Shown here piece after piece: positions 1-64,000 of a stretch of DNA of 64,000 nt. The DNA comes from Longimicrobiales bacterium (GTDB lineage: Bacteria; Gemmatimonadota; Gemmatimonadetes; Longimicrobiales; Gaopeijiaceae). The position numbers were made by a program, and so were the translations under genes. The stretch spans positions 32,001 to 96,000 of the forward strand of contig CBDAON010000003.1 of the NCBI GenBank assembly GCA_965198065.1, read 5' to 3'. Position 1 is the stretch's first letter, and the number at the start of each line of letters is the position of its first letter. A model generated the notes under the pieces. It did not search any database. It saw nothing but the letters and a program-made list of their open reading frames with translations, and was not told the DNA's origin.

Positions 1-2
1 AG

Positions 3-1061
3 ATGAGAGTCAGAGGATACGCTGCCCACGGTCCGGATCAGGTGCTCGAGCCCTTCGAGTTCGATCGACGGTCGCCGGGCGCGAAGGACGTCGAGATCCG
101 GATCGAGTACTGCGGCATCTGCCACTCGGACATCCACTTCGCCCGGAACGAGTGGGGCATGAGCACGTACCCCTGTGTGCCCGGACACGAGATAGTTGGG
201 CGCGTGACAACGGTCGGCAGCCGCGTGATAGACTACGAGGCCGGCGACTTGGTGGGCGTCGGATGTCTCGTGAACTCGTGTCGGATCTGCGGAAGCTGCA
301 AGGAAGGCCTCGAAAACTTCTGCGAGAGGGGCTTCACCTTGACCTACGGCAGCGTGGGCGGCGACGGCGTGCCTACGTATGGGGGATATTCGACCCATAT
401 CGTGGTGGACGAAGACTTCGTGGTGAGAGTGCCGGACGGCCTCGACGCGGCGGCCACGGCGCCGCTCCTTTGCGCCGGCATCACAACGTACTCGCCCCTT
501 CGGCACGTTGGCCTTTCGAAAGGTGACCGCATCGCGGTACTCGGGCTCGGCGGCTTGGGGCACATGGCGGTCAAGCTTGCTCACTCGATGGAAGCTGAGG
601 TGGCGGTGTTCAGCCGATCGCCTTCGAAGGAGGCAGGCGCGAAGAGCCTCGGCGCCGACCACTTCATCCTGACCGCCGCGCCCGATGCCTTCAATTCATA
701 TCAGGGGCATTTCGACTTCATTCTCAACACGGTCGGAGCGGAGCACGACCTAATGGGACCGCTCAATACCCTCCGCCGAGACGGGACCATGATCATGGTC
801 GGCGCGCCCCCCAACGCCCTTCCCCTGCCGACAACGCCGCTCCGCATGGGACGTCGGACGATCATGGGATCCTTGATTGGGGGGCTTCAAGAGACGCAGG
901 AGATGCTGGACTACTGTGCGGATCATGGGATCGTCAGCGAGATCGAGAGGATCGGCCCGACCCAAATCAACGAGGCCTACCAAACGCACTCTGGCCTCGG
1001 ACGTGAAGTTCCGGTTCGTCATCGACTGCAAGCAGATGTGACAGAGTTAGGCGTCTCTTGA
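3..1061 (+). CDS. NAD(P)-dependent Zn alcohol dehydrogenase (cinnamyl-ADH/YahK-like), with a frameshift near 981
   Basis: CGICHSD, GHEIVG, structural Zn CxxCxxC...C, GLGGLG. The family-typical tail (RTLASDVKFRFVIDCKQM*) is in another frame after ~981 and ends at 1041. Confidence 0.92.
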   Translation: MRVRGYAAHGPDQVLEPFEFDRRSPGAKDVEIRIEYCGICHSDIHFARNEWGMSTYPCVPGHEIVGRVTTVGSRVIDYEAGDLVGVGCLVNSCRICGSCKEGLENFCERGFTLTYGSVGGDGVPTYGGYSTHIVVDEDFVVRVPDGLDAAATAPLLCAGITTYSPLRHVGLSKGDRIAVLGLGGLGHMAVKLAHSMEAEVAVFSRSPSKEAGAKSLGADHFILTAAPDAFNSYQGHFDFILNTVGAEHDLMGPLNTLRRDGTMIMVGAPPNALPLPTTPLRMGRRTIMGSLIGGLQETQEMLDYCADHGIVSEIERIGPTQINEAYQTHSGLGREVPVRHRLQADVTELGVS

Positions 1062-1126
1062 TCTTGGACGGTCAATTGAAGTACGGAGAAACGATCGCAG
1101 CGTCGTAGCAGAGCTCCTGGAAAGCT

Positions 1127-1292
1127 CGCGGCGCGCTCGCGAACCAGACTCCGTTCTCGAAAATGGGCCGCCTATTCAGCTAACCGTCCTTTCGATCAGC
1201 GAGCTGTTGAGACAGGAGGGCGACCTGCAACTCGACTCGCTTGATGTCCCCTGCTAGGGCTAGGCGTGCCATCTCGAGCCAGTACCAGACCT
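1127..1292. repeat. Imperfect direct repeat of 1807-1972 (3' end and downstream flank of the DUF6768-like gene)
   Basis: Near-identical sequence 680 bp apart; both copies encode KVWYWLEMARLALAxDIKRVELQVALLSQQLADRKDG*. Confidence 0.9.
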
Positions 1293-1375
1293 TAACGGCC
1301 GTGCCTTCGCAAGCTCGTGCCCCGCACGAGCGAGAATAGACCGAAGTCAGCTTCTGGTCCAGCTCGGTCAGCTCT

Positions 1376-1729
1376 CTAGGCGGCCACACCCTTGGGGTTC
1401 GCACCGTATTGATTCTCACCCGGCTGGCTGTCAAACAGCATGAGCACAGAGAGCCAGATCGCCCCAATGATCGGGATGAGACTCAAGAGGAACCACCAGC
1501 CGCTTCGGTCGGTGTCATGCAATCGCCGCACCCCGACAGCCACGCTCGGCGTTGCGACGAAAAGCCCAAAGAACAAGGCCGCCACTGAGCCAACCTCCGC
1601 CGGCAAGCCGAGGGTTAGGAGGATCTGCACGGTGGTGTTGACCAGCACAAACGTCCAGTACTCCCTACGGCGAGCCCGTCCAGAAAACACGAGGTACTTC
1701 GTCAGAGCTTCGAGGTACCAGTGCATCAT
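1376..1729 (-). CDS. DUF805 (YhaH/YhaI-like) inner-membrane protein
   Basis: FSGRARRREYW, VGVRRLHDTDRSGWW and ENQYGANPK motifs; GAGGAGG RBS. Confidence 0.92.
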   Translation of the reverse strand: MMHWYLEALTKYLVFSGRARRREYWTFVLVNTTVQILLTLGLPAEVGSVAALFFGLFVATPSVAVGVRRLHDTDRSGWWFLLSLIPIIGAIWLSVLMLFDSQPGENQYGANPKGVAA

Positions 1730-1859
1730 CCGCCTCCTCTAACTTCGCCTTGGTTCGCCTCCCCGCCGCGGCACTGCGGCTGCAGATGCAACGTCGTGCC
1801 TTTGATCGCGGCGAACTCACGAGCCGGACCCCGTTCTCGGAAATGGGCCGCCTATCCAG

Positions 1860-2258
1860 CTAACCGTCCTTTCGATCAGCGAGCTGTTGAGACAGGAGGG
1901 CGACCTGTAACTCGACTCGCTTGATGTCCCGTGCTAGGGCTAGGCGTGCCATCTCGAGCCAGTACCAGACCTTGATCGCCGTCACTGTTCCCAGGCACAA
2001 AGCAGCCGCGCCACCCCAGATCAACATGGAGAGCTGGTCGCTCGCTTGGAGAAACCGCAACACTGAGAGTATCGCCGCGCCGAAGAACAGAACGTTCGCG
2101 GCTACGCCGCCGATGGCCACGAGACGTCGACGACCACGGAAGGTCTCGGAGAGAAGCTCTGCAGTCGATTGTTCCCCGAAGTGATCAAGCAGCTCCACAT
2201 CGTCCTTACCCAGTGCTTCTTGGATGAGGCGGTCCAGTTCTTTCGTGGGCTCCGTCAT
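1860..2258 (-). CDS. DUF6768-like two-TM membrane protein, probable anti-sigma partner
   Basis: Two hydrophobic helices and KVWYWLEM...DIKRVELQVA tail; ATGA overlap with the upstream ECF sigma stop. Confidence 0.7.
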   Translation of the reverse strand: MTEPTKELDRLIQEALGKDDVELLDHFGEQSTAELLSETFRGRRRLVAIGGVAANVLFFGAAILSVLRFLQASDQLSMLIWGGAAALCLGTVTAIKVWYWLEMARLALARDIKRVELQVALLSQQLADRKDG

Positions 2259-2803
2259 ATTTCCTCCGTGAGGATGGTGCGAAGGGCGGCTCGTGCGTGG
2301 AAGAGTCGAGACTTGACGGTCCCAACCGGGATCGAGAGAGCCTCAGCGATGTCTCGAAGGGACATGTCTTCCAAGTATAACCAGGTCAGGATGAGGCGTT
2401 GGTCGGGCTCGAGCTGCGCGATGCTGTCGCGGATCTGCGCAACTGTTCCCTTCGCCGTGACCGCTTCATTGGCCGTTTCAGGCGGTGGTGCGGCGACTGA
2501 AGCTCGGCGCGAACTTGCTCGCGACGCACCCAGTCTCTCGCCTTATTGGCTACTATCCGATACGCCCAGGGGCGGAATCGTGTGGGATCGTCCAGCGTCG
2601 AGATTCCCTTGATTATCGCCATCCAGCTTTCTTGGGTAATGTCACGAGCCGCGTCGGCATTCTTGGTGTACCGAAGGCCATGGCTAAGCAGACGAGGCTG
2701 CCATCGTTCGACCAGACGCCGGAATGCGTCGGGCTCGCCAGCCTGGCATTGTTTGGAGCACCAGGTATTCATCGATGACCTCAGAGGGCCTTCGGTTCTT
2801 CAT
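2255..2803 (-). pseudogene. ECF RNA polymerase sigma-70 factor, broken by two frameshifts
   Basis: Region 2 (DAARDITQESW...FRPWAYRIVANKARDW) in ORF 2386-2772; region 4 (DIAEALSIPVGTVKSRLFHARAAL) in another frame ending at 2255; ATG at 2803. Confidence 0.85.
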
Positions 2804-2950
2804 CTAAGCTTAGAGTCGTAGCAGCCCGGCATTTAGTTCAAAGCACGCGGCGCAGGGATGATCACAGAGCGTTCGACCTGACCGTTCCTGGGTGGAGAGC
2901 TGGCGAGTACCAGTTGTTCCCCGTACCCGGTCATCAGGAGTAATCCACTC

Positions 2951-3142
2951 ATGAGAGTCGTATCGAACGTCGTCGGCGTGTTCTTGATCCTGATCGGGGC
3001 GATCTGGTTCCTTCAGGGGATCAATATCCTGCTCGGCAGTCCGATGAGCGGCCAGCTGCAGTGGTCGGTCTGGGGAATCCTCGCTGCCGTCGTTGGCGTG
3101 GGTCTGCTCATCTACGCCAACAGGAGGCGGGACCCTGTTTAA
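2951..3142 (+). CDS. Small two-TM membrane protein
   Basis: 63 aa with two hydrophobic helices (GAIWFLQGINILLGSPM); AGGAG RBS upstream. Confidence 0.7.
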   Translation: MRVVSNVVGVFLILIGAIWFLQGINILLGSPMSGQLQWSVWGILAAVVGVGLLIYANRRRDPV

Positions 3143-3184
3143 CCCAGACGAACGCTCCCTTTCGCAGCAAGACTCCAAGCCAGA

Positions 3185-3568
3185 TTGCAGAGACCCTCAG
3201 GGGGGGACGAGCTCGTGAGCCAAGCAGAACAAGACCGTCGTGTGGACTACATCGAGTTCCGGACCAAGAACATTGAAGAGACCAAGAGGTTTTACTCACA
3301 GGTTTTCGCCTGGGAGTTCACTGATTACGGTCCCGATTACACGAGCTTCACGGACGGTCGGCTAGGTGGTGGTTTCAGTGTAGCACCGGAAGTTCAGGCA
3401 GGCGGTCCATTAGTCGTGCTTTATTCCACGAACCTGGCAGAGATCGAAGCCCGAATCACCGAGAGCGGGGGCCAGATCGTCCAGGAAACATTCGAGTTTC
3501 CAGGCGGACGCCGATTTCACTTCACCGATCCTAGCGGAAACGAGTTGGCAGTCTGGTCAGATCAATAG
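3185..3568 (+). CDS. VOC/glyoxalase-family protein (true start probably GTG ~3215)
   Basis: VDYIEF...FYSQVFAWEFTDYGPDY...FPGGRRFHFTDPSGNELAVWS. Confidence 0.9.
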   Translation: MQRPSGGDELVSQAEQDRRVDYIEFRTKNIEETKRFYSQVFAWEFTDYGPDYTSFTDGRLGGGFSVAPEVQAGGPLVVLYSTNLAEIEARITESGGQIVQETFEFPGGRRFHFTDPSGNELAVWSDQ

Positions 3569-3592
3569 AATTCGGCCAAGCTGACTCACGCG

Positions 3593-3772
3593 TTGGGGAC
3601 GGTGGCGGAAGGTAAGATTGCTGACCTGGTGCTGCTTGGTGCCAACCCCTTGGAGGACATCCGCAACACAACAGAGATCCGAGCGGTCGTTCGCGACGGC
3701 CGCCTCTATGACCGAGCCGCTCTCGACCGCATGCTGAGCGAGATTGCCCAAAAAGCTGAAGGCTCTCGGTGA
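3593..3772 (+). pseudogene. C-terminal remnant of an amidohydrolase-family protein
   Basis: Manual translation LGTVAEGKIADLVLLGANPLEDIRNTTEIRAVVRDGRLYDRAALD; no start or N-terminus. Confidence 0.8.
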
Positions 3773-3941
3773 AGAAGCAGCCAACGCAGCATACTGGCCC
3801 CGGTGAGCGGTAACGCCTGATGGGTACTGAAACCCGCGACATGGTTTACAGAAGGGGAGGAGGTACTCCCCAGAGACGCGGGGGTCCTCGGTCCTCCGCG
3901 GGGCGGTCGGGACCCTCGCCGGCGGAGCCACCGCGGCTCTA

Positions 3942-5159
3942 CTAGTAATACCAGCTCAGGCCAAGCTGCGCGTAGCTATCCTTGCGGAAGAAGTAGAACG
4001 GGTCCTCCAGGTCGGCGTTCGTCACCGCCCTGATCTCGAAGTCGGCGGTGAAGCTCTCACCTACTCTCCGGCTCGCCTCCACCAGCCAAGACACCGTGGC
4101 CAGATCGACGTCGAGGACCGCGCCAGCGAGAATCGCCGTGCTCTGCACGTCGTTCAGGGCGAAGCGCCCGCCCATGAAGAGATCGTTGTCGAACACGGAT
4201 ACCGCAACGAGCGGCTGGCTGAAGTCCGACGTCCTCGTGTCGTGGCTGTATTCGGCGAGGAGGCCGATGTCGAGCCCCGAGTTGCCGACGTTGCCCAGCG
4301 TGAATTCGAACCCGCCGGTAAACGCTTGGAAGCGATCTCCCTGGCCGCTTCGCGTGATCGCTTCGACCTTCCAAGCCCACGCCCCTTGGATGAGTTGAGC
4401 GTCGACGCTCAGCTGGTGGACTTCTTCGTACACAGGAGCGAAGCCGGTCGGGTTCTCGGCGGTCCCGACGACCTGGAAGCGTGGATCCCGCGCCGTTCCG
4501 TAGAAGCTCGAGACCCCCAGATCCAGCGGACCGAAGTAGTGGGACCAACGGGCTGCAACGCCCAAAGTCCTCTCGATTTCCGCAGCGTCCTCGTCAATGA
4601 GGAGTGGGAACCGGAATCTCCCCTCCGCACCGGGGAACGTCCGCTCGCGGAAACGCGGCATCAGATAGACGTCGATCGTCCCCCAGTCGGCTAGCCACGT
4701 CCCATGCACCGCGGGCTGACCTAACTTGTCTTCGCCGTCGCTGTTCTCGACCTGGTCCGTCTGATTCACGACGTCGACCAGGTGCTGAGACTCGGTTACA
4801 CCCCAAAACGTGCGGACGAGTCCTGCCTCGAGCTCCCACTTCTCGCCGTAGGTGCGCCAGTACGCCTCCCGCAGGTCTACATGCGTCCGCTCGGAGTCGC
4901 CCCCGTCGAGACGCATGAAGGGCGCCAGCGTAAAGGCGTGCTGCCCGTCCGATGTGGACCAAAAGAGCTCGGGCTCGAGCGTCACGCTTCCGAACGCGTC
5001 GTGCTAGCCCGGATACAGCCCGCCCGACGGGAAGGCGCGTCCCTCCACGGTCGCCGCGCCCGAGAAAAGGTCCTAGCCGCTTACCTCCGGCGCTCCTGCT
5101 CCGAGCGCGAGCGCGATCAGCGCCGCGCTGCGGAGCGGACGTCTCGGCCAGGTTCGCAT
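3942..5159 (-). CDS. Outer-membrane beta-barrel protein of the MMPL/LolA-like operon, with two in-frame TAG codons
   Basis: Signal peptide from ATG 5159 is in frame with ORF 3942-4985; TAGs at 5073-5075 and 5004-5006; C-terminal YAQLGLSWYY beta-signal. Confidence 0.75.
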
Positions 5160-5169
5160 GTCGGCAGAC

Positions 5170-5982
5170 CTACCGGGCCCGGCGCAACGCGCTTTGGTCG
5201 AAGTCACGATCCGTCAGGCCCGTGCGGAACTGGTAGTTCGTGAACGAGAGGGTCGTGCTCTTGCCGGTCTGGTGGTTCACCATCTCCATCCGGTCGGCCC
5301 GCCAGTACTGGTCGAAGTACTGCTGGTACTCGTGATAGGTGAGGGTCTTGAGGAGATCGTTCTTCCGGTCGTAGAAGTCGACCTTCTGGAGGCGGTACTC
5401 GGCCTGGTCGTACCAGACGACCTGCCGCGTATAGCCGGAGTCCTCGTCCGTCGGGACGCGCTCGATCACGTACAGCGGGACCCCGTCCACGGTCTCGGCG
5501 GACATGAAGTCGTAGGTGTACTTCTCGACCTCCTGCGACGAGATGTCCTCGTACGCGAACTCACTACCCATGAAGGGCCCGGACCGGTTGTTCGACGTGA
5601 TCCGCTTCACCCGGCGGAGCGCGGGTAGGTAGAGCCACTGGTCATCGGGGCCCTGCCGATGCGTGTAGTTCAGAAACGCGGTCCCGGCGACGTCCCTGGG
5701 CTCGTCGAAGATCACCAGCGTCTGGTCTCCGTCGCCGTCGACCTCGAGCGTCAGGTTCCGCATCCGGCGGGAGCTTTCGTCGCCGTTCCGATTCCGGAGC
5801 AGCATCGTCAGCTCGGACGTCACGTCGTTGAAGCCCGCGTCACGCTGATCGGCCTCCTGCGCAACTTCGATGCCGGTAGGTACGCTCCTGTCCTGTGCGA
5901 CCACCGGTCCAGCACCCAGCGCGATCGCTACTGCGAGCCCGGCCAGCAGCGCCTGTGTCCTCATCTTCATCATGTCAGTCAC
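5170..5982 (-). CDS. Outer-membrane lipoprotein-sorting protein (LolA-like)
   Basis: Signal peptide; DDQWLYLPALRRVKRI...GPFMGSEFAYED motif. Confidence 0.9.
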   Translation of the reverse strand: MTDMMKMRTQALLAGLAVAIALGAGPVVAQDRSVPTGIEVAQEADQRDAGFNDVTSELTMLLRNRNGDESSRRMRNLTLEVDGDGDQTLVIFDEPRDVAGTAFLNYTHRQGPDDQWLYLPALRRVKRITSNNRSGPFMGSEFAYEDISSQEVEKYTYDFMSAETVDGVPLYVIERVPTDEDSGYTRQVVWYDQAEYRLQKVDFYDRKNDLLKTLTYHEYQQYFDQYWRADRMEMVNHQTGKSTTLSFTNYQFRTGLTDRDFDQSALRRAR

Positions 5983-6032
5983 CTCGAAGTTTCAGTTGAG
6001 TCGTAGGGTCAGTTCGTGTGTCGGTGGCCCGC

Positions 6033-8382
6033 TCAAAGAGCGGGGGTGGGCTCGGTCTCAGGAGCCGGTGCCGGGCTGTACGACGCCACCCTGTCGATAG
6101 CCATCAAGAGCGGCGGCAAGAACAGGAAGTCGACCGCGAGCGCCAACGCGATCGTGATCGCGGTCATCTTCCCCATGTCTGCGTTCATACCGAACGCCGA
6201 GGTCGCCAGAATCGAGAAGCCGATCACCAGGATCACCGACGTCACGGCGAGCGCCCGGCCCACCGTCGTAAACGCGTAGCGGACGGCGTCCTGCGGGTCA
6301 AGGTACCGTTCCCGGCGTGCCCTCAGGTACTTCGTCATGAAGTGAATCGAGTCGTCGACGACGATTCCAAGCGTCATCCCGATGACGATCGAGAGGCTGA
6401 GGTTCACAGTTCCGGATGCGATGCCCCAAATACCGATCTCCTGGAAGGAGGTTCGGGATGAAGCTCAAGAGGCCGAGGCGCACGGACCTGAGCGCGAGTA
6501 CCATCAGCGCCGAGATCAACACCAGCGCTAGCGTCGAGCCGATGAGCATGCTGCGAATGTTGATGCCCGAGATGTATGCAAACATCACCAACGGCCCGGA
6601 GCCTACCGAGTGCATCGACGTGGGCACGTTGGCGGCCAGCCACTCTTCGCCCGATTCCACGAGGCCGCGAACCTCGCGCGCGCTCACGTTCTCGAGCGTC
6701 ACGATGAAGCGCGTGGCGGACTTGTCCACGTTGATCTGGTTGTTCAGATCGAGCCCGTACGGAAGTGACATCTCGTAGAGGAGCAGATACTGGGCGGCAA
6801 GCTCACGACTTTCCGGGAGCGCGTAGTATGACTCGTCGTCGCCGTGCATGTTCTTGTTCAGCCGCTTCATGACGTCCGTGAACGTGCTCACGTGCATTAC
6901 GCCCGGCTGCTCCCGATACCACTGCGCGAAGTCCTCCACGGTCGCGAGGTAGGCGGGGTCGCTGATCGAGCCGCTCTCCGCGCCCGCGAGCGAGAACTCG
7001 ATGTTGTAGATCCCGGTCAGGTTATCGGCGATGAAGTCGGTGTCCGTTCGGAAGGCGATGCTTTGGTCGAAGTACTCGACGAAGCGGTCGTCCAACTCGT
7101 TCTGAGGAATCATGCCTACGAGCAGGACTGTAAGCGCAGCGGACCCCCAGAGCAGGGGGCGCCGCTTCGCGATCACCATCTCCGCGATGCGCTCGTACAA
7201 TGTAGACGTCGCTTTCTGCGGCTTGGGCGTGCGAACCGGTAGAACCGCCACGAGCGCCGGCAGGAAAGTCACCGACAGAACGAACGCCGCTGCGATGCCG
7301 GCCGCGGTCATATTGCCGAGGTGATTGAACGGCGGGACGTCGCTGAAGTTGAGGCTCAAGAAGCCGATCACCGTGGAGAGCGAAGTGAGGAAGACCGGAG
7401 TCATGTTCACGCGCACGGCCTCCACGATCGCGTCGTATTTGGACAGACCCGACTGCATCCCCTTCAACATCGTCACGAGGATGTGTATCGAGTCGGCGAC
7501 CGCGAGAGTCATGATGATCGTCGGCGCCTGCGCAGAGGGTGGCGTCAAGCCGATCCCGAAGAAGCCCGCGAAGCCCATCGCCACGACGACGGAGAGCATC
7601 ACGAGAAGCATCGTCGCAATCGAGGTGCTGACCGATCGCATTGTGAAGATCATCACGAGGAACATCGCGCCGAACATCAGCGGCATGAGGATCGACAGCT
7701 CGTCGACACTCACCTCTTGGAAGGCGCTGTTCAGCATTGCGAAGCCCGTGAGGTAAATCGTCACGTCGGGGTGCCGCGCGCTGACCTCGTCGACCACCTG
7801 ACGGGCGGCTTCCGCCACCTGGATGGGTTCGGTCGGATCCTCGCCGGGCAGCTGGAGGGTCACGTTCACGCCCGTGACCGTTGCCGCCTCGTTGACGAGG
7901 CGACGGGCCAGGAAGGGCTCAGCAACCGCCACTGCTTCCGCGGCCGCCCGTTCCTCTGCCGTGCTCGCCGCGACGTCCTCGACGAGGTCCTCGACGAGCA
8001 GATCGTCTTCGATCGCGCTCGTATGCTGGAAGTTCGTGACCGCGTCGACCCGGATCGCGTAAGGGAGCTGCCAGCCCGCCTCGGTCAGCTCCTCTACAGC
8101 GAGCAGGCTTTCCTCAGAGAAGGCCTCACCGTTGGCCGGCTCGACGACCCAGAGGACGTTGTCGTTCTTCGTGTAAACGTTCTGAAGCTCTTCATACGCG
8201 CTGAGCTGCGGGTTCTCTTCGCCGAAGAACGCAGAGTAGTCAGTGTCGAAGAAGAGCCCGGTCGCGCCGCTCCCGACGCCACCCGTCACGACCAGCGTGA
8301 GGAGGATGATCGGCCAGCGAAAGCGAATCATCTGGCGGGCGAAGGCTTCGACACGCAGATCCCACGGTGTTCTCGGGGCCAT
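6033..8382 (-). CDS. MMPL/RND-family exporter, split by a small deletion/frameshift near 6400-6445
   Basis: Two RND halves with AVADSIH and GIVVDDSIHF motifs; ORFs 6298-8382 and 6033-6407 join into one protein. Confidence 0.9.
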
Positions 8383-8496
8383 CGAGAGGGTCCTTTTCTA
8401 GGTGGCTCGCGCCGGGGGCGGGCTGCGCCTGGCGCGGCTCGTGGCTATTCGTGAATTACGTGCAAAACGATGAGTGGAAGGCCAGGAACCGGACGG

Positions 8497-9120
8497 TCAT
8501 CCGATCTTCCCGGCTGCGGTCGGTCTCAGGGTCTCGAGGTAGCCCCCGAGGACGCGCATGGTGCTTCGTGCGACATCGACGTCGCGCGCGGACTTGGCGA
8601 GTCCTGCCGAGCCCGCCATCGCGGCGACGAGGAACGTTCCGATCTCGGACGCGTCGACGTCCGTACGGACCGTGCCCGCGGCCTGGCCCCGCTGGAACGC
8701 CTCGGCGAACACCCCTCTCCACCGGGCGTAGAGGGCCTCGATCTGTTCGCGGAAGTCGGCGTCCGTGCTCGAGAGCTCCTGAGCCAGGTTGTTCAGCGGA
8801 CACCCGCACGCGACGGCTTCCGGCGTGAGCTCGTCGAGCTTCGAGTCGACACACGACATGATCGCGCCGATCGGATCGTCTGTGCTTGCAAGCGGTCCCA
8901 CGAACGACTCGACGACCAGCTGCCGAATCATCGAGTCGATCATGGCCTGGGCGAGCCCCTTCTTACTGCCGAAATGGTGATAGAGCGCGCCGCGCGTCAC
9001 GCCAGACCGCTCGACAACCCGATCCATGTTCGCGGCCCTGTAGCCATGCTCGTGGATCTCGACGAATGCAGCCTCGAGCAATCGCTCCCGGGTGCCCTCG
9101 GGGTCTCTTGTCCTGACCAT
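8497..9120 (-). CDS. TetR/AcrR-family transcriptional regulator
   Basis: HTH VVERSGVTRGALYHHFGSK; GCPLNNLAQE C-terminal motif; GAGGAG RBS before MVRTRDPEG. Confidence 0.92.
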   Translation of the reverse strand: MVRTRDPEGTRERLLEAAFVEIHEHGYRAANMDRVVERSGVTRGALYHHFGSKKGLAQAMIDSMIRQLVVESFVGPLASTDDPIGAIMSCVDSKLDELTPEAVACGCPLNNLAQELSSTDADFREQIEALYARWRGVFAEAFQRGQAAGTVRTDVDASEIGTFLVAAMAGSAGLAKSARDVDVARSTMRVLGGYLETLRPTAAGKIG

Positions 9121-9151
9121 GCCGTACTCCTCAACAACTGCCATCCTGAGC

Positions 9152-9194
9152 GTTACATACATATCCGTGTGTATGTAACTGACGCCCGTGTCAA
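9152..9194 (-). promoter_or_regulatory. Palindromic operator (probably for TetR) next to a TTGACA -35 box
   Basis: GTTACATACA-N8-TGTATGTAAC at 9152-9179; TTGACA on the minus strand at 9194-9189. Confidence 0.65.
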
Positions 9195-9639
9195 GGGGGG
9201 GTAGGTCTTCGAATTCAATGCTCGGGAGAACGGGCAACGATTGAGTAGGTCTACTCGCCCCCCGAAAGCTGCTCAGTTGTGCTCAACGTGTTCATATGTG
9301 TTACGTGATTTCTCTATGTGTGGCCAGCGGGGTCAGTTTGAATCGTGACGGTCCTGGGGTCAGGCTGATGGGCGCCCTGAATCCCCCAACCCCTACTTCG
9401 CGTAGGTACGTCTAAGTCGGCGGGCAGACCCGGGGACGAGCTCCGGGCCGCAAAATCCTCGGCTTCGGCCGATGAACACGGGGGGGCATCATGAAACGCG
9501 CACCAGGCGAATCTGATCGAAGCGGGGATGGTGGACGTTCCAGTGGGTCGGCGTGATCGCGGCCTACGTAGGTATCGTGAGCTTCCTCGTCTACACCGTC
9601 AGCGAGGCGGTGAAGCAGATCACGTGATCGTAACTTCAA

Positions 9640-9683
9640 TGGGCGCTGGAGGATTCGAACCTCTGACCTCCTGCTTGTAAGGC
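9640..9683 (-). other. 3' half of tRNA-Val(TAC), att-site remnant
   Basis: Minus strand GCCTTACAAGCAGGAGGTCAGAGGTTCGAATCCTCCAGCGCCCA: anticodon loop, T-arm and 3' acceptor strand, with no 5' half. Confidence 0.85.
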
Positions 9684-9707
9684 CCATCGCAGAGGGGCCG
9701 AACTACG

Positions 9708-11774
<2,067 letters not shown>

Positions 11775-12036
11775 GCAAGTAATCGCATAAATCCAACTCG
11801 GGCCGTACGACATCCTGCCGCGTTTGAACAGCGGGAATCAGGCCCTCAACAGCGGGGATGAAGAGCGGGAATCCTCTCGCCGACACCCCCCATAGACTGC
11901 CCCTTCTGGGTCCATGCTAGAGACCCAGGCGCGTGGGTTCCCGTGGCCGAACGTGACCGCAAGCGGGGCACGCGAGCCTCAAAGTCTACCGCGACAGCAG
12001 GAGCGCTCTGGCCGGATTACTCCGCTGAGCCGCGCC

Positions 12037-13359
12037 CTACGCGATCCCCTCCAAAACCGCGCGACTCACCGCGTCGTACTCGTTAGGCAGCGGCACGGGC
12101 CGGTTCGCATCACGGCTCTCGACGCCCCGGAGCTCGTTATCGTGATATCGGACCTTGAAGTCCGTGAACTTGAGGCCGCTCGCCGTCGAGATCACGACCG
12201 TGCGGTCCGTCTTCGAGATCTCCCCTCGGTGGACCAGCTTCTTCAGGGCCGCAAGAGCCACGCCCGTGTGCGGACAGGCGAAGGTGCCGGTGCGGTCCGC
12301 GGCGGCCGCGGCCTCGGCCAGCTCGCTTTCGGTGGCCTGCTCCACGACGCCGTCGAAGGCCTCCAGGGTTCGGATGGCGCGGTGGATGCTCACCGGGTTG
12401 CCGATCCGGATCGCGCTGGCTTCGGTGCGCTGGGCGGTGATGGGCTCGTAGCTGTCCCAGCCGGCCTTGTACGCCTGGTACAGGGGGTTCGCGGCCGCGG
12501 CCTGGGCGACGCAGATCCGGGGGCGCTTCGTGATGATGCCCAGCGACTCCATCATCGAGAATCCGGCTCCGAGCGCGGACACGTTCCCCAGGTTACCGCC
12601 GGGGATGACGATCCAGTCCGGCACCTCCCAGTCGAACTGCTGGGTGATCTCGATGCCCACGGTCTTCTGGCCTTCCAGGCGGAGCGAGTTCATCGAGTTG
12701 GCCAGGTAGATCCCCGGATCCTCGGCCAGCTTCTGGACCATTGCCATGCACCCGTCGAAGTCGGTGTCGATCGCGCATACGAGCGCCCCGTTGGCCAGCG
12801 GCTGGACAAGCTGCGCTGTGGTCACTTTCCCGGCCGGGAGCAGCACGACCGCCCGAATCCCGGCGGCCGCACAGTAGGCGGCTAGTGCTGCCGAGGTGTC
12901 CCCCGTGGAAGCGCAGACAATCGCGCGGATCGGCTTCCCGTCGCGGATCATCTGGCGCACGACGCTCACCAGGACGGTCATCCCGAGGTCCTTGAACGAC
13001 CCCGTGTGACTGTTCCCACACAGCTTGAGCCAGAGATCGGAGAGCCCGAGGCCCTCGCCATACCGCTCGGCCCAGAAGAGGTTCGTGTTCCCCTCGTGGA
13101 GCGAGGCGATGCAGTCGTCGCGAAGGTACGGCATCACCCATTCCTTCTTGCCCCATACGCCGCTCCCGTAGGGCCACTCGGTGGTGTTCGTGCGATTGTC
13201 GATGAGCCGCATCCAGGCGGCCGGGCTGCGGTCGCGCAGGGCCTCGATGTCGTGCTCGACCTCGAGGAGCTCTCCGGTGGTGGGCGAGCGGTAGATCACC
13301 TGGTCGACCGGAAACGTCTCTCCGGTGGACGGGGCGCGGTATCGGCAATTGTAGGTCAT
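12037..13359 (-). CDS. thrC: Threonine synthase
   Basis: [13 protein letters not shown]-lysine motif, [30 protein letters not shown]. Confidence 0.93.
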
Positions 13360-13574
13360 GGGCAGGGTGGGTGTGATCGGACGGTCGCGGGAACGTGATC
13401 CGCGCGGGGGCACTGGACCGTCCAAGATATTTCGCTTGCTCCCGACGCAATACTCCCAAGGGACGCCGACCATCCAGACGGGTGGGGCTCATCGCGCGGA
13501 AGGCCGTTATCGGTAAGGCTCCGGGCTCTGACAGCACCGGAGGAGCCACGGCCCTCTTCGACGCACAGTCGAAC

Positions 13575-13643
13575 CATCCGGACCTCCTCCGCGACGACCC
13601 CCGATACCAGGCGTTACTCGAAGAGGCGGGGATTACGTGGTGA
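13575..13643 (+). pseudogene. C-terminal remnant typical of TPR-containing kinase/cyclase proteins
   Basis: PDLLRDDPRYQALLEEAGITW* tail with no upstream body. Confidence 0.5.
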
Positions 13644-13792
13644 GGTGTCCATCCCGCGACCTAGCGCAGCGGCGAGGCAGGCTGCGAGAACGAGCTTCGG
13701 GAGGGGAGTAACCGACACCCCTAACCGACACCCCTCTAGAGGCAGGTCGTGCGGGAAGCCCGAGAGGCCATGTGCGAGAAGGGTTTTGAGAG

Positions 13793-13837
13793 TGGGCCTT
13801 GGAAGACTCGAACTTCCGACCTCACGCTTATCAGGCG
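13793..13837 (-). other. 3' half of tRNA-Ile(GAT), att-site remnant
   Basis: Minus strand CGCCTGATAAGCGTGAGGTCGGAAGTTCGAGTCTTCCAAGGCCCA; the 5' half is absent. Confidence 0.85.
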
Positions 13838-14000
13838 CATCCCGCGTCGGGGGAATCCGGCAAGAAATAGTCCAAGTTAAACTAGGACTGCACGATCTGC
13901 CGCACTTGCCGTTGGCCGATGGCTGATTGCAGCGTACCGAAATAGCGGGAAAACGGCATTTGAATGGCGGGAATCCCAGTCGTATCAGATCCCGTGTCCC

Positions 14001-14493
14001 TCAGACGCCGAATTGGCGAGGATGATAGTCAAGGTGTCTCCAGCAGAGCAGACCCCATTCCTCAACCCGAGACTTGCCCGAAGACCGGATGTGTACCCCA
14101 CTTTTCCGAAGAATCTTTCTGGCTCACACGGTCCACCAAGGCATGGAGTGCCGCGACGTCGTCACGCCATTCAGCTGAAGACGTCATCAACATCTCTGGG
14201 GGCGCGCCGATCCATGCTCTCGGCCACGGCAGCCAGTGGACCAAGACTCGTCGTAAGCATCTGAACCTGAGGAGTCCCGGTGTCACCTTCACTTCCCGAG
14301 TGCCGAATCTGAGCCGGAGCGGTCCTGCATGCACCTTGAGATCGCCGAGTGCGACCCGTAACTGATCGGCGGCGTGGCAGACCATCTCTCTCGCAGTCAT
14401 AGTACCCCATCGCCGGATGCTCTCTGGCGAAAATCGGGCGATTCGTGCGTGGATCGCCGCTCGCGCCGATTGTCCGAACAGGGTAGTGCTCAT
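14001..14493 (-). CDS. DUF1569/DinB-like protein, frameshifted near 14080
   Basis: RRWGTMTAREMVCH N-terminus; HPVFG then EEWGLLCWRHLDYHPRQFGV* in the shifted frame. Confidence 0.8.
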
Positions 14494-14567
14494 GAGCCTT
14501 CAGCGCCTCCAGTGAGCGCCAGGTGGTGTTTGTATTAAGTTGTGGCGTTGCTTCCGGGGTCGGTTAG

Positions 14568-14609
14568 GGGACTAACATAGGATGTGGTACCGCTCTTGGG
14601 GGCAGGTCA
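14568..14609 (+). mobile_element. Isolated right end (IRR) of an IS3-family element
   Basis: GGGACTAACATAGGATGTGGTACCGCTCTTGGGGGCAGGTCA is near-identical to the IS end at 38207-38247. Confidence 0.8.
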
Positions 14610-14839
14610 CTTGACGATGACGGATACGATTCCGTACAAATTCATTATCGCTTCGTCGGGCGTTGATTCTTACTTGTTCTTTTTCCTCCGTTAGGTTCGT
14701 CTCTCCATCGATCACATATCTCCATTGCTCAAAGGTCTATCACCAGAAAGGCCTGTGCCTGCCGAACTGGCCAAGTGTGGCCTGAATCGCCGGGGATCCG
14801 TTCGCCGCGCGCACCCACTTTTGTGGATCCGTCCTCCGG

Positions 14840-15418
14840 CTAGGTCTGCGAAGGCGACCGAAGCCACTGCTGTCCGGGCAGGTGCAGGGGCTCCGACAGG
14901 CGGTCGAGAAGCGCTGCTGGATCCGCGTCCGTCATGACGATGGCGCGATTGTCGTGCCGGATGAAGCCTTCGTCGACGGCGCGATCGAACAGCGCAAGGA
15001 GCGGATCGTAAAAGCCGCCGACATTGAGGAGGTCGCAGCGCTTGTGATGAAGGCCGAGCTGCGTCCAGGTGACCGCCTCGCAGAACCCTTCGAATGTGCC
15101 GAATCCGCCCGGCAGAGCGATGAATGTGTCCGCCAGCTCCGCCATTACGGCCTTGCGTTCATGCATGGAGCTCACGACTCGCAGGTCTGGAAGGCCGCGA
15201 TGGGCAAGTTCGCGTGCGACGAAGGCGTCGGGAATGACCCCGATGGCATGCCCGCCGGCGGCCAGTACCGCATCGGCCAGAATGCCTATCAGCCCCACGC
15301 TGCCGCCGCCGAATACGAGGCCGATACGGCGTGCGGCCAGCTCGCGAGCGACGCTAAGCTCGAACTGACCGAACACTGCTGTGTTCTGGGACGTTTCCTC
15401 AGACACCTGATGCCACAC
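14840..15418 (-). CDS. LOG-family (TIGR00730) nucleotide phosphoribohydrolase, N-terminus truncated or replaced
   Basis: LVFGGGSVGLIG, MHERKAVM, ALPGGFGTFE. Confidence 0.88.
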   Translation of the reverse strand: MWHQVSEETSQNTAVFGQFELSVARELAARRIGLVFGGGSVGLIGILADAVLAAGGHAIGVIPDAFVARELAHRGLPDLRVVSSMHERKAVMAELADTFIALPGGFGTFEGFCEAVTWTQLGLHHKRCDLLNVGGFYDPLLALFDRAVDEGFIRHDNRAIVMTDADPAALLDRLSEPLHLPGQQWLRSPSQT

Positions 15419-15559
15419 TATTTATGGTGTCACTAGCCGGTCGTTCCCCTCGTTACATCCCTCGTTCTGAAACAGATTCCAGAGAACCTCACACGCCGAC
15501 CGCGGACTGATCCGGACCGATTCGCGTCGCGCCGACCGCCTCCCGGGTGCATCTGCCAC

Positions 15560-16057
15560 ACCGACCGTGGATCCCAGGGTGCTCGATTGCTTCAGCCGCT
15601 ACGCCTGGGGCCGGCTCTACACAAGCAAGCTCCCGCTCACGGCCGTGCAGGTGATGCACAACGACGTGCTGCCCTTCTTCGACGAGCACCGGGTCCGGGT
15701 GAAGACCGTACTCAGTGACAACGGCCGCGAGTTCTGTGGCCGTCCGGACCGTCACCCCTACGAGCTGTTCCTTCAGCTCGAGGACATCGAGCACTTGAGG
15801 GTGAAGGGCCGCACCACCTGGTACGAGACCCTCGAGGAGATGCAGACCGACCTGGAGGCATACCTCGAAACCTACAACCGCAAGCGTCCGCACCGCGGCC
15901 GAGCCATGGAGGGGTCGTACGCCGTATCAGGTCTTCAAGGCCGGTCTGCCGGCCGCCGGAAAGGCCGCAAAGGCCAGGAAGGAGGAGCCGAAGACGAAGG
16001 CAGCCTAGACACAGCTCCGGCGAGGGCCAACTGTCAGGTCATTACCATCTCTGTACA
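15560..16057 (+). mobile_element. IS481-family transposase 3' fragment with right end, internally deleted
   Basis: VLSDNGREFCG, YNRKRPHRG; terminus TGTCAGGTCATTACCATCTCTGTACA. Confidence 0.85.
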
Positions 16058-16155
16058 CACAATCGTTGGAAACTTACCTGTATTCGGATCTCAGATCGTT
16101 CCTGCTTGTTTATGAATTTGACCTTTGATGTTACAGTCAGGACGATTCGTCCCGC

Positions 16156-16617
16156 TCACTTCCTTGAGGATTCCCGGAATTCTTCTTCACCCCAGTCGGC
16201 TTCTGCGAGTACCCTTATCCGGTTCCACTCGTACCGATATACCTCGGACTTTTCGCTACCCTTTCCCTCTCCCTCTAGCCATACCTTGTACTCGGGAAAT
16301 CTCCCTTCGTAACACCTTCGGCCTTCCTCCTCCTCTTTACCTCTCGTGAGCCGTACTCGACCCCACATTTGTATTCCATCTTTCCAATCGTCCCATTCCT
16401 GCCGCGAGTCGTACACTGCCATTGCAGCTTCTCTCTCTCCTCTTAGCAGGTCACCATGTCCACTTCCCCTCACTGAGATAAAATACACGTTTAACCCCTC
16501 GTCGGCCGCGATATATGCCGTAAACACATGAGGTGTTCCGTCTTTATGGGTAAGCCCAATCGTCGCTAATTTTACTCTTCCTAGAATTTCCTCGGCTTTC
16601 TTCTCTATTTCTGTCAT
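16156..16617 (-). CDS. Pyridoxamine 5'-phosphate oxidase-like FMN-binding protein in an AT-richer segment
   Basis: LATIGLTHKDGTPHV...VYFIS...GIQMWG pattern; codon usage differs from the flanks. Confidence 0.75.
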   Translation of the reverse strand: MTEIEKKAEEILGRVKLATIGLTHKDGTPHVFTAYIAADEGLNVYFISVRGSGHGDLLRGEREAAMAVYDSRQEWDDWKDGIQMWGRVRLTRGKEEEEGRRCYEGRFPEYKVWLEGEGKGSEKSEVYRYEWNRIRVLAEADWGEEEFRESSRK

Positions 16618-17522
16618 ACTGTCATTCCCCCGTCCACCGGCAGCGAGATTCCGTTAATTCCGCTGCTTTCTTCTGCCGCCAAGAAAGCTGCCGCCCATGC
16701 TACTTCTTCGGCCCTGATCAACCGCTTGATCGGCAAGTCTTCGATCACTTCTGTCAGGTACTGCTCCAATCCCTCCGTGCCAGCTTGCTCTGCTTCCCGC
16801 GTATCGAGCACCTGAAATAACTGTGCCAGCCACGGTCCAAGATCGGCGCCGTCCTTGCCGGTGCGTGTCTCGAGAAAATCGAAGAAGATGTCGCGCGGCT
16901 CGAAGATGCCCGTGTCGTCGGCGAACAGGCAGAACACGATCCGCACCAGGAACCGTTCCAGGTCGTGGCCTCGGTAGCCCGCGGTGCCGAGCGCATCGTG
17001 AAGGCGCCCGACGAGCTCAGCAGCCTTGATGTTGACGGGGTCTTGGTCACGGAAGCTCCGGCGCTGCACTCCCAGGATGAAGCCGAACGCCTCGACATGG
17101 CTGGGCAGGTCAGCGAGAGCGAAGGCAACCGTCTCCCGCTCATCAAGATCGTGGAGCTCGAACGTCTGGAAGTCGCTCACCAAGATGTAGCGGGGGCGAT
17201 CGGCCTCAGCGAGCGCATCAAAATACTCTCCGGCCTGTCCGTAAGCTTTATCAAGATCGCGCCCGGCGCTCTTCTGTTCGACGATCAGGACGCCCGGCCA
17301 GAACAGGTCGATGAAGCCGGAGCTATTGTCCAGCTTGGCGACATGCTCCTCGTACCGCGCGACGTTTCGCCGCCGGACGTCGAATACCTCGAAGAAATCG
17401 TTGTAGAAGCTCTGCGTCTCACCTTTCTCGTATGCCGCATCTCGCCACTCATCGGCGAAGGATGCGGCGCGCACACGCACTTCGTTCCAGGACAGACGCA
17501 TCAGCCACGCCGCCTCTTGCAC
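16614..17522 (-). pseudogene. Chimeric ORF: MmeI-like (type IIL R-M) N-terminus joined to the C-terminus of an SDR oxidoreductase
   Basis: YEKGETQSFYNDFF, GFIDLFWPGVLIVEQKS and RIVFCLFADDTGIF, then after ~16800 PIKRLIRAEEVA...INGISLPVDGG. Confidence 0.85.
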
Positions 17523-17593
17523 CCATCATGGGTCGTGGCCCGACCTTGGGCGGACCAACGGTGAGCGTCGGCATGGCCTCCTGGGCTGCGGTA

Positions 17594-17914
17594 CTAGCGG
17601 GATATTGGATCACGGGACCTCATATCATCCAGCCATCCGCTTTCCCGCCGCGCTTGCGCGAGCTCATAGCTCGCCTGCATCCGCATCCAGTGATCGGCGG
17701 CACCCCAGCCAATAGCCTCTAAAGCCAGCGCCATGTTCGCGGACACCCCTGCCTTACCGTTCAGTAGACGCGATAGCGTCCCCCGCTCGCACCCCAGACG
17801 CACGGCCGTCTCGGTCACATTCCATCCGACCTCTTCCATGCTCTCACGGATCAGTTCGCCCAGGTGCGGGGGGTTCAGCATCGGACCTACACGCTCGCTG
17901 TCGGTGTCGTTCAT
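17594..17914 (-). CDS. higA: HigA-family antitoxin
   Basis: NPPHLGELIRE...TLSRLLNGKAGVSANMALALE...WMRMQASYEL; GAAAGGAGG RBS. Confidence 0.92.
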   Translation of the reverse strand: MNDTDSERVGPMLNPPHLGELIRESMEEVGWNVTETAVRLGCERGTLSRLLNGKAGVSANMALALEAIGWGAADHWMRMQASYELAQARRESGWLDDMRSRDPISR

Positions 17915-17933
17915 GCTCTGTCCTCCTTTCCGG

Positions 17934-18206
17934 TCAGTGATAGTCGACCAAGTCCACATCCACGGCTTCGCCGTCCTCGAAGCGGAACACCACGCGCCAG
18001 TTGCCCGATACGCGCACACTCCATTGGCCCGCTCGGCTACCCTTCAACGGATGCAGCCGAAAGCCAGGCGCGTCAGCGCTACCGGGATGCGTCGCTTCCT
18101 GCAGCCGGAATAGAATGCGTCGAAGTCGTGGCACCAGATCCGCCGGCAGCCGAGCCCGCTTGTCCTGCTCGTGCAGCGCCCGCAGTCCCTTGTGCCTGAT
18201 CTTCAT
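17934..18206 (-). CDS. higB: HigB (RelE-family) toxin
   Basis: IRHKGLRAL...LHPLKG...WSVRVSGNWRVVFRF...VDLVDYH, upstream of higA. Confidence 0.92.
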   Translation of the reverse strand: MKIRHKGLRALHEQDKRARLPADLVPRLRRILFRLQEATHPGSADAPGFRLHPLKGSRAGQWSVRVSGNWRVVFRFEDGEAVDVDLVDYH

Positions 18207-18329
18207 AGATCTACTGTAGCGCGTCGCGTTACGCGCCGCCAGCGTTCCCCAAGTTTTTCGAAAGCCTGAATTGCCGAAGGCTTTGCGGCGCGATCTGGTC
18301 GGCTCCCGGTTCCTCCCCGGTCCTGAGCC

Positions 18330-18470
18330 AGTCCAATGTAGTCGGCCCATGCCTGCGTCATTTGTCGCCCCTCGGGCAGAAACGCGGTTCGGTTGTAGGC
18401 CCTTCCGCGTTGGGATCCCTCACCGCGTGGGTCAGCTGGTGCTCGATGAAATCCGGCCCGGTTGCGGTGC
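18330..18470 (-). pseudogene. C-terminal remnant of a P4-like tyrosine integrase
   Basis: IEHQLTHAVRDPN / RAYNRTAFL...MTQAWADY across frames. Confidence 0.75.
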
Positions 18471-18687
18471 GGATAGCCCGCGTTCGGGAAGACGTAGCGG
18501 CCATGCCCAGGCAGAGGGCGAACTCGAGAGATGGTCGTTCGGCTACCTGTCCACACACGTCTCACGCAGTCGCATGGATTCCCGGTCGTGAAGAGGGGTA
18601 TAATGAGGGGATCAAGGCGACGATCTGGCCGGGGCGGTCGAGCATCCGGATCTCTGCGACGCGGCACTCTCCTACCTGCTCGAGCGG

Positions 18688-19182
18688 ATGCGCTTGGAGG
18701 TGGAGGACCCGTCCGAGGCGGCGCGGCTGAAGCTGATGGTCGTGGACGAAGCCTGGCGCTACCTGCAGGACCCCGCCGTGCTGAATTACTTGGCCGAGGC
18801 GGCGAAGACGTGGCGGAAGAAGAACGCCGCGCTGGTCCTGGCCACGCAGTCCGCGGTGGACGTCACGGCCACGCCCGGCGCTGTGGCGCTCCTCGAGTCG
18901 ATCCCGACCAAGCTCTTCCTCGCGAACCCCGAGCTCCCCGACGAGATCGGGGCGCTGTTCCGGCTGAACGAGTCTGAGCTGGCCCAGGTCCGGGGCCTGA
19001 TCCCGAAGCGCGAGCTCTACCTCCGCCGCCCGGACGGGGCGGCGGTGCTCCGGCTCGAGGTCGATCCGGAGAGCTACTGGCTCTACACCTCCTCGGCGCT
19101 CGATGCCGAGGAGCGCGCCCGGGCCATCGTGGTTCTCGCGAGCCGAGACGATCCCACCCCCACCCCCAACGCAAGGAGCTGA
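18688..19182 (+). pseudogene. VirB4/TrbE-like T4SS ATPase, C-terminal fragment
   Basis: Walker B VVDEAWRYL, KTWRKKNAALVLATQS, TKLFLANP. Confidence 0.85.
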
Positions 19183-19188
19183 TACGCC

Positions 19189-19902
19189 ATGCGACCACCA
19201 ATAACACCCCTCGTTCTAATCGCGCTTCTCCTGGCTGCCCTCCCTGTTGCGGCCACCGCGCAGCAGGAGAACGACGACGCGTTCCTGCGGGTGACGGTCC
19301 CCGAGGAGGGCGAGGACCGGATCCACCGGCTGCGCACCCGGGTCCGCCACACGACGGTCATCGTGCTGCCGCCCGGCGAGAACATCCTGGACTTCGTGGC
19401 CGGCGACTCGGAGTACTGGCATCTGACGGGCGCGGCGAATGTCGCGTTCCTGAAGCCCCTCGCTTCGGACGCGGCGACCGACGACGCCCGTGCTGTGTTC
19501 GTCTACGCCGAGCCCGGCCACGAGACCGCCACCGCGCTCCGCTCGTGGGGCGATGCGCACCGGCGGCTCTGGGATGCGCTCAGGGAGCGGGGCCGATCCG
19601 TCGAGGTCGTGGCCGTCGTCCGCACCCCCAGGGAACTCGGACGGGCACGGACGATCCTCGGGAACTGGGCCGAGGCGCCCGCCGCCTCTGGCGCCGTCGA
19701 TCCGGCCCGCCGCGAGATCGCCCGGATCGAGCAGGCGATCCGCGGCATGGACGACGCGGTGATCGACAAGCATGGCGGGCTGCAGGGCTGCCTCGAGCGG
19801 ATCGTCGAGCTGGAGGACCGGCTCCGTTCCGCGCGCCCCGGAACGACGATCGACGGGTTCGCGGCATGGCGTTCGAGCCGGCTTCCCGGAGGCACATCTT
19901 GA
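19189..19902 (+). pseudogene. VirB9/TrbG N-terminus fused to an unrelated C-terminal fragment
   Basis: Signal peptide; RVRHTTVIVLPPGENILDFVAGDSEYW...AFLKP; abrupt change after ~19480. Confidence 0.7.
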
Positions 19903-19963
19903 CCGCCGGTCGCCAGGGGCCGACGCCGATCCGGAGCTTGCGGCCGTGGACGGGAGCGACCCC

Positions 19964-21322
19964 CATAAGCGCTAACTTGTTTGCATTGCCATGGTGTTGT
20001 ATAGTGAGGGCATGAGCAGAACCGTGACAGAGGCGCCGACAAGTGAGGACTGGGACCTGCTAGTATCGTTCTTCCCGAGCAACTGGCAGGAGCTGGCAGC
20101 GGAGACGGGAGCGCTGCGAGGGTTGCGCAAGGACAAGTCGCCGGAGAAGCTGCTGCGGACGCTGCTGATCCATCTCGGATGCGGGCATTCGCTGAGAGAA
20201 ACGGTCGTGCGGGCTCGGCAGGCGAGCTTGGCGGATCTGTCGGACGTGGCGCTGCTGAAGCGGCTCCGGAAATCGCGGGACTGGCTGTATGCGTTGTGCG
20301 TGGAACTGTTCCGGGAGCACGGCATCGCGGTCTCGTCGGACGGGGGCTTCCAAGTGCGGGTCTTGGACGCCACGACCGTGCAGGAGCCGGGCCGGACCGG
20401 ATCGTTGTGGAGGCTGCATTACAGCGTCAACCTGCCTTCGTTGGGCTGCGACTTCTTCAAGCTGACCGGGACGGAAGGGTCCGGGGCGGGCGAGTCGTTC
20501 AAACAGTTTCCGATCCGTCCGGGTGACTACGTGCTGGCCGACCGGGCCTACTCGAACGCGGCCGGGATCCAGCATGTGGCGATGGCCGGCGGTCACGTAA
20601 CGGTGCGGGTGAACACCGGGACGCTGCCGCTGGAGACCGCGGACGGTCAGCCGTTCGAGTTGCTGACAGCCGTGGAATCCCTCGAGCGGCCTGGACCGGT
20701 CGGCGCATGGGCGGTGCGCACGGCGGCCAAGGCCGGCCCCCCGGTCGCAGGCCGAATCTGCGCCGTGCGCAAGACCGACGAAGCGATCGCGGCCGCGCAC
20801 GCCAAGATCCGCAAGACAGCCCAGCGCAAGCAAAGCCAGGTCCGGCCGCAAACCCTGCATTTTGCCCGCTACGTCATCGTCTTCACGACCTACCCCCCGG
20901 AGGAGTTCTCGCCAGCCGACGTTCTGGAATGGTACCGCCTACGCTGGCAGGTCGAGCTGGTCTTCAAGCGCTTCAAGTCCCTGGCCCGCCTCGGACATCT
21001 GCCGAAGTATGATGACGAAAGCGCGCAGGCCTGGCTGTACGGCAAACTGCTCGTGGCACTGCTGGTCGAGAAAGTCGTGCGCCACGCCGTGGCTATTTCC
21101 CCCTGGGGATACGACGTCGCGACAACGTCAGCCCCGCAGCCCTTGGCGTGACTTCAAGTTCGCACTCCACCAAGTCGCACGGGCCATCGAACCGGAGTTC
21201 TCTCTCGAAAAGATGATCCGCGAGTGGAGCAAGATCTCGGCTTCCCTGGCCGAACCTCCAAGGCAGAGACTCAACCAGGTGGACCGCCACTTCCCGATAA
21301 ACTACACAAGTTAGCGCTTATG
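19964..21322 (+). mobile_element. Complete IS4-family insertion sequence
   Basis: Perfect 17-bp TIR CATAAGCGCTAACTTGT / ACAAGTTAGCGCTTATG; 11-bp target duplication GGAGCGACCCC (19953-19963, 21323-21333). Confidence 0.93.
19991..21151 (+). CDS. IS4-family DDE transposase (start probably 20012)
   Basis: VLDAT, LADRAY, YRLRWQVELVFKRFKS (YREK motif). Confidence 0.95.
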   Translation: MVLYSEGMSRTVTEAPTSEDWDLLVSFFPSNWQELAAETGALRGLRKDKSPEKLLRTLLIHLGCGHSLRETVVRARQASLADLSDVALLKRLRKSRDWLYALCVELFREHGIAVSSDGGFQVRVLDATTVQEPGRTGSLWRLHYSVNLPSLGCDFFKLTGTEGSGAGESFKQFPIRPGDYVLADRAYSNAAGIQHVAMAGGHVTVRVNTGTLPLETADGQPFELLTAVESLERPGPVGAWAVRTAAKAGPPVAGRICAVRKTDEAIAAAHAKIRKTAQRKQSQVRPQTLHFARYVIVFTTYPPEEFSPADVLEWYRLRWQVELVFKRFKSLARLGHLPKYDDESAQAWLYGKLLVALLVEKVVRHAVAISPWGYDVATTSAPQPLA

Positions 21323-21605
21323 GGAGCGACCCCCCGTCTCGGCATGCCTCGATCGGCATCGGGGAGGATCGGCATGGGCACGCCCATGCCACCCTCCCCG
21401 GCGGGGTCGCTCCCGAATCAGGTATCCGTGCCGGAAGGCCGTTCAGCGCCGCTGCGGGGCGGCGGATCGCCAGTTCGCCAGCTGTCCAGCCGGTGTGTCC
21501 GCGCTACCGCAGAGGACCGGGCGCGGACCCGCGGAGAACGCCAGACCGTGGGCTGCCGGGAACGTCGAGCCATGAGTCGGCGTTTCGGATCCCCGGAGAC
21601 GTTGG

Positions 21606-21715
21606 GATGAGGTAAAGCCCCGGTTCGAGAGTTCCGGGCTCGATCTCCTCCCCGGCCTTGAGCCGGTCCAGATAGTCGGCCCAAGCCTGCATCATGTGTC
21701 TACGCTCGGGCAGCG
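21606..21715 (-). pseudogene. C-terminal remnant of a P4-like integrase
   Basis: LPERRHMMQAWADYLDRLKAG. Confidence 0.7.
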
Positions 21716-21739
21716 GCGGGTCGCGCATCCGTCGAAACC

Positions 21740-22108
21740 TTGCCCGCGACTTGGCGGAGACAGGCCAAGGCGCTCCGCCGGTACGGGGGCGAGACTCCGG
21801 CCGTGGCGCTCGAGAGTTGCGCGGCCGAGCTCGAGACCACGCTCCGGGAGCGGGACGAAACCACCCTCTCCCTGACGGAGGCCGCCAGGGAGAGCGGCTA
21901 CTCCGCGGACCACCTCGGCCGTCTCGTCCGCGACGGTAAGATCCCTAACGTCGGAAGGCCCGGCGCGCCCAGGATCACCCGCAGGCACCTCCCCCGGAAG
22001 CGAATGGCCCAAGTGCCCGCCAATCCGCCGCTGGTCAAGAAGCCTTCCCCACGCCAGGTTTCAAACGCGCAGATCGTGCAGTCCATCATCGAGAGAGGAA
22101 TCGAATGA
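21740..22108 (+). CDS. HTH DNA-binding protein, excisionase-like
   Basis: LSLTEAARESGYSADHLGRLVRDGKIP; overlaps the integrase start (ATGA). Confidence 0.7.
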   Translation: MPATWRRQAKALRRYGGETPAVALESCAAELETTLRERDETTLSLTEAARESGYSADHLGRLVRDGKIPNVGRPGAPRITRRHLPRKRMAQVPANPPLVKKPSPRQVSNAQIVQSIIERGIE

Positions 22109-23268
22109 TGGCACGCACGAAACGAAGCCGGCGCAGCTATGGCACCGGCGAATGGGGCCGGAACCGGGTACGGGTCTTCCCGGATCCCAAGACCGGCCTG
22201 TTCCAGATCGAGTGGCGCGAGCGTGGGCGCAGGCTGAGCCGGTCGCTCAAGCACCGCGACTGGGCTCGGGCGAAGAAGCAGGCGGACGAGCTTGCCGCAG
22301 GCTTCGCCGGGCCGGTGATGGAAGGCAAAGCGGAAGCCGAGCCCGAGCCGCTCACTCTGGAGACGCTTTTTGACATCTACGGTGAAGAGGTGACGCCCAC
22401 CAAGCGTGGGCAGTCGCGGCTGCACGACAGGGCCGCGACGGGGATGTTCCTCGGTTGCTTCGGCAGGGACCGGAAGCCCGCAACGCTCTCCCAGCGCGAC
22501 TGGGACCGGTTCATCCGAGAGCGTAGGGCGGGCAGGGTTGGCCCGAGCGGCAAGCTGGTATCCGACCGGATGATCGAACGGGACCTCAAGTTCCTGATCG
22601 CGGTCCTCAACTGGGCCGCAAAGTCCAGGGACGAGCAGGGCCGCCTGCTTTTGGAAGCGAATCCCCTGAGAGGACTGAAGACGCCCAAACAGAAGAACCC
22701 GGCCCGAATCGTCCTGGCCGAGGAGGAGTACCAGGCGCTTCTACGGGTGTCCCGGCAGGTCGACTGGCGGTTCCGCGTCGCGCTCGTCCTCGCCCACGAG
22801 ACGGGACACCGCATCGGCGCAATCCGCAAGCTCTGCTGGTCGGACATCGACATGGAGGGCAGAACCATCCGCTGGCGCGCCGAACACGAAAAGTCGGGCT
22901 ATGAGCACCGGACACCGGTGACCGCCGAGGCGCTTGCCGCCCTGGAGGAGGTGCGAAAGAGGAATCCCGGTATCGGGCACGCGCCCGTGCTGCCCTCGCC
23001 GCAGGATCGCTCGAAGTGCGTGGGCTCCTGTCAGGCGTACGGGTGGTGGCACAAGGCGGAGGGGCTCGCGGGGCTTGAACCCAAGCGTGGGAGAGGCTGG
23101 CACTCCCTGAGACGAAAGTTCGCCTCCGACCTCATGGACCAGCCGCTCAAGGTGCTCTGCGAACTCGGCGGCTGGAAGGAGGCCAAGACGGTGCTGCAGT
23201 GCTACCAGCGGGCCGACGAAGGGCAACTCCGGAAGGCCCTAGATCACCGCCGCAGAGTTCGCGCCTGA
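22105..23268 (+). CDS. Tyrosine recombinase/integrase
   Basis: Catalytic TGHRIG (R), GWHSLRRKFA (H-x-x-R), LGGW and CYQ (Y). Confidence 0.92.
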   Translation: MMARTKRSRRSYGTGEWGRNRVRVFPDPKTGLFQIEWRERGRRLSRSLKHRDWARAKKQADELAAGFAGPVMEGKAEAEPEPLTLETLFDIYGEEVTPTKRGQSRLHDRAATGMFLGCFGRDRKPATLSQRDWDRFIRERRAGRVGPSGKLVSDRMIERDLKFLIAVLNWAAKSRDEQGRLLLEANPLRGLKTPKQKNPARIVLAEEEYQALLRVSRQVDWRFRVALVLAHETGHRIGAIRKLCWSDIDMEGRTIRWRAEHEKSGYEHRTPVTAEALAALEEVRKRNPGIGHAPVLPSPQDRSKCVGSCQAYGWWHKAEGLAGLEPKRGRGWHSLRRKFASDLMDQPLKVLCELGGWKEAKTVLQCYQRADEGQLRKALDHRRRVRA

Positions 23269-23321
23269 GCCCAATCAGCGGGAATCAAACGGCGGGAATC
23301 CAGTCCGAAATGCCCGTAAGT

Positions 23322-24488
23322 TTAATTACCCCAAGCAGATGCAAACCTGTCGACTTCTGCCGCCTCGACCCTGTTCTGTACCACATGTGCGAGGGCCGCT
23401 TCGATGACCTCGCGGGGATGATCCGTTTCCTCGGCCGCCCAGTCCCGGAAACTGGACCTGAAACCGTGTGGAACGGCCGCGATCCCATGCTTCCGGAACA
23501 TCCGGCGCAGTTGCTTCTCCTCGAGCTGCTTACCGACTCGATTGGGAAACAGATACGGACTGGTTCCCTTCACCAGCGTCCGTGCCCCGTCCAGAATCTC
23601 CAGTGCACGACCACACAGCGGGACCCGGTGCTCGCGGTTCGCCTTCGTCCGCCTGGCCGGGACAGTCCACACACCCTCGTCCCGATCAATCTCGGTCCAC
23701 TCCGCCCACCGCACCTCACCCCATCGTGCCGCCGTCAGCACCAGGAACTCGAACGCCAGCCGGACGGCCAGCGGCACCGTTGATGCCCGCGCGGTCTGGA
23801 TGGCCGCGGCCACCTCTCGATGCGGCAGCGCCCGCATGTGCTGCACGACGTCACGCTGGGGACCCAGGACCGGGTCGATCCGGTTACAGGGGTTGTCGAT
23901 CCGGAACTCCATCGCCACCGCCCACTCCAACACCGCGCGGATGCGCTGCCGCAACCGCCGGGCGGTGTCCGCCTTCGTGTGCCAGATGGGAGCGAGGATC
24001 TCCAGCACGTCGGCGCTAGTGACCTCCGAGACCGGCATCTTCCCGATGCGCGGGAAGGCGTACCGCTCGAAGGTCAAGATCCACTCGCGGCCGTGCACCC
24101 GACTTCGCCAGCCGGCTTGCTTCTGTTCTACTACACGCGCGGTGGCTTCGGCGAAGCTCGGTACGCCCTGCCTACGACGCTTCTCGGCAAGCGGGTCGCC
24201 GCCCTAGCGGGCCAGCTTACGGTTGGCCAGCGCCTTTTCCCGGGCCTCGGCGAGGGAGACCAGCGCGACGCTGCCGAGCCCGAGCTCGCGGCGCCGACCC
24301 CGGATGACCAGGCGCTGAATCCAGCTTCGGGTTCCGCTTGGCTGGACGAAGAGGTACAAACCGTTGCCGTCCGCGTGTCTTCCAGGCGGGGCAGTGCGCA
24401 CGAAGGCGGCCGACAGGGCCTTGTCTGGATGGCGGCCCTTGGGCTTGGTTTTCCGCGGCGGAGTGGCCTTGTTCGTTACAGTAACCAT
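23322..24488 (-). pseudogene. P4-like integrase (arm-binding domain) with an in-frame TAG at 24204-24206 and a truncated C-terminus
   Basis: HADGNGLYLFV...LGLG...SLAEARE; TAARWGE, HGFRSSFRDW, EAALAH; both ORFs lie in the same frame. Confidence 0.88.
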
Positions 24489-24636
24489 CCCCGCATAATA
24501 TAGGGGATGGAGGCGGATATCAATGGATGTTGTGAGCGGAGTGCGTTGCTAGTCTATGCTCGTAACTTACTGTTATAAAAGTCAGTTATGGACTTAACTG
24601 CGAACTGTGTACTTGACGCAAATACGGATACCTTGA

Positions 24637-25056
24637 ATGGGTGACAGACCGGCGCATCCACAGGTTTGGGCAAGAGTGAACGCCCATGTAGATGAAGGTG
24701 TGGCGGATCTCATATCCGCCCTCTCAAGATTCAAGGGCCTACGTACCCTCGAAAGCTGTCAGGGTGAGCCAGACGGTGCGGCCTGGGCATGCTTCGTGGT
24801 GGGAGCAAACGTGGGGTGGAGGCCGCTAGCGGATCTCGTGTTGGGTTACCTGGGACCGGCTTTGGCCTCAGACCTTGGAGACATGGTGGACCTTTCGATT
24901 CACGCTACGGAAGCGGGCGGGGCGCAGGGAGAACTCACGGTGCGCTCGGAAGCGATGAGCGACACCGTGAGCCTCCTGCTCACACTATCGGCTGATTGGC
25001 AGCCTAGAGCGGCTTACCAAACGTGCGAGTGTTCTTGTGACACGTCTTACACATAG
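24637..25056 (+). CDS. Hypothetical cargo protein
   Basis: 139-aa ORF with VDEGVADLISAL...TLESCQG motif, just inside the left TIR. Confidence 0.65.
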   Translation: MGDRPAHPQVWARVNAHVDEGVADLISALSRFKGLRTLESCQGEPDGAAWACFVVGANVGWRPLADLVLGYLGPALASDLGDMVDLSIHATEAGGAQGELTVRSEAMSDTVSLLLTLSADWQPRAAYQTCECSCDTSYT

Positions 25057-25234
25057 CCAACAGGTTTCCGAGGCCGTCACCGCCACCGCGGGTGCGGTGG
25101 TGGGCATGCCAGTCGGAACCGTGCAACCCGTGCTTGCAACGACCAGTGTGGTGCGAGCACACCGACATGGTGCACTCGCAACGTCCGCCTGCACGAATAA
25201 AGAGAAGGCGTCGAGTATCATTGGAAACAGCCAT
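25004..25234 (-). CDS. Small HNH endonuclease-like protein
   Basis: RAGGRCEC...HAHH...GGGDGLGNLLAMCKTCH; GAGG RBS before MAVSND. Confidence 0.8.
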   Translation of the reverse strand: MAVSNDTRRLLFIRAGGRCECTMSVCSHHTGRCKHGLHGSDWHAHHRTRGGGDGLGNLLAMCKTCHKNTRTFGKPL

Positions 25235-25405
25235 TGTAATGCGTCCTCGATTTGGAAAATGAATGTGAATGAAAGCACGTTTCAAAACGCCTTCTTAAAC
25301 GACGTTTTAAACGACGCATTAAATGGCGTTTTAAGAGCACTTTCTTTTCGTGATTCTTTTCCTCGACGCAATTACACGATATACTTTATCTGTAAATGCG
25401 TGAGG

Positions 25406-25508
25406 TGCGGACGGCCGGAGTCGAACCGACACGGGGCGTCAAGGGTCCGAGAGAACCCGCCCCACCAGCTTCCAAAGCCAGCGTGTTTACCAGTTTCGCC
25501 ACGTCCGC
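25406..25508 (-). tRNA. Atypical tRNA-like gene: Leu-type body, UGG (Pro) anticodon, extended variable arm
   Basis: GCGGACG/CGTCCGC-A acceptor; D-arm GCGAAACTGGTAAACAC; CTGGC-TTTGGAA-GCTGG anticodon arm; GTCGG-TTCGACT-CCGGC T-arm; 103 nt. Confidence 0.85.
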
Positions 25509-25570
25509 CAAACGCCTGGGGGCAGCCTTACGGCCACCCCCAGGAAGACCCCGGTTACGGGGTTAGGATT

Positions 25571-25582
25571 TTATGGCGGCAT
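25571..25582 (-). other. Minigene Met-Pro-Pro-stop with a strong Shine-Dalgarno
   Basis: GAAAGGAG-ATCACC-ATG CCG CCA TAA, followed by two stem-loops. Confidence 0.65.
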
Positions 25583-25662
25583 GGTGATCTCCTTTCTGGC
25601 GTGTCAGCGCCGGTTAGGGTGAGTGGTGCGCCCCCATCGTCGGAAACGGCGGTGGGGGTCTG

Positions 25663-26127
25663 CTATTCTAGTCCACCGATCTCCTCTTGCTGTGCACCTC
25701 CCGGCCTCGTCCATTCTCGGAGACCGTATTCGCCGGTATCAACCCGAATGAACTGGCCACCCTCCTTGTGTGATCGTCGGAGCATAGCGCCGAGGCTGTT
25801 GGCTAACTTCCTTCGGCCTTTCGCATACGGAAGTCCACGCTTCAGTAATGCGTCGGCGATATCTCGTGGTTGCATCGGTTGGCGGACCTCAAGCAAGCAG
25901 GACTCAGCAACCCCCTGTAGGGTAAGGCGGGGATTACTGTACCGACCGCCGTTAATAGACGGGGGTGCCTCGGACGCCTCCTCGGTTATGGTAGCCGGTG
26001 CTTGCGCTTCGGGTTCGCTCAGGTACTCGAACAGTATCTCTCGCGTGTTGCGGAGCTTGCGGGCGCGAGCTTCGTGGAATTGGATATCGCGATCAAGTCG
26101 CTGGATTAGGTCCATGTCGCTGGGCAT
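25663..26127 (-). CDS. Winged-helix (HARE-HTH-like) DNA-binding protein with an N-terminal coiled coil
   Basis: LEVRQPMQPRDIADALLKRG...FIRVDTGEYGLREW. Confidence 0.7.
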   Translation of the reverse strand: MPSDMDLIQRLDRDIQFHEARARKLRNTREILFEYLSEPEAQAPATITEEASEAPPSINGGRYSNPRLTLQGVAESCLLEVRQPMQPRDIADALLKRGLPYAKGRRKLANSLGAMLRRSHKEGGQFIRVDTGEYGLREWTRPGGAQQEEIGGLE

Positions 26128-26269
26128 GTTCGCATCCTACCCTAAAGGGGTTAATGTGACCGAAGTTAACGGCAGCGTGCGATCTTTGCTAGGGTGTAGT
26201 GAGGACAACGCGACGACAGGCCGATCTTGCTTGTGGAATCAGTGTTAATCGTATTATAGGAGGACCCAT

Positions 26270-26461
26270 ATGGAGGCCGAAGAAAAGCCGACACCGGACA
26301 ATAAGAAAACCGGTCCTGACGCAGATCGCGTGAAGCTCGAAGGAGACTGGGAGGATGCGGTGAAGAAGGCCCTGAAAAAGAAAAAGCCCCCCGAGGGCTG
26401 GCCGCAGGAGGACGAGCAGAGCGGGGAGTCTGTCAGTGATTCAGGATCGGACAGAGACTGA
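26270..26461 (+). CDS. Small charged hypothetical protein
   Basis: AGGAGG RBS; RVKLEGDWEDAVKKALKKKKPPEGWP. Confidence 0.65.
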   Translation: MEAEEKPTPDNKKTGPDADRVKLEGDWEDAVKKALKKKKPPEGWPQEDEQSGESVSDSGSDRD

Positions 26462-27265
26462 GTGCCAGCCACCTATCGAATGCGTGTGTGCCCTTACCAC
26501 TGGCCCGAGTTGCTGGTCGAAGCGCTTAAACCGGGGGTTGTTCATGCGCCTGTACCAGTAGATCGCTGCGATGGTTCTGCCGATACCGTCTGCCGCTTGA
26601 ACCCCATGATACCACTCCGACGGTACGAGGAGGGGGATCTCTGTAACGCGAGCGTCGGCTGTCCGAAAAACAGGGTCCGAGTAAATAAGACTCTGAGCGG
26701 ACGCAAGAACGCGCGTATTCTGAGTCTCGGTGCGGCGGTCCATTATCACCACCCCCCGGCCCACACGCGATCCTGCTTTGTCGTTAAGATATTTTTCAAA
26801 CCTACGCAGTGTACTTTGCATGAGGCTGGTATAAAGCCCGGAGTAGGAGTGGTTCGCACGAGTAGAGTCTTTCTTGACTCCGTTTGCAAAAACGGCGCCA
26901 CCGCACGAACCAACCAACCCGAGCACCTGAGATATAAAGCGGATGTCGCGTCGCGTTCTGAGCGTCTTCGCTTCAAAGCGTTCCGGGCGGATACCGTGCA
27001 AGGTCTTGGCGCGAGATATTTCCCTGCTATAGAAACGACACTTCAAGCGGAAATAGGACCGGTCGAAGTCACGCCACCGTTCGCCAGGAATGACAAATCC
27101 CGCAAAACCGAAAAGCGGGTGGTGCTGGTGTCGCGGATCGGTGGGATCATAGGGGCCTGGATGACCGAATTCATCGAGGTAGAGAAGGTACATGGAGGCA
27201 TGCCCCGGTACAAAATACACAGAGCCCGCGCCGAAGCGCGAGCCCTGGGGAACTGCTTGACCCAA
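26441..27265 (-). CDS. DUF3800-family protein (probable start MYLLYLDE at ~27193)
   Basis: YLDEFG N-terminal motif and GVQAAD C-terminal motif. Confidence 0.85.
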   Translation of the reverse strand: MGQAVPQGSRFGAGSVYFVPGHASMYLLYLDEFGHPGPYDPTDPRHQHHPLFGFAGFVIPGERWRDFDRSYFRLKCRFYSREISRAKTLHGIRPERFEAKTLRTRRDIRFISQVLGLVGSCGGAVFANGVKKDSTRANHSYSGLYTSLMQSTLRRFEKYLNDKAGSRVGRGVVIMDRRTETQNTRVLASAQSLIYSDPVFRTADARVTEIPLLVPSEWYHGVQAADGIGRTIAAIYWYRRMNNPRFKRFDQQLGPVVRAHTHSIGGWHSVSVRS

Positions 27266-27384
27266 GCATCCGGAGACACAAGGGCTGGCAGTATTACAAC
27301 AGATTGCTATACACAGTATAGCCTGTCAAGGATCCCCTTTGAAGGACTCCTGGGTACTCCTGGGTACTCTGGGGGGAACTTGGT

Positions 27385-28365
27385 TCATGGATGACGATAC
27401 ATGAGCCGCTTCCCCTCGGAGCCCCGGATAGCGGTCTTGATCCTTTCTCCGTCGTCAATCTTGCGAGTATTCCACCGAAACTCGAACTCGGACACGTAAC
27501 GGTGCAGATGCTCTTTGCTGACGTGGTGGAAGGTCCCCATGACGCCCCTCTTGAGAAGGGCAAAGAACCCCTCAACGGTGTTCGTTGTGGCGAGCACGTC
27601 CCCGTCCATGCGTGCATACTCGTTCTGCGAGTGACGAACCGTGTGATGCCCGTTGGCAAACTCGCGTCCCACTGGTATGTAATGCCTGGCTTCGTCAGTA
27701 TGGAGCCGAGCCGCTTCTGGGTCCACGTTCTCCCGAAGGTTGCTAGCGAGGTTCGCAGAGGTCACGTTCGTTACGACCTTGGCGCGCGCCTCTCCGTCCC
27801 GCTCGACGATGGCAATGACGGGCGTCTTGTTGTCCATACGGCGAAACCCACGCGGACGACGCTTCCCGCGCACCGAGCGGGGGCGGATTTTTCCACCGAC
27901 GAAAGCTTCATCCGCCTCGACATCGCCAGTAAGTGGACCGCCCGTGTTGGCTGCACCATTCATCGCGTATCGGACCCGGTGCATGAGGAACAAGGCGCTC
28001 TTGTACGTGAGGCCGGTTTGCCGTTTGATCTGCAAAGCGGACACGCCCTTCTTGCTGGAGCACGCCGCCCAAAACGCAAAGCACCAATGCCGCATGGGAA
28101 TCCGGCTGTCCTCCATGATGGTTCCGATGCGGACCGTGAACTGACGGGCGCACCCACGGCACCGCCAGAGGTACCGGGCGTTCCGCTCACCGGTATTCCG
28201 ATCCTTCATCATGTAGACATCGACATCGCCACAACGGGGGCACGACGGCTCCCCCTCCCAGCGCATGTCTTCGAGGAATTCGACCGCTGTGTCTTCGTCG
28301 GCACAGGCCATTGGGATGGCCCCGACGATGTCCGATTTATCGCCCGCGATCTTCGACATTTTCAC
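27385..28365 (-). CDS. IS1595-family transposase
   Basis: Zn ribbon CPRCG...CRGC, KGVSALQIKR, VEADEAFVGG, LHTDE, TNTVEGFF, YVSEFEFRWN. Confidence 0.95.
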   Translation of the reverse strand: MKMSKIAGDKSDIVGAIPMACADEDTAVEFLEDMRWEGEPSCPRCGDVDVYMMKDRNTGERNARYLWRCRGCARQFTVRIGTIMEDSRIPMRHWCFAFWAACSSKKGVSALQIKRQTGLTYKSALFLMHRVRYAMNGAANTGGPLTGDVEADEAFVGGKIRPRSVRGKRRPRGFRRMDNKTPVIAIVERDGEARAKVVTNVTSANLASNLRENVDPEAARLHTDEARHYIPVGREFANGHHTVRHSQNEYARMDGDVLATTNTVEGFFALLKRGVMGTFHHVSKEHLHRYVSEFEFRWNTRKIDDGERIKTAIRGSEGKRLMYRHP

Positions 28366-28487
28366 TCACCTTTGGAGGCTTGAATTCACACTCTAAAGAT
28401 AAGGGATGTACGTGTTTGCGTCAAGTATCTAGTTCCGACTTAACTGGACGATACTGTACACCGGTCCAGATAGTCTGCCCATTCCTG

Positions 28488-28943
28488 GGTCGTGCGTGGC
28501 TGCCCGAGCACCCGGCACGCTCTCCTCTCCGACGCCCCGAGCTGCTGACGTACACGCACCACACAACGTCGTCGGCCCTCGGGGCTCAGAAGTTTCCCTT
28601 GGCCGCTTCCTCCACGATCAGCTTGTCCAGTGTCAAGTCCGCCACTGCTCGCTTCAGGCGCCCGTTCTCGCGCTCGAGCTCCTTCAGGCGCCGTGCCTGG
28701 CTCACCTTCATCCCGCCGTACTCCCGCCTCCACCGGTAGTACGTCTGCTCGGTGATGCCGAGCTCCCCCCTGATCAGCTTCACGGATTTGCCGCCGGCCA
28801 GACCGACCTCTGCCTCCCGCACTGCAGTGATGATCTGCTCCGGAGTGTGTCGCTTCCTTCCCATCCTGACCTCCTCGCTGAAAAGCTTCGGACCAGGTCG
28901 ATCCTAACATTGCACCTGGTCTCGTTTCAGCGGGTCAGGTCAG
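28488..28943 (-). mobile_element. IS3-family left-end fragment (orfA 28586-28864 and start of orfB)
   Basis: MGRKRHTPEQII...TYYRWRREYGG...AAKGNF; IRL TGACCTGACCCGCTGAAACGAGACCA. Confidence 0.9.
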
Positions 28944-29203
28944 GTTCGTTAATTGATACGGTCACCTTGCCCGTCCGGCCGTGATACGTAAGCAGCCGGT
29001 TTGGCTCACGAATGCCGGCGACACTAAGCATGAAGTCGGTGACGGCTAGGGAAGCGACGACGCCGTTGGCATGCATCGGCACGCAAGATTGGAGGGATTC
29101 GCCGAGTCACGGCCCGCGCGTGCGACACGTCGACTCCGCCGCGCACGGAGGCTGAACCCGAAGCCGATATACGGGGGACATCAAGATTCCCGTAGACCGG
29201 GGC

Positions 29204-29917
29204 TCAGATCTTGCGTCCTACCAGGAGAGTGTGTGGGCGATCCTGCCAGATACAGTCAGCCTGGAATTTGGCTTCGCGCATGGCCGCGAGTTCGTCGTCG
29301 ACTGAAAAGTAGGTGTCCTCCGCCGACCACGCGGCGAAGTGCTCATAGGCGCGCTGTTCGTCAATGCCGCACGACACCAGGTGGGCGGCCCATCGACGGT
29401 ACGACTGCTCGCGCGCCCCCGCCGGGTGTGCGCTGATGGCCACGTCGGTGTTCACGAAGACGCCACCGGGGCGGAGCACCCGGTAAATGCGTGTATAAAG
29501 CGTGAGTTTGCGTGCCATGGTGGGAACGTGGTGCAGAGCCAGGGCCGTAGCCACGGCGTCACACGTGGAGAGTGGCGCCTCGAACGACCGCCGGCGGACA
29601 CGAGCGCGGGTCCCAAATCGCTTGAGCCGAAGGCGCGCCTGGGCCAGCATCTCAGGATCGATGTCGATGGCTTCAACGGCACCGACGCGTTCATGGTCCA
29701 GCATCGCTTCAGCCAAGGCGCCCGTTCCCGCGCCGAGGTCAAGCACCAGGGTTGGGCGAACACCAGCGATTTCGTTGGCAGCCCTCGCCAAGCCTTCTTC
29801 GTAGCCTGGGATGAACGTGCGGATGGTCTCGTCGTAGGCATCAATCTCAAGGCGAAGATGATGGCGGACAGAGTGGCTCATCAGCTGATCGTAGGTCAAT
29901 GGTTCATAGACGCTCAC
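29204..29917 (-). CDS. Class I SAM-dependent methyltransferase
   Basis: VLDLGAGTG, ALALHH, LRPGGVFVN. Confidence 0.9.
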   Translation of the reverse strand: MSVYEPLTYDQLMSHSVRHHLRLEIDAYDETIRTFIPGYEEGLARAANEIAGVRPTLVLDLGAGTGALAEAMLDHERVGAVEAIDIDPEMLAQARLRLKRFGTRARVRRRSFEAPLSTCDAVATALALHHVPTMARKLTLYTRIYRVLRPGGVFVNTDVAISAHPAGAREQSYRRWAAHLVSCGIDEQRAYEHFAAWSAEDTYFSVDDELAAMREAKFQADCIWQDRPHTLLVGRKI

Positions 29918-30464
29918 GTGCGGAGCTTCGACAGCGGTTACGTTACGCAGTCACCACAGCATCATGAAAAACGCACTAGACGTGGCCATGCGAAAGGCCT
30001 GAGCGCCTCTCCCCCAGAATCGTCGATTCTTGGCCCCGGCGGGGGGCCGACGTTGCACTCCGGCCATCCCGCCTTTGGGGTCGCTCAGGATCAATGGTTC
30101 CCTCCGTGAAGGGGTAAAACCTTAGTCGGAAAAATGATCGATAAGTCCCGTTTATCGCGCAGGATACGTCCCCCACCTCCTCACCCCACCGTCCAGCCAT
30201 GAGGCCACGCGGGCGTCTCTAGGAGCCCCCGAAGAGTTCTGAGGACACGCGAAGCGGTCCGCCGAACCCAGCGGTTTCTGGCCCCCCACGATCCATCCGT
30301 CGCCTCGCGTCCTCAAGCAATGCTCGCCTACAATCCAAAGAATATGACCGAAGACGAACGAGAACACCTGCTCAGCACAGCTTGGACCCGCTGGTGGAGT
30401 TGCCGCTCGGACGGACATCTCCTAACTCTTTGTATATCAGGTGTTCTTGGGCTTTTATGGAGCG

Positions 30465-30821
30465 CTACAGAACGTCAATAGATGCGTCGATCTCACCGAA
30501 CACGCCGTGCGCAATGAGTTCTCTCGTGTTGGCGACCGCAGCTTCAGGTTCGTAGCCGTCGTCGCGCACCAGAAGCCGGAGGGAGCGACCGTGCACGCCA
30601 CCCTGCTGGTTGGCTTCCTCGAAGGCCGCGCGGATGCCCAGGTTCATGTCCCGGCCCAGTTGGCCCGCGGGACCGTTCAGCGCAGCCGACTGGCCGAAGA
30701 CGATGGAATCCGGGAATACGCCCTCCCCGCCGGATCCCCCTTCCTGGGCGCGGCCGCCACCCGCCGGCAGGATGCCGCCGGCCACGGCCAATGCGCCAAG
30801 GGCGAAGCGGTAGCGGCCCAT
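30465..30821 (-). pseudogene. Truncated ABC/periplasmic substrate-binding protein (Leu-binding-like)
   Basis: Signal peptide, IVFGQSAALNGP...GGVHGR...DDGYEP; ends abruptly. Confidence 0.8.
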
Positions 30822-31932
30822 CACGGCGAATTTCCCAGGTACCGGATGGTCAGGCAGGTGATATCGTCGGACTAGGGTGCTTCGCCCGCGTGTTCCTGCA
30901 CCGCCTTGACCACATGGTGGTTGATCGCCTCCGCGCTCGACCCCGCGCACTCCGCCAGGACCCCGTCCAACTTTTCCTCTCCGAATTCGACGCTGTTTTC
31001 GTCCATTGCTTCCGTGACGCCGTCCGTGTAGAGGAAGATGGCGTCACCCGGATCCAAGTGTACGGATCCGCTCGGGAAGTCGAACGACGGCACGACCCCC
31101 AGAACCAGTCCCGAATCGCAAACGAGCTGCTGAACCTCGCCGGAAGCCTTGACCACGAAGGGAAGATTGTGCCCGGCGTTCGCATAGATGGCTTGCCCGG
31201 TTGCGGGGTCGAACTTGGCGTAGAACACCGTGACGAACATCGCCTCCTTGTTCTCCTCTCCGAGGAGCCGATTGACCTCCTCGAGGCACTTCGCGGGGTC
31301 GCTCTCCCCAATGGCGGTCCCCTTCAAGAGTGTCCGGCTTACCAGCATGAAGAAGGCGGCCGGCACACCTTTACCGGATACGTCCGCCACCACGACCCCC
31401 TTCCGTCCGTCCTCAAGTTGGAAGAAATCGTAGAAGTCACCGCCGACATATCGAGGGCCGGAGTCATCCGGTCCTGCATCCGGGCTGCCACCCCGAGCTC
31501 CTTGCGTAGGGCCACGAGTTCGTCTCTCGACCGAAGCGCATCCCTCATCACCCGCAGGTGTTCGAGGGTCTTCGCGATCGTGGTGTCCAGATCGTCGAAA
31601 TCGATCGGCTTGGTCACAAAGTCGAACGCGCCACGGTTCATGGCGGTCCGAATGTTCTTCATGTCCCCGTACGCCGTGACGATGACCGCACGCAAATCGT
31701 AGTTCAGCTGGTTCAACTGCCCGAGGAGGGTCAGTCCGTCCATCTCGGGCATGTTGATGTCCGAGAGCACCATGTCCACGTCAGAGTGGGTCCCGAGCTG
31801 CTCCAGGGCCTGAACTCCATTCTGGGCGAAGACCAGATCGAACTCGCCGGAGCGGACCCGGCGGCGGAATTTCTGTCGGAGTAGCAGCTCCAGATCAGGC
31901 TCGTCGTCTACTACGATAATCTTCGGCATCAT
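30821..31932 (-). pseudogene. Response regulator-PP2C/SpoIIE (RsbU-like) phosphatase with an internal deletion/frameshift and an in-frame TAG at 30872
   Basis: Receiver VVDDE...SDINMP...KP; GGDFYDF, VADVSGKG, YTDGVTEA, (TAG)SDDIT. Confidence 0.85.
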
Positions 31933-32198
31933 GGACCCGGCTGAGGTGAATCGTGTCATCGAGAGAGTACGTCGGGCAAAACGGAATCTGGGGAAGAACC
32001 CTGCCTCCGTCTCTGGGGTGGTGGTGCATGCCCCCCTGTCTTCCAGTCAGTCGATTCGTCACCCGTGGTTTTGATTCTCGTCGCGAGGCGGTCGGGAGCG
32101 CTAAGTTGCGCGAAATCTTCACAAACCAGGCCTGGCCGCGCAATGTTGTTTGAAGCTTCGGGTGTCCCTGGTTTTCGGCCTGGAAAAAGAGCGAAAAA

Positions 32199-32450
32199 GT
32201 GGTGGTCAGACTACGGATAGCCGTGAAGTTGGACCTGGGCGAACCCCGCCGGGTGACCCAGGAACTCGAACGCTTTGGCGTCGAGCACGGATTTGCTCAG
32301 GATCTCAGCTTCCGTCTCCAATTGTGCATGGACGAATTGCTGATCAACATCATCTCCTATGGATACGAGGGCATCGCCGCCGATCCGATCATCACGGTGA
32401 ACCTCCAGCTCGACGATTCTAAAATCAGAATCCTAATTCGGGACAATGCG
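32199..32450 (+). pseudogene. Anti-sigma kinase (RsbW-like HATPase), N-terminal fragment
   Basis: LQLCMDELLINIISYGY...ILIRDNA, then truncated. Confidence 0.8.
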
Positions 32451-32533
32451 GGCGGTGGTCGAGGCGGATCACCTGCCGGGCTACTCCATAAGCTCAGGAC
32501 CTTCTTCCGGTTTAGGAAGAGACCAGCATATCC

Positions 32534-33010
32534 GTGCGGCCTTCCTCAAAAGCAGGAAGCTACCGCGAGCTCCGGAAGTATCTCACGGCCTTCGACTGGA
32601 TCGTGGTCGATTGCCCGCCTTCGGCCGACTCCCCCATCTCGCGGAGTGCGTTGCTCGTCTCTGACCTGGCGCTCGTCCCCATGATCCCCTCCCCCCCCGA
32701 CCTGTGGGCAGGCGTAGCGATCCGGCAAGTCCTGGATGACGTCATGGCAGTCAACGAAACCCTGGTGGCGCGGATCGTTGTGAACCAGCGTAAGCCACAC
32801 ACCCGCCTGGCTGCGCGTGGCGGAAAGCTTCCCGGTCGCCGATCTGCGTCGCCAGGACCGGAATGCCGTAGCGGGGGAGGAGGTCCCGGGTCCGCGCCGG
32901 CCGCGGGGCTCACTGTCGCTGACCTTCCTCGAGCTCGGCCAGCAGCGGCCGAGATTGAGGCGTTCACCGACAAGGTTGTCGCGATCATGAACGGAGATCG
33001 CGGAGCATGA
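32534..33010 (+). pseudogene. ParA-family ATPase, C-terminal fragment
   Basis: FDWIVVDCPP...SDLALVPMIPSPPDL...AAAEIEAF; Walker A is missing. Confidence 0.8.
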
Positions 33011-33399
33011 GCGCGGCCAAGGATCCGCTCGATGGGCTGGCCGACTCGCTGGACGCGGAGGAGGAGGCCGTGGGGCGGCGCTTCCGCGAGGCCGAGCGCT
33101 TCACCCAGGGGCTGCCCCCTGCGGGCGCGTCGGAGGAGACGGAGGCTCCGAGCCCGGCGCCGGTGGCGCGATCTGTGCAGAGCTCGGGCGTCGTCCGTAC
33201 TCAGTTCAGCTTCCCGGTCGAGGATCACAAGCTCATCGAAACGCTCCAGACACGGGGTCTGCGTCAGGGCTTGAGGCTCACCCGAAGCCAGATCGTTCGG
33301 GCAGGCCTCCGAGCCCTCGACGCCATGACTCCAGGGGAGTTCGGCGAGACCGTGGAGCAGAGCGAGCCCTTGAAGCCAGGGCGGAAACCGAGCTCGTGA
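33007..33399 (+). CDS. ParA-associated small DNA-binding protein
   Basis: Coupled to parA; RTQFSFP...RSQIVRAGLRAL RHH-like pattern. Confidence 0.6.
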   Translation: MSAAKDPLDGLADSLDAEEEAVGRRFREAERFTQGLPPAGASEETEAPSPAPVARSVQSSGVVRTQFSFPVEDHKLIETLQTRGLRQGLRLTRSQIVRAGLRALDAMTPGEFGETVEQSEPLKPGRKPSS

Positions 33400-33670
33400 A
33401 GAGCTTCTCAGACGCCAGGTGCCGACGTGGCCAGACTAACCTCTTTCACTCGCGCGTCCCTTGGGGTCCCGCGTGATCTTTCGGGCCGCCATCGCTTGCC
33501 CCTTTCCGTTTCCGGTAACACTTCCATTTCCGCCCTGAACCTCCCGGAACGACCCAGAGAGAGTATGGCAGGAGGGAGACGGCCGTGGATGCCGCGACGC
33601 TAGCGATGCCGAGAAAACCAGCCCCACCAAGCAAGGTGATCCTTCCATCAGCCCTCCAACACTCGCCGGT

Positions 33671-34384
33671 ATGGTAGCCATGCGCCTCCTGCTCGCTCTT
33701 CTGGTATCTCTCGCTGCTGTTGTGCCCGAGTCGGCACGGGCTCAGGATCCAGAGACGGCCCCCCCCTTCGTCGCTGGCGGTCACCTGCTCTTTGCAACTC
33801 CCACTGGGCCGTTTGCCGAGAATGTGGACTTCGGTTTCGGGCTGGGTGGACACGGACGCTACGTGGTGGATGACGGCGGGATCCTGAGCCTCCGGCTCGA
33901 TCTAGGCTTCATCAACTACGGGAACGAGACGATCCGTATCTGTGTCATCCTACCCTGCCGGGTCACCGGGGACCTGACGACCGATAACAACATCTTCCTT
34001 CTCGGAATCGGACCGGAGATCGGGGGAGGCTCAGATTCCATCCGGCTGTATGCCAACGCCTCCATCGGATTCGCCCATTTTTCCACGACTTCTTCCGTAA
34101 ATGGGTCGAATGATGTCGGGAATCCCTTTGCATCGTCTACCAACTTCCAGGATGCCACATTCGCCTGGACGGCAGGGCCCGGCCTGCAGCTCCGGGTGTG
34201 GACAGACGAGCAGGCGTCGGTCTCACTCGATGTGTTCGCCCGATATAACGGGAACGGTGAAGCACGCTACCTCAGGAAGGGAGACATCCAGGACCAGCCC
34301 GACGGGAGCGTCCTCCTGAATCCGCGGCAAAGCGAGACGAACTTCTGGACGATCGGGCTTGGAGTGTCCGCGAGATGGCGGTGA
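33671..34384 (+). CDS. Outer-membrane beta-barrel protein
   Basis: Signal peptide, alternating amphipathic strands, terminal IGLGVSARWR. Confidence 0.75.
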   Translation: MVAMRLLLALLVSLAAVVPESARAQDPETAPPFVAGGHLLFATPTGPFAENVDFGFGLGGHGRYVVDDGGILSLRLDLGFINYGNETIRICVILPCRVTGDLTTDNNIFLLGIGPEIGGGSDSIRLYANASIGFAHFSTTSSVNGSNDVGNPFASSTNFQDATFAWTAGPGLQLRVWTDEQASVSLDVFARYNGNGEARYLRKGDIQDQPDGSVLLNPRQSETNFWTIGLGVSARWR

Positions 34385-34515
34385 GGCATGGAACGAGAAA
34401 CGACGCTTCGGTGTCCCAGCGTTTGCCGTCGAAGCGCCGATCCTGAGGAATAGCTAGGACACGTCAACTGGGATCGGGTAGATACAAGGGAGGTTCACCT
34501 GATCCCCCGTGCGGA

Positions 34516-35355
34516 GTGCAAGGCACCCGCCGAGGAGAGCGATCTGTGGAAAAGAACGTTCGGCCCACCTCTGGCCTGGGCTCTGCAAGGCATCAAATGT
34601 TTTTTGTATTATCGACCTTTCTCATGCTAGGCAGTGGCGGTCCCGCGAGCGCGTCACAGCAACGGCCCCGGAGCGCCCTTTTCGATCGGGCGGGGACTCA
34701 CGCGAGCGTCTTCGTAGGCTACGCTCGGACAGGCAACCGGATCATTGATATCGACGGTTTTGCGAACTGGGGCAATTCCGGTTCGATTCTCGACTATGCG
34801 GATGCTGGACTTGTGGTAGGCACGCTGGTAGGGAAGAAGTTTGATTTTGGCGACGTACCTCTCAGGCTCGAGGTAGACGCTACGTTCGGCAACTTGTCGG
34901 CCAATACGGACCGGCTCGATCCAGAGGGTCTGGACGAGACGGCAGAATCGGAGTTTCGAGGGATCACCACGGCCCGTGCAGGTGTCGAGCAAGCCATCGG
35001 TCCTGCAACGGCATTCGCAACCGTCGGTATTGCGGTCGCCGGGATCGCAAATTCTGTAACCGACATTGATTTCAGACAGGGCGAAATGCCGCGAGTCGAC
35101 CCCGATGATAGCTTTCGTGACAGCGCTTTGAGCATCGGTGGGGTGATCGGGGTTGGTGTCGAAACCCCACTGGCCGATACCTGGACGTTGCGACTCGAAG
35201 GCTTATATCTGGATTTCGACGGGAAGACCCATTTCGTAAACAGATCCGGCGACAACAGATGTGGACCAAGGAGAAATCGAAGGCCTTGCTCCTACAATCT
35301 TGATAACACTCTCAGTACCGTGCGCTTGGCGATAATTCGTAGATTCGGCGGGTAG
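34516..35355 (+). CDS. Outer-membrane beta-barrel protein (Omp25/OmpA-like)
   Basis: GGVIGVGVE...WTLRLEGLYLDF...VRLAIIRRF. Confidence 0.75.
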   Translation: MQGTRRGERSVEKNVRPTSGLGSARHQMFFVLSTFLMLGSGGPASASQQRPRSALFDRAGTHASVFVGYARTGNRIIDIDGFANWGNSGSILDYADAGLVVGTLVGKKFDFGDVPLRLEVDATFGNLSANTDRLDPEGLDETAESEFRGITTARAGVEQAIGPATAFATVGIAVAGIANSVTDIDFRQGEMPRVDPDDSFRDSALSIGGVIGVGVETPLADTWTLRLEGLYLDFDGKTHFVNRSGDNRCGPRRNRRPCSYNLDNTLSTVRLAIIRRFGG

Positions 35356-35494
35356 CGGATATCGTCCTGCTCAAGGAATTACGCCGTCGCAGTGAGAGAC
35401 TTTCGGCGGGTGATTTCGTTAGTTAGGGGTTCCACATCTACTCCCCGATATTGTGCTCCTGCCCCCAGGACAACGGCTCAGGACCGCGCCGTTC

Positions 35495-36822
35495 CCGAGA
35501 CGCCGGAAGGCTCCTACGGTTCGGGTCTAGTCTAGAAATCAAGCTGGCTGATCATGCCCTGATGGGCCTTGCCCGAATGCCTACAGGCGGTCCTCAGCGC
35601 CGCGAGGACCTGATGGAGCCTCCTAGCGGCCGTAGTAGCGAGCGACGGCGCCGCGGCCCGTGAGGCGTCCCCGATCCATCGGGCCGGAGCTCCACGTCTC
35701 CCCACGTGAGGGCGGCGGCTTCGATTCTCGCTATAGCATTCGCCAGTGGCGGCGCATACCCCGCGGTCAGGTCTGGCTGTAGCTAGAAATGATGCTTCAT
35801 TCCAAGACTGACTCCCACAAAGGAAAAACCGTCGGTCGACATCGTACCGTCCACGGGCTCACTGCCATCGCGCCGCAGATTCGGCACATGGCTGCGCAAC
35901 GGATCCCAGACCACGGTACCTGCAAATTCACCCAAGCTCATCCAGCGAGCCCTGAGTCCTACCGACACCGTTTCCGACACCGGGTAATCGAATCCAGCGA
36001 GAATCTGGTAACTGGTCTGTGTATCCCCCATGGTGGCCTGCGCCGAGCTGGACGTGCCGGCTAGATTGCGCGCGATTTGATCGGCGTTGGGCTGGTCTCG
36101 ACCCGTGTCTATGGCCACCGGATCCGTGTTTCTGGACCACACGCTCGCGTAGTCTGCATTCGTTCTCCCAATCCCCATACCCAACCCCACGAACGGCGTG
36201 AAGCCCCCGGCCACGCCAGGCAGGTCCAGGTACACGTTGCCCATCAGGCTCTTCGATTCGACGAGACCCAACCACTCCTGCGCCAAGAACAGTTCGTCGC
36301 TCAGCTTGTCGGCATTGACCCCCTGGGCGGCGAGCACCCCGGACCGCTGGGAGTAGTTGGAGCTCCTCATCACGTACTCTACCTCTGCCCGCACCATGCC
36401 GTGCAACCGGTATCCCATCACAGCGCTCATCGCAACGCCACCGGCTCTATCGAACGGCACACTCCAACTGTCTCCCACGCCACGTGCCGCGTCGGTGCAG
36501 CCAGGTACGGACGCATATAGCGGGTTGATGAACTCATCGCAGATGCTGGCGCGATCATTGCTGTCACCCGTCATGGTCACCGCAGACGATAAGAGAGTTC
36601 CTAGTTCTGCGCCCACATAGAACCGTCGCTCGCCTTGTGCCAGAGCGGGCGTGGCCATGGGAAAGAGCACGGTACAAGTCACGATGAGAGAATACAGACA
36701 GCGGCTTCGTATCATGATGTTTTAGTCCCCTGACAAGGTTGTGCTGAAAAACGAAAGTGTTGCAGTCCGTCCCTTCTCTCAGACCCCCAACAACACGAGC
36801 CATTTGTCCAGATCGCAATTAG
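35495..36822. repeat. 1328-bp direct repeat, second copy at 47093-48420
   Basis: Apparently identical sequence and identical ORF sets at an offset of 11598. Confidence 0.95.
35783..36715 (-). CDS. Opacity/Msp2-like outer-membrane beta-barrel protein (copy 1)
   Basis: Signal peptide; FYVGAELG, VRAEVEY, LMGNVYLD, PFVGLGMG, YQILAGFDY; C-terminal Phe. Confidence 0.8.
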   Translation of the reverse strand: MIRSRCLYSLIVTCTVLFPMATPALAQGERRFYVGAELGTLLSSAVTMTGDSNDRASICDEFINPLYASVPGCTDAARGVGDSWSVPFDRAGGVAMSAVMGYRLHGMVRAEVEYVMRSSNYSQRSGVLAAQGVNADKLSDELFLAQEWLGLVESKSLMGNVYLDLPGVAGGFTPFVGLGMGIGRTNADYASVWSRNTDPVAIDTGRDQPNADQIARNLAGTSSSAQATMGDTQTSYQILAGFDYPVSETVSVGLRARWMSLGEFAGTVVWDPLRSHVPNLRRDGSEPVDGTMSTDGFSFVGVSLGMKHHF

Positions 36823-36979
36823 TTGGCGGCGAATTCAGTCCTCAGAATGTCGATATACTGTTGGCCGATCAAGTCCCGGAGCTCCTGTAAACACGACACG
36901 GAACAGGACGACTCATGCGACCTTCGTGTTCTTCGAGGACGCGCGTCTCGGTTTCGACGCGTTCCTGGGCCAGCTCTGG

Positions 36980-38247
36980 TGACGTGACCCCCTGAAACGA
37001 GACCAGGGCGGATGTTAGGATCCGGGCACTTGGTCCCAGCTAGAGGGAGGTCAGCATGGGCAGGAGGAGGCATACCCCGGAGCAGATCATCACGGCACTT
37101 CGGGAGGCGGAAGTTGCACTAGCGAACGGGAAGACGGTGGGCGAGGTGGGGCGCCAGCTGGGGTCAGCGAGCAGACGTACTACCGGTGGCGGAAGGAGTT
37201 CGGGGGGATGAAGGTGGACCAGGCACGCCACGTGAAAGAGCTCGAGCAGGAGAACGGGCGCCTGAAGCGAGCGGTGGCGAACCTGACGCTGGACAAGCTG
37301 ATCCTGGAGGAAGCGGCGAAGGGAAACTTCTGAGCCCCGAGCGAAGACGCAGGGCGGTGGTGCATGTACGTCAGCAGCTCGGGGCGTCGGAGAGGAGAGC
37401 GTGCCGGGTGCTCGGGCAGCCACGCACGACCCAGCGCCGGGCGAGGAGAGTGGCGAGTGACGAGGGGGCGCTCCGAGGTGATATCGTGCGACTCGCGAGT
37501 CGATTCGGCCGCTACGGCTAGCGACGCGTCACGGACACGCTCCGCATCGAGGGCTGGGGGGTGAAGCACAAGCGGGTGGAGCGGATCTGGAGGCAGGAGG
37601 GGCTGAAGGTCCCGGAGCGGCAGCCGAAGCGAGGTCGGCTGTGGCTCAACGACGGATCGTGCATCCGGCTGAGGCCGCTGTATCGGGGCCACGTCTGGTC
37701 GTACGACTTCGTGGCCTCGAGGACGCACGACGGGCGTGCGCTGAAGCTGCTGACAGTGCTGGACGAGCACACGAGGGAGTGCCTGGCGATCGTGGTGGCT
37801 CGCAAGATCCGCTCGCACGACGTGCTCGAGGTGCTGGACGATCTGTTCGTCCGACACGGGCCCTCCCGAGTATCTGAGGTCGGACAACGGACCGGAGTTC
37901 ACCGCGAAGCCCGTGCGGCGGTGGTTGGGGCGCGTGGGCGTCGAGACGCTCTTTATCGAGCCGGGCAGCCCGTGGGAGAACGGCTACAACGAGAGCTTCA
38001 ACGGCAAGCTCAGGGACGAGCTGTTGAACGGGGAGATCTTCTGCTCGTTGGCGGAGGCGGCCGTGCTGGTCGAGCAATGGAGGCGCGAGTACGATACCGT
38101 CCGACCCCACAGCGCCTGCGGCGGCTTTCCCCCGGCCCCTGAGGCGATTAAGCCGTCGCCCTGGTTCCTGAGGATGCCCGTCCTTCACCGCCCTCCACAG
38201 GTGCTGGGACTAACATAGGTTGTGGTACCGCTCTTCGGGGCAGGTCA
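36980..38247 (+). mobile_element. IS3-family element, full length but degenerate
   Basis: TG...CA ends; orfA ...AAKGNF; orfB WSYDF...PWENGYNESFNGKLRDE; frameshifts and a TAG at 37519. Confidence 0.9.
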
Positions 38248-38939
38248 AGACGCGGCGCGGTCTGCAGCTTCACCCGGCCGGGCCCAGTAAGCGCCGCCAT
38301 CCACCCCAGCCCCGAGCGGCGGAGAGTTACGCCGCCTCCGCGGGCAAGGCGGAGCTCGTATTCGGCCGTCGCCTCGAAACACACCACCGCGGCTACGGGT
38401 GTTTCCAGTTCCTCGCCGTCCGCGAGCTCGGGGTTCCGACAGTTATCGTAAGTAATCGGGGACCGGCAACCGACTGCCACCGGTCATGGACATCGAGCTG
38501 CTGTTTCTCGACGATCTGCGCTCCGAATTCGAACGGGTGCCCCCGGCCTTGGAGATCGAGCAGTTGCTGTCGGGTGGAGGGGAGGATGTGAACGGAGCGG
38601 AGCTGTTGGGTCGGCTCGCCCAGCGGGCCGCCCGGCATTTGATCCAGCAGGCGTTGTGCGCTGCCGCGCTCCCGGGAGCCACCGGAGAGCTTCGGGGACT
38701 TCGGCCTCGGGGACCTTCGGGGCAGGCGCGACCTTCGGCCCGAAAATGCGATAGGTGCCGGTGCGGGTCTGTTACCATCGACAGTTGCTCCGACGGTGCT
38801 ACTTTCGACTTCGACATAGTGTGGGCTCCTCACCCTCGTGGGTGGGTCATCTTGCAAGGACGACCCAGGGTAGCCTGCGCCATGTCGCGTTTACTGGAAA
38901 ACTTTGGACATCGCCCCAGCGGCGATGCGGTGCTAGATC

Positions 38940-40904
38940 GTGGTCCGCTGTCCACTGAGTCGGGAAGGCTTTATGCATCGTGCGAGACTGCTTGCTCCAG
39001 TGCTCTTGTTCGTCGCCGGGTGCGGCGACGGTGGAAGTCAGACGCCCACCAGCCCTCCCGCACCGCCCACGAACCGGGCGCCGACAGCGTCGACCACGAT
39101 TGCAGGCCAGAGCGTGGAGGAGGGAGCACAGGTGACGGTAGACATCTCCGGGGCGTTTTCCGATCCCGATGGGGACGCCCTCAGATACGGGGCCGCCTCG
39201 GACGCCTCGAGCGTTGCCACGGCGAGCGTCTCCGGAAGCGATCTCAAGGTGATCGGCGAGGCTCCGGGGAGCGCGACCATCACGGTGACGGCGACCGATC
39301 CCGGCGGCCTCAGCGCCACCCAGACCTTCGAGGTCACCGTCAACAGCGCCAACCGGGCGCCTACGGTGTCGGGTGCGATTCCGGACCAGGTCTTGGTAGA
39401 GAACACGGAGGCACCGGTAGACATTTCCGGGGCCTTCTCCGATCCCGATGGGGACGCCCTCAGATACGGGGCCACGTCGGACGCCTCAAGCGTTGCCACG
39501 GCGAGCGTCTCCGGAAGCGATCTCAAGGTGATCGGCGAGGCTCCGGGGAGCGCGACCATCACGGTGACGGCGACCGATCCCGGCGGCCTCAGCGCCACCC
39601 AGACCTTCGAGGTCACCGTCAACAGCGCCAACCGGGCGCCTACGGTGTCGGGTGCGATTCCGGACCAGGTCTTGGTAGAGAACACGGAGGCACCGGTAGA
39701 CATTTCCGGGGCCTTCTCCGATCCCGATGGGGACGCCCTCAGATACGGGGCCACGTCGGACGCCTCAAGCGTTGCCACGGCGAGCGTCTCCGGAAGCGAT
39801 CTCAAGGTGATCGGCGAGGCTCCGGGGAGCGCGACCATCACGGTGACGGCGACCGATCCCGGCGGCCTCAGCGCCACCCAGACCTTCGAGGTCACCGTAG
39901 AAGCGGGCAGCGGTGGAGCGGACCTCGACGCCCTTTTTGCCCCGCCCACGGCGGATGAGATCACACAGGTAAAGGAGGAATGGGATACCCGAACCCCCGA
40001 AGTCAGCGGGGTTCGCCCTGAACTGGACTCTGAGGTTCCCGCGGGATTGGGATCCGTCAGGGTCCGGATCCTTTCTCACACCGTTGGTGGGCTCAGGCAT
40101 TACGGGGCCGTGGTGACTCCGGTGGGCGCGGAACCCGGCTCGCTTCCCGTTATCCTCTACGCCCACGGCGGGGACGGCGGCGTGGAGATCGAGGATACGT
40201 TCTTGCTGAATCAGATCCTTCAGCTCCAGGGTCTGAGTGCGGCCTTGGTAATACCGTCGTATCGGTCGGAGCCCCTCCGGCTCGGGGACCAGGTGTTCCT
40301 TTCCGAAGGTCCGCCTAGCCCCTGGGACCGGGACGTCGACGATACCATCTCACTCCTTTCCGTCGCACTCGAGCAGGCGCCGGAGCTCGACGAGGAGAGG
40401 GTGGCCATCGTGGGGTTCAGCCGGGGGGGCGGTGTGGGTCTCCTGACGGCTGCGCGCGATCCGAGGATCGACGCTGTTGTCGAGTTCTTCGGCCCGACGG
40501 ACCTGTTCGATGAATATGCACGTGAGATCTTCGAGGAGGCCCTCGACGGCGAGCCGCGGGATCTCCCCGGTCTCGATTACCTCAATGAGATCCTCGTCTT
40601 GCCCTGGAAGATGGGTGTTCTCTCCGATGCAGAGGCTCGGCTCGAGCTCGTCCGCCGTTCCGGAGTGTACTTCGTGGATCGGCTCCCGCCGGTCCAACTA
40701 CACCACGGGACAGAGGACACGGTCGTGGCCGTCAGCCAGGCCTACCGGTTGATCGAGGCGATGAAGGCGGCGGGAAAGACAGATCAGGACTTTGAGCCGT
40801 ACATCTATGCTGGTGCTGGCCATGACATCACCGCCCTTATAGGGGCAGGGGCTCACACGCGCGCGATCGAGTTCCTTCGTCCCTTCCTCTTCGAGCTCCC
40901 GTAG
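38940..40904 (+). CDS. Lipoprotein with three Ig-like repeats and an S9/alpha-beta hydrolase domain (start probably 38973)
   Basis: Lipobox VAGC; 3 x 93-aa NRAP...FSDPDGDAL...ATDPGGLSATQTFEVTV; GFSRGG, HGTEDTVV, GAGH triad. Confidence 0.88.
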   Translation: MVRCPLSREGFMHRARLLAPVLLFVAGCGDGGSQTPTSPPAPPTNRAPTASTTIAGQSVEEGAQVTVDISGAFSDPDGDALRYGAASDASSVATASVSGSDLKVIGEAPGSATITVTATDPGGLSATQTFEVTVNSANRAPTVSGAIPDQVLVENTEAPVDISGAFSDPDGDALRYGATSDASSVATASVSGSDLKVIGEAPGSATITVTATDPGGLSATQTFEVTVNSANRAPTVSGAIPDQVLVENTEAPVDISGAFSDPDGDALRYGATSDASSVATASVSGSDLKVIGEAPGSATITVTATDPGGLSATQTFEVTVEAGSGGADLDALFAPPTADEITQVKEEWDTRTPEVSGVRPELDSEVPAGLGSVRVRILSHTVGGLRHYGAVVTPVGAEPGSLPVILYAHGGDGGVEIEDTFLLNQILQLQGLSAALVIPSYRSEPLRLGDQVFLSEGPPSPWDRDVDDTISLLSVALEQAPELDEERVAIVGFSRGGGVGLLTAARDPRIDAVVEFFGPTDLFDEYAREIFEEALDGEPRDLPGLDYLNEILVLPWKMGVLSDAEARLELVRRSGVYFVDRLPPVQLHHGTEDTVVAVSQAYRLIEAMKAAGKTDQDFEPYIYAGAGHDITALIGAGAHTRAIEFLRPFLFELP

Positions 40905-41045
40905 GCCGCATGGATGAGACCAGCAGCGGGTGGCGCCAAGCGCCACTGCTGCAGACGGGCTAGTGGTATCCTCACCCTGGCGCCAAGGTGCTGGCCGAGT
41001 CCACGACCCCGGACCATCGAACCTGAGAGCAGCGCGCCAGGAACA

Positions 41046-41346
41046 CTAGTGAACGCCGGCGGCGTGACGATCAGCTACTACGAGTGGGTACAGAACAACG
41101 AGAACGAGCAGTGGGATGAAGACGAACTGAACGGCAAGCTCAAGCGGATCATGACCAGGGCCTTTCAACCACGTCATCGAAAAGCAGACCGAGATCAATG
41201 CCTCCTTGGTGGCATTGGAGACTGAGCGGCAGCGCCTGGGTCGTGGAGACGATCCATTGGACCCGGTCGATCTACGGACTGCAGCGTTAGTTGTGGCTGT
41301 CAAGAGGGTGGCGCGGGTGGTGCTCGATCGAGGGGTCTGGCCGTAG
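41046..41346 (+). pseudogene. Glu/Leu/Phe/Val dehydrogenase, C-terminal remnant
   Basis: LVNAGGVTISYYEWVQN...DLRTAALVVAVKRV...RGVWP*. Confidence 0.85.
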
Positions 41347-41770
41347 ACGATAGTCCGGAAGCACCAGGCTTTCCAGGTCACCGCTTCGACGCTCTGAAGG
41401 CGGTGAGCGGCGAGTGAGTCAGGAAGTCGTCCCAGTAGGGGGTCGTCCTGCGGACCTCCGGGACCGCCGTCCCTGGGCTATACGGCCCCGACTATGGCCC
41501 GGTTACGCTCCCACAAGGCTGCTGTCCCGTGTGAGACGCTCCCGTAATGGCACTAATCATAAGCAACCTAGGACCGTCAACCGCTTGCTGTCGGTCATGG
41601 ACATCGAACCGCTTGCGGCACGTCACCCGCAACATCGTGGAGCGGATCTCGGTCCAGGTCCGAATCGCCGATGGGCTCGTGGGCCGCTTCACTCGGGCGA
41701 GAGCTCTCAGAGATCCGGAGGGGGAGCCAGGATGTCGTCCACGGTCGCGACAGTCCTTGCCCCGTATTCA

Positions 41771-42394
41771 TCAGAAGCTGAACATCCCCGCGTCTGACTC
41801 TGTGAATTGAGCGCCACATGCCTGCCCGGTGAGGGTCGAAGTGAACCCGGATGGGCCGATCTCCGCCTCTATGTCCAGATCCATCCGGCAGGATCCGCTC
41901 CGACCGTCGTCCGTGGCCCAGCGAACCGTACCATCCACCTCGCCGCTCAAGGCGAACCCAAGGTCGCCCATGATGGACAGTGCGAGACTTATGGCCAGGT
42001 TGGGCGCGCCGTTCAGGGTGAGCGCGAGCCCGGTATCCTCGGGCGTGACCACGCAGTCCGAGTGTATCATGGTCATCGACAGGGACACGGAAACGTCTTC
42101 GTCGCTGTCTGGATCTCCCATGAGCTCGGCCTGTAGGTTGTTCACAGTCACCGTTCCACCCATCAAGCAGGGCGCAGTGAACTCTTCCTGTCTGAGGCTC
42201 TCGGGGTCTAGGATCTCGCCCTCAAGATCCGAGTTCTCGTTGATGACTTCAAATCCCGGGCTCGTCGCCGCCTTCACGAGCGCGAGCGCCTCCTCCCGGG
42301 TCAGTGAGTCTTCGTCGGGCCCCGTCGAGTCGTCACCGCATGCGACCAGGCCGATCGCAGAGCCCAGAACCAACCCCGCCAAAACAAGCCGCAT
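41771..42394 (-). CDS. Hypothetical lipoprotein
   Basis: GAGGAGG RBS; lipobox LVAC-GDDSTGP. Confidence 0.8.
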   Translation of the reverse strand: MRLVLAGLVLGSAIGLVACGDDSTGPDEDSLTREEALALVKAATSPGFEVINENSDLEGEILDPESLRQEEFTAPCLMGGTVTVNNLQAELMGDPDSDEDVSVSLSMTMIHSDCVVTPEDTGLALTLNGAPNLAISLALSIMGDLGFALSGEVDGTVRWATDDGRSGSCRMDLDIEAEIGPSGFTSTLTGQACGAQFTESDAGMFSF

Positions 42395-42561
42395 GAAATG
42401 CCTCCTCTGGTCATATGCCCTTATGACCTTATAGGCAGCGTGCATATCGTCCCTATCATTCCTACCGTCCCTATCGTTCATATCGTTTATACCGTTTCCA
42501 GTCAATCCGTATGTGCTTACGAGTATTTTACTTAGGTGATCGGCCCGAGCTGTCGTCACGC

Positions 42562-43970
42562 TGACCTGCCCCCAAAAGCGGTACCACCTAGAGTGTTAGT
42601 CCAAGCACCTCCTTTTGGCTGGGGGGTGGTCCAAGAAGCAGAGGTAGGTTGAGCAGCTTTGGGTCTGGCCGGATCGCTTCGGGGGCCGGGGGTCGATAAC
42701 CCAGAGAGCTGTGCGGTCGATGCGTGTTGTATTCGCGCCGCCACTGCTCGATCAGCACCTTCGCCTCCTCCAGCGAATGGAAGATTTCGCGCTTCAGCAG
42801 CTCGTTTCGGAGCGTGCCGTTAAAGCTCTCATTGTAGCCGTTCTCCCACGGGCTGCCCGGCTCGATGAACAGCGTCTTCACGCCTAGCTCACCGAGCCAC
42901 TGCCGAACCACTCGGGCCGTGAACTCCGGACCGTTGTCGGAGCGAAGATTCGCCGGTGGACCGTGCTCGGCAAACAGCTCGCTCAGCGTCTGCAGAACAT
43001 CGTCCGCCTGAAGCCTGCGAGTCACCACGATCGCCAGGCACTCCCGGCTGTACTCATCCAGCACCGTCAGCATCTTGAGCGGCCGTCCATCATGCGTCCT
43101 GCCCCCAAAAGCGGTACCACCTAGAGTGTTAGTCCAAGCACCTCCTTTTGGCTGGGGGGTGGTCCAAGAAGCAGAGGTAGGTTGAGCAGCTTTGGGTCTG
43201 GCCGGATCGCTTCGGGGGCCGGGGGTCGATAACCCAGAGAGCTGTGCGGTCGATGCGTGTTGTATTCGCGCCGCCACTGCTCGATCAGCACCTTCGCCTC
43301 CTCCAGCGAATGGAAGATTTCGCGCTTCAGCAGCTCGTTTCGGAGCGTGCCGTTAAAGCTCTCATTGTAGCCGTTCTCCCACGGGCTGCCCGGCTCGATG
43401 AACAGCGTCTTCACGCCTAGCTCACCGAGCCACTGCCGAACCACTCGGGCCGTGAACTCCGGACCGTTGTCGGAGCGAAGATTCGCCGGTGGACCGTGCT
43501 CGGCAAACAGCTCGCTCAGCGTCTGCAGAACATCGTCCGCCTGAAGCCTGCGAGTCACCACGATCGCCAGGCACTCCCGGCTGTACTCATCCAGCACCGT
43601 CAGCATCTTGAGCGGCCGTCCATCATGCGTCCGGTCCGCCACGAAGTCATACGCCCATACATGGTGTCGGTACAGGGGCCGCAGTCGGATACAAGAACCG
43701 TCGGTCAGCCACAGCCTTCCCTCGTTTCGGCTGCTTACTTGGCACCTTGAGCCCCTCCTGTCTCCAGATCCGCTCCACCCGCTTGTGGTTCACGGCCCAG
43801 CCCTCCGTCCTCAGCATCCCCGTCACCATCCGGTACCCGTAGCGCCCGAACCTGCGAGCCACCTTCACCACGTCCTCTCTCAGCGCCTCCTCATCTTCGC
43901 TTCGCTTCGGTATCCGACGCTGCGTCGAGCGTGCCTGGCCCAACACCCGGCACGCCTTGCGCTCACTCAC
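42562..43970 (-). mobile_element. IS3-family orfB and right end, with a 533-bp tandem duplication of the 3' part
   Basis: LRSDNGPEF, PWENGYNESFNG; 42565-43097 is repeated at 43098-43630. Confidence 0.9.
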
Positions 43971-44365
43971 GGCGCGTGGGCGTCGAGACGCTCTTTATCG
44001 AGCCGGGCAGCCCGTGGGAGAACGGCTACAACGAGAGCTTCAACGGCAAGCTCAGGGACGAGCTGTTGAACGGGGAGATCTTCTGCTCGTTGGCGGAGGC
44101 GGCCGTGCTGGTCGAGCAATGGAGGCGCGAGTACGATACCGTCCGACCCCACAGCGCCTGCGGCGGCTTTCCCCCGGCCCCTGAGGCGATTAAGCCGTCG
44201 CCCTGGTTCCTGAGGATGCCCGTCCTTCACCGCCCTCCACAGGTGCTGGGACTAACATAGGTTGTGGTACCGCTCTTCGGGGCAGGTCAAGACCTCCTCG
44301 CTGAAAAGCTTCGGACCAGGTCGATCCTAACATTGCACCTGGTCTCGTTTCAGGGGGTCAGGTCA
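43971..44365. mobile_element. Mosaic of IS3 fragments: copy of ~37929-38249 followed by a near-copy of the left end at ~28869-28943
   Basis: Direct sequence identity to those two loci. Confidence 0.85.
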
Positions 44366-44642
44366 CTACCGCGGAAGGGATCGGTCACACCCGACGGAAG
44401 GCTGGGCGGCCTACATCGGGGGCGACGATGGCTGAGAGACGCCGTGTGGGCAGCTGCTTACGGTTGGTTGGCGAATGGCAAATGCCGGAGGACCACAGGA
44501 TGCTGGTGATGACGAGGGGTGGGGTGCGGAGAACAAGTTTCGACAACACCGGGTCTAAGCTTGGCCAAGCCGAAAAAGCACCCTCGTGGGATCCTCGGGA
44601 TCTATGGGTCGTGCGATGTCGCGTATTGACCTGCCCCGAAAA

Positions 44643-45587
44643 TCAGAACGCGTATTTCATAACCAGAGTGACACCAATCGAGCTCAAGTCCTCGGTCTCA
44701 ATGGTATAGACGACGGCGTTAGTTCCCGAGCCATTGTCAGAGCTATGACTGCGCAACTGATCCCATTCGTTACTGTCACTAAACTTGGCGTGCTTGATCC
44801 AGCGTCCCTTGACTCCGATAGAAGCGTCGTCGGTCAGCATATAGTCCACTCCCACCATTGCTTGGTAGCCCAATATTGTATCGTGAAGCGTGTGACTGGC
44901 CGTTGTGGTCGTACCAGCGATTCTCTCATGCAGAGCCTGGCGGTCGACCGCTTCGTTGCCTCTGCCGTTGTAGGTAGCTTCGTCCGCCGTCTTGATGGCG
45001 TCAGGGTCTAGGTTTCGCGAAAAGAATCCGGCATAGTCTAGGCCGGCCATGCCGAGACCCACGCCGCCTCCGACATATGGACGGAGTTGTCCGGAAACCG
45101 GCAGGTCATAGTAGATGTTACCGACCAAACTGTTTATGTTGACACTTCCTATGCGTTCCTCCCCGCGGACAAGTTCCTGGTCCGATTTGTCCTGAACGTC
45201 CGCTCCTCCACCACCTAGCACTGAGGTCGCATTGTACTGCATGCCAGACCGAAAATATTCCACTTCAATTCTTGCCCCGATATCGGTCTTAAAACCCAGA
45301 GCGACGCCGGAGATTATTCCGGTTGAACTACCGAAGCTGTTGATCCAAGTGGACGCTGCGGACGAGCATTCTCCGGGCTCAGTAATTCCCGGTGGCGAGA
45401 AGTGGTTGGCGGGATCCAGGTGCCTGTCGCAGAGAGTTGGAAAATCAGTATCGCTACCTAGAGTACCCAAGGAATTTCCGATCCCAAGGCCCGACTCAGT
45501 ACTCACGTATAGCTGTTGGGCCTCCGATACACACGGAAGCATCAATGAGACCAAAAAGCACGAGACAACAGATATGAGCCGATTCAT
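44643..45587 (-). CDS. Opacity/Msp2-like outer-membrane beta-barrel protein (paralogue)
   Basis: Same layout as 35783-36715: CDRHLDP, RIEVEY, LVGNIYYD, SRNLDP, WDQLRSH, terminal YAF; GAGGAG RBS. Confidence 0.82.
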   Translation of the reverse strand: MNRLISVVSCFLVSLMLPCVSEAQQLYVSTESGLGIGNSLGTLGSDTDFPTLCDRHLDPANHFSPPGITEPGECSSAASTWINSFGSSTGIISGVALGFKTDIGARIEVEYFRSGMQYNATSVLGGGGADVQDKSDQELVRGEERIGSVNINSLVGNIYYDLPVSGQLRPYVGGGVGLGMAGLDYAGFFSRNLDPDAIKTADEATYNGRGNEAVDRQALHERIAGTTTTASHTLHDTILGYQAMVGVDYMLTDDASIGVKGRWIKHAKFSDSNEWDQLRSHSSDNGSGTNAVVYTIETEDLSSIGVTLVMKYAF

Positions 45588-45734
45588 GTCATGCTCCTCT
45601 TCTTAATGGACAACATAGAGTCCACACCGTCAAGGCTAGACTCTGACGATATATCCTGACTCTCTCCCTTGTTCTTCGATTGCCGAAACAGCTCCCCACA
45701 CGCCCGTCGAGCTCACCTGGATTCCCTTGAGCAG

Positions 45735-45880
45735 CAACTCGTTTCCCCAGCTCCTGAGCCAGACGTAGCAGGCTCAGCTTCCGACGCGCCATCTTCTCCT
45801 TCTGGACGGTGGTCATCTTCCCCTCGTGGCTTGAGTGGACTTAGCAACTCTCAAGTAACCACGGCAAGGGCGGTTGGCCA
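45735..45880 (-). mobile_element. IS481-family transposase 5' fragment
   Basis: MTTVQKEKMARRKLSLLRLAQELG. Confidence 0.7.
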
Positions 45881-45911
45881 CCGTCCTCTTTCCCCGGCCA
45901 AACTGTCGCCT

Positions 45912-46133
45912 TCAGCGCCTTGGCGGCGATGTGAGGAGCACCCGCATGCCCGCGCTGCTGATGAAATCGAGACGGCTGAAGTCGACGACCACGCGCCGCT
46001 CTCCGCTGCTAACGTGGTCCATGACGACAGACTCGAACGAGCGCACGTTTCCGCTGTCGAGTCGTCCGACGGGCGACAGCACCAAGACCTCGTCGTTCCG
46101 CTCCTCCGCGACTTCGATATCCATTCGATGCAC
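45912..46133 (-). pseudogene. STAS-domain anti-sigma antagonist (RsbV-like), truncated
   Basis: VLSPVGRLDS...VVVDFSRLDFISSAGMRVLL. Confidence 0.88.
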
Positions 46134-46493
46134 CCTCTCGTTGCTACGCCAGCCGCTTCACGCTGCGCCTGGTGTGAGATCGTGTTCCAGTGTCAACCGA
46201 TTCTTGCCGTCTAGGTACTCGTACTTCATTCGGCCGGCAGACATCGCCGCCTTTCCCATGCAATGAGCCGGACAAGCCTCGGTGCTGCGGAGCGCGGGCG
46301 AGGTTCGGGCGCCGCTGCCATTCGAGCCGCCAGACCTCGGCCAGGTCAAGTCCCGAGTTGTGTGTAAAAGTGAGAGGAAGCTCCTCGATGCTTCGGTTAG
46401 GCTGCCTTGGCGACCTCCTTCCCTCTCTGCCAACTTAGGTGAGACACGGAACAAGTAAAGAATTAGAGTAGGGCGAAGGCAGAGAAACCGAGG

Positions 46494-47020
46494 ATGCTGA
46501 GACACCGAGAGAGCATGGAAGAGAATAGAATCGCCCCACTAACCTGGGAGGGTAAGCGAAGCGCGGCAGCTGCTCCGGACGCGGAGGTGGTAGATAAGCC
46601 GACGCGCCGACGGTTTAGTCCGTCGTACAAGCTGCGGGTCGTCGAAGAAGCGGACCGGTGCACGGAGCCGGGAGAGGTAGGGCGACTCCTACGACGGGAG
46701 GGCTTGTACTCGTCGCACCTGACGACATGGCGCAAGGCGGTGCGGAGTGGGTCGCTGAGAGCGCTGTCGAAGAGACGAGGTCGAAAGCCGAGCGAACGGA
46801 ATCCGCTGGAGGGGAAAGTGCGCAAGCTGGAGCGCGAGAACACTCGCCTGGAGAAGGAACTCGAGAAGGCGCGCCTGATCATCGACGTCCAGGGAAAAGT
46901 TGCAGGGCTGCTGGGATTGAGCCTCGAGGACGGGACGAACTCGTGAAGGCGGCCGAGGCGCTGGCCACGTACGTAGGGGTAAAGCCCGCGTGCGATGCGC
47001 TCAGGGTCGCCCGAGCCACG
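46494..47020 (+). mobile_element. IS3-family orfA and truncated orfB start
   Basis: RRRFSPSYKLRVVEEAD...LLRREGLYSSHLTTWR; orfB start ACDALRVARAT. Confidence 0.85.
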
Positions 47021-47380
47021 TTAAGCCCGTCTCAACCCAACAGCGGAAGAATGCCGCCTGATACGTTTACACACCTATTGACCCAACCTCCGCCGAGACG
47101 CCGGAAGGCTCCTACGGTTCGGGTCTAGTCTAGAAATCAAGCTGGCTGATCATGCCCTGATGGGCCTTGCCCGAATGCCTACAGGCGGTCCTCAGCGCCG
47201 CGAGGACCTGATGGAGCCTCCTAGCGGCCGTAGTAGCGAGCGACGGCGCCGCGGCCCGTGAGGCGTCCCCGATCCATCGGGCCGGAGCTCCACGTCTCCC
47301 CACGTGAGGGCGGCGGCTTCGATTCTCGCTATAGCATTCGCCAGTGGCGGCGCATACCCCGCGGTCAGGTCTGGCTGTAG

Positions 47381-48313
47381 CTAGAAATGATGCTTCATTC
47401 CAAGACTGACTCCCACAAAGGAAAAACCGTCGGTCGACATCGTACCGTCCACGGGCTCACTGCCATCGCGCCGCAGATTCGGCACATGGCTGCGCAACGG
47501 ATCCCAGACCACGGTACCTGCAAATTCACCCAAGCTCATCCAGCGAGCCCTGAGTCCTACCGACACCGTTTCCGACACCGGGTAATCGAATCCAGCGAGA
47601 ATCTGGTAACTGGTCTGTGTATCCCCCATGGTGGCCTGCGCCGAGCTGGACGTGCCGGCTAGATTGCGCGCGATTTGATCGGCGTTGGGCTGGTCTCGAC
47701 CCGTGTCTATGGCCACCGGATCCGTGTTTCTGGACCACACGCTCGCGTAGTCTGCATTCGTTCTCCCAATCCCCATACCCAACCCCACGAACGGCGTGAA
47801 GCCCCCGGCCACGCCAGGCAGGTCCAGGTACACGTTGCCCATCAGGCTCTTCGATTCGACGAGACCCAACCACTCCTGCGCCAAGAACAGTTCGTCGCTC
47901 AGCTTGTCGGCATTGACCCCCTGGGCGGCGAGCACCCCGGACCGCTGGGAGTAGTTGGAGCTCCTCATCACGTACTCTACCTCTGCCCGCACCATGCCGT
48001 GCAACCGGTATCCCATCACAGCGCTCATCGCAACGCCACCGGCTCTATCGAACGGCACACTCCAACTGTCTCCCACGCCACGTGCCGCGTCGGTGCAGCC
48101 AGGTACGGACGCATATAGCGGGTTGATGAACTCATCGCAGATGCTGGCGCGATCATTGCTGTCACCCGTCATGGTCACCGCAGACGATAAGAGAGTTCCT
48201 AGTTCTGCGCCCACATAGAACCGTCGCTCGCCTTGTGCCAGAGCGGGCGTGGCCATGGGAAAGAGCACGGTACAAGTCACGATGAGAGAATACAGACAGC
48301 GGCTTCGTATCAT
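47381..48313 (-). CDS. Opacity/Msp2-like outer-membrane beta-barrel protein (copy 2)
   Basis: Same protein as 35783-36715. Confidence 0.8.
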   Translation of the reverse strand: MIRSRCLYSLIVTCTVLFPMATPALAQGERRFYVGAELGTLLSSAVTMTGDSNDRASICDEFINPLYASVPGCTDAARGVGDSWSVPFDRAGGVAMSAVMGYRLHGMVRAEVEYVMRSSNYSQRSGVLAAQGVNADKLSDELFLAQEWLGLVESKSLMGNVYLDLPGVAGGFTPFVGLGMGIGRTNADYASVWSRNTDPVAIDTGRDQPNADQIARNLAGTSSSAQATMGDTQTSYQILAGFDYPVSETVSVGLRARWMSLGEFAGTVVWDPLRSHVPNLRRDGSEPVDGTMSTDGFSFVGVSLGMKHHF

Positions 48314-48418
48314 GATGTTTTAGTCCCCTGACAAGGTTGTGCTGAAAAACGAAAGTGTTGCAGTCCGTCCCTTCTCTCAGACCCCCAACAACACGAGCCA
48401 TTTGTCCAGATCGCAATT

Positions 48419-48505
48419 AGGGCCTGTTAACACTATCTGAGAGCCTCGACGATGAGCGCAAAGTGGATGAAGGCCGTGAACATCACGTCGAGCTTGTCGC
48501 AAGGC
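48419..48505 (-). mobile_element. IS5-family right-end remnant
   Basis: DKLDVMFTAFIHFALIVEALR* followed by terminus TGTTAACAGGCCCT. Confidence 0.7.
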
Positions 48506-48554
48506 TCACACGGCCAACCCGCTCGTCCCCCGGACGTTCCCGTTCGGCCCGAAG

Positions 48555-49193
48555 ATGGCGATCTTCCACGGTGTGAGGACCAAGACAGCAGTTCTGCTGG
48601 CCGGTGTGGTCGGGATCGCGGCCGGGGCCCTGGGCCTCGGACTCGCGCGCCTCGCCGTGCTTCCGCCTCAGGAGTACGTCCACTTCCATGCGAACTGGGC
48701 CCTCTGGCTGAACGGGGAGCGGGTCGACTTCACGGGGGACGAGTACATGGAGGACGTCGGGCTCTGCATGTCCGCGGATGCGGAGATCACCGGGCCTGGA
48801 AGGGTGCACCTCCACGAGAACAACGCCGACGTCCTGCACGTCCATCACGACGGGGTCACCTGGGGGCATTTTCTCCAGAACCTCGGCTGGGCGATGGGTC
48901 CGGACTGGGTCATGACGGATCGCCAGGAGATTTACCGCGACGGGGAAGGCGCCCGTCTCACGTTCATCCTGAACGGCTTCAGCGTGCCACCGGTGAACGA
49001 GAGGCTGATCCGCCCCGGCGACCGCCTCCTCGCTTCCTTCGGGTCCGAGTCGGTTGAGGAGCTCGTCAGGTACCGGTTCCCGGAGGTCGCGTCGAACGCC
49101 CCGACCTACGACGAGACCTTCGACCCGGCTGGCTGCCAAGGGCAGGAGCCCGAGACCTTTTCCGATCGACTGAGGCGGGCGTTCTGGCTCTGA
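48555..49193 (+). CDS. Membrane-anchored His-rich hypothetical protein
   Basis: N-terminal TM; VHFHA, VHLHE, LHVHH motifs. Confidence 0.75.
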   Translation: MAIFHGVRTKTAVLLAGVVGIAAGALGLGLARLAVLPPQEYVHFHANWALWLNGERVDFTGDEYMEDVGLCMSADAEITGPGRVHLHENNADVLHVHHDGVTWGHFLQNLGWAMGPDWVMTDRQEIYRDGEGARLTFILNGFSVPPVNERLIRPGDRLLASFGSESVEELVRYRFPEVASNAPTYDETFDPAGCQGQEPETFSDRLRRAFWL

Positions 49194-49208
49194 GGCTCGG
49201 GTACGCCT

Positions 49209-50312
49209 TCAGTCCCCGAACGACATCCCCAATCGACGCGCGGTGATCAGCACGTCGCTGTCATCGGGCACGCTCTTCACGTTCGCAACCGCCTCCTCGA
49301 GCGGCACGGCCAGGATCTCCGGGGGATCGAGGGCGACCATGCACCCAAACTTCTCCCGGGCCACCAGGTCCACAGCCGCGGCCCCGAAGCGCAGCGCGAG
49401 GAGCCGGTCATAGGCTGTGGGCTGCCCGCCCCTCTGCAGGTGCCCAAGCACGAGGCTTCGGCTCTCGAAGCCCAGCCGCTTCGAGAGCTCGCTCGCGACC
49501 CGCTCCCCCATCCCGTGGTAGCACGTACCCCCTTCGGTGCGACCGGGACCACTCGAAACCACGGCCGCTTCCTCGCCCTCGGGCCGTGCCCCTTCCGCCA
49601 CCACGACGAGCGCGTACGGAGGACCCCGTTCGTACTTGGCCCGGATGTCGTAGGCCAGCGAGTCCCAGCGAAACGGGATTTCGGGAATGAGGATGGCGTC
49701 CGCCGATCCCGACACTCCCGCGTAGAGCGCGATCCAGCCGGTATGTCGCCCCATCAGCTCGATGGCCATGATCCGTTCGTGGGATCGCGCTGTCGAGTGG
49801 AGCTTGTCGATCGCGTCGGTCGCCGTCTGGACGGCCGTGTGGAAGCCGAACGTGACCTGGGTGGCGGCCAGGTCGTTGTCGATCGTCTTCGGGACGCCCA
49901 CGACGGGAAGCCCACGTCGAGAGAGATCCGCCGCGATCCGCAGGGATCCATCTCCCCCGATAGCTACGAGCGCGTCGAGCCCTGCCCCACGGAACGCCTC
50001 GAGGACGTCCTCGGAGCGATCCACGATCTCGACCGATCCATCTGGGAGCGCCCTGGGCCAAGCCAGCGGGTTACCCCTGTTCGTCGTCCCGAGGATCGTC
50101 CCCCCGAGATGGGCGATTCCCTGCACGGACTCCCGGTCCATGCGGACCACCCCGCTCGCGGTGAAAAGGCCCTCGTATCCGTGCTCAATCCCGAACACCT
50201 CCCAACCCTGATTGAGCGCGGACAGCACGACGGAACGGATCACCGCGTTGAGTCCCGGAGCGTCTCCGCCGCCGGTGTTCACGGCCAGTCGGAACGCCTG
50301 CGTAGGGGTCAC
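49209..50312 (-). CDS. pfkA: 6-phosphofructokinase
   Basis: TGGGDAPGLN, GGTILGT, IGGDGS, PKTIDND, ELMGR, LGHLQRGG. Confidence 0.95.
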   Translation of the reverse strand: MTPTQAFRLAVNTGGGDAPGLNAVIRSVVLSALNQGWEVFGIEHGYEGLFTASGVVRMDRESVQGIAHLGGTILGTTNRGNPLAWPRALPDGSVEIVDRSEDVLEAFRGAGLDALVAIGGDGSLRIAADLSRRGLPVVGVPKTIDNDLAATQVTFGFHTAVQTATDAIDKLHSTARSHERIMAIELMGRHTGWIALYAGVSGSADAILIPEIPFRWDSLAYDIRAKYERGPPYALVVVAEGARPEGEEAAVVSSGPGRTEGGTCYHGMGERVASELSKRLGFESRSLVLGHLQRGGQPTAYDRLLALRFGAAAVDLVAREKFGCMVALDPPEILAVPLEEAVANVKSVPDDSDVLITARRLGMSFGD

Positions 50313-50364
50313 TGGAAGGGCTCCGGCATCGCGTCGGCGGATCGCCCCGGGGCAGTCTCGGGCC

Positions 50365-52341
50365 TCAGAAGCTCCGCCAGTCCTCCGTGAGGATCCGCTC
50401 GTAGACCCCTGACTCGACCAGTAGCTGGACGATGTCGGCGTCCAGCTGCCCACCCTTCGACTCCATCTCGAGAATCGAGATCGCCCGCTCCGACGTGAGC
50501 GCCTTCTTGTACGGACGGTCGGAGGCGGTGAGCGCGTCGAAGATGTCGGACACCGTCATCATGCGCGTCTGGATCGGGATCTCTGGGTCCGTCTTTCCCA
50601 TGGGATACCCCGTCCCGTCCAGCTTCTCGTGGTGGCCGTGGGCGATGTCGGCCACCCGGGAGAGGTTCTCCGTCCAAGGGATCTGACGGAGGAACTGATA
50701 GGTCAGCGAGACGTGCGATTCGATCTGCTTCCGCTCGTCGGGGTCCAGGCTCCCCTTGGGTATCACGAGAAAGTGGAGCTCCTCCGGAGTCACATAGGGA
50801 ACGAGCGTTCCGGAGAAGTTGGGGAACTGCATCGAAGCGATCTCCTTCAGGACGCCACTGGCATCTTCGGGAAGCACGTGGGGCTCGTTCGCCTCCCCAA
50901 CCGCCTGCTGGTAGTGGTCCACGCGCGCGAGCTCCTCGTGGAACTTCTGCTTCAAGTGCTCCACCAGCCTCTTCGCTCCCTCCGGTCCGTGGGTCGTGAC
51001 GAGGACGGCGCGCCGCTCCTGGTACCCCGCCTCGAGCGTCCGGCGGATCAAATCGAAGCGGGCCTCGATGCGCGCGAGCATCACCGGCGGGAGCTTCTTC
51101 GCCTTGACGAGCACCTGTTCGCGGACTCCGACCTTCCCGAAATCGTGCAGGAGCCCGGCGTACCGAAGCTCCTTCATCTGCTCCCGCGTGAAGCGCACGC
51201 TGCTGAACACCCCGCCGCCGGCTCGATCGGCCGCTTCCGCGACGTCACAGGTCAGCGTCGCGACACGCACGGAATGGCCCGACGTCGTCGGGTCCCGCTG
51301 ATCGATGGCCGTGACCGCGGCCTTGATGAAGCCCTCGAACAGGTTCTCGATGTCCCGGTAGAGCTGACCGTTCTCGATCGAGACCGCCGCCTGGCCCGCC
51401 AGCGACTGAACCAGCTCCACGTCGCTCTCGCCGAAGGCGACCACCGCCCGCCGCGCGTCCTCTTCCGTCCTCACGCTCGCGACGGGATCGTGCTTCCGGT
51501 TGATTAGCTGGAGCACCCCTACCGTTCGATCCCGGTGGTCCTTCATGGGAACGACCAGCATGGACTTGGCCCGATACCCGAAGACCTCGTCGAAGCTGCT
51601 CCGGTTGAACGTGTAGGGCACGTTGCCCGCGAGCTCATAGACGTCGTCGATGACGAGCGGCTCGCCCGTGCTCGCCGCGTATCCTGCGATGCTCTTCTCG
51701 TCGATCGGGAGGGTGAAGTCGGGCGCGGGCAGATCCGGGATGGAGTCGTTCTGAGCGAGCCGGAAGCGTAGCCGATCCATCTCCTCGCCACGGCCGGTCT
51801 CCACCAGGTAGAGGCTTCCCGCGTCGCTCGTGGTGAGGCGGCGGGCCTGGGTGAGGATCAGGTCGAGAAGGCGGTCGGGGTCCCGCTCGCTCATGAGCGC
51901 AATCCCGACCCGATTCAACTCGCGGAGCTCGTCACGCGTCCGCGCGAGCATCTCGCGCGCGACCGCCGCGCCGTGGAGAACCGCCGCGTGTCCGAGGGCG
52001 GCTCGAAGGATGCGGGCGGTCGCCTTCTCCTCGACGATCCCGGCCAGTGACGAGAAGTGTTTCCCGGCCGCTTCGGCCGCCCCGGCCGCCCGATCGTCCA
52101 GACTCACGATCGCCACACCCTCCGGGACAGCGGCGAGCGCCTCACTATCGACGCCCAGCACCTCGTCCAGGAGAAGGACACCGGGCAGGTCCCGCTCCTT
52201 GATCTCATGCACGGCCGAGATCTCCCGGATCCCCACACGATCTCCGAGCGCGCGCGCCGCCGCCGGGACGCGACCGGCCGTCACAAACAGGGTCGCGAGC
52301 GGCGAATCGGGCGCGGTCATGGGAACAGCGTCACTCGGCAT
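50365..52341 (-). CDS. GAF + HD-GYP phosphodiesterase
   Basis: GAF (GVLQLINRK), GHSVRVA, LHDFGK, HHEKLDGTGYP, DRPYK. Confidence 0.93.
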   Translation of the reverse strand: MPSDAVPMTAPDSPLATLFVTAGRVPAAARALGDRVGIREISAVHEIKERDLPGVLLLDEVLGVDSEALAAVPEGVAIVSLDDRAAGAAEAAGKHFSSLAGIVEEKATARILRAALGHAAVLHGAAVAREMLARTRDELRELNRVGIALMSERDPDRLLDLILTQARRLTTSDAGSLYLVETGRGEEMDRLRFRLAQNDSIPDLPAPDFTLPIDEKSIAGYAASTGEPLVIDDVYELAGNVPYTFNRSSFDEVFGYRAKSMLVVPMKDHRDRTVGVLQLINRKHDPVASVRTEEDARRAVVAFGESDVELVQSLAGQAAVSIENGQLYRDIENLFEGFIKAAVTAIDQRDPTTSGHSVRVATLTCDVAEAADRAGGGVFSSVRFTREQMKELRYAGLLHDFGKVGVREQVLVKAKKLPPVMLARIEARFDLIRRTLEAGYQERRAVLVTTHGPEGAKRLVEHLKQKFHEELARVDHYQQAVGEANEPHVLPEDASGVLKEIASMQFPNFSGTLVPYVTPEELHFLVIPKGSLDPDERKQIESHVSLTYQFLRQIPWTENLSRVADIAHGHHEKLDGTGYPMGKTDPEIPIQTRMMTVSDIFDALTASDRPYKKALTSERAISILEMESKGGQLDADIVQLLVESGVYERILTEDWRSF

Positions 52342-53257
52342 GGAGTCCGACGTCCACCCCCTCTCGGGCCGCCTCCACGCCGGGGCCACCCTCCCGCTCC
52401 GATCGTTCCGCAAACTGTTCGACTACGCGGGCGAGCTCGGCGTCGGTCCGTTCGGGCGCGTGATGAAAGAACAGTAGGCGCTTCGCTCCGCATTCCGCTG
52501 CGAGCTCGTACGCCTGATCGAAGGTGGAGTGACCCCACCCGTCGCGCGCCGCGTACTCCTCCTCCGTATACATGGCGTCGTGAACCAGCACATCCGTGTC
52601 CCGGAGAAAGGCGTCCAGGTCCTTGCGCCAGGCGTCCCGTCCGACGGGATACGTCCCCCCCTCGAGCTCGTTGTCCGGCAGGTAACAGATAGACCGACCC
52701 GCCACCCGTATGCGGTACCCGACGGTGAAGGACGCATGGCGCATGCGGAACGGGGTCACCTCGAATCCATGGTCCTCCCAGGTACCCTCATTCAGGTGGG
52801 TGAACGAGGTCCCCGCCGCCACGGCCGAGAACGGGATCGGGAAATAGACCGGTCCCATCTGCCCGGCAAACAGGGTGCGGATGTCGATCTCCTCCTGCTC
52901 CGGACCCACGATCGACAGCCGGGCGCGCGGGTCGTAGAGGGGGGCGAAAAAGGGGAAGCCCTGAATGTGATCCCAGTGGAAGTGCGTGAGGAACATCTGG
53001 GTCATCCCCGGCGCCTCCGCTCCCCGCATCACCTCGCCCAGAAGCCGCAGGCCCGTTCCCGCGTCAAAGATGAGCCGCCGGCCGTCCGCTCGGAGCTCTA
53101 TGCACGGCGTGTTCCCGCCGAACTGACTCGTGCCCGGACCCGGGGCCGGAATGGACCCCCGGACGCCCCAGCACCGGAGGGTCACAGACGGGGCGACATC
53201 GGCTTCCCTGCTTGACTCCACGGCAATCCTCCGGGGGGGGAGGGCCACACATGGCAC
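52331..53257 (-). CDS. MBL-fold metallo-hydrolase (phosphodiesterase-like)
   Basis: WGVRGSIP, GGNTPC, THFHWDHIQG, GHST, FHHAP. Confidence 0.92.
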   Translation of the reverse strand: MPCVALPPRRIAVESSREADVAPSVTLRCWGVRGSIPAPGPGTSQFGGNTPCIELRADGRRLIFDAGTGLRLLGEVMRGAEAPGMTQMFLTHFHWDHIQGFPFFAPLYDPRARLSIVGPEQEEIDIRTLFAGQMGPVYFPIPFSAVAAGTSFTHLNEGTWEDHGFEVTPFRMRHASFTVGYRIRVAGRSICYLPDNELEGGTYPVGRDAWRKDLDAFLRDTDVLVHDAMYTEEEYAARDGWGHSTFDQAYELAAECGAKRLLFFHHAPERTDAELARVVEQFAERSEREGGPGVEAAREGVDVGLHAE

Positions 53258-53384
53258 GGTACGGTCGAGGCCCGCCGAATGTACGGATTCGCGTGACGAG
53301 GGTCGAGAGGGGCCGCGGCTTTCCCGCCCCGACGGCTCGCCCGTACATTAGCTCCCCGCACGCAAGGCACCCGGGAGGGCCTGG

Positions 53385-53681
53385 ATGGCGACCGTAGACG
53401 AGATCATCCCACTGCTCAGGAAGGTCAGTCTCTTCGAGGGACTTCCCCGGGAGGACCTGGAGCGGCTCGCGGGCATCGGGGAAGAGCGGGTGCTCCCCGC
53501 GGGCGAGACGCTGTTCGAGGAGGGGGAGGAGGGAGACGCCTTTTTCGCCGTCGTCTCGGGAGCGGTCGAGATCCTCCGGCGCCGCGCCGCCGACGTGGTC
53601 TCGGCTCTTCACGGGGCTCTGGCACGCGCGCATCCCGTTGGAACCGAGATCACCGTCCTGATGGTTAGGCGTACCCAATGA
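53385..53681 (+). pseudogene. Cyclic-nucleotide-binding domain protein, apparently internally deleted
   Basis: LRKVSLFEGL...LFEEGEEGDAFFAVVSGAVEI; lacks the FGE motif and jumps to an unrelated tail. Confidence 0.7.
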
Positions 53682-53700
53682 CGAGACGCCGGAGCGGAAC

Positions 53701-54000
53701 ATGACCGTAACCGAAAAGAGCGTTCTGGACGCCCTGAAGACCGTTAAGGACCCGGAGCTGAACCTGAACCTCGTCGTGCTCGGCCTGGTCTACGACGTAG
53801 CGGTGGACGGCAGCCACGTGAACGCCAGGATCTCCCTCACTACACCCATGTGCCCAGTGGCCGAGGAGATCGTGCACATGGCGGAGCGAGCGATCCTCGG
53901 AGTGGAGGGCGTGGAGAGCGCGGACGTCCAGCTCACCTTCGATCCACCGTGGACCCCGGAGAGGATCTCTCCCCTGATCCGCTCGTCCCTCGGGCTATGA
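53701..54000 (+). CDS. DUF59/SufT-like metal-sulfur cluster assembly factor
   Basis: DPELNLNLVVLGLVY...LTTPMCP...FDPPWTPE. Confidence 0.92.
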   Translation: MTVTEKSVLDALKTVKDPELNLNLVVLGLVYDVAVDGSHVNARISLTTPMCPVAEEIVHMAERAILGVEGVESADVQLTFDPPWTPERISPLIRSSLGL

Positions 54001-54577
54001 TTGGAGGTCGACGCCGTCCAGGAAGTCCCTCAGCGGGCTCGCCATCTCGACGGCTCGCGCGGTGAGCAGGCGCCCGACGGCGGCGGGCCGCTGCCTGCGC
54101 CCCTGGACGAGGTGGTCCAGCAGGGTTTTCCCCACGCTCTCGTCCGAGCTCTCGGCGGCCGGGTAGTAGGACGCGTAACGCGCCCCGACCCTCTGCTCGA
54201 ACAGGGGGATGCGCGTCAGCTCGGTCCCGTTCGCCACCATGTCCTCGAATACGGCCCGGTGAAGGTGGTCCAGGACCTCGCGGAGCGTGCTCTCGGGGAC
54301 GCGCTGGAAGAACGAGAGTTGCAGCGCGCGGGAGTGGACCCACATGTGGAAGATGAGAAGCTCCTCGGCGGCGGTCTCCGGGGGGAGCCCATCCTCCACC
54401 GGAATTCGTAGCCGGGAGAACATCTCCAGCGTTTCGGGGTCCGGTGAGGTAGTCCGAGAAGCTCTCCCAGACCAGCCGGGCGAGGTGCTCGCCCAACTGG
54501 CGAGCAGACCTGCGACCGGAAGGAAACGGGTCCTTCATCTCGGCGCGAACGCCGTCCAGGTCCAGGAAGCGGCTCAT
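53995..54577 (-). CDS. Hypothetical protein, frameshifted near 54430
   Basis: Plausible N-terminus in ORF 53933-54577 and body in ORF 53995-54423. Confidence 0.55.
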
Positions 54578-54678
54578 TCGGCCTCGTCCGGGGAACTTCC
54601 GCTGGAACTCGGGACCTTATTACTTCATTACTTCACTGAAGCCCGCGGGGATCAAGAGCGAGCACGGAGGAACTGCGA

Positions 54679-55422
54679 ATGTCGGTGCGTGTGCAGGCTA
54701 TCGTTGCGGGAGCACTCTTCGCCTCGGGGCTGACGGGGTGCGCGGCCCCGCTCCCGCCTCCTCAGACGCGCTCCGTCATCGTCTATACCGGAGAGCGCAT
54801 CTTACCGTCCTCGGAGCGCATGGCCGAGGTCGAGGCGTGGCTCCAACCGGTCGTTGAGGACATAGACCTCAACCCCACCTTCCTGATTCGCGTGATCCAG
54901 GAGGATGTGACCCGGTACCCGTGGGACGCGCTGGACCTCGTGGCCGACACCGCAGACGTACGCGTGGCCGACGCGGCCCTGGACGGCGAGACGCCCTACA
55001 TGATCTACGCTTTTCTGCGACTCATGCAGGAACGCGACGCCGTCGACGAATGGATCCCCGAGGCGGAGGGCCTCGAGGGGTTCCAGGTCGAGGAGGCGAT
55101 CGTGTCCCGTATCGCCGACGTGTGGCTCCTCGGGCGCTCCGTCTTCGACACGCAGCCGTTCGGCCCGATGGACGAGTTGCTCTACGCGAAGGAGTTCGGG
55201 TACTTGACGGACTTCCTCCTTGCCACTCAGGGCGATCGCTTCACCGAGGCGGCGGATCAGTACCGCGAGGCGAATCCGGACAAGGCTGTCGAGTTCAGGG
55301 ACTGGTTCCTCAGAACGTTCGAGCGCGACGGGCCCGGATACCTTCGGCCCGCGGAGGCCGATTCGACCACGGCCGCGCTCGCGCGGCCGGCGCGTCGCGG
55401 TGGGTCACGAGCTGGACTCTAG
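54679..55422 (+). CDS. Hypothetical lipoprotein
   Basis: GGAGG RBS; lipobox LTGC. Confidence 0.75.
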   Translation: MSVRVQAIVAGALFASGLTGCAAPLPPPQTRSVIVYTGERILPSSERMAEVEAWLQPVVEDIDLNPTFLIRVIQEDVTRYPWDALDLVADTADVRVADAALDGETPYMIYAFLRLMQERDAVDEWIPEAEGLEGFQVEEAIVSRIADVWLLGRSVFDTQPFGPMDELLYAKEFGYLTDFLLATQGDRFTEAADQYREANPDKAVEFRDWFLRTFERDGPGYLRPAEADSTTAALARPARRGGSRAGL

Positions 55423-55461
55423 CAGGTCGCTGAAAGAGGGGGGCGCGGGCGCGCCGGAGAG

Positions 55462-55782
55462 TCACGTCGCGGGGATTCGGATCTCCCATCGGAGGCCGAC
55501 CGGTACCCCGTCCGCCGCGGGCTTCACCAGGAGGTCCATACGTCGGGTCACGCGAACGCGTGAATCCGACGGCTTGCCACCGAAGACCGGGAACCCCACG
55601 ACGCGCACGGCGCTCTCGACGCCCCTGGGCGAGACGGCCCTAAGAACCGATCCCTTCAGGGTGCGGATGGGCGGCGGCTCCCCCGCGGTCACGCGGACTC
55701 GCAGGATGCGGCCACCGTGGGGGTGGTCCAAGGCATCCACGACGAGGAGCGTCGTCTCGCTGGCCTCCTCCACGTTCGCCAT
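55462..55782 (-). CDS. Hypothetical protein
   Basis: GGGAG RBS before MANVEE; protein-like composition. Confidence 0.55.
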   Translation of the reverse strand: MANVEEASETTLLVVDALDHPHGGRILRVRVTAGEPPPIRTLKGSVLRAVSPRGVESAVRVVGFPVFGGKPSDSRVRVTRRMDLLVKPAADGVPVGLRWEIRIPAT

Positions 55783-55885
55783 GAAGCTCCCTGTTTTCTG
55801 GTGCTGGAGCACACCCGCCCTGAGCCACCCGGACCGACGCCGGCCCGTCCCGGCCGGCGGAGAACCTTAAGGGGCCGCCGTCGAG

Positions 55886-56743
55886 ATGGTCAACGGCATC
55901 GACCGGGAAGGGGGCTCGACCGACCGAGAGCGGCTGGAGACCACCCCCGACACGGATCCGCTCGGCCTCGCGAGCAAAGCGAACCGGAGGCTCAGGGTCG
56001 CGATCGTCGCGACGGTCGGTGCCATCGTGCTCCTCTCCGTCACGACCTCCCTTTCGTTCTGGGACGTCATCGGGATTCCCGTGTTTTATCTCCTTCTCCC
56101 GGGGCTGGCCCTCGCCCAGCTCCCCCTCCTCCGGGTGACCCGCATCGAGCGGATCCCGATCTATGTGGGCTCAGCCGTCACCATCCTTGCGATAGGCGGC
56201 CTCGCCCTCTGGCTCGTCGTCCGGCTCGAGGGGGGCCGACCTGCCTTCCTGGATCCGATCCCCGGTCGGGACCTACTGATGTGGAGCGCGCTTCTCACGG
56301 CTGTGGGGGTGGCCACTCTCGGATCGCTGACCCTGCTCGATCGACGGGTCATGGGAGGCGAGCCGAGCACGCTCTTGGAGCTGATCCCACGGGACCGCCG
56401 GGAGCGGCTCGTGTTCGCGGGACTGTCGCTCTGCGCCGGGGTTGGCGAAGAGCTGGCCTATCGAGGCTACGCGCTGTCGGCAGTCCAGCTCGTAGGGGTC
56501 GGCCCCTGGGCGGCCGCGGGGATCTCGGCTGCGGCCTTCGGGCTCCTCCACTGCTACCAGGGGTGGCTCGGGACCGCGCGCACCGCCGTCACCGGCTTTC
56601 TGCTCGCTCTCCCCCTGCTGGTGGCGGGGACGATCCTTCCTGCGATCCTGGCTCACGTCCTCGTCGATCTCGCGGGAGGGCTCGTGATCGGCCCCCGGCT
56701 GATCCGGTCCCCCGCCCTTGTTCCGGCCGAGGAGAGGGAATAG
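55886..56743 (+). CDS. CPBP/CAAX-family intramembrane metalloprotease
   Basis: EELAYRG, FGLLHCYQG, ILAHVLVD. Confidence 0.92.
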   Translation: MVNGIDREGGSTDRERLETTPDTDPLGLASKANRRLRVAIVATVGAIVLLSVTTSLSFWDVIGIPVFYLLLPGLALAQLPLLRVTRIERIPIYVGSAVTILAIGGLALWLVVRLEGGRPAFLDPIPGRDLLMWSALLTAVGVATLGSLTLLDRRVMGGEPSTLLELIPRDRRERLVFAGLSLCAGVGEELAYRGYALSAVQLVGVGPWAAAGISAAAFGLLHCYQGWLGTARTAVTGFLLALPLLVAGTILPAILAHVLVDLAGGLVIGPRLIRSPALVPAEERE

Positions 56744-56752
56744 CGTCCCAAG

Positions 56753-57235
56753 ATGGAGCTCGACTTCGGCCTCCTCGCCGACGCAGCGACCGTGGACACG
56801 TCCGGAAAGCTCAGCGTGCTCGGGATCTTCGACCGGATCCAGGCCCGAGAGTTTCCGGCCCGGCACGGTCGCATCTCGCTCGTCCTCCGCTTTTCGGCGG
56901 CCGTGGGAGAAGTCGGGAGCCACCAAGTGGAGATCCGGCTTCGGGGACCAAGCGGTCAGGAGATCCTGAGGCTGGACGGGCGCATGGATCTCGGAGCCGG
57001 CGCGCGCGCGGCGTCAGAGGGAATCAAGGTTCCTCACGTGCTGAACCTGGACGGAATCGCCTTCCCGGAACCCGGAATGTATGCGTTCGACATCAGCTCG
57101 GACGGGGAGAGCGTCATGTCGATCCCCCTCCGTCTCGAGGCCGTCGCGGGGATGAGCTCGCCCGGGCCGCGGACCGTGCTTCCGGGCCATCCTTCCGCGT
57201 TCGTCCCGGGCCGCGGAGGAATTGCCGAGGCGTGA
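56753..57235 (+). CDS. DUF6941-like protein
   Basis: LLADAATVDTSGKLSVLGIFD...FPEPGMY. Confidence 0.75.
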   Translation: MELDFGLLADAATVDTSGKLSVLGIFDRIQAREFPARHGRISLVLRFSAAVGEVGSHQVEIRLRGPSGQEILRLDGRMDLGAGARAASEGIKVPHVLNLDGIAFPEPGMYAFDISSDGESVMSIPLRLEAVAGMSSPGPRTVLPGHPSAFVPGRGGIAEA

Positions 57236-57330
57236 CGCTCGGCTCGCCCGCCGGGCCTCGCCGAAACCTTTCCGGAACGGAATAGGTATCTTGTGAAAGG
57301 CGGGATGGCCCCCGAGCGCCCGAGGCCAGG

Positions 57331-57753
57331 ATGATCCTCACGTGTAACTTCGAGGAGGTGACGGCCCTCACCCATGGTGCTCGCGCCTTCTTGGGCGGGA
57401 GGGCCGAATCGAACTCACCCGTCGTCGCGCCCTGCGAGACCCGGGGCGCGGTGGAATCCCTGCTCTCCCAGCTTTCCGGAGATCTCAGCGTTCGAACCCT
57501 GTTGGACCAGCGGCAGCTGTTCCTGGCGGTGGAGGCCGTCGTCGAGCTCCTCAGGGAAGAGATGGACTCCCGGGTCGTCGCCACGCACGCCGCCTCCGAG
57601 GAGGCTGTGTCGGCGTACTTCGAATACGCGCACGCCCTGTCCGTCATGGGGCGGGTCCGCGAAATGGGCGAGGAGATGTCCGCCCTCGTGGAGCTCGTGA
57701 CGGGCGCGCTCCCCGACGACGCCATGACCCGCACGTTCGTGTTCCCGGACTGA
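57331..57753 (+). CDS. Hypothetical protein
   Basis: Co-oriented 140-aa ORF with typical codon usage. Confidence 0.65.
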   Translation: MILTCNFEEVTALTHGARAFLGGRAESNSPVVAPCETRGAVESLLSQLSGDLSVRTLLDQRQLFLAVEAVVELLREEMDSRVVATHAASEEAVSAYFEYAHALSVMGRVREMGEEMSALVELVTGALPDDAMTRTFVFPD

Positions 57754-57774
57754 GTCGCCTCTTCCAACATCTCC

Positions 57775-58392
57775 GTGTCGGAACGGGCCGAAAGGGACCG
57801 CACGTTCAGGGAGGAGGCACTCCCCGAGATGGACGCGGTCTACCGCTTCGCGCTGCGGCTCACTCGTGATCCCGATCGCGCCCAGGACCTCACGCAGGAC
57901 ACCTTCCTCCGCGCGTTCCAGAGCTGGGAGAGTTACGAGCTTGGAACTCGCGCCAGGAGTTGGCTGTTCACGATCTGCCGGAACCTCTTCCTCAGAGGAG
58001 AGGAGCGTCGGCGCCGGCACCAGGAGATCCTCTCCGAGGTCGCCGACGAGGATCCGAGGCAATTGTCCCGCGAGGCCAGCGTCCTCATGGCCGTTGGCGA
58101 CCGTGACCCCGAGGGCGCGTTCTGGGGGAACGTGGTGGACGACGAGATCCTCAAAGCCATCGAGGAGCTCCCTGCCCCGTTCCGGGAAGCGGTCGTGCTG
58201 TCGGATCTGGAAGATCTCTCCTATGACGAGATCGCGGGTGTCCTCGGTGTTCCGGTGGGGACGGTGAAGAGCCGTCTCTTTCGAGGACGGAGGATGCTCC
58301 AGCGGCGCCTCTACGAGTACGCGGTGTCCGAGGGCATCATTCCGGCCTCGGCCGCCATCTACACCAACCCCGACCCGGACACGGCGGAATGA
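57775..58392 (+). CDS. ECF RNA polymerase sigma factor
   Basis: AQDLTQDTFLRAF...SWLFTICRN; LSYDEIAGVLGVPVGTVKSRLFRGR. Confidence 0.93.
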   Translation: MSERAERDRTFREEALPEMDAVYRFALRLTRDPDRAQDLTQDTFLRAFQSWESYELGTRARSWLFTICRNLFLRGEERRRRHQEILSEVADEDPRQLSREASVLMAVGDRDPEGAFWGNVVDDEILKAIEELPAPFREAVVLSDLEDLSYDEIAGVLGVPVGTVKSRLFRGRRMLQRRLYEYAVSEGIIPASAAIYTNPDPDTAE

Positions 58393-58591
58393 CCCGAGAG
58401 GCCGCGAGATGAGCTGGATGGACGGAGAGATAGACCCTCTCGAGCAGTTCCCTGTCGGCGAGCACCTCCTCCAGTGCGCGTGCTGTTATCCCCTGCTCCG
58501 GTTCGAGAGGGCGTTTCATGAGGCCCTCCCCCGGTTGCCGCAGGACTTCGAGCGGACCCCCTCCGCTCTTCATCCCAAGGAGCCTGGATGA
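58389..58591 (+). pseudogene. zf-HC2-like anti-sigma factor, apparently frameshifted
   Basis: WMDGE...EHLLQCACC (HxxxCxxC); coupled to the sigma gene and to gyrA/parC by ATGA overlaps. Confidence 0.65.
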
Positions 58592-61146
58592 GCATTGCCC
58601 AGAACCGCGAACGGATCCTCTCCCGCCTGATCGAGGAGGAGATGACCGAGGCGTTCCTCGACTACTCGATGAGCGTGATCGTCCAGCGCGCGCTGCCCGA
58701 CGTACGGGACGGGCTCAAGCCCGTTCACCGGAGGATCCTGTTCGCCATGCGCGAGCTCGGGCTCGCTCCGGACCGGCCGTACAAGAAGAGCGCCACCGTC
58801 GTGGGAGAGGTGCTGGGGAAATACCATCCCCACGGGGACGCGGCCGTCTACGACGCCCTCGTCCGCATGGTGCAGGACTTCTCGCTCCGATACCCGCTTG
58901 CCGACGGGCAGGGGAACTTCGGCTCGATCGACGGCGACTCCGCTGCCGCGTACCGGTACACTGAGGCCCGGCTCTCCGCGCCGTCCATGGAGCTCCTGGC
59001 CGACATCGAGAAGGAAACCGTCGACTGGTCACCGAACTTCGACGGCCGGCTCGAGGAGCCGTCCGTCCTCCCGGCCCGCCTCCCGAACCTGCTCGTGAAC
59101 GGCTCGTCGGGGATCGCCGTCGGAATGTCGACGAACATCCCCCCGCACAACCTGCGCGAGGTGAGCGCCGCGCTCCGTCGGCTCATCAGCAAGCCGGGGT
59201 GTTCCGTGGCCGAGCTGATGCGGGACGTGCCCGGGCCCGACTTCCCCACCGGCGGCTTCGTCCTCGGCATAGAAGGGATTCGCGAGATGTACGAGACCGG
59301 GCGGGGCCGGATCGTGATGAGAGCGCGGATCGTTAGAGAATCCCTCCGAGGAGGGAAGGACCAGGTCGTCGTGACCGAGCTTCCCTACGGGGTCTCGAAG
59401 GCGAGGGTGATCGAGCAAGTGGTCGAGTTCTCTCGTAAGGGAAAGCTCGACGACGTGCAGGACGTGAGGGACGAGTCGGATCGCGACGGAATGCGGCTCG
59501 TCCTCCAGCTCAAGCGGGGCACAAGCGCGGCCGAGGCTCTCGCGGTCCTGTACCGGAGGACAAGCCTCCAGACGACCTTCGGCGCCATCCTGCTCGCTCT
59601 GGACGCGGGTGAGCCGCGAGAGCTCAACCTGAAGGAGCTCCTCGAGAGATACCGTGACCATCGGGTGGAGGTCGTCGTCCGACGATCCCGGCACGACCTG
59701 GAGTGGGCCGAGACCGAGCGGCAAGTGCTGGACGGGCTCCTCGTTGCGCTGGATCACATCGACGAGGTCGTCTCCCTCATACGGAAGTCCCGCGCGCGCG
59801 ACGCGGCCTCCGAGCGGTTACAGAAGCGCTTCGGGCTGTCCCAGGTGCAGGCCGAAGCGATCCTGGACCTGAGGCTCGCAAAGCTCACGTCGCTCGAGCG
59901 GGAGGGGCTCCGGCGGCGGCGGAAGAAGCTGGACACCATCATCCGTGACCTCCGCAAGGTTCTGGAGAGCCCGGACGAGCAGCTCCGCGTCGTTTGCGAG
60001 GAGCTGGACGAGGTGGATCAGGCGTTCGGAGACGCCCGCCGCACTACGATCCTCGAGTCCGCCGAGGACGGCGACTCACCGGTCGAGAGCACGCTGGCGG
60101 ACGAGGACGTCGTGATCACGGTCAGCCGCGAAGGATTCCTGAAGCGGATCCCGGTCCACCTGTATCGGCGCCGCGTGACCTCGGGACGGCCGCTGGCCGG
60201 AATGGAAAACTACGAGAACGATTGGCTCGAGTGGGTCTTTACGGCCCGGACGGGGGGATGGCTCCTCGCCTTCACGGCGGGGGGGAGGGCCCACTTCCTC
60301 TCCGTTCTCGATGTTCCCGAGTCGGCTCGGGCGTCGCGAGGACAGTCCATCTACGCGCTGGTCGGTGCGGAGCGCGACGACCGGATCGTGGCACTCGTCC
60401 CTGTGGAAGAGCTGGACGCGGTAGGAAAGATTCTCCTCTTCGCCACCCGCAAGGGCACTGTAAAGCGTTGTCTACTGTCCGAGTTCGCAAATCCGCGAGC
60501 GGGCGGCGTCATCGCCTCCGGTGTGAGGGAAGGAGACTCGATCGTTGAGGTGGTGATCTCGGACGAGCGTGCCGAGGTGCTCCTGTTCTCGAAGGCGGGC
60601 CGCGCCATCCGATTCGCGGAGCGTGACGTCCCCGTCATGGGCCGCACGGCGCAGGGGGTGAAGGGGATCAACCTCCGAGAGGATGACGAGGTCGTGGGCG
60701 TGGTTCTCGTGCGGCGGGACGCTGCAGTTCTCACGATGAGCGAGACCGGATGGGGAAAGCGAACGCCTCTCGGGGAGTTCCCCCTCCAGAAGCGGGGAGG
60801 CCTGGGCACGCTGGTCGTCACCGCCGGAGCTGAGGTGGACCCAGTGGTCGGGGCCCTGGAGGTCGTGCCCACCGACGAGGTCACGATCGTGACGGCAGCC
60901 GGGGCCGCAAGCCGCACCTCCGCGTCGAAGCTCCCGGAGCAAGGCCGCCGCTCGCGGGGCGTCCAGGTCCCGTCCCTGGCCGAGGGAGACCGCATCGTCG
61001 AGGTCGCAAGGAGCATCGGGGAAGAGCGCGGCGCCGAGTTCACCGGCGCTACCGACGGGACGGACCTCGACGGCAGGGAACCGGAAGCCGACGGCGACAT
61101 AGCGGAAGGGAGCGCCGACCCCGTCGGTCAGAACGAGCTCTTCTGA
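58588..61146 (+). CDS. Type IIA topoisomerase subunit A (GyrA/ParC family)
   Basis: [33 protein letters not shown]-terminal pinwheel repeats. Confidence 0.95.
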
Positions 61147-61179
61147 GCTCCCCCGGGCGCCGGCCTACCGGCCCCCCGC

Positions 61180-61806
61180 TCACGGGACGTGCCCAATCAG
61201 CTCGACGAGGATCCGGTGCGTCAGGCCCCACACCACCCGGCCGTCCAGGTCGAACGCCGGAAAGGAGAGCCTGTCGGTTCCGGTCTCGATCACGTGCGTC
61301 GCTCTCGCGCCTTCGATCCGGAACCGCCAGAGCGGGACCCAGAACGACTCCGCCACCTCGGCCGACGCGGCCAGGACCGGCGTTTCCGCCGGAACCCGGT
61401 ACACGAAGGGGGCCACCACGAGGGGAGGTGCCCGCCGGAGGCGAGGCGAGACCTCGGTAAGCCGTCCGAGCAACTCGCCGGCCTGAGCGAGGCCGATCCC
61501 AGTCTCCTCCCACGTCTCCCGCTCCGCGGTCTCGACGAGGGAGGTGTCCGCGGCGCTCCGGCGCCCTCCGGGAAATGCGATGTGGCCGGACCAGGGATCG
61601 GGGGGCGACTCCGCTCGGTGGATCAAGAGCAGCTCGGCCGAGTGAAGGCCCTGGGCGCGTGCCGCTTCAGGAGGAAGCTTCGCCGGGCGGAGGACCACCG
61701 CAACCGAGGCCAGGAAGCCGCCGGGGGGCCGCTCCGGATCGTCTTCCCTTCCGCGGTACGTCCGGAGTCTCTTGCTGAGCGCCTCGAGTTCGGCGTCGGA
61801 CGTCAC
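61180..61806 (-). CDS. Nudix CoA pyrophosphatase-like protein
   Basis: PWSGHIAFPGGR...TAERETWEETG; VWGLT. Confidence 0.9.
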   Translation of the reverse strand: MTSDAELEALSKRLRTYRGREDDPERPPGGFLASVAVVLRPAKLPPEAARAQGLHSAELLLIHRAESPPDPWSGHIAFPGGRRSAADTSLVETAERETWEETGIGLAQAGELLGRLTEVSPRLRRAPPLVVAPFVYRVPAETPVLAASAEVAESFWVPLWRFRIEGARATHVIETGTDRLSFPAFDLDGRVVWGLTHRILVELIGHVP

Positions 61807-61810
61807 GCGC

Positions 61811-62527
61811 TCAGACTCCCCTCCGCGCCGGCCCCCAGATATGCTTGTGGAGCTGTGTCTGGAAGCGGACCGGAAGCCGGTCCTCCAGGATCCAGGCCGC
61901 GAGGGCCTCCAGCTCCGGTCCTTCCTCGCCCCACACGGGGGAGACCAGTAGGGCCCGCAGGGAACCCGCCTCGACGCGCTGGTCCAGCCCACGCTCCCGG
62001 ATCACGTCCCGCGACCACTCGTAATCACGGCGATCCTTCACCACGAACTTGACCTCGTCCCGCGCATCCAGGTGGGCCAGGTTCTCCCATCGGTTTCGCT
62101 CCGACTCGCCCGAGCCCGGACACTTGAGGTCCATGACGACGTGCGCCTCGGGAGGGAGTCGAGAGATATCCTCCGAGCCCGAAGTCTCCACGAGGGTCGT
62201 GAACCCCTCCCGAACGAGTCGCTCGGCCAGGGCTAACGCGTTCGGATGGGCGAGCGGCTCGCCCCCCGTGATCTCCACGACCGGGCATCCGATCTCCCTC
62301 ACGCGACGCAGGATCTCGTCCAACTCAATCCTCTCCCCGCCGTGGAACGCGTAGGCGGTGTCGCACCACACACAGCGGAGCGGACATCCCGTGAGACGCA
62401 CGAACGTGCAGGGGGTCCCAACCCACGTCGACTCCCCCTGGATCGAATAGAAGATCTCCGAGACCCGGAGAAACGGACCCGACCCCGACGCCCGCGCCCG
62501 CTCCGCCTCGGCGTCGGAGTGGCTCAC
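61811..62527 (-). CDS. queE: 7-carboxy-7-deazaguanine synthase (radical SAM)
   Basis: EIFYSIQGE, RLTGCPLRCVWCDT, ITGGEP, QLHKHIW. Confidence 0.9.
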   Translation of the reverse strand: MSHSDAEAERARASGSGPFLRVSEIFYSIQGESTWVGTPCTFVRLTGCPLRCVWCDTAYAFHGGERIELDEILRRVREIGCPVVEITGGEPLAHPNALALAERLVREGFTTLVETSGSEDISRLPPEAHVVMDLKCPGSGESERNRWENLAHLDARDEVKFVVKDRRDYEWSRDVIRERGLDQRVEAGSLRALLVSPVWGEEGPELEALAAWILEDRLPVRFQTQLHKHIWGPARRGV

Positions 62528-63489
62528 GACTCCCCTCCCAGTCCCCGGGTTCCGGGAAACAGGGCCCCGAGCGGGGATTCCTTGATCATGCTCCCGGCCA
62601 GGAACAGCACGTTCTCCGGGCTCTCCGAGAGCCGTCTCATCAGGTACGGGTACCAGTTCACGCCAAACGGAATGTACACCCGGACGCGATGCCCTCGCCG
62701 GACCAGCTCCTTCTGGAGGTCTCGCCGCACCCCGTAGAGCAACTGGAGCTCGAACCGGGCGGGTGCAATTCCGTTCGTTCGCGCGAAGTCCAGTCCGTCC
62801 CGAATCAGCGCCTCGTCGTGCGTGGCGATCGCGGGCTCGCGTCCCTCCCGGAGCAGCGTCGCCATGAGCTCGCAAAAGCTCTTCCGCACCCGCGCCCCTC
62901 CCCGGAACGCGATCTCGGGCGGCTCCACGTACGCGCCCTTGCAGAGGCGCACCGAGATGCCCATCCCGAGCAGATCCTCCAGGTCCCTGGCCGTGCGCCG
63001 GAGGCACGCCTGGAGCACCACCCCGATCCTCCGGTGTCCCTGATCCCAAAGCGTCCGGACGAGGTCCAGCGTGCGGTCCGTGTACGCGGACGATTCCATG
63101 TCGAATCGAACGAACGCGGAGGCCTGCCGGGCCTTGGCGAGGAGAGCACCGACGTTCTGGAGGAGCACGCTCCCGGAGATGTCCATCCCCATCTGGCTGG
63201 GCTTCACCGACACGTTCACGTCCAGCCCCTCGTCCCCCAGCCGATCCAGTAGCCGTACGTACTCCCTCGCCGCCGCGCCGGCCCTCCCCGGATCCGCGAC
63301 GGCCTCGCCCAGATAGTTCCCCGTGACGTCCAGTCCCTGGCCTCTCGCCTCCCTCGCCGCCCCAACGAAGTCGTCCAGGGACTCGCCGGCCACGAATCTC
63401 CGGCTCATCGTCCGCGTGATCGGGACGCGGGGAATCAGCTCCCGCGCGATCCCTGAATCCGCCAGCGCGCGAAGTCCCCAGCGAAGCAC
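62524..63489 (-). CDS. Proline dehydrogenase (monofunctional)
   Basis: RRFVAGE, SVKPSQMG, DME, RLCKGAY, IATHD, YLMRRL. Confidence 0.93.
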   Translation of the reverse strand: MLRWGLRALADSGIARELIPRVPITRTMSRRFVAGESLDDFVGAAREARGQGLDVTGNYLGEAVADPGRAGAAAREYVRLLDRLGDEGLDVNVSVKPSQMGMDISGSVLLQNVGALLAKARQASAFVRFDMESSAYTDRTLDLVRTLWDQGHRRIGVVLQACLRRTARDLEDLLGMGISVRLCKGAYVEPPEIAFRGGARVRKSFCELMATLLREGREPAIATHDEALIRDGLDFARTNGIAPARFELQLLYGVRRDLQKELVRRGHRVRVYIPFGVNWYPYLMRRLSESPENVLFLAGSMIKESPLGALFPGTRGLGGES

Positions 63490-63498
63490 GAGCCCGTC

Positions 63499-63927
63499 CT
63501 ACGTCCCTGGATCGGTAGTAGCCCGACGCCTCCGGATGGCCTCATCGAGGAGCTCCTTCACCCGATGGAGCGGAAGCTCTCCGAGCTCCTGGAACACGGC
63601 ATCCCCCGTCTTGCCACGGCAAAGCACGGGCGTCTCTACGTGTCCCACGACGCCAAGCCCCTCAGACGCCCACCGCGGGAAGACGAGGTATCCCTCGCGG
63701 GGAGCCGCCAGGTTTGGCGTCTTCTCGACCTCGAGCGACACCGTGTACGGCTCGCCGTCCGCACCCTCGAAGCCGGGCGGTCGGCCGTGCTCTCGGAGAT
63801 ATCCCCCGAGCGTCGCCTCGGGGGAGGATTCGATCTCGGGACGCGAGGGAACCACGCCCGAATCTAACAGGTTTCCCCCAGACCCCGCGCGCGTCCCCAG
63901 GTCGATGGCGCCGGGCCTCGGGCCCAC
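63499..63927 (-). CDS. Hypothetical protein (start uncertain)
   Basis: TLGGYLREHGRPPGFEGADGEPYTV; co-oriented with the downstream operon. Confidence 0.65.
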   Translation of the reverse strand: MGPRPGAIDLGTRAGSGGNLLDSGVVPSRPEIESSPEATLGGYLREHGRPPGFEGADGEPYTVSLEVEKTPNLAAPREGYLVFPRWASEGLGVVGHVETPVLCRGKTGDAVFQELGELPLHRVKELLDEAIRRRRATTDPGT

Positions 63928-64000
63928 TGCCCGACCGGTCCAGTCCGGCCAAGGGCCCGCGCCGGAACGCCGCCCGGGGATGGACGATTAAGCGTTTTGC

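Follow-up and report, generated by a model that had tools for sequence, protein, structure and literature searches.

A Pro-Pro-stop minigene beside a leucine-type tRNA(UGG) gene in an IS1595-family transposon: a possible ribosome-arrest RNA with a tRNA antidote

Introduction

What is a minigene of three sense codons, two of them for proline, doing directly ahead of a tRNA gene whose anticodon reads proline codons, within a transposon? The question is raised by a locus of a Longimicrobiales bacterium, analysed here on a stretch of 64,000 nucleotides (contig CBDAON010000003.1, positions 32,001 to 96,000), which we refer to as the window and to which all positions relate unless stated otherwise. 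The original prediction saw in this locus a candidate RNA-only module, either a tRNA-sequestering toxin with a tRNA as antidote or a sensor of proline decoding. We have examined the element that carries the module, the tRNA and its relatives, the recurrence of the minigene and the known systems to which it can be compared.

Results

The module lies within an IS1595-family transposon

The whole module is enclosed by a transposon with the following parts.

24600..28436, no strand, IS1595-family cargo transposon of about 3.84 kb, with inverted repeats, direct repeats and an empty site
24600..24626, plus strand, left inverted repeat, core ACTTGACGCAA, with the direct repeat GACTTAACT ahead of it at 24591-24599
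28411..28436, minus strand, right inverted repeat, with the direct repeat GACTTAACT after it at 28437-28445
27385..28365, minus strand, IS1595 transposase, 326 aa (Pfam DDE_Tnp_IS1595, 1.6e-35, and Zn_ribbon_IS1595)
26441..27265, minus strand, DUF3800 cargo gene (Pfam PF12686, 1.4e-08)
26270..26461, plus strand, tiny conserved protein with the motif GPxPExLK..W..KKPPEGWP, common to at least 14 related loci
25663..26127, minus strand, HARE-HTH winged-helix protein immediately upstream of the module (Pfam PF05066, 1.1e-06)
25631..25658, minus strand, hairpin CCCCCA...TGGGGG, following the stop codon of HARE-HTH and shortly ahead of the starts of the RNA-library contigs
25004..25285, minus strand, small Cys/His-rich open reading frame, HNH-like by eye, cargo downstream of the tRNA

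The element belongs to the IS1595 family: the DDE_Tnp_IS1595 domain with a zinc ribbon, the inverted repeats (26-27 nt), the target duplication (the 9-nt direct repeat that flanks both ends) and an empty site are all present. The empty site is found on a chromosome contig (C4:1364073-1364145), where the flanks of the transposon are joined, and the same joint (24590->28437) is present in one DNA sequencing run, so that the claimed location of the module inside a transposon holds. In two related loci transposase and tRNA are likewise bounded by inverted repeats, with the core ACTTGACGCAA of the window in one (L136) and the similar core ACTTGACAAG in the other (L082). No second copy of the module exists within its own genome, the 301-nt module gave only short chance matches in the genomes of 60 relatives, and positions 25000-26200 (1,201 nt across the module) had no match among 72,556 plasmids. 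A separate idea, that a broken P4-type integrase (24488-23322) used the tRNA for its attachment, was dropped because the transposon end falls between the two.

In transporter insertion sequences of the IS1595 family the ends are inverted repeats, about 8 bp of the target are duplicated, additional genes lie between the ends, and the DDE transposase has a zinc ribbon at its N-terminus; such 'transporter' elements with passenger genes were reportedly described by Siguier, Gagnevin and Chandler in 2009. The present element shares the transposase with zinc ribbon, the inverted repeats, the target duplication and the passenger genes, and differs in having a tRNA and a mini-ORF as cargo, neither of which was found described for the family in the literature searched; nor did the search find any described leucine-type tRNA(UGG) or any IS1595-borne tRNA.

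The neighbouring cargo genes are less easily placed. Among 5.8 billion proteins the HARE-HTH protein matched only itself, and the winged-helix proteins upstream of the related tRNA genes form no single detectable family (an iterated HMM reached 4 of 70 loci and BLAST clustering none). As to the HNH gene claimed downstream, a Cys/His pattern is visible by eye, but the reading frame (25285-25004) belongs to no Pfam family at E<=0.01 and has no relatives in the related loci. The family does not conserve this HNH-like gene, and there is accordingly no sign of its control by the minigene, a role that had been suggested.

The leader and the tRNA(UGG)

The module itself consists of the following elements.

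25589..25594, minus strand, Shine-Dalgarno (SD) sequence AAGGAG, 6 nt ahead of the ATG
25571..25582, minus strand, mini-ORF ATG CCG CCA TAA (Met-Pro-Pro-stop), 12 nt, two of its three sense codons proline
25548..25563, minus strand, hairpin 1, ACCCCG-TAAC-CGGGGT, beginning 7 nt past the stop codon
25515..25544, minus strand, hairpin 2, a 13-bp stem with the loop GTAA, separated from the tRNA by the 6-nt linker CGTTTG
25406..25508, minus strand, leucine-type class II tRNA, 103 nt, anticodon UGG at 25474-25472 in the loop TT-TGG-AA
25405..25628, minus strand, stretch found as one whole contig per metatranscriptome library (two libraries), 0 differences

The SD sequence, the 6-nt spacer, the mini-ORF and both hairpins were all found on the minus strand as originally read. 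The leader, with two hairpins downstream of the mini-ORF, has a folding energy of -39 kcal/mol. Among the open reading frames of the window no longer one is open through the mini-ORF, which does not bear out the suspicion that its ATG is the relic start of a longer gene. The two RNA-library contigs, of 224 nt (25405-25628) and 208 nt (25416-25623), correspond exactly to leader plus tRNA; their depth is 3.6 and 6.5, both come from one study, and such contigs alone do not prove transcription. Neither of the two runs covers any other part of the transposon, which in itself is no evidence, and ten more runs (X5 and X7-X15) contain no more than small shares, from which no conclusion is drawn. By eye, neither the window copy nor the consensus folds showed mutually exclusive stem-loops, and a terminator scan made no call on the minus strand between leader and tRNA, where the tail after hairpin 2 is only CGTTTG. 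Two further structures were considered and abandoned: the folds did not yield a four-region attenuator, and a long-range pairing of the minigene with the 5' acceptor strand of the tRNA, seen in the minimum free energy fold of the whole region, was by eye unconserved in L041, L066 and L060.

The tRNA-like gene with a UGG anticodon that had been noticed beside the minigene is recognized by Rfam RF00005 with 41.4 bits (gathering score 29), and 31 nt of its variable region align as an insert; the only other hits of the Rfam scan of the window were parts of a group II intron. ARAGORN called no tRNA anywhere in the window, probably because of the 35-nt variable arm. This arm, A73, A15-U48, G18G19, A20a, a tRNA-Leu D-loop and a normal 7/5 geometry characterize the molecule, and with our family model (R1) it scores 77.6 bits, against 76.9-81.1 for the five true tRNA-Leu genes of the genome. 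By the bacterial tRNA-Leu identity rules as given in PMC9976931, it has the leucine set (A73, A15-U48, G18G19, A20a, class II) except for a leucine anticodon (NAG or YAA). The tRNA-Pro marks G35, G36 and A73 are present in the window copy, and C1-G72, G15-C48 and the short variable loop are absent (it has G1-C72, A15-U48 and the 35-nt arm). Because LeuRS ignores the anticodon, charging with leucine by LeuRS is predicted. Among 60 family tRNAs the window copy alone has a mismatch in the D-stem, C11-A24, which close relatives lack (25484 T>C).

A family of leucine-type tRNA(UGG) genes

At least 59 intact leucine-type tRNA(UGG) genes were identified in many phyla, 32 of the 59 with an IS1595 transposase no more than 1.5 kb away. 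This count derives from a sample of 120 of about 270 genome stretches and 80 of about 47,000 metagenome stretches, and 67 of 126 distinct genome-contig pattern matches were set aside as outside the family. Those set aside were tRNA-Leu genes interrupted right after CTT by what looks, by eye, like a group I intron and, in Ruminococcus-type MAGs, arrayed 5' halves of tRNA-Leu.

The family is a real tRNA, its cloverleaf being upheld by covariation. Across 60 sequences 98.6% of the cells are paired and 20 of 23 pairs show double changes; two-sided changes occur in 374 cells as against 99 in shuffles, and none of 500 shuffles reaches the observed value. A73 is present in 59/60 and U48 in 60/60, together with A14, A15, G18G19 and A20a, the D-loop bases being in part imposed by the search pattern and recurring in the transposase-anchored sample too. 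The proline-type C1-G72 pair occurs in 6/60 members.

The mini-ORF recurs upstream of related tRNAs

SD-led ATG reading frames of at most 8 codons containing Pro-Pro were found upstream of 9 of 67 leucine-type tRNA(UGG/AGG) genes, for an expectation of about 0.16 (background rate 0.0024 per 250 nt; Poisson P ~2e-13, or ~2e-8 when only the ~6 independent lineages are counted). The arrangement of SD, ATG, codons and stop recurs in homologues. The nine leader peptides are MPP, MPPP, MKPP (three times), MRKPP (twice), MQRPP and MPPPKS, eight of them ending in Pro-Pro-stop, and one further leader (MCSARGPP*) was found among 19 members from viral contigs. Over the family, then, 10 of 86 loci have a mini-ORF, with the Pro-Pro-stop ending in 9/10; since so few have one, it is an accessory. 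All 1.25 Mb of loci hold 12 such frames, and 8 of the 12 are these tRNA-linked ones. The enrichment emerges solely once SD and ATG are demanded: a strict pattern of start, one to five CCN codons and stop is unenriched (2/123 upstream regions versus 12/400 random windows). Four transposase-linked leucine-type tRNAs with other anticodons (AGG, UGC, UUA and GUC) have no SD-led mini-ORF upstream.

The last proline codon of the mini-ORFs is CCA (7) or CCT (3-4), with no case of CCG or CCC, and the SD sequences of the relatives are of the GGAGG type. The mini-ORFs occur in Alphaproteobacteria, Acidobacteriota, the lineage of the window itself, metagenomes and viral contigs, and include a cultured organism, Mesorhizobium mediterraneum USDA 3392 (locus L066), with an MPPPKS* leader and the tRNA. 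A contig from a marine metagenome, which shows 6 differences in 226 nt, has an in-frame insertion of 3 nt that gives ATG CGA CCG CCA TAA (MRPP*). Without exception (10/10) the mini-ORF is on the same strand as the tRNA and 45-164 nt upstream, and the leader hairpins start 0-10 nt past the stop codon. A GC-rich tetraloop hairpin, the counterpart of hairpin 2, lies 5-13 nt ahead of the tRNA and in four alphaproteobacterial relatives shows compensatory changes, and in four alphaproteobacterial leaders a conserved CTTCC after the stop codon pairs with the SD. The spacer between leader and tRNA is highly variable in length and content, and a GC-rich hairpin ahead of the tRNA is also found in members that have no mini-ORF (L013, L130, L063, L068 and L143). 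Recurrence in several phyla, a frame that survives a 3-nt insertion and the choice of CCA or CCU as last proline codon argue for the coupling of minigene and tRNA that was originally proposed, and support the view that the two are probably a non-accidental RNA module carried by the IS1595 element.

CCA codons of the transposase

In the transposase of the window 5 of 11 proline codons are CCA, among them P18 and the last codon, P326 (CCA TGA). At P326 the codon is CCA in 19/19 tRNA-linked transposases versus 2/15 of those whose flank has no tRNA, the figures for P18 being 12/13 versus 2/6; the sole element with a tRNA(AGG) has CCT at the P326 position. These fixed CCA codons appear to be matched to the tRNA of the element. 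None of the 238 proline codons of tRNA-linked transposases falls on a leucine-conserved column, so this test of a 'private code' gave no sign of CCN standing for a needed leucine. The leucine-type tRNA body and the CCA codons of the transposase were both absent from the original prediction.

Discussion

Comparison with known systems

The tRNA-ProX family of Streptomyces and Kitasatospora has proline identity with anticodons for alanine, threonine or asparagine, and a dedicated ProRS paralogue. It shares with the tRNA studied here the principle of a natural bacterial tRNA built for one amino acid and decoding the codons of another, whereas here identity is leucine-type, the anticodon is that of proline and there is no synthetase gene nearby. 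The irregular and allo-tRNAs described, together with polycistrons, in Acidobacteria and soil metatranscriptomes (Mukai et al. 2017, PMC5389517) are similarly well folded with an anticodon at odds with the identity marks and, as reported there, also linked to transposon-related genes, theirs to toxin-antitoxin genes as well. Among the species in the supplement of that paper are 7/5 tRNAs of the Leu type with the anticodon UUA, like the relative L202; the UGG anticodon has 0 occurrences there, and IS1595 and a leader mini-ORF go unmentioned. The tRNA of the window further differs by its normal 7/5 geometry.

Lambda bar minigenes are short SD-led minigenes that act through one specific tRNA species. 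The module has in common with them, and with the tRNA-sequestering CreT toxins of haloarchaea and bacteria as described in PMC8501985, an SD, a start, a few codons and a stem-loop, their effect being exerted via one specific tRNA; theirs are rare arginine or isoleucine codons that deplete a host tRNA, and none of them is known to have a cognate tRNA gene adjoining it. A closer parallel is the 'proline-codon toxin' CreT of type I-F CRISPR-Cas loci of Pseudomonas aeruginosa, the subject of a 2026 preprint (bioRxiv 10.64898/2026.06.02.729485). According to the preprint, the SD, a 15-nt mini-ORF (two proline codons and a stop) and a GC hairpin are each needed for a drop of more than 5 logs in CFU, the RNA blocks in-vitro translation in trans, and the toxin is silenced transcriptionally by the CRISPR-like CreA RNA with Cascade (bioRxiv 10.64898/2026.06.02.729485). 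A canonical SD, a minimal ORF ending in Pro-Pro-stop and a downstream GC-rich hairpin are shared with the toxin of the preprint, and the family ORFs of the form ATG-AAA-CCG-CCT-TAG are likewise exactly 15 nt, which strengthens the original analogy with the CreT layout. Unlike that toxin, the module resides in an IS1595 transposon with a cognate tRNA downstream and no CRISPR context, and toxicity here is proposed by analogy. A CreA-type partner is not apparent: 22000-31000 contains no repeat array, and the neighbours are the transposase, the DUF3800 and HARE-HTH genes and small ORFs.

A different precedent is the Salmonella mgtCBR leader, where the proline-codon ORF mgtP attenuates transcription according to Pro-tRNA levels (PMC3641672); mgtL of mgtA is likewise a proline-codon leader ORF. 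Here too a short translated ORF with proline codons would, by analogy, report proline decoding and exert downstream control. The mgtP leader is longer, works by way of defined alternative stem-loops and governs protein genes, whereas here a tRNA is downstream and no alternative pairing was found.

A proposed arrest RNA with a tRNA antidote, and its rivals

Seen directly are the components in their order, the transposon, a tRNA body of the leucine type, the recurrence across phyla and the presence of exactly leader plus tRNA in RNA libraries. For their function we favour, with a probability of roughly 35%, a Pro-Pro-stop ribosome-arrest RNA that would be defused by the cognate leucine-type tRNA, toxin and antidote together keeping the tRNA of the transposon functional in its host. 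RNase P cleavage at the 5' end of the tRNA would free a small RNA, ~120 nt in length, that has the 13-bp hairpin at its end for protection; a hairpin just before the tRNA, with compensatory changes, is as expected of a 3' protector after such cleavage. The strong SD would load ribosomes; after translating Met-Pro-Pro, these would stall on reaching the stop codon, their P site occupied by peptidyl-tRNA(UGG). The leucine-charged tRNA of the element might then compete for CCA, inserting leucine or refilling the trapped tRNA pool, and so permit termination. Were the tRNA gene inactivated, the cell would suffer the arrest, and a tRNA apparently matched to the CCA codons of the transposase would thereby be protected. 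Classical post-segregational killing is unlikely because there is one shared transcript and the tRNA should outlast the leader RNA; within the toxin and antidote reading only a 'guard' logic would seem to fit. A bolder version has an RNA-only toxin-antidote with a missense tRNA, in which the Pro-Pro-stop arrest is defused only by the element's own leucine-charged tRNA(UGG) and the host is forced to keep a CCA-rewriting tRNA that matches the CCA codons of the transposase, a mobile element policing a private decoding rule. We hold this version to be rather unlikely. Against the favoured reading stand the leader-bearing tRNA of locus L137, whose proline-type C1-G72 acceptor end could allow charging with proline, the D-stem mismatch peculiar to the window copy, the small share of family loci with a mini-ORF, the low depth of the RNA-library contigs, and a precedent that is a preprint on another organism with a different antitoxin.

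The constant position of the mini-ORF, directly upstream of the tRNA and on its strand, is explained at least as well by a sensor acting in cis, which is the main rival. The leader would sense the decoding of proline codons, chiefly of the CCA before the stop, and adjust how much of the downstream tRNA is produced: held at Pro-Pro-stop, 0-10 nt from hairpin 1, a ribosome would alter folding, termination or precursor processing until enough element tRNA ends the stall. By this feedback a tRNA that might cause mistranslation would be kept within tolerable bounds whatever the host. We hold such a sensor to be only a little less likely than the favoured reading. The distance of 45-164 nt in all ten cases suits it, as do hairpins that start within the ribosome footprint, the pairing of CTTCC with the SD in the four alphaproteobacterial leaders, an RNA-library contig that covers leader and tRNA together, the mgtP precedent (PMC3641672) and CGTTTG, which makes a weak terminator-like tail. 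It is less easily reconciled with the missing exclusive stem-loops in the window copy and consensus folds, the absence of a terminator call between leader and tRNA on the minus strand, frames of 3-5 codons, far below the length of known attenuator leaders, a spacer of highly variable length and content, and the 76 of 86 family members that have no leader at all.

Mini-ORF and hairpins could also act for the gene upstream or in the handling of RNA generally, with no decoding tie to the tRNA. They might terminate the winged-helix mRNA, stabilise its 3' end once RNase P has cut, or provide a ribosome standby site. The GC-rich hairpin in the five members without a mini-ORF points this way, and a gene of the winged-helix type frequently ends right upstream of the tRNA locus; the Pro-Pro-stop ending in 9/10, a last proline codon ending in A or T, the strong SD and the in-frame insertion are all left unexplained, and we consider this improbable. 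Still less probable, and disfavoured, is a frame that arose by chance or is what is left of the start of a lost gene. In its favour, most relatives lack the ORF, G+C-rich DNA abounds in CCN and the strict pattern is unenriched, yet the count that requires an SD exceeds expectation by a wide margin even for six lineages, the recurrence takes in Alphaproteobacteria, Acidobacteriota, metagenomes, viral contigs and the lineage of the window, and the 3-nt insertion preserves both frame and stop where no longer ORF is open.

Implications

If the arrest RNA with its tRNA antidote is real, it would be without precedent among toxin-antidote and feedback systems, in that a tRNA exerts its effect by reading codons of the toxin itself, and it would tie proline-codon RNA toxins to mobile elements beyond CRISPR loci. 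It would also give an entry to widespread IS1595 transposons with leucine-type, proline-anticodon tRNAs, which from our literature searches seem undescribed. The minimal parts, ~220 nt, suit any laboratory host. Through this family a natural and mobile proline-to-leucine mistranslation would become directly testable.

The module and the transposon that carries it

All the elements of the original prediction (the SD, the minigene, the two hairpins and the UGG tRNA-like gene) are present on the minus strand of the window, in the following order:

25594-25589, minus: SD AAGGAG, followed by a 6-nt spacer before the ATG
25582-25571, minus: mini-ORF ATG CCG CCA TAA
25563-25548, minus: hairpin ACCCCG-TAAC-CGGGGT
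25544-25515, minus: 13-bp hairpin with a GTAA loop
Between the 13-bp hairpin and the tRNA-shaped gene, minus: linker CGTTTG
25508-25406, minus: tRNA-shaped gene with the anticodon loop TT-TGG-AA

The 266-nt region folded better than 200/200 shuffles (z = -3.4). In each of two metatranscriptome libraries, both of one study, a contig was made up wholly of module sequence, 25405-25628 (224 nt) in one and 25416-25623 (208 nt) in the other, with 0 differences in each case. Leader and tRNA are thus linked on one molecule in the RNA libraries, which is suggestive of a discrete transcript. The stretch between the tRNA and a small Cys/His-rich ORF (25290-25365, minus) is A+T-rich with repeated AAACG(T/C)CGTTTAA-type palindromes and could be an operator or promoter region.

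The predicted location inside a transposon was borne out by inverted repeats of 26-27 nt (24600-24626 and 28411-28436), by the direct repeat GACTTAACT on both sides, and by an empty site in the chromosome contig (C4:1364073-1364145) at which both flanks are contiguous. One DNA run contained the full element on a single 3,941-nt contig, plus the empty joint 24590->28437. The transposon also carries:

27385-28365, minus: IS1595 transposase (Pfam 1.6e-35)
26270-26461, plus (the strand opposite to the module): tiny conserved protein with the motif GPxPExLK..W..KKPPEGWP
In the transposon: DUF3800 gene
In the transposon: HARE-HTH protein
In the transposon: small Cys/His-rich ORF with no Pfam family
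In the transposon: 139-aa ORF

Besides the window element, at least 14 related IS1595 loci have the tiny protein. The host of the insertion is another, multi-copy insertion sequence (24400-24599 and 28437-28600), with a contig depth in the same run of ~790-2700 vs 8.7 for the transposon, and the chromosome contig has copies of it without the transposon. The adjacent P4-type integrase (23322-24488, minus; Arm-DNA-bind_3, Phage_int_M, Phage_integrase) occupies two separate ORFs, as if interrupted by a frameshift or stop. Since this broken gene falls outside the transposon, the tRNA was rejected as its attachment site. Another integrase gene lies at 22105-23268 (plus), and Rfam group II intron domains span 9708-11748 (minus; RF00029 at 9708-9858, RF02003 at 11538-11748). 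ARAGORN's second tmRNA call, a permuted 'tmRNA*' of 673 nt whose tag has 24 residues, lies elsewhere in the source genome (C4:918986-919658) and is probably false.

A leucine-type tRNA family with a proline anticodon

ARAGORN called no tRNA over the window. The Rfam tRNA model gave 41.4 bits to the gene at 25508-25406 (gathering score 29) and placed a 31-nt insertion in its variable region; alignment with the genome's own tRNAs identified this gene as class II, leucine-type. Its D arm, GTGGCGAAACTGGTAAAC, agrees with the host tRNA-Leu genes, and it has A14, A15, G18G19, A20a, U48 and the discriminator A73, described in PMC9976931 as leucine identity elements of E. coli; according to the same paper, the anticodon arm is dispensable for LeuRS. 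Of the proline marks, neither C1-G72 nor G15-C48 is present. The variable arm has 35 nt, with a 6-bp outer stem, a 3-bp inner hairpin and a 3' bulge. With R1, a covariance model built on the Leu-type family, this tRNA scored 77.6 bits and the five genuine host tRNA-Leu genes 76.9-81.1. Besides these five, the host chromosome already has normal tRNA-Pro genes with UGG, GGG and CGG.

We scanned one genome per prokaryotic species with a degenerate pattern combining the tRNA-Leu D arm with TGG in the anticodon position, which yielded 126 distinct hits in 120 stretches of ~270 estimated in all; 59 of these 126 were intact cloverleaves with anticodon UGG. The other 67 were set aside as unrelated, being tRNA-Leu genes interrupted after CTT or arrays of tRNA-Leu 5' halves. 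By record titles the 59 belong to Acidobacteriota, Planctomycetota, Verrucomicrobiota, Alphaproteobacteria, Chloroflexota, Gemmatimonadota and others. Aligned with the window copy, 98.6% of cells were paired and 374 cells had changed on both sides vs 99 in shuffles (0/500 reached this value), in sequences selected for at least 11/12 acceptor and T-stem pairs; the stems not selected for were paired at 97.7% (anticodon), 99.4% (D) and 95.5% (variable). A73 is present in 59/60 sequences, and a C11-A24 D-stem mismatch in the window copy alone. Variable arms fall into two size classes, 13-19 nt or 26-36 nt.

An IS1595 transposase (30-73% identity to that of the window) lies within 1.5 kb of 32/59 of these tRNAs (26/41 loci with full flanks, 6/18 with shorter ones). 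At the related locus L136, transposase and tRNA are enclosed by inverted repeats sharing the ACTTGACGCAA core with the window element, and at L082 by repeats of a similar core, ACTTGACAAG. On viral contigs, 19/22 pattern hits were cloverleaves, with a transposase nearby in 6/22. An anticodon-blind sample, 80 metagenome loci collected by transposase alignment and then searched with R1, contained Leu-type class II tRNAs with UGG (6), AGG (1), UGC (1), UUA (1) and GUC (1); proline anticodons are therefore dominant, not universal.

At seven loci (L041, L049, L082, L098, L132, L134, L141) the Leu-type tRNA is accompanied by another irregular tRNA-like gene, placed immediately upstream or next to it, so that tandem tRNAs occur inside the same elements. 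In L140 a GAG anticodon is combined with a Ser-type body, and in L202 the ochre-reading UUA with a Leu-type one. Contigs of Ruminococcus/Lachnospiraceae MAGs (L047, L072-L074, L092, others) contain repeated tRNA-Leu 5' halves without a 3' half, extending through the anticodon loop (...GGATTTGGGCAG...) and spaced ~100-700 nt. Just upstream of the tRNA, L013 and L130 have a long hairpin with the conserved loop GAATCCTTGGAGGGRAAT, in which the CTTGGA stretch resembles the anticodon loop of the tRNA itself.

CCA codons in the transposase

CCA makes up 5/11 Pro codons of the window transposase, compared with 11.6% in the whole genome. The transposase gene closes with CAT CCA TGA, CCA (P326) being the final codon before the stop. 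Transposases linked to a tRNA(UGG) retain this rare codon, which matches their tRNA, at two fixed Pro sites. The Pro aligned with P326 is CCA in 19/19 tRNA(UGG)-linked transposases vs 2/15 of those whose fetched flank has no tRNA (Fisher 1e-7; these rows are mutually related, so that tests of CCA overstate independence), the latter otherwise having CCT (10) or CCG (3). The corresponding figures for P18 are 12/13 vs 2/6 in comparison transposases, and for all Pro codons 59/201 vs 76/637. The sole tRNA(AGG) element has CCT at the C-terminal site. On Leu-conserved transposase columns we found 0/238 Pro codons.

Recurrence of the Pro-Pro mini-ORF

As leaders we counted ATG ORFs of at most 8 codons that contain Pro-Pro, follow an SD-like word and lie within 250 nt upstream of the tRNA.

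Mini-ORF peptides upstream of Leu-type tRNAs (L numbers, related loci)
MPP: window copy
MPPP: L041
MPPPKS: L066
MKPP: L060, L137, L025
MRKPP: L043, L085
MQRPP: L015

The sample comprised 67 tRNAs (59 + 7 + the window copy), and the comparison supports the original prediction in part: the SD-led ORF precedes 9/67 tRNAs vs ~0.16 expected by chance (P ~2e-13). With the viral-contig members added, only 10/86 family loci have one. The nine represent roughly six lineages, and the excess is still large; the mini-ORF upstream of the Leu-type tRNA is not chance. It accompanies 6/22 long and 3/45 short variable arms. The background was 12 such ORFs per 1.25 Mb (both strands, all loci), of which 8 were the tRNA leaders themselves and the other 4 came from two loci (3 + 1); the window's own genome has 28 in 6.1 Mb. 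A strict start-(CCN)n-stop pattern without SD gave no enrichment. Upstream of the four transposase-linked Leu-type tRNAs with AGG, UGC, UUA and GUC, no SD-led mini-ORF was found.

A tenth mini-ORF, MCSARGPP*, precedes a viral-contig family member, and 9/10 end in Pro-Pro-stop. The last Pro codon is CCA in 7 (including the MRPP* variant described below), CCT in 3-4 and never CCG or CCC, which together make up 73% of Pro codons in the source genome. A marine-metagenome contig differing from the window at 6/226 positions has a 3-nt insertion giving ATG CGA CCG CCA TAA (MRPP*), retains SD, frame and stop, and has G at the position of the window copy's D-stem mismatch. Downstream of the stop codon, hairpins begin at 0-10 nt in every leader, and a GC-rich tetraloop hairpin precedes the tRNA by 5-13 nt. 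Compensatory changes preserve the pairing of this pre-tRNA hairpin in four alphaproteobacterial leaders, in which the SD also pairs with a conserved CTTCC stretch. The tRNA of the leader-bearing L137 has a proline-type C1-G72 end.

Irregular tRNAs encoded close to transposon and toxin-antitoxin genes, some of them 7/5 tRNA-Leu-type with a UUA anticodon, were described by Mukai et al. (2017; PMC5389517); the UGG anticodon is absent from their supplement. Our literature search, outside bioRxiv supplements, found no IS1595-borne tRNA, no Leu-type tRNA(UGG) and no pairing of a mini-ORF with a cognate tRNA. The new finding from these sequence comparisons is the conserved partnership of the Pro-Pro-stop leader with the Leu-type tRNA.

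Possible function of the module

A P. aeruginosa small RNA consisting of a canonical SD, a 15-nt mini-ORF (two Pro codons, then stop) and a GC-rich hairpin is described in a 2026 preprint as a bacteriostatic toxin that lowers translation in trans, with every element needed, both Pro codons required and the hairpin working via RNA stability (bioRxiv 10.64898/2026.06.02.729485). All three elements recur in the window module, and in several relatives the ORF is exactly 15 nt long. Because of these shared elements, we read the minigene as a putative Pro-Pro-stop ribosome-arrest RNA. RNase P would cut at the tRNA 5' end, leaving a leader RNA with the 13-bp hairpin at its 3' end, and the ribosome would stall at the stop codon, its P site occupied by a UGG-anticodon tRNA. 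The element's tRNA, predicted to be leucine-charged, may then end the arrest by removing the Pro-Pro context or by refilling the trapped tRNA pool.

The main alternative is that the same stall works in cis as a feedback sensor of tRNA output, like the proline leader mgtP (PMC3641672). It would account for all ten mini-ORFs sitting directly upstream of the tRNA on the same strand, but neither alternative stem-loops nor a clear terminator were found at the leader. We consider it nearly as probable as the reading preferred below. That the mini-ORF and hairpins serve the upstream mRNA only appears improbable, and a chance reading frame very improbable beside the recurrence in relatives. Our tentative preference (probability about 0.35) is that minigene and tRNA form a toxin with a tRNA antidote. 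Classical post-segregational killing by such a module is unlikely, because a single transcript makes both parts and tRNAs are long-lived; a guard that would penalise the loss of tRNA function fits better.

Follow-up and report, generated by a model that had tools for sequence, protein, structure and literature searches.

The locus considered here raises the question of what a tRNA gene that joins a leucine-type body to a proline anticodon does in a bacterium whose chromosome contig already carries three normal tRNA-Pro, five tRNA-Leu, and four tRNA-Ser genes. The gene lies in a 64,000-nucleotide stretch of DNA from a Longimicrobiales bacterium, referred to below as the window. Because the host already has normal tRNA-Pro, tRNA-Leu, and tRNA-Ser genes, the tRNA in the window is accessory; no second copy was found in the host genome with a covariance model of its family.

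25406..25508, minus strand: class II (Leu-body) tRNA with anticodon UGG, A37, A15:U48, and A73, CCA not encoded (RF00005, sequence, and family model)
25472..25474, minus strand: anticodon UGG (Pro), from the sequence and from contigs
25431..25464, minus strand: 34-nt variable region, folded as a 5-bp outer stem, a 5-nt 3' bulge, a 6-bp inner stem, and a 4-nt loop, unbranched

G1 is at 25508 and A73 at 25406, which places the gene on the minus strand. The tRNA matched Rfam RF00005 with 41.4 bits (E value, 2.3e-5; gathering score, 29 bits); ARAGORN at default settings called zero tRNAs in the window, and the whole-gene fold had a z score of -1.5. The original prediction described a 103-nt cloverleaf with G1:C72, A73, a Leu-like D-loop, and the anticodon loop TT-TGG-AA, and every position that it listed was present. 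The acceptor stem has 7 bp, with G1:C72 and C2:G71; the D arm is of the Leu type (A14, A15, G18, G19, U20, and A20a, with U8:A14 present); the 7-nt anticodon loop, UU-UGG-AA, has A37; the variable region ends in U48; the T stem has 5 bp; and A73 is followed by CCT. The one D-stem mismatch that had been claimed is C11.A24. It is nearly private to this copy, occurring in 2 of the 122 family members described below, and the position pairs in 119 of them, mostly as C-G or U-A. Judged from its sequence, the copy in the window may be slightly damaged. The CCT in place of CCA, to which attention had also been drawn, is there but has no meaning in this genome, because none of the 47 scored host tRNA genes encodes CCA and only 37 of the 122 family members do.

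The anticodon was re-checked on contigs from other data. A contig of run X1, which may be the source sample, covers positions 24547 to 28487 with 0 differences, and RNA contigs of runs X8 and X9 span the anticodon, again with 0 differences. All three read UGG, which excludes a sequencing or assembly error at the anticodon, and the alternative of TAG or TGA was not borne out.

The variable arm had been described as branched. It folds instead as a single interrupted stem (-18.2 kcal/mol; z score, -2.4), and a multibranch fold was found in 0 of the 36 long arms of the family. The length of the variable region in the family is bimodal, with an ordinary region of 13 to 21 nt in 86 of 122 members and a long arm of 27 to 40 nt in 36. 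A 3'-heavy bulge was present in 20 of the 36 long arms, compared to 8.5% of shuffles.

According to the available text of PMC9976931, leucine identity in Escherichia coli depends on A73, A15:U48, G18G19, and A20a but not on the anticodon or the sequence of the arm, C2:G71 repels SerRS, and proline identity depends on G72, G35, G36, A73, and G15:C48, with G37 as an added determinant; m1G37 aids prolylation (PMC8643618, available part). The tRNA in the window has the complete Leu set, and its Pro set is limited to the anticodon (G35, G36) and A73. In place of the Pro marks C1:G72, G15:C48, G37, and a short variable loop, all of which are found in each of the three normal tRNA-Pro genes of the host, it has G1:C72, A15:U48, A37, and the 34-nt region. 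The Leu anticodon mark, A35, is absent, the anticodon being UGG. Marks of Ser, Sec, and allo-tRNAs (G73 or U73; 8/4, 9/3, or 8/5 geometry; a Sec-like D stem) are also absent; A73, 7/5 geometry, and C2:G71 are found instead.

The covariance model, built from 30 long-arm family members, scored the five host tRNA-Leu genes at 69.8 to 79.5 bits, the next tRNA at 57.8 bits, the tRNA-Ser genes at 46 to 55 bits, and tRNA-Pro(UGG) at 52.3 bits despite its matching anticodon. In 149 relatives, 28 of the 28 top matches that were checked were tRNA-Leu. The Leu-type body of the original prediction was therefore supported, since host Leu genes scored above Ser and Pro genes. A second premise, that G1:C72 bars ProRS, turned out to be weak in this host. 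Its ProRS belongs to family I (archaeal/eukaryote type), and no protein exceeded the family II cut-off. Family II enzymes require C1:G72, whereas G1-C72 is neutral (human) or positive (Aeropyrum) for ProRS of the archaeal/eukaryote type, and the anticodon, A73, and G1-C72 can suffice for family I (PMC9976931, available text). Charging with proline, or dual charging, is therefore possible in this host. Among five hosts whose loci bear the leader described below, ProRS is of family I in two and of family II in three; the Leu marks are constant across both ProRS types, a pattern that suggests LeuRS as the shared reader. The host encodes LeuRS, EF-P, and Rho. By analogy with the E. coli identity rules, it is likely that the tRNA in the window is charged with leucine by the host LeuRS.

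A search pattern consisting of a Leu-type D loop, a Pro anticodon, and a class II arm matched 9 viral loci (UGG) and 103 genome loci (NGG). The family was found in Alphaproteobacteria, Gammaproteobacteria, Acidobacteriota, Planctomycetota, Gemmatimonadota, Chloroflexota, Verrucomicrobiota, and others. With the window copy included, 99 of 113 distinct sequences passed a pairing filter (at least 6/7, 4/5, and 4/5 pairs) and 14 were dropped; UGG was the anticodon in 93 of the 99 well-paired NGG sequences. A metagenome scan open to 24 non-class-II anticodons yielded 120 loci from 11 of 64 collection parts, and 84 of 110 distinct sequences passed the filter, UGG forming the largest group (30), with CGC (14), CUC (6), and GCC (5) among the others. 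A viral control scan for UCG and UUG gave 1 well-formed tRNA among 15 loci.

The pooled family has 122 distinct well-paired UGG members. Positions that the search did not force are strongly conserved in part: A15:U48 is present in 122, U8:A14 in 121, A73 in 118, G1:C72 in 104 (C1:G72 in 9), and C2:G71 in 99. In the homologues the search pattern itself required G18G19 and A20a, and position 37, which was restricted to purines, is A in 96 members and G in 26. C1:G72 occurs together with G37 in only 4. Random decay of stems in homologues, the mark of a pseudo-tRNA, had been named as evidence that would count against the gene; the stems covary instead. Across 30 of the 36 long-arm members, both partners vary at 19 of the 25 paired positions, and pairing is kept in 93.9% of cells, a percentage inflated by the filter, compared to 38 to 53% in slid controls. 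The closest relative of the window copy is 70% identical, and close DNA homologues were absent from 100 relatives (two short tRNA-fragment matches only) and from plasmids, with short arm matches only in phages. Within the host phylum 6 of 401 genomes matched, and within the host's own family 0 of 70. Neither the exact D-arm pattern in viral contigs nor a leader-plus-tRNA pattern search gave any match. The tRNA family is real, selected, and mobile.

Several other unusual tRNAs were encountered in these scans. Metagenome loci L234 to L353 contain further class II tRNAs in which a Leu body bears a non-Leu anticodon; in one group of close relatives the anticodon varies among CGC, CUC, UUC, and UGC (Ala and Glu codons), and others have GCC, GCG, GUC, or GUG, mostly without an IS1595 transposase in the available flanks. 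In 11 of the 122 members (L145, L173, L176, L190, L208, L213, L257, L259, L283, L304, and L345), a second T-arm motif lies upstream of the tRNA at a distance of at most 200 nt, and pieces resembling only the T arm and acceptor of a tRNA occur in two tRNA-less elements (L395:1425-1495 and L397:1954-2027). Both resemble the irregular polycistrons in the available part of Mukai et al. 2017. Phages carry a large, well-paired tRNA family with an Asn anticodon (GUU), G73, U1:A72, and a 25- to 34-nt variable region (viral loci such as L005, L007, L021, and L093), and other viral loci, such as L022, L044, L060, and L069, have tRNA-like RNAs whose acceptor, D, and T arms are fixed but whose anticodon/variable region is free and unpaired.

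The tRNA in the window is cargo of a complete 3.8-kb IS1595-family transposon at 24600-28437, a setting that the original prediction had overlooked.

24592..24599 (left) and 28438-28445 (right), no strand: 8-bp target duplication (ends could shift by 1 base)
24600..24627, no strand: terminal inverted repeat, tRNA side
24637..25056, plus strand: 139-aa cargo ORF of no known family
25004..25285, minus strand: short HNH-like ORF 3' of the tRNA (weak, E value of 0.041; start at 25234 or 25285)
25663..26127, minus strand: 154-aa HARE-HTH winged-helix protein, upstream of the tRNA on the same strand
26270..26461, plus strand: 63-aa conserved small protein, in divergent orientation
26441..27265, minus strand: DUF3800 cargo gene
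27385..28365, minus strand: IS1595-family transposase with Zn ribbon and DDE domains (NF033547, over cut-off)
28410..28437, no strand: terminal inverted repeat, transposase side

One contig joint leaves out exactly 3,846 bases, the length of the element plus one duplication, at a depth of 95 compared to 8.7 for the filled form, and host contig C4 has an empty paralogous site. From the transposase end the cargo runs DUF3800, the divergent 63-aa ORF, the HARE-HTH gene, the leader, the tRNA, the HNH-like ORF, and the 139-aa ORF. The tRNA is internal to the element, about 0.8 kb from its end, which excludes an attachment-site remnant. Homologues of the HNH-like and 139-aa ORFs are found together in locus L165, and homologues of the 63-aa protein in 13 of 55 fully flanked family loci; look-alikes of the latter are all annotated "hypothetical protein." Proteins of the 63-aa type recur in many such elements and are encoded on one or the other side of the tRNA. 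A close homologue of the HARE-HTH protein was not found.

The association with IS1595 extends to the family. An IS1595 transposase is present in the flanks of 38 of the 55 family loci with at least 3 kb on both sides and, in the metagenome set, where many contigs are short, near 18 of 30 UGG tRNAs versus 4 of 54 others. A pair of inverted repeats was identified in 27 of 60 loci tested, the partner being sought only downstream of the transposase, and 33 loci gave no pair; all 27 pairs enclose the tRNA, and 21 have a 7- to 8-bp duplication (L164 and L195 are doubtful). In a quick transposase tree, the sister of the window element is L182 (Gemmatimonadota), which has a long arm and the same Met-Pro-Pro leader. 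A single origin of the long arm or of the leader was unsupported on this tree, where both are scattered and the long arm changes 12 times. A genetic lock, in which the transposase needs Leu at a CCN codon, was rejected, as 48 transposases have no conserved Leu/Pro column; no element-encoded protein requiring Pro-to-Leu substitution was found in this comparison of transposases, the cargo being too diverse to be compared in the same way.

The surroundings of the element are also rich in mobile DNA. More than ten other IS1595-like transposase matches are present in the host genome, and to the right of the element lies another insertion sequence with more than 20 identical copies. Positions 17594-24488 and 28485-28864 form a dense mobile region with a HigB-like toxin and HTH gene, VirB4/VirB9-like remnants, a DDE transposase, and two tyrosine integrases, and group II intron domains lie at 9708-11748 (minus strand). 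Within the element, an AT-rich segment between the tRNA and the HNH-like ORF (25285-25332) has three 12-nt repeats that also form an inverted repeat. In a viral contig, a related IS1595 element carries a Leu-body UGC tRNA with a degenerate T loop (L360:3497-3581, minus strand), preceded by three genes that by eye resemble a toxin, an HTH antitoxin, and a SecB-like chaperone.

Upstream of the tRNA, a three-codon reading frame was noted in the window copy before homologues were examined.

25589..25597, minus strand: Shine-Dalgarno sequence of the mini-ORF
25571..25582, minus strand: mini-ORF Met-Pro-Pro-stop (CCG, CCA, UAA), ending 62 nt before G1
25547..25564, minus strand: leader hairpin 1 (fold)
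25515..25544, minus strand: leader hairpin 2, strong, without a U-tract, ending 6 nt before G1

The motif was afterwards widened to a Shine-Dalgarno sequence with at most 5 codons before Pro-Pro and at most 2 after, within 200 nt upstream. In this form it was found in 18 of 118 UGG members (17 of 117 without the window copy) versus 13 of 6,624 control windows from the same loci, and it was absent from 100 of the 118. The host background is 16 Pro-Pro-stop frames in 6.1 Mb. Among other anticodons the motif occurred once in 58, before a tRNA that itself has a Pro anticodon (AGG). The leader was more common with a long arm (13/35) than with a short arm (7/83). The 21 accepted leader loci, which form 15 clusters at 70% identity, are mostly alphaproteobacterial and so are not fully independent. 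The peptides include MPP, MPPP, MKPP, MRKPP, MKPPP, and MTEPP, and the prolines directly abut the stop in all but MPPPAS. Over 24 listed frames, three of which are probably chance, the Pro codons are CCG (27), CCU (15), CCC (11), and CCA (8), and the stops are UAG (12), UAA (8), and UGA (4). The use of all four Pro codons and all three stops argues for selection on the peptide rather than on the RNA sequence.

The genes ahead of the leaders share a helical N terminus and a winged-helix-like end, and the HARE-HTH gene of the window has the same layout. The mini-ORF begins in the +1 frame near the end of the upstream gene in 9 of 15 cases, mostly overlapping it; in L144 it is the in-frame end of the upstream gene, and in L143 the upstream gene itself ends in Pro-Pro-stop. 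As a prediction test, 401 Alphaproteobacteria were searched with the upstream winged-helix-type protein alone. Of the five new loci recovered, the two closest have a UGG Leu-body tRNA together with a Pro-Pro-stop leader, whereas both features are absent from the three distant ones. Cognate-codon leaders for other anticodon groups amounted to two weak cases, both lacking a Shine-Dalgarno sequence, among the loci examined, so that covariation of leader and anticodon is not demonstrable beyond Pro.

Ahead of the tRNA, 19 of 20 leader loci have a strong hairpin that lacks a U-tract. An intrinsic terminator between leader and tRNA was rejected, with a U-tract in 0 of the 20, and C-richness after the leader stop is mild. 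In the free RNA of the window copy, the start of the leader and its Pro codons are predicted to pair with bases around G1, and blocking the ribosome footprint raises the predicted probability of the acceptor stem from 0.00 to 0.91. However, such a switch is not a property of the family, as a gain of >0.3 was obtained in 4 of 21 loci versus 21 of 105 shuffles; when the window copy's own leader was shuffled, the gain also exceeded 0.3 in 2 of 5 cases. A conserved short ORF with a Shine-Dalgarno sequence and regulatory codons, as in a leader-peptide attenuator, is present, and the family has a leader that is codon matched and conserved at the peptide level. The original prediction had mentioned relief of polyproline stalls as one possible role, and this idea gains unexpected support from the conserved Pro-Pro-stop leader, which had escaped notice there.

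Some RNA data were available for the locus.

25405..25628, no strand: leader and tRNA stretch covered by metatranscriptome contigs (X8, 25405-25628; X9, 25416-25623; 0 differences)

X8 and X9 are two sponge metatranscriptomes of one study, and their contigs reveal neither strand nor ends. They hint at, but do not prove, one transcript of about 220 nt that spans leader and tRNA. Neither data set had a contig on the other cargo or the transposase, an uncovered part that alone proves nothing. A control over the host tRNA array (contig C4, 1710874-1713237), whose 18 genes make up about a third of the host tRNA genes, gave only short conserved pieces, so that the presence of the host in X8 and X9 is not established; another symbiont with an identical element may be the source of the RNA.

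These results suggest, with a probability of roughly one-half, that the gene encodes a Pro-to-Leu mistranslating tRNA that is switched on by stalling at its Pro-Pro leader and that relieves the stall by which it is induced. A ribosome lingering on Pro-Pro or Pro-Pro-stop would raise the level of the tRNA. In the window copy, the ribosome would mask Pro codons that are otherwise paired with the 5' end of the tRNA, freeing the acceptor stem to fold, and elsewhere in the family it would probably shield a C-rich Rho site or the precursor. Host LeuRS would leucylate the UGG tRNA, and the product would insert leucine at CCN codons, most or all of which a UGG anticodon is assumed to read. The leader would then be read partly as Met-Leu-Leu, stalling would drop, and output would fall, a loop that would set a low dose of Pro-to-Leu substitution. 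The pay-off would be a bypass decoder that needs no ProRS, proline, EF-P, or m1G37/TrmD (A37 being the predominant base), of use where proline decoding is impaired, for example by starvation, loss of EF-P, or an attack on tRNA-Pro. In E. coli, few termination stalls are stronger than that at Pro-Pro-stop, where EF-P does not accelerate release (10.1101/751305, available part). At tnaC and mgtL, a stalled ribosome favors downstream expression by denying access to Rho (PMC5021804 and PMC12856214, available parts).

The same gene could also be a remodeled accessory tRNA-Pro, whose Leu-derived body is charged with proline, or with both amino acids, and whose leader senses a shortage of Pro-tRNA and adds supply. 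A supply sensor would look like a Pro-codon leader, G35, G36, and A73 are present, the host ProRS is of the family for which G1-C72 is neutral or positive, and some members do have C1:G72 (9/122) or G37 (26/122). However, the two are rarely combined, the Leu-type A15:U48 is invariant where a tRNA-Pro would have G15:C48, three of the five leader hosts have a family II ProRS that needs C1:G72, the hosts keep a LeuRS that ignores the anticodon, and all three normal tRNA-Pro genes are in place here; we consider this reading unlikely. Slightly less likely still is a conditional toxin for abortive infection or addiction, held off by the Pro-Pro leader until translation is disturbed, for example by a phage, whereupon Pro-to-Leu errors throughout the proteome would stop the cell. 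Induced allo-tRNA mistranslation killed E. coli (PMC5389517, available text), the element is sporadic in the phylum (6 of 401 genomes), and domains of toxin-antitoxin or defense type (SocA/Panacea, PIN, MqsA with SecB, Fic, P63C, Bro-N, and IrrE) occur near family members. Against this, no conserved antitoxin or sensor protein accompanies the tRNA, PADLOC returned one weak match for five cargo proteins, and leucine at the leader's own codons should shut the switch, which would suit dosing better than killing.

A tRNA that does not decode at all, either a decoy for anticodon nucleases or modifying toxins directed at tRNA-Pro or a structural or regulatory RNA of the transposon, seems a shade more doubtful than the toxin. 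Its bulged arm would then block use by the ribosome or bind a partner. The oversized arm (36/122) with its 3'-heavy bulge, more frequent than in shuffles, is not needed by LeuRS, related elements carry other anticodons or T-arm-only pieces, the RNA contigs span unprocessed leader and tRNA, and several of the irregular tRNAs studied by Mukai et al. 2017 did not function in translation (PMC5389517, available text). Yet a decoy would more simply copy tRNA-Pro, 86 of 122 members have an ordinary variable region, and the family retains the full LeuRS set as well as U33 and R37 in a 7-nt loop. A decaying pseudo-tRNA or captured tRNA-Leu fragment with a chance change of anticodon would account for the C11.A24 mismatch, the ARAGORN miss, and the modest whole-gene fold, but it is very improbable and for the family is largely refuted by 122 members with covarying stems and a fixed anticodon, by a nearest relative that is only 70% identical, by the conserved leader, and by the single well-formed tRNA in the UCG/UUG control scan.

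The mistranslating tRNA proposed here has partial counterparts among known systems. Encoded mismatch between identity and anticodon is known from the Streptomyces tRNA-ProA/tRNA-ProX system and from the nematode nev-tRNAs, which are eukaryotic. ProX puts Pro at other codons via a dedicated synthetase, whereas the tRNA in the window would remove Pro by using host LeuRS. The element is a candidate member of the ISNha5-like group of IS1595-family transporter elements, which have CGG ends. It shares with them the transposase, inverted repeats of about 27 bp, an 8-bp duplication, a length of 2 to 5 kb, and passenger genes, but its passenger is a non-cognate tRNA module. Bacterial tRNA-Leu of class II, the isotype with the best score, has the same acceptor, D arm, A15:U48, A20a, A73, and long arm; the tRNA in the window differs in G35/G36 and A37, in its bulged 34-nt region, and in being mobile, accessory, and preceded by a leader peptide.

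The TnaC peptide ends in Pro-stop. Like the UGG-family leader, tnaC of E. coli and mgtL of Salmonella are short ORFs whose proline codons pause the ribosome and favor downstream expression (PMC5021804 and PMC12856214, available parts). However, the UGG-family leader has only 3 to 8 codons, no U-tract terminator was found in 20 of its loci, its Rho site is putative, and the gene that it would control is a tRNA reading the sensed codons, which closes the loop. The nearest published tRNAs are "tRNA2, tRNALeu (7/5)" of Mukai et al. 2017 (PMC5389517), which share the Leu-type 7/5 body and a non-Leu anticodon, and the variable arms in the available supplement resemble those of the short-arm UGG members. 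All 16 Leu(7/5) rows there have the ochre anticodon UUA rather than UGG, and the string UGG occurs once in the supplement, inside an ordinary word, and never as an anticodon. The tRNA in the window, being 7/5 without a Sec-like D stem, is unlike the 8/4 or 9/3 allo-tRNAs. As far as the available text of PMC5389517 extends, its tRNAs were found in transcripts, allo-tRNAs are tied to toxin-antitoxin and transposon genes and insert the amino acid of the body in E. coli, and there is no bulged long arm, IS1595 placement, leader peptide, or Leu test of Leu(7/5). The available parts of the reviews PMC11415595 and PMC7609411 give no account of the UGG family or its leader. A literature search that covered papers outside subscription found no Leu-body UGG tRNA, no tRNA cargo of IS1595, and no Pro-Pro leader ahead of a tRNA gene. 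The family belongs with the natural missense tRNAs, to which the Pro-Pro-stop leader is a new addition.

Annotation hides this family, as default ARAGORN misses the long-arm form and calls the short-arm form plain tRNA-Pro. Few examples of encoded, regulated mistranslation are known in bacteria, and its adaptive value is debated. A more ambitious reading, put forward tentatively and with the odds somewhat against it, is that the family is a mobile, self-regulating mistranslation device that bypasses failed proline decoding in many phyla and whose sensor is rewritten to Leu-Leu. At about 220 nt the module is small; it depends on host enzymes alone and travels on a transposon, and the proposal predicts leucine at CCN codons, induction when ribosomes stall at Pro-Pro, and self-limitation. 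If true, it would represent a new way around the polyproline problem, as well as a tRNA gene governed by a leader made of its own codons.
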